Shown here in pieces: positions 1 to 11,630 of a DNA stretch of 11,630 bases. How positions within the stretch are numbered: the first letter of the stretch is position 1; each line of letters starts with the position of its first letter. The notes under the pieces are model-generated. The model saw only the letters and a program-made list of their open reading frames with translations, was not told the origin of the DNA and ran no database searches. Where the stretch lies: IMG/VR virus record IMGVR_UViG_2534681832_000020. One strand, given 5' to 3'. Made by a program: the position numbers and the translations under genes. Origin of the DNA: a virus (Duplodnaviria > Heunggongvirae > Uroviricota > Caudoviricetes).

Positions 1-130
1 ACAGATACCAGGCCTCTGCCGAAGGCTCCCGCAACACCACGCTGACATTTCCCCATTCCGGCACCTTCACCGTTTTATGACGGAACCCCGACAGTCTGGC
101 CAGCGCCAGTGTTTTCAGATCTTTTGCCAT
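1..130 (-). CDS. Tail assembly chaperone, N-terminal part only (gene continues beyond window start)
   Basis: Reverse complement of 1-130 reads ATG (130-128) then MAKDLKTLALARLSGFRHKTVKVPEWGNVSVVLREPSAEAWYL with no stop. It lies immediately downstream of the major tail gene, where lambda-like and HK97-like tail modules place the G/GT-type chaperone. Assignment rests mainly on position plus a remembered VPEWG-type motif. Confidence 0.5.
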   Translation of the reverse strand, partial: MAKDLKTLALARLSGFRHKTVKVPEWGNVSVVLREPSAEAWYL

Positions 131-135
131 AAGCC

Positions 136-852
136 TTATCCGCCCGCACCATTAACCGTTACCGTACACGCATCAGAGGTAATGCTCTGCGGCTGTTCTG
201 CAGAATCCGTTACCTCGCAGGTATAAGCCCCCTTATCACCTGACTGCGCATTGGCTTTACTGAAAGTGTCAGTAGTCTGTCCCTCTACCGGCTGACCATC
301 CTTCTTCCAGGCGTGTTTATAAGGCGGCGTTCCCCCGTTGACACTGACTGACATTGTCAGCAGCGCACCGGTATTCACGGTAAGTGTCTTCTCCGGATTT
401 TTCACAAACGCCAGCGGTACCACATAGGACACCGGTTTACCCTTCAGGCGAAGTGAAAACGTTGCAGCCACCACGCCGTTGGTACCGGATGACCAGGTGT
501 GCTGACGCACTTCCGCCAGGAACTTAAAGCCCTTACCGGACGGAAACTGCACCTTAAACGCATACACCGTGTCATTGTCATAGGCATCACGCAGGGCGTT
601 CTGGGCCTGATTCAGATAAAAATTACCCGACATGGAAATCTCGGACGACGCCCCCAGACCGTTGATGTTCTCCTGCTCTGTGGAGCAGAGCGTGGTCACA
701 TCAATATCCTGTTTCTGACCGGCGGTGAACTGGACTTCCTTGATGGTGCAGTCCAGGCGCAGATATTCCGCCTTATCCATAGTTTCAGCAGTCGCCGGGG
801 CAGATGAAATCATCACCTGCGTCAGCTGTGAGCGTTCATACAAAGCAGACAT
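136..852 (-). CDS. Major tail (tube) protein with C-terminal Ig-like domain
   Basis: 238-aa ORF with ATG at 852 preceded by AGGAGG 4 nt upstream. The central VQFPSGKGFKFLAEV region resembles lambda gpV-type tail tube proteins. The C-terminal ~80 aa (PPYKHAWKKDGQPVEGQ...GAYTCEVTD...CTVTV) has an immunoglobulin-like pattern. Confidence 0.75.
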   Translation of the reverse strand: MSALYERSQLTQVMISSAPATAETMDKAEYLRLDCTIKEVQFTAGQKQDIDVTTLCSTEQENINGLGASSEISMSGNFYLNQAQNALRDAYDNDTVYAFKVQFPSGKGFKFLAEVRQHTWSSGTNGVVAATFSLRLKGKPVSYVVPLAFVKNPEKTLTVNTGALLTMSVSVNGGTPPYKHAWKKDGQPVEGQTTDTFSKANAQSGDKGAYTCEVTDSAEQPQSITSDACTVTVNGAGG

Positions 853-865
853 TCTGCCTCCTGAT

Positions 866-890
866 AATAAAAAACCCGCACGCGGCGGGG
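866..890 (-). terminator. Terminator-like GC hairpin plus U-run immediately upstream of the major tail gene ribosome-binding site
   Basis: Minus-strand RNA reads CCCGC-cgcgu-GCGGG followed by UUUUUUAUU, then AGGAGG and the ATG at 852. The stem is only 5 bp, so any termination would be partial. Confidence 0.4.
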
Positions 891-918
891 TATGGGTTTT
901 GTAGAAAAAAAGAAAAAG

Positions 919-1263
919 TCACACCGTGACCTGAAACTCCAGGGTTGCACGGTAACAGCGGTTTTCCGGAATATAGTCCTGCATTTCACTGACGGATCCC
1001 GGGGCCAGCAGCATTATGGCTTCACGGGCGTCCTGACGTATCTGACGCGCCTGCGTCACAGTCCCGGCATAAACGTCTATCTGCACCGACACTGAGGACT
1101 CCGCCTGCCCGCCCATCACGTCCGCAGACACCGATGAAATCAGGCTGAAAACCACCCACGGAAGCGCCACCGACGGCCTGCCATCCAGCAGGGGGACCAC
1201 ATACGGGTACACCTGCCCGCCGGCAAGATGCGCCAGATGAGGATACAAATCCGCCTCCGTCAT
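919..1263 (-). CDS. Tail completion / tail terminator-like protein (DUF3168-like)
   Basis: 114-aa ORF whose ATG (1263-1261) overlaps the stop of the upstream gene as ATGA. Size and position between the gp10-like protein and the major tail protein match neck/tail-terminator genes. Family assignment is from memory, not a search. Confidence 0.5.
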   Translation of the reverse strand: MTEADLYPHLAHLAGGQVYPYVVPLLDGRPSVALPWVVFSLISSVSADVMGGQAESSVSVQIDVYAGTVTQARQIRQDAREAIMLLAPGSVSEMQDYIPENRCYRATLEFQVTV

Positions 1264-1706
1264 CGTCTCAGTACCTCATCAATGGCCCGGTTCATCCGAG
1301 CAATCGCCACCTGCGCTGCCTGTTCACTGCGCACATCAAATGCCGGGCGCACAAACGGGTGCGGTGGCATATTCACGGTCCCCATTTCCACAAACCGCCA
1401 GTAGAAAGCATTGCGCGGGTTATCCGCCTTCATGGTGTTATCGCTGTTACCGGTGTCCGGATTAACACCACGGATATGGACACCGGATTCCATCCCGCCA
1501 TCGCGGGAGCGCCGGGAAAGGACCACCACATTGCGGCGCAGTTTTCCCCTGCGTACCGGTGCCCGTGACACCACTTCTTCTTTCAGCACATTCGCACCCG
1601 CACGGGTTGCCTCACGCAGCACCCGGTTATTTTCCGCACCACTCAGAAGCTGCAAATCGCGGCTGATGTCCTCCAGCCCCGAAAAATCCAGCAGGGTTTC
1701 GATCAT
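1260..1706 (-). CDS. HK97 gp10-family neck/tail component protein
   Basis: 148-aa ORF with ATG at 1706 overlapping the upstream stop (ATGA). The AFYWRFVEMGT...PPHPFVRPAFD region matches the conserved core of HK97 gp10-family proteins. Confidence 0.65.
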   Translation of the reverse strand: MIETLLDFSGLEDISRDLQLLSGAENNRVLREATRAGANVLKEEVVSRAPVRRGKLRRNVVVLSRRSRDGGMESGVHIRGVNPDTGNSDNTMKADNPRNAFYWRFVEMGTVNMPPHPFVRPAFDVRSEQAAQVAIARMNRAIDEVLRR

Positions 1707-2053
1707 TTTTCACCTCCCAGCCGACAGAGAATTTCCAGACGTCCGCCGGTCGCATCCGGCACGGGCAGCCCGACAACGTTCAGGATCCGGTCACGCCATG
1801 GACCACTCAGCACATGAAGTCGTGACGCTGCCGTGATTTCCCGGCCGGACTGACCGCGCACCCAGATGCGGATTTCCGCCTGCGCCATTTCCGCACCGGA
1901 CTGCATCCGCTCCCGGCTGCTCCTGCCACGGATATCCGCATGAATTTTCCCGCATGACACCCATTCTTCCGTCATTTCTCCGGCAGCATTACGGGTTAAC
2001 ACCGGGTTCAGAACACTTATCATCTGTGTCAGACGACCTGCAGATATTGCCAT
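1703..2053 (-). CDS. Head closure (head-tail joining) protein
   Basis: 116-aa ORF with ATG at 2053 and GGAGGGGG ribosome-binding site. The N-terminal AGRL motif, central EIRIWVR and C-terminal RLEILCR fit the head closure / head-tail joining family of HK97-like phages. Confidence 0.75.
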   Translation of the reverse strand: MAISAGRLTQMISVLNPVLTRNAAGEMTEEWVSCGKIHADIRGRSSRERMQSGAEMAQAEIRIWVRGQSGREITAASRLHVLSGPWRDRILNVVGLPVPDATGGRLEILCRLGGEK

Positions 2054-2062
2054 TCCCCCTCC

Positions 2063-2389
2063 TCATAACACCGTCGGACAACGCAAATCGTAAATCAGCA
2101 CGGAAACAGAAAACGGCAGCTCCCCCTGAATCAGTTCTTCCCGCTCCGCAAGATCCGGATTCCGGTACAGCATCCCGGTCAGTCGCATGGCAGCCCCCTT
2201 CATCCGGGTTAATGCCTCGCCCGGGATCAGTTCACCGTCCTCACGAATCACTTTATCCCGGCTGCCCTGAATGTAGGCCAGCAGCACGGCGGTAGCCTGA
2301 CGAACCTTGTCCATCAGCATGTCATCATCCGCGTCATGGTCGACACGCAGATGTGCCTTGATCTCTTCCAGTGTCAGTAATGCCGTCAT
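2063..2389 (-). CDS. Head-tail connector (gp6-like DNA packaging / adaptor) protein
   Basis: 108-aa ORF with ATG at 2389 and AGGAGG 6 nt upstream. The N-terminal LTLEEIKAHLRVDHDADDDML motif is typical of gp6-like connector proteins. Confidence 0.75.
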   Translation of the reverse strand: MTALLTLEEIKAHLRVDHDADDDMLMDKVRQATAVLLAYIQGSRDKVIREDGELIPGEALTRMKGAAMRLTGMLYRNPDLAEREELIQGELPFSVSVLIYDLRCPTVL

Positions 2390-2468
2390 TTTCCGCCTCC
2401 TGCATCCCGTCCACGTTTGGCAGCCAGGGTCCAGCCTGATGAATGAGCTTCTCCGGGTTTATCACCGG

Positions 2469-3609
2469 TCATACTGTTGCAGTGCCACAGCGAGCCCCCC
2501 ACGTCACCGTATCGCCGGGGTGGTAGGTTTCACCGGCTCTGAACACACCGCGGTAGAGCATCACCGGCAGGGAAAATGTTTTTTCCGTACGCTGGCCACT
2601 GCTGTGCCGGATCACCACAGAGAACAACCGCTCACCCGTCATACTGACGTCAATATCCGCCACCCCGTCAACCAGGCATTCCCATCCCCGCATCCCGTGC
2701 GTTTTTTCATACGCCCGCCAGAGTCCGCCCTGGTGTGTGGCATACGTGCCCCGGGGAAAGGATTTTTGATCGTCAATGGCGGGGAGTATTTCCAGTGCCG
2801 TGGCATCACGCCCGTCCTGCGGAGCCGGCAGGGCACTCACCGCATCCAGAACCGCCTTCTGCAGAACATCCGGATCGTAGTCACGACCATCACGCGGAAC
2901 AGGAATATGGCTTACCGCCTCCTTCACCATCTGTTCAAGCATCGGACGCACATCATCCGGGGTGAGACTTTTACCGTCCGCCGGCTGCGGAATATTTGCG
3001 ACCGCATCATTCACCGCCTTCTGCAGTACTTCCGGATCGTAGTCACGACCGTCACGCGGAACAGGGATATGGCTTACCGCCTCCTTCACCATCTGTTCAA
3101 GCATCGGACGCACATCATCCGGGGTGAGACTTTTACCGTCCGCCGGTACCGGAATATTCGCAACCGCATCATTCACCGCCTGCTTCAGTACTTCCGGATC
3201 ATAATCACGACCGTCACGCGGAGCAGGGATATGGCTTACAGCCTCCTTCACCATCTGCTCAAGCATCGGACGCACATCATCCGGGGTGAGACTTTTGCCG
3301 TCCGCCGGTCTGCGGAATATTCGCGACCGCATCATTCACCGCCTGCTGCAGTACATCCGGATCATAATCACGACCATCACGCGGTACCGGAATGGTCCCC
3401 ACAGCGTCATCCACCATCGCCTGCAGAACCGGACGCACCTCATCCACCGTCACATGCTTCTGTAATACCGCCGACAGGGAAGCCAGTTTCTCTTCAAACG
3501 CTTGTGCCTGCGAGGCCATCTTCCCCTCAAATGTGCGCTGTAAATCCGCCAGCACCGTGGAGAATTCTTCTCCCAGTGCACGAATAATGGACAGTTCCCG
3601 TTCCGTCAT
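2469..3609 (-). pseudogene. Virion-module protein with ~54-aa tandem repeats, interrupted by a 1-nt insertion near 3309 (fragments 3277..3609 and 2469..3335)
   Basis: Two overlapping minus-strand ORFs in different frames carry the same repeat, IPVPRDGRDYDPEVLQKAVNDAVANIP-PADGKSLTPDDVRPMLEQMVKEAVSH. Aligning the 162-bp DNA units shows the unit at 3298 has one extra base (ccggTctgcgg versus ccggctgcgg in the unit at 2974). Removing it gives one ~379-aa ORF whose ATG (3609-3607) overlaps the portal stop as ATGA. Confidence 0.55.
2812..3460. repeat. About four tandem copies of a 162-bp (54-codon) repeat inside the repeat-protein gene
   Basis: The motif ccgtccgccgg recurs at 2974, 3136 and 3298 (period 162 bp). 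The flanking units at 2812-2973 and about 3298-3460 are more diverged; internal units are near-identical by eye. Confidence 0.8.
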
Positions 3610-4970
3610 TTTCGCAGTATCCCCCTGAACATCGCTTTCACCGCATCATGCTCTGTTTCACTGATTGCCTTATTACCGTCAGATGCGCCGTCAGGCAGTT
3701 GTGCTGAAACTGTTTTCCCGGCAGACGCGAACGGATCCTCACGGGCATCACGACGGGACAGCGCCTCCAGACTGTAGTTCTGCTGCTGAAGATACAGTGC
3801 ATCACCGCCGGCCAGGGGCGGCAGGTTCTCACGTTTACGGGCCTCATTGGGCGTGAGAAGCGTATTTTTCACCGCATCACCCAGCGTTTTCATGCGCCGT
3901 TCGCTGTCCATTCTCAGCAGCGTGGTGACGTCAAACTCCGTACTCTCGTTTTCCCCCGTTTCCAGCGCCTCATCCAGTAACAGTTCAATGGACTCAATCA
4001 GCGTCTGCAGGCACTGGGAATAATACTGCTGCTCCAGCGCCTCCACGTTGTCACTGGAAGGCGGTTGTCCCACGCCAATCTTGTAGGCCGGGACACGGAA
4101 CACCGAACAGACAATTTCAGCGGTCATCTTCAGTTGTTCCACCGTCTGCGCATCCACAGGTGAAAACGTCGTGGGGTTGTATTTTGCCCCGTTGCTCAGA
4201 ATGGCCGTTTTCCCCGCATTTTCGCCTGTATACCCGCTGTCCCAGTTGCTCTTCAGTTTTTTCGCATTTTCTTCCGTTATACTGCCGGGGATCTCAATCA
4301 CCCCGGACGGCCTGCCGCCATTTCTGAAAAAAGACGTCGAATTTTCCTGAATATGATGCCCCTGCGTGGCCGCCAGCCCGGCAGCATACACCGGCGGCAG
4401 CCCCACAAGCGGATGAAAAAAACAGTTAAACCGGTCGTGGATCACTTCCCTGGCAGGCACCGTCACCGCCTCCGTGATCCCGCAGTTCCGGTCCGGTGTA
4501 ATGCGATAGAACACCTCGCCGTCATCCGCCACCAGAGGTTCAACCCGGCTCCAGTCCAGAATACGCAGTTCTTTGATCTGCCCCCGGGAGTTACGGATTT
4601 TCAGCACCACCGTATTGCCGTGACGCAATTTGGCGTTCAGCCACAGTTCAAAAAACTGGATACGATTCTGCTGTGCATTGGGACGACGACAGAGACGGGC
4701 AATATCTCCCTGCCGCTTTTCACGGCGGATTCCCTGTGTATCAGTCTGCATCAGGCGCAGTCGCATTTTGGCGATATCCTGGGATATCAGCGAAATGCAT
4801 GAAAACACCGCATGAAAGGAGAGGACACTTTCCGGATCGGCTTTCACGCCCTGCTGCCAGGCGCCGGCAAAAGGCTCAGCCACCGCCTGAAACAGGCTGG
4901 TCCAGCCCACTTCTCTTACGTCACGTCCTGATTTCTGGTTTTTTCGGGTTCGCCGCAAAAGGTTCCACAT
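3606..4970 (-). CDS. Portal protein, HK97 family
   Basis: 454-aa ORF. The FFRNGGRPSGVIEIPG...ENAGKTAILSNGAKYNPTTFSPVDAQTVEQLKMTAEIVCSVFRVPAYKIG block matches the conserved core of HK97-family portals. ATG at 4970 has GGAG 8-9 nt upstream; start is uncertain (an in-frame GTG at 4910 is the alternative). Confidence 0.8.
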   Translation of the reverse strand: MWNLLRRTRKNQKSGRDVREVGWTSLFQAVAEPFAGAWQQGVKADPESVLSFHAVFSCISLISQDIAKMRLRLMQTDTQGIRREKRQGDIARLCRRPNAQQNRIQFFELWLNAKLRHGNTVVLKIRNSRGQIKELRILDWSRVEPLVADDGEVFYRITPDRNCGITEAVTVPAREVIHDRFNCFFHPLVGLPPVYAAGLAATQGHHIQENSTSFFRNGGRPSGVIEIPGSITEENAKKLKSNWDSGYTGENAGKTAILSNGAKYNPTTFSPVDAQTVEQLKMTAEIVCSVFRVPAYKIGVGQPPSSDNVEALEQQYYSQCLQTLIESIELLLDEALETGENESTEFDVTTLLRMDSERRMKTLGDAVKNTLLTPNEARKRENLPPLAGGDALYLQQQNYSLEALSRRDAREDPFASAGKTVSAQLPDGASDGNKAISETEHDAVKAMFRGILRK

Positions 4971-5137
4971 TCGCCATGCTCCGCATCACGTTTCTTTTTC
5001 TGACCTGCCGGACGTCGCGCTGTGATGTACTCCGCCTTCCCCAGGCGAACCAGCACCTCCGCACACGGCTGTGCCACATCACGGATATCCCCGGCCCGGG
5101 CATCATGCGTGCCCTGCAGATATCGGATCTTTGCCAT
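4916..5137 (-). CDS. Hypothetical small protein (73 aa) in the capsid-portal gap; doubtful
   Basis: ATG at 5137 opens MAKIRYLQGTHDARAGDIRDVAQPCAEVLVRLGKAEY..., which fills the otherwise noncoding 208-bp gap. There is no clear Shine-Dalgarno sequence, the start sits 7 nt after a strong hairpin, and the 3' end overlaps the annotated portal start by 55 nt in another frame. Confidence 0.25.
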   Translation of the reverse strand: MAKIRYLQGTHDARAGDIRDVAQPCAEVLVRLGKAEYITARRPAGQKKKRDAEHGECGTFCGEPEKTRNQDVT

Positions 5138-5145
5138 CTGTTACG

Positions 5146-5163
5146 GGAGGCGCACGCCTCCCG
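5146..5163 (-). promoter_or_regulatory. Perfect 8-bp GC stem-loop directly after the capsid gene stop
   Basis: Plus strand gggaggcg-ca-cgcctccc is a perfect inverted repeat. It lies 16 nt after the capsid TGA on the minus strand and is not followed by a U-run, so it looks like an mRNA stability or processing element rather than an intrinsic terminator. Confidence 0.4.
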
Positions 5164-5178
5164 TCCTCCTCATCAGAC

Positions 5179-7116
5179 TCAGCCGCCGGACGCACTGCCG
5201 TAGTTCACTCCGGTGATCACCGCCACCGCCGCGGTACGGCGACGACGCCAGTTGATCCAGCGCTCCGCACGGATGGCCACGCTGCCTGTCTGGAACATGG
5301 AAACCAGCTCCACCGGGGACGGCGTGGTACTGTCGCCGGTCGGCTCAGACTGCATTTCCAGTGATGCTTCACGGGACATATCCACTGCCACGCCGCCGTC
5401 ATCCGCCAGATAAATATCCGGCGCATTCACCAGCACCAGCTGGTCACCCACGTACTGGGAGACAATCACCGGCAGGCCCTGGAAGGAGCCACCCAGCAGG
5501 GTCATGTCCGGGTATTCCTTCTGACCCAGCGCATTTTTACGCATGGACAGTGCCAGGGCATTGGTGCTGGACATCAGCCAGACAGCACCAGTGGGCTGCA
5601 GATTTGCCGTCACAAACTGGCCAAACGCGGCCTCGGCATCCGCATCCGGGTTACCGGTTGATGCCGTGCCCTTCACATCATGGGTGATGGACGCCGGGGA
5701 GACATCTGCCACTGCGGCTTTTTTCGGGTCCACAAAGTCTGTATCCAGACGCGCCACTACCGCTTCCGCCAGCGCATTACGGACCAGTGCATCAGCAGCC
5801 GGACTGGAAAAACGGATCAATTCTTCCGTCAGTACCGCAATGGCCGACACTTTCGCATGACTGAAGGTGATGGATTCAAAATCAAACTTCGTCAGGGGTC
5901 TGGCCTTACCCTCACCCACCCAGCCGGCAGCACCGCCGGACACCTGGGCGTGCACACGGATATTGAACGGCACCTGACGAAGTGCAGGGATCCCGCCCTG
6001 ACCAAATCGCCCGATAATGGTCTGCGGACGCAGGTAATCAATAAAGTCCTGTGCGTATTCCTGATATTCAGACAGGCTGCCTGCCCACTGCGGATCCGTG
6101 GTGGTCCCCGCGCCCACTGCCGATTTCAGGACATGATGCAGACAACTGTCATCCGGATACTGACGACGGGCCACTTCCAGGGCTTCAGATCGGACGCCTT
6201 TAGCCGCAGCCAGCGATTTGGCAAAGCGGGCGAAGCCAATCCCCTTATCCAGTTTCTGCTCCACACGGATCACCGGCGCAGAAGCCACCGCGGCCACATT
6301 CCCGTTACCGGCCTGTTTCACCGGCTGCGCCGTGGCGGCCTTACCGGCTTCCAGTTCACGCAGGCGCTTCAGGTGCGCATCCACCTGACGGATTTCCGCT
6401 GCGGTGTTGTCGTAGTGCTCTTCCTCCTCCACATCCAGCGTGCGCCCTTCCTCTGCGGCTTTGGTCATGACCTCCTCAAGGGAGGCTGCCAGCGCTGCAC
6501 GCTTGTTTTCAAAACTTTTAATCTGTTCGCCAATATTCATTATGGTCTTTTCCTTATGAAAAACGGTTGTTGACTGTGCCGCAGCGCCGGCAGAAGATGC
6601 GATTTTCACCACCGGTTTCCGGTTGCCGGACGCGGCAGAAAACGGGCGGTCGTAAGATTTAATGGTCCGGATGGTGCATTCCGCATTCGCGGGCACGGTG
6701 ACGGCAGACACCTCCATCAGTTCCCAGCGCAGAAAATGCAGTCCGCCTCCGTCCAGAAAGGTGTATTCATGGGGACGGAAGCCCACGGACAGCCCCCTGA
6801 CCAGCCCGGTCTTAATGGCCGCCCAGACCTCATCCAGCCGGGCTGCCATCTGGGAGGGCATCCCCGGCTCCGGCTTCACCAGCATTGCCGTGATTTCCAG
6901 CCCTTCCCTGACCCGACGCACCGTACACTGGCCTACAGGGCGGGAATGGTCATGCTGCCAGAGAAACGGGATCGCACTGCCAAACTCCGCGCCCTCCGGC
7001 TCCAGGATGTCACCATCCCGATCCGGAGAAGGCGTTGACGCAATCCCGGTGATCACCCGTTCATCCTCACTGAAGGATTTCACCGTCAGCAGGGAACAGG
7101 CCCGTTTAAGAGTCAC
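5179..7116 (-). CDS. Fused prohead protease - scaffold-like coiled coil - major capsid protein (HK97 family)
   Basis: 645-aa ORF starting at GTG 7116 with AGGAGG 5 nt upstream. The N-terminus (ITGIASTPSPDRDGDILEPEGAEF...GLSVGFRP...VTVPAN) matches HK97-type prohead proteases. The middle (EQIKSFENKRAALAASLEEV...LKRLRELEAG) is a charged, coiled-coil-like stretch. The C-terminal ~400 aa matches HK97-fold major capsid proteins. Confidence 0.85.
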   Translation of the reverse strand: MTLKRACSLLTVKSFSEDERVITGIASTPSPDRDGDILEPEGAEFGSAIPFLWQHDHSRPVGQCTVRRVREGLEITAMLVKPEPGMPSQMAARLDEVWAAIKTGLVRGLSVGFRPHEYTFLDGGGLHFLRWELMEVSAVTVPANAECTIRTIKSYDRPFSAASGNRKPVVKIASSAGAAAQSTTVFHKEKTIMNIGEQIKSFENKRAALAASLEEVMTKAAEEGRTLDVEEEEHYDNTAAEIRQVDAHLKRLRELEAGKAATAQPVKQAGNGNVAAVASAPVIRVEQKLDKGIGFARFAKSLAAAKGVRSEALEVARRQYPDDSCLHHVLKSAVGAGTTTDPQWAGSLSEYQEYAQDFIDYLRPQTIIGRFGQGGIPALRQVPFNIRVHAQVSGGAAGWVGEGKARPLTKFDFESITFSHAKVSAIAVLTEELIRFSSPAADALVRNALAEAVVARLDTDFVDPKKAAVADVSPASITHDVKGTASTGNPDADAEAAFGQFVTANLQPTGAVWLMSSTNALALSMRKNALGQKEYPDMTLLGGSFQGLPVIVSQYVGDQLVLVNAPDIYLADDGGVAVDMSREASLEMQSEPTGDSTTPSPVELVSMFQTGSVAIRAERWINWRRRRTAAVAVITGVNYGSASGG

Positions 7117-7130
7117 ATCAGCCTCCTGAA

Positions 7131-7153
7131 AATAAAAAAACCGCCGCAGCGGT
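7131..7153 (-). terminator. Terminator-like GC hairpin plus U-run immediately upstream of the capsid gene ribosome-binding site
   Basis: Minus-strand RNA reads ACCGC-ugcg-GCGG followed by UUUUUUUAUUUUC, then AGGAGG and GTG 7116. It sits in the 63-bp gap after the terminase large subunit stop and has the same architecture as the site at 866-890. Confidence 0.35.
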
Positions 7154-7179
7154 TCATGATGGTTACAGGGTGAGCAGGG

Positions 7180-11630: not shown

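Follow-up and report, generated by a model that had tools for sequence, protein, structure and literature searches.

The window analysed here, a stretch of 11,630 bp, corresponds over its full length to contig AIGF01000087.1 of the draft assembly GCA_000249795.2 from Escherichia coli DEC8A. This strain belongs to the O111 EHEC lineage, and the prophage described here is one of its many lambdoid prophages. The gene content of the window is that of a lambdoid prophage head-tail module with every gene on the minus strand. Between the portal gene and the connector gene lies a gene for a portal-adjacent repeat protein, for which we use the name X (minus strand, 3609 to 2386). The extent of X, which is a pseudogene in the window, was delimited from the restored translation and from intact stand-alone orthologues; the nine other genes in the window are all full length. 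The genes are arranged as follows:

8838-9401, minus strand: small terminase
7180-8841, minus strand: large terminase (TerL)
5179-7116, minus strand: S78 protease-major capsid fusion
4916-5137, minus strand: 73-aa ORF
3606-4970, minus strand: portal gene, 454 aa, with a PF04860 match covering the full model and a TGA that overlaps the ATG of X (ATGA)
2386-3609, minus strand: gene X, a pseudogene in the window
2063-2389, minus strand: Ad1 head-tail connector (PF05135), whose ATG overlaps the stop codon of intact X
1703-2053, minus strand: head closure protein
1260-1706, minus strand: HK97 gp10-like protein
919-1263, minus strand: tail completion gp17
136-852, minus strand: major tail protein

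Organisation of gene X

The reading frames and sequence features in and next to X are:

3277-3609, minus strand: ORF of the N-terminal fragment, 110 aa, with ATG start (EHV99939.1, ECDEC8A_5965)
2469-3335, minus strand: open frame without a genuine start, covering the remaining repeats and most of the C-terminal domain
2851-3384, minus strand: tandem repeats of 162 nt (54 aa)
2386-2816, minus strand: conserved C-terminal domain, predicted to be beta-rich, with the putative CBM5/12-like core from near 2525
3621-3625: site A, a run of C5 (coding G5; AGGGGGA, Shine-Dalgarno-like) 11 nt upstream of the X start
3309: extra T (coding-strand A, changing GCAGCC to GCAGACC) at the first repeat-unit junction, causing a +1 frameshift
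2495-2500: site C, a run of C6 (coding-strand G6) that is C7 in intact copies, causing a -1 frameshift

An initial annotation of this region had proposed a separate gene between portal and connector, encoding 54-aa tandem repeats and a C-terminal domain of about 110 aa and broken by a single inserted base. Much of this description holds. Both ORFs, including the 110-aa ORF with its ATG start, exist with the boundaries given there, and Tandem Repeats Finder identified the 162-nt repeats with 3.3 copies and 93% matches. A separate gene at this position is moreover the normal arrangement in functional relatives (BP-4795, FSL SP-016, Klebsiella, Variovorax). Alignment to the closest phage records (97.5% identity) likewise showed one additional T at 3309 (CCGG[T]CTGCGG) outside any homopolymer. 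The insertion is genuinely present in the contig, but it is not the single cause of the break, as a second frameshift at 2495-2500 had been missed. Removal of the T at 3309 alone yields the 379-aa protein that had been taken as the restored product, but this protein is itself truncated and ends in ...TVTWGARCGTATV before the stop, as does the open frame in the window. When, in addition, one C is put back into 2495-2500, X comprises 407 aa, spans 2386-3609 and ends in ...GGSLWHCNSMTGDKPGEAHSSGWTLAAKRGRDAGGGK before the stop, and its C-terminal domain measures about 135 aa rather than 110 aa.

The 110-aa ORF contains a predicted long N-terminal helix, the first repeat half-units and 10 out-of-frame residues (TGGRQKSHPG) before its stop codon. 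Each 54-aa unit can be divided into a 25-aa and a 29-aa half that are related to each other; X contains seven such half-units in total, alternating between PRDGRDYDP... and PADGKSLTPDD.... Related loci encode X proteins of 245, 299, 353, 407, 461 or 569 aa, in steps of 54 aa, and the number of repeat units ranges from 1 to 7. An intact X would accordingly start with a long helix, continue with a variable number of 54-aa repeats and finish with the beta domain of about 135 aa carrying a CBM5/12-type module at its end.

Predicted structure and putative carbohydrate-binding tip

With an alignment of 20 sequences as input, AF2 predicted a helix for residues 3-50 of X, helix-loop repeat units with pLDDT below 50 and a beta-rich C-terminal domain with pLDDT of 78-91 over residues ~272-400. 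A model calculated from the single X sequence had a mean pLDDT of 41 and was discarded. Sequence and structure both support a CBM5/12 fold for the last ~50 aa of the C-terminal domain. E. coli X (P0109) matched PF02839 with 20.0 bits (E 7e-4), which is below the Pfam cut-off of 26.2 bits, and the same profile matched 33 of 46 homologues at E <= 0.01, the best of them at 1.1e-7. The tip of X has a small beta fold and surface-exposed aromatic residues that are conserved, as do CBM5/12 modules. Judged from sequence and model, the tip of X thus appears to be a CBM5/12-like carbohydrate-binding module. Several homologues of X end in collagen-like GKDGxDG tails. A sequence search against the PDB returned only designed helical repeat proteins (E ~0.01) and was uninformative. 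Pfam matches below the cut-offs (TetR_C_35, DUF4244 and others) and the faint QatB assignment of a 265-aa fragment were treated as repeat noise.

Split and fused alleles at the portal-X junction

RefSeq and PHROG treat X as the C-terminal half of the portal protein, according to which the window would contain a portal gene destroyed by three frameshifts. This reading is founded on an 859-aa ORF that is annotated as 'portal protein' in phage 2851 (FM180578), in Stx2a_WGPS6 (NC_049945) and by PGAP, and that corresponds to three ORFs of the window. The profile phrog_2271 has 859 positions, RefSeq WP_423742773.1 represents the same fused form, and PGAP marks split copies as 'frameshifted'. The two arrangements differ by one base: site A has C5 in the window and C6 in the 859-aa fused reference, and the one added G on the coding strand (G6) joins portal and X, the fused frame reading ...AMFRGDTEKMTERE... 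across the junction.

We compared this junction in a panel of 80 IMG/VR loci together with loci from complete genomes and phages. The run was G5 in 44 of 88 loci and G6 in the other 44. Every G5 locus had a portal ORF of 454 or 455 aa with a TGA overlapping the ATG of X in the ATGA arrangement, and X was mostly intact in these loci. The G5 alleles were far more diverse than the G6 alleles, which identifies the fusion as the derived state, and a few pairs of G5 and G6 alleles were identical over 550 flanking bases, indicating recent toggling between both forms. In Salmonella (AGAGGA), Klebsiella (CGAGGA) and Variovorax, the junction lacks a G run. It follows that the 859-aa 'portal protein' is a fusion allele derived by the change from G5 to G6, whereas the split arrangement is natural and ancestral. 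C5 at site A represents the common split allele and is no lesion, and the 'frameshifted portal' flags set by PGAP on G5 copies are annotation artefacts.

Several further observations make it very improbable that X is one half of the portal protein. The upstream 454-aa ORF contains the whole PF04860 domain (profile positions 2-321 of 321), Pfam did not detect a portal domain in X, and X does not belong to the portal families TIGR01537 or PF04860. Homologues of X are overwhelmingly stand-alone proteins, and the split form with the ATGA overlap and an intact X is found in isolated phages of other genera as well as in half of the panel. The description as a portal gene destroyed by three frameshifts was consequently rejected, the split allele being both ancestral and widespread.

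The inherited frameshift at site C

Owing to the contraction from C7 to C6 at 2495-2500, X has lost its final 36 residues, with the break inside the CBM5/12-like module, and its translation reads ...TVTWGARCGTATV and stop in the window instead of ...TVTWGGSLWHCNSMTGDKPGEAHSSGWTLAAKRGRDAGGGK and stop in intact copies. The lost part includes eleven positions at which a 20-sequence, multi-genus alignment of the family shows no variation (S373, W375, T381, K384, P385, W393, L395, K398, G400, R401 and D402), and the lesion very probably inactivates the C-terminal module of X. At least 61 records of complete genomes share the window's 79-mer over site C without mismatch, among them the finished O111:H- 11128 chromosome (NC_013364.1). 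The prophage of this Sanger-era genome aligns to window positions 1-3281 with 99.15% identity and zero gaps, and in the 420-nt C-terminal segment both differ at 1 position. The lesion at site C is therefore a real heritable allele, inherited with the prophage lineage. The same G7-to-G6 contraction was found on at least three sequence backgrounds, which marks site C as a slippage hot spot. As the identical lesion is carried by finished genomes, X is dead in the window irrespective of the status of position 3309.

The truncated form of X might keep a partial function.

Homologues of X and selection on intact copies

Near-identical partial fragments of the E. coli 'portal' dominated a first homologue search, and other genera were reached by searches with representatives and profiles. 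Among 1.84 billion cluster representatives, 5403 homologues were found at E <= 1e-3, nearly all of them stand-alone proteins of 250-700 aa, and these representative clusters range from Enterobacteriaceae to Variovorax. One homologue of 1237 aa is an independent portal fusion, and the portal domain was present in one of 46 sampled family members, which is a fusion. The synteny of portal, X and connector is conserved in BP-4795, FSL SP-016 and prophages of Klebsiella and Variovorax; in the latter two, the portal gene is followed by X and then by a connector of 108 aa. Searches of the literature for a characterised homologue of X, for virion proteomics of this head type, or for a cryo-EM or structural study of the protein brought up nothing specific.

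Intact X alleles are under purifying selection, with pN/pS values of 0.19 for the C-terminal domain and 0.39 for the N-terminus, compared to 0.135 for the portal. Nevertheless, X was disrupted in 13 of 72 complete copies, whereas the adjacent portal domain of similar length was disrupted in none of 86. The lesions in X are diverse and comprise G-run contraction, a further hot spot, a nonsense codon, deletions outside homopolymers and out-of-register repeat changes; among the other broken copies, two loci were aligned lesion by lesion. So frequent a disruption points either to a gene that propagation does not require or simply to a higher mutability conferred by the repeats and G runs of X.

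Origin of the extra base at 3309

Pseudogenisation, an assembly or sequencing error and a recoding site had been put forward as explanations in the initial annotation. Pseudogenisation has proved to be the best supported of these, chiefly because of the independent second frameshift that is shared with finished genomes. An assembly error is a live option for the base at 3309, which is unique to the draft contig. For the recoding site, we found neither a homologue with the insertion nor a known shifty motif. A search for homologues with the same two-ORF arrangement, which the initial annotation had named as a refutation of its reading, did not reveal any.

The break at 3309 is possibly an assembly error, and a number of properties of the contig can be cited in favour of an artefact of assembly or consensus building, by which a contig collapsed from many near-identical lambdoid prophages would have acquired a chimeric junction. 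The heptamer GCAGACC joins exactly the prefix of GCAGCC (...IPQPA...) to the suffix of GGTACC (...IPVPA...), and both of these Q-type and V-type junction variants are natural and present within the gene. The insertion was absent from all 72 complete X copies of the related-locus panel and from the IMG/VR and complete-genome matches examined. The 79-mer over 3309 had no match in complete E. coli genomes, the best alignment being gapped and 94.9% identical, and the 22-mer with the extra T had no exact match in IMG/VR or in GTDB representative genomes, whereas the version without the T occurs in 58 IMG/VR stretches. Among 153 billion gene positions, the 110-aa product was found on this contig only. 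The window is one entire short contig of a draft assembly, and its TerL, capsid and portal proteins are singletons among ~15 billion proteins, while its short proteins occur on 894 to at least 1000 contigs. The best identity of the region to complete genomes is just 97.8-98.4%, although related genomes hold up to 28 such places each. Matches in complete genomes amount to 10,607 places in 1,247 genomes. A search for an independent assembly of DEC8A via exact protein matches returned the GenBank contig alone. These properties are compatible with a consensus into which several prophage copies were collapsed and, to the same degree, with a private mosaic carrying a private mutation. Several points speak against an artefact: the base lies outside a homopolymer, the nine other genes of the contig are without frame errors, the two other length differences at sites A and C proved to be genuine natural alleles, and broken copies of X are common in finished genomes, so that a real second hit would be unremarkable. 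Overall, we rate the chance of an artefact at 3309 as somewhat below even.

A real private mutation, by which an X already inactivated by the inherited G7-to-G6 frameshift received a second hit, has about an even chance in our estimation. Accumulation of lesions in X has precedents, as another locus (L088) likewise carries two lesions in X and a further one (L032) has two single-base deletions outside homopolymers, and the lesion at site C is common to finished genomes of the same lineage. On the other hand, the insertion is unique to this contig, a second sequence containing it was not found, and the chimera described above could produce the same sequence. It is scarcely credible that a programmed +1 frameshift at 3309, alone or together with slippage on the G runs, yields a full-length product. 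Slippage of the ribosome or during transcription can take place at a low level on G runs, and the toggling between G5 and G6 at the portal-X junction demonstrates that both reading arrangements occur naturally. However, neither a rare codon nor a known +1 shifty motif is present in the CAG-ACC-GGC context, two independent events would be required at 3309 and site C, the portal-X junction is without a slippery run in the Salmonella, Klebsiella and Variovorax relatives, and the insertion is missing from all related copies mentioned above. With neither the lesion nor a motif conserved among homologues, a programmed frameshift site was rejected.

Discussion

We consider positions 2386-3609 to be a decayed copy of the stand-alone prophage gene X that has been disrupted twice and that, in its intact form, would encode an accessory fibre at the portal or neck; we assign a probability of roughly 0.7 to this reading as a whole. 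The decay of X in the window is ordinary prophage decay. The G7-to-G6 contraction at 2495-2500, inherited with the lineage, removes the core of the putative carbohydrate-binding module, and a private +1 insertion at 3309 lies inside the first repeat junction. The lesion at site C alone leaves the product without a functional tip, regardless of whether the base at 3309 is genuine.

For intact X, a function as an accessory portal- or neck-associated virion protein whose stalk varies in length and whose tip binds a glycan may be proposed. X is a gene of the head-neck module and shares with head or neck fibres a repetitive stalk of variable length and a putative CBM5/12-like tip. In combination with the predicted helical N-terminus, these features make a fibre- or decoration-like role plausible. 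The recurrent fusion of X to the C-terminus of the portal, in the E. coli G6 alleles as well as in the independent fusion P0259, points to a position of the X N-terminus close to the portal. Two placements would be conceivable, namely on the portal crown inside the capsid, as for SPP1 gp7, or outside the capsid as a neck fibre. Phage propagation would presumably cope more easily with the loss of X than with the loss of the portal, and this greater dispensability may be the reason why X is often broken at slippage-prone runs and repeats in resident prophages. X being broken far more often than the portal makes it a candidate for a dispensable or conditionally useful virion component.

A role of the G runs as heritable switches that operate by slippage seems unlikely to us; in such a scheme, toggling between G5 and G6 would either free X or extend the portal and the change from G7 to G6 would remove the glycan-binding tip. 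If this were true, a prophage population would make virions with alternative states of a portal-associated fibre, which would amount to a phase-variable accessory structure on a temperate phage, and X would found a large, uncharacterised family of portal-associated carbohydrate-binding proteins.

The feature that initially drew attention to the region, a frameshifted accessory prophage gene in a draft contig, is itself routine. It leads, nevertheless, to a member of a large uncharacterised family with conserved position, a repeat stalk of variable length and a putative CBM5/12-like tip, which may be a candidate for adhesion-type functions in relatives of Stx phages. It also has consequences for annotation. 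In RefSeq, PGAP and PHROG, the reference for the 'portal protein' is the derived 859-aa fusion, and therefore the common two-gene arrangement is flagged as a 'frameshifted' pseudogene. The names 'portal protein' and 'gp6-like connector' have in addition spread to stand-alone homologues without a portal domain.

The closest known counterparts of X are stand-alone proteins encoded by isolated phages. In the inducible Stx1 phage BP-4795, ORF59 (CAD88860.1, 461 aa) follows the portal gene ORF58 with a 4-nt overlap and precedes the Ad1 connector, and in Salmonella phage FSL SP-016, SP016_00155 (347 aa) follows a 451-aa portal with the same 4-nt overlap and is again succeeded by the Ad1 connector. 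Both proteins possess an N-terminal helix, repeats and a C-terminal domain as X in the window does, and their C-terminal domains are 97.7% (ORF59) and 65.6% (SP016_00155) identical to that of the window. They differ from X in the window by their repeat number and in being intact, whereas the window carries the insertion at 3309 and the G7-to-G6 contraction; both are annotated only as hypothetical proteins. The 859-aa protein of phage 2851 and Stx2a_WGPS6 is encoded by the same DNA at 97.5% identity, with residues 455-859 corresponding to X. The fused G6 allele of these phages belongs to a derived clade, and toggling has occasionally occurred between sequences that are identical elsewhere; the window has the split G5 allele.

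By its position, X may also be compared to minor head proteins of the SPP1 gp7 and Mu gpF type, which are encoded directly after the portal gene, sometimes in fusion with it, and are associated with the portal. This analogy is positional, as a relationship of X to SPP1 gp7 or Mu gpF was not detected at the level of sequence or Pfam families. The putative tip of X resembles the CBM5/12 chitin-binding modules (PF02839) of Streptomyces ChiC (ChBD, 2d49) and Serratia ChiB, with the difference that these modules cap enzymes while in X the module would cap a phage repeat protein; it is truncated in the window, and E. coli X scores below the Pfam gathering cut-off. In its overall design, X differs from tail-fibre genes in being encoded in the head-neck module, and its matches to phage fibres and to viral proteins with collagen and ChiC_BD segments are weak (Foldseek E ~1e-3 against the PDB), but the predicted combination of an elongated, repetitive stalk with a small, distal carbohydrate-binding domain is also found in phage fibres with CBM5/12 or collagen-like segments, such as those of Agrobacterium phages 7-7-1 and Milano, and in collagen/ChiC_BD proteins of BFVD.

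Portal/X junction and the X family

The portal gene and the repeat-rich gene X meet at a short G run that exists in two lengths among the related loci, and X itself varies in the number of its repeats:

3600-3630, portal/X junction, with a G5/G6 polymorphism (coding strand) at 3621-3625
2851-3384, and in the related loci L007-L089, 162-nt repeat of variable copy number

With G5, portal and a separate X are encoded, whereas G6 joins the two into the 859-aa fusion. Each state is carried by 44 loci of the panel, and some G5 and G6 alleles were found without any difference over 550 flanking bases. In the annotation by PGAP, G5 copies are labelled as 'frameshifted' portal pseudogenes. Across the window and L007-L089, the length of X ranges from 245 to 569 aa in increments of 54 aa, and in the L007-L089 comparison the fused forms of portal and X span 807 to 1023 aa.

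Stand-alone homologues of X without a portal domain (P0292-P0344) occur in Klebsiella, Enterobacter, Cronobacter and Pantoea. Their NCBI names vary between 'phage portal protein', 'phage gp6-like head-tail connector protein' and 'Carbohydrate binding domain', and these names look as if they had spread from the E. coli fusion. A protein from a distant lineage, P0259 (1237 aa), has a portal N-terminus and 37% identity to X and represents an independent portal-X fusion.

Deletion-prone sites, a long C run and module decay

Besides site C, the C6 run at 2495-2500 at which X is truncated, two further positions attracted attention:

Column 220 in the C-terminal segment of X (420 nt), some 85 nt upstream of site C, second deletion hot spot (L088 and L079)
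9675-9681, C7 run inside an ORF of the 9517-9984 region

At the former, a single base was recurrently deleted in two different sequence backgrounds; apart from the latter, no run of G or C in the window exceeds the C6 run in length. In some complete genomes, neighbouring genes likewise carry a frameshift flag, namely the major capsid gene in O111:H8 strain 8E (L003) and the tail completion gene gp17 in O157:H7 PV15-279 (L088), which shows a general decay of these prophage modules.

In a collection of 15 billion proteins, the exact TerL (large terminase), capsid and portal proteins of the contig were present on no other contig, whereas for the seven short neighbouring proteins the number of contigs ranged from 894 to at least 1000. 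Several prophage copies may have been collapsed into one consensus to give this contig.

Capsid gene and module order

5179-7116, minus strand, protease-capsid fusion ORF of 645 aa

In this single ORF, an S78 prohead protease is fused to an HK97-type major capsid protein. The genes of the module are arranged in the order TerL, protease-capsid, a 73-aa ORF and portal, which is unusual because the portal gene is placed after the capsid gene. In the related Variovorax prophage (L091), by contrast, protease and capsid protein are encoded by two separate genes.

Follow-up and report, generated by a model that had tools for sequence, protein, structure and literature searches.

Results

Late-operon setting of the two elements

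The stretch of DNA analyzed here (11,630 nucleotides; the window) is the structural part of a lambda-type, Q-dependent late operon and comes from an EHEC-type lambdoid prophage. Its DNA is 96 to 97% identical to that of Stx1a/Stx2-converting phages and of Escherichia phage JLK-2012, whose annotation agrees with our gene assignments for the window. We place the window in a Q-dependent operon because JLK-2012 carries a gene for a Q-like antiterminator on the same strand, 7.4 kb upstream of TerS, followed by the lysis genes; the role of Q in the late transcription of Stx phages has been described (PMC7547250). The genes of interest all lie on the minus strand (Table 1). The two largest intergenic gaps of the structural module, 63 nt between TerL and the capsid gene (7117-7179) and 66 nt between the tail-completion and tail-tube genes (853-918), hold the two elements considered here, which we call site 1 and site 2. 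The GTG start assigned to the capsid fusion aligns with the ATG of its relatives.

Table 1. Genes and sequence elements of the window, in order of transcription
Feature	Position	Strand	Details
HNH endonuclease	9517-9984	-	
TerS	8838-9401	-	
TerL	7180-8841	-	Stop codon 7182-7180
Spacer from TerL stop to site 1 hairpin	7156-7179	-	24 nt; sequence variable among relatives
Site 1 module, hairpin to start codon	7155-7114	-	GC hairpin, U-run, AGGAGG, GTG
Site 1 hairpin	7138-7155	-	GAACCGC-UGCG-GCGGUUU; 7 pairs (4 GC), 4-nt loop; -10.2 to -10.7 kcal/mol
Site 1 U-tract	7128-7140	-	UUUUUUU-A-UUUU-C; first three U also close the stem; phasing GG(U)7AU
Site 1 Shine-Dalgarno (SD), capsid gene	7122-7127	-	AGGAGG, then CUGAU, GUG
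Prohead-protease/major-capsid fusion	5179-7116	-	645 aa; GTG start 7116-7114
Genes between capsid and tail-completion genes		-	In order: 73-aa ORF, portal gene, disrupted gp62-like ORF, adaptor, head closure, gp10-like
Tail-completion gene	919-1263	-	TGA stop 921-919
Weaker tandem hairpin	905-932	-	AGGUCAC-GGU-GUGACUU + U5-C-U7; overlaps tail-completion TGA stop; status uncertain
Site 2 module, hairpin to start codon	889-850	-	GC hairpin, U-run, AGGAGG, ATG
Site 2 hairpin	875-889	-	CCCGC-CGCGU-GCGGG; 5 GC pairs, 5-nt loop; -7.5 to -8.5 kcal/mol
Site 2 U-tract	863-874	-	UUUUUU-A-UU-A-U-C
Site 2 SD, tail-tube gene	857-862	-	AGGAGG, then CAGA, AUG
Major tail (tail-tube) protein, Ig-tailed	136-852	-	238 aa; ATG start 852-850

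Two further features of the window deserve mention. The region at 2386-3609 (minus strand) is a homolog of JLK-2012 gp62, which is labeled "portal protein" in that phage, and no Pfam portal domain was found in the window copy. Relative to JLK-2012 it has a +1-nt indel near 3312 and a -1-nt indel near 2500, which leave the ORFs 3277-3609 and 2469-3335; the gene also contains internal repeats of ~162 nt. The broken copy could be a pseudogene of a defective prophage or the product of a sequencing error. The best sigma-70-like match in the window, TTCACA-16-TATAAT (11/12), lies on the plus strand at 10600-10627, antisense to the late genes and inside a TonB-family/hypothetical gene region, with no terminator found downstream. 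On the coding strand of the window there was no promoter-like site, and none whose transcripts the modules would block. An internal promoter paired with the hairpins was rejected on that ground, and a moron was rejected because the 63- and 66-nt gaps contain neither an ORF nor a promoter-like coding-strand site.

Layout of the two sites

The original prediction had placed the same module, a hairpin followed by a U-run, AGGAGG, and a start codon, on the minus strand before two genes, and both its description and its coordinates were right, as were the identities given to the downstream products (the prohead-protease/major-capsid fusion and the Ig-tailed tail-tube protein). At both sites the U-run is joined directly to the base of the stem, on the coding strand only, and the hairpins begin 24 to 29 nt past the upstream stop codon; the spacer at site 1 should be long enough to hold the hairpin outside the footprint of the terminating ribosome. 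The site 1 hairpin has a z score of -3.75, with 0 of 200 shuffled sequences folding as well. Both hairpins lie at the weak end of the range for intrinsic terminators (stem of ~5 to 14 bp, loop of 3 to 8 nt), and both U-tracts are of the terminator type (~7 to 9 nt on the transcribed strand, starting right behind the stem). Each site was picked up by a terminator-pattern scan of the window; taken as a whole, the consensus scan returned 12 hits in the window versus 10.6 ± 3.4 in shuffled sequences, which is no excess.

Folding of the hairpins in isolation leaves the stretch of U-tract beyond the stem single stranded at both sites, directly next to AGGAGG. In a longer context the U-tract of site 1 is looped out within a longer-range helix that pairs part of the SD, and the minimum free energy structure around site 2 pairs the U-tract directly with the SD region, at a z score of 0.2 that does not set it apart from shuffled sequences. 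The capsid GTG lies only 5 nt past AGGAGG in the Escherichia coli clade (7114-7119, minus strand), while all other genera have an ATG 7 to 8 nt past the SD, and an out-of-frame AUG-UGA "start-stop" overlaps the GTG.

Several other identities were considered for these elements and set aside. The stems of 5 to 7 bp fall well short of the ~20 bp or more required of an RNase III processing site, and neither stem has the 5' A-tract of a bidirectional terminator. An Rfam search of the whole window at E ≤ 1 returned nothing relevant, its single hit being a chance-level snoRNA elsewhere (E = 0.053, below the gathering score), so that the elements do not correspond to an Rfam-described structured RNA. 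The small RNAs described from EHEC prophages (EcOnc, AgvB, AsxR, StxS, and HnrS) come from the moron site beside pR' or have start sites of their own, and none of the descriptions puts one between TerL and the capsid gene or ahead of the tail-tube gene. RefSeq has no annotation at the window's junction, which is present in 1,232 of 5,426 complete E. coli genomes, in up to seven copies per genome.

How alike the two sites are

When anchored at the SD, the 22-mers at 7142-7121 and 877-856 (minus strand) match at 20 of 22 positions, and a search of the window allowing up to three mismatches finds these two sites only, where 200 dinucleotide shuffles give an expectation of 0.00. The original claim that the sites are too similar to be chance therefore stands against random sequence; against the background of their own class the excess is only moderate. 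Capsid-site and tail-site 22-mers drawn from relatives and anchored in the same way share a median of 15 of 22 positions, because the layout of hairpin, U-run, GGAG, and ATG is common to all of these modules. The window pair ranks within the top 1% of all such pairs, and of 44 same-phage pairs, which are not independent of one another, none scores as high (next best, 18/22). The arms and loops of the two window hairpins are unlike, the match being confined to the U-run and SD part, and the excess similarity of the pair could reflect lineage-specific convergence or gene conversion.

Conservation before the capsid gene

A motif search in relatives had been proposed as a check, and in our hands the module proved to be strongly conserved. 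We compared ~160 close relatives from IMG/VR first and collected more distant loci afterwards, through a genome-contig scan that yielded at least 8 confirmed loci and three further viral-contig scans. In the close relatives the stems, U-runs, and SDs are unchanged while the loops and flanks vary. Of 67 distinct sequences upstream of the capsid gene, 66 retain the TerL|capsid module; they come from Enterobacterales relatives with capsid identities of 52 to 100% (Escherichia, Salmonella and Salmonella-type, Enterobacter, Klebsiella-type, Atlantibacter, Kosakonia, Pantoea, and Arsenophonus). Its common form is ACCCGC-NNNN-GCGGGU, U6, C(G/A)UUUC, (A/U)GGAG, and ATG. The loop varies freely, in at least 10 different forms, and GGAG is invariant among relatives.

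The stem bears the marks of selection for pairing. In the window's clade it reads AACCGC/GCGGUU, versus the common ACCCGC/GCGGGU, a compensatory change from CG to AU. Over 33 distinct capsid-site sequences, 98.7% of cells are paired and three pairs have changed on both sides; none of 500 shuffles pairs as well, and no slid register comes close. The phasing downstream of the stem is kept as well: of 66 variants, 61 have their first purine exactly 8 nt beyond the final G of the stem, 64 have a U next to that purine on its 3' side, and 61 show the full signature GG(Y)7RU. From the start of the U-run to GGAG the distance is 13 nt in 55 of 66 capsid-site variants and in 45 of 71 tail-site variants. 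Taking both junctions together, 137 of 139 distinct variants retain the U-run, against a background of drift in the loops and in the intergenic sequence on either side.

Outside the Enterobacterales, one alphaproteobacterial locus (L169, Chelatococcus) has, before its capsid gene, a hairpin GGCGG-gucg-CCGCC next to a GGGAG SD and no U-run, and another alphaproteobacterial relative (L170) has neither hairpin nor U-run there. It would seem that only Enterobacterales have the U-run part of the module.

Some relatives carry foreign DNA at this junction. In two of them, L282 (5471-5492 and 6170-6200) and L283, a KilA-N-like moron of ~0.7 kb separates the TerL stop from the ribosome-binding site of the capsid gene. 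On either side of the moron lies a copy of ACCCGC-NNNN-GCGGGUUUUUU, each a hairpin with its U-run. The hairpin and U-run appear to have been the point of insertion or duplication here, bounding the moron on both sides, and the hairpin/U-run/SD unit has stayed attached to the capsid gene despite the insertion. In L267 the loop of the hairpin before the capsid gene is itself interrupted by an insertion.

Conservation before the tail-tube gene and at other junctions

At the tail-completion|tail-tube junction, hairpin, U-run, and GGAG are found together in 71 of 72 distinct variants belonging to three diverged tail-tube subfamilies. The arms differ widely and are always complementary: in DNA letters they include ACCGCC/GGCGGT, GACCGC/GCGGTC, CCACC/GGTGG, ACCGGC/GCCGGT, and AACCCGCC/GGCGGGTT, and in RNA letters the pairs include CCCGC/GCGGG, which is that of the window, and AACCCGCC/GGCGGGUU. 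In one relative (L151), unrelated DNA extends up to ~10 nt before the site 2 hairpin, and in another (L136) the whole module upstream of the tail-tube gene has been replaced.

We also scanned the coding strand of 16 representative loci for intergenic hairpins with a U-run. The TerL|capsid junction was hit in 14 of them, and the two that were missed (L298 and L227) do carry the module; the tail-completion|tail-tube junction was hit in 11. Other junctions with a hairpin and U-run were tail-tube|chaperone G (five loci), chaperone|tape-measure (six), capsid|next gene (two), and the upstream side of a 196-aa ORF that precedes the packaging genes (three to four). The layout is the same at all of them: hairpin, U6-8, a few nucleotides, GGAG, and ATG. 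Examples of such terminator-like modules after the tail-tube gene or before the tape-measure gene are at 16538 and 17678 in L164, at 13798 and 14515 in L166, at 14049 and 14793 in L298, and at 7443-7462 and 8398-8422 in HK97. One form before the tape-measure gene recurs from HK97 to distant prophages, namely, ...GCGGG(G/C)UUUUUUUAUGGGUGAAAU-AUG.

These results do not bear out a special motif that the two proteins needed in highest copy number would have in common, because relatives and HK97 have the same layout, in other sequences, ahead of the tape-measure, chaperone G, I, and J genes. The widely differing arms before the tail-tube gene show selection on the structure and the U-run and not on a sequence motif.

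Within the window, it is nearly true that no other gene junction has the module, the exceptions being partial. The weaker tandem hairpin with its T-run (932-905) lies just upstream of site 2; it shows a compensatory change, GAUCAC/GUGAUC, in one clade of relatives and is lost in another. Right after the capsid stop codon, at 5164-5143 (minus strand), there is a strong 9-bp GC hairpin, ACGGGAGGC-GUGC-GCCUCCCGU, that has no U-run. Its 48-nt context folds at -20.8 kcal/mol (1 of 200 shuffles as good), and a GGGAGG that closely precedes the ATG of the 73-aa ORF is buried in it. This hairpin may stabilize the 3' end of the capsid mRNA or dampen translation of the gene that follows.

Discussion

Putative terminators within a Q-antiterminated operon

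Reading the anatomy and the comparative data together, we hold with moderate confidence that both modules are intrinsic (Rho-independent) terminator signals placed inside a Q-antiterminated late operon, with a U-tract that runs into the SD of the next gene. A terminator fits best because the hairpin is joined to the U-run, the arrangement is strand specific, the spacer from the upstream stop codon is 24 to 29 nt, and the stems are kept by covariation. A search of the literature on internal late-operon terminators found nothing specific.

The mechanism that we propose would work as follows. Unmodified RNA polymerase, including polymerase reading through from moron or spurious promoters in the lysogen, would pause on the U-tract; the GC hairpin of 5 to 7 bp would then form, and the transcript would be released ~8 to 9 nt past the stem, a few bases before AGGAGG. 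Transcripts terminated in this way would carry no ribosome-binding site for the capsid or tail-tube protein. Q-modified polymerase arriving from pR' would ignore the signal and transcribe through it. In the read-through mRNA, the unpaired U-rich stretch 5' of the six-base SD would probably give an A/U-rich (S1-type) boost to initiation, and the hairpin would keep upstream coding RNA from pairing with the ribosome-binding site. Termination itself, the Q dependence of read-through, and the contribution to translation are in each case what we infer.

The direction of the effect matters here. The original prediction had offered weak intrinsic terminators that modulate the polarity of the late operon. 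The terminator part is supported by the anatomy, by the covariation, and by the annotation of HK97. Polarity through partial termination would run in the wrong direction, since capsid mRNA would fall relative to terminase mRNA if some transcripts stopped ahead of the capsid gene. Such signals make sense only if the late polymerase ignores them, as a partial stop would otherwise starve the phage of its most-needed protein relative to terminase. The modules would instead serve as checkpoints that make capsid and tail-tube expression strictly Q dependent and, in the lysogen, stop transcripts that start at moron or spurious promoters. The moron found between two hairpin and U-run copies in L282 and L283 fits the checkpoint role, because an insulator role predicts flanking terminators.

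According to a recent preprint on intrinsic termination (HUB model, bioRxiv 2026), GC(U)7RU is the signature of strong termination sites and is similar to the elemental pause signal GS(N)7RY; its bubble-edge dinucleotides are G-C at -11/-10 and R-U at -2/-1, and the C at -10 is important. Compared with this signature, site 1 reads GG(U)7AU and site 2 reads GG-G(U)6-AU, so that G at -11, R at -2, and U at -1 are present while -10 is G and not C. Termination at both sites may therefore be weak; given the G at -10 and the short stems, an efficiency that is moderate and not strong would be expected.

Alternative explanations

The main rival is a primary role in translation, with the U-run serving as an S1-binding A/U-rich enhancer or standby site alongside the six-base SD, the hairpin acting only as insulation, and the resemblance to a terminator being incidental. 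We consider this unlikely as the primary function, although translation is likely to be an add-on. An A/U-rich tract lying 5' of a strong SD cooperates with it to stimulate initiation, and at 37°C the optimum, most efficient SD is AGGAGG (PMC2176067). In accord with this, the U-run abuts AGGAGG at both sites, its 13-nt distance to GGAG recurs in most variants at both junctions, the weak GTG start of the capsid gene could need help, and the whole unit remains with the capsid gene when a moron is inserted. What speaks against translation as the primary role is that an enhancer needs no GC hairpin 5' of its U-run, yet covariation preserves the stem, and that in relatives and in HK97 the same layout precedes genes of low copy number (tape measure, G, I, and J), so that the association with highly expressed cistrons expected of an enhancer is not found. 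In addition, TerS, the adaptor, and head closure in the window have an AGGAGG-type SD without a U-run, and an R-U phasing 8 nt past the stem is a feature of termination and not of initiation. The U-rich enhancer and stability readings, both of which had been put forward at the outset, could be additional roles of a putative terminator.

The typical setting for RNase E is a U-rich single strand beside a stem. The elements might accordingly be punctuation for RNA processing or stability, either 3' caps protecting the segments upstream or brackets around the capsid cistron after endonuclease cleavage in the AU-rich strand, which would give segments of the long late transcript different half-lives. 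The capsid gene is indeed bracketed by the site 1 hairpin and the 9-bp hairpin at 5164-5143, and in lambda and HK97, too, hairpins follow closely on the capsid gene. Cleavage in the U-run, however, would leave the hairpin on the terminase fragment and so stabilize an mRNA in low demand and not that of the capsid; the stems are far too short for RNase III; and a stability element has no need of the tight junction of hairpin and U-run or of the R-U phasing. Taken together, these points make the processing explanation decidedly improbable. Still less probable, to the point that we give it little credence, is the notion that the sites are leftovers or recombination joints, either terminators brought in by modules or morons or conserved short linkers at which head, terminase, and tail modules are swapped, with no present regulatory role and with a 20/22 match owed to gene conversion or duplication. 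Novel joints do occur exactly beside the hairpins (L282/L283, L151, and L267), and the window pair is the most similar of the 44 same-phage pairs (20/22 versus at most 18). A neutral relic is contradicted by the compensatory stem changes and by the U-run in 137 of 139 variants, and the arms and loops of the two window sites, as noted, do not match.

One observation might join termination with translation. The fixed 13-nt distance from the start of the U-run to GGAG is not required by termination alone and hints at a role tied to translation. It is possible, and we put this forward as no better than a tentative extension of the terminator reading, that each site is a dual-purpose "conditional ribosome-binding site", a unit of ~35 nt that would be a terminator ending 4 to 5 nt short of the SD for unmodified polymerase and, for Q-modified polymerase, an S1-binding enhancer in a fixed 13-nt register from GGAG. 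Such a unit would account for the joint conservation of hairpin, R-U phasing, and SD distance, and for the fact that all three stay with the downstream gene when it moves. If it were real, the lysogen would make no capsid or tail-tube protein, both of which are frequent triggers of abortive-infection defenses.

Significance

The solid but ordinary conclusion is that the window elements are members of a known and already annotated kind, the routine punctuation of lambda-like late operons, and they reveal no new kind of element. If the sites do terminate unmodified polymerase, they would be part of what silences the structural genes of many EHEC prophages until Q is made. Terminators of this sort would be useful landmarks for late-operon annotation and for phage or reporter engineering. 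The comparative set assembled here, with its covarying stems, GG(Y)7RU phasing, and fixed SD distance, is a natural test bed for models of intrinsic termination and also bears on how termination signals and ribosome-binding sites share sequence.

Comparison with known systems

The E. coli rnd leader, reportedly described by Zhang and Deutscher in 1992, is said to have a GC hairpin and U8 just 5' of the SD and to be a terminator look-alike whose U-run serves translation. The likeness to the window lies in the position of the look-alike directly upstream of an SD and in a weak start codon like that of site 1; the rnd element differs in belonging to the 5' leader of a monocistronic mRNA, whereas the window sites are intercistronic in a 20-kb operon. 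A/U-rich enhancers as a class resemble the window in that its A/U-rich tract lies next to a strong SD, a combination known to cooperate (PMC2176067).

Among terminators, tR' of lambda and the Stx phages likewise consists of a GC-rich hairpin followed at once by a U-tract of 7 to 9 nt, in an operon that is read by Q-modified polymerase in relatives of the window. It stands at the head of the operon, and its termination has been demonstrated, whereas the window sites are internal, short stemmed, putative, and fused to ribosome-binding sites. The moron terminators of lambdoid phages are also Rho independent and embedded in late operons, where they are tolerated because of antitermination, and the L282 hairpin flanks a real moron; the window differs in that neither an additional gene nor a promoter separates the hairpin from the preceding stop codon. 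Lambda itself has GCCGC-cugu-GCGGC-U7 directly before its capsid gene E (at D|E), inside its Q-antiterminated late operon and with a phasing that fits GC(U)7AC, and it has further hairpins after E and before J. Its capsid module is not homologous to that of the window, the SD of E is a weak GGGA with a second U7 after it, and there is no such element before the tail-tube gene V, where the gap is only 7 nt.

HK97 provides the closest parallel. A paper by Juhala et al. in 2000 is said to be associated with the putative terminators of its late operon. The GenBank record (NC_002167) lists seven "terminator, putative" features inside the late operon, and the one at 6692-6719, directly before the major tail gene gp12, reads AACCCGCC-agat-GGCGGGUU-UUCUUUUU-cc-AGGAG. 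HK97 differs from the window in the sequences of hairpin and U-tract, in a separate portal-protease-capsid order that leaves site 1 with only an analog, at portal|protease (3309-3335), and in having five more such sites that are absent from the window; all of its sites are annotated as putative in the record. The layout of GC hairpin, U-run, a few nucleotides, GGAG, and ATG is that of the window, and the window proteins are 67% (gp12), 75% (gp10), and 48% (tail terminator) identical to those of HK97. Since the junction is the same (tail terminator|major tail) and the flanking proteins are homologous, site 2 is the positional homolog of the HK97 putative terminator at 6692-6719.
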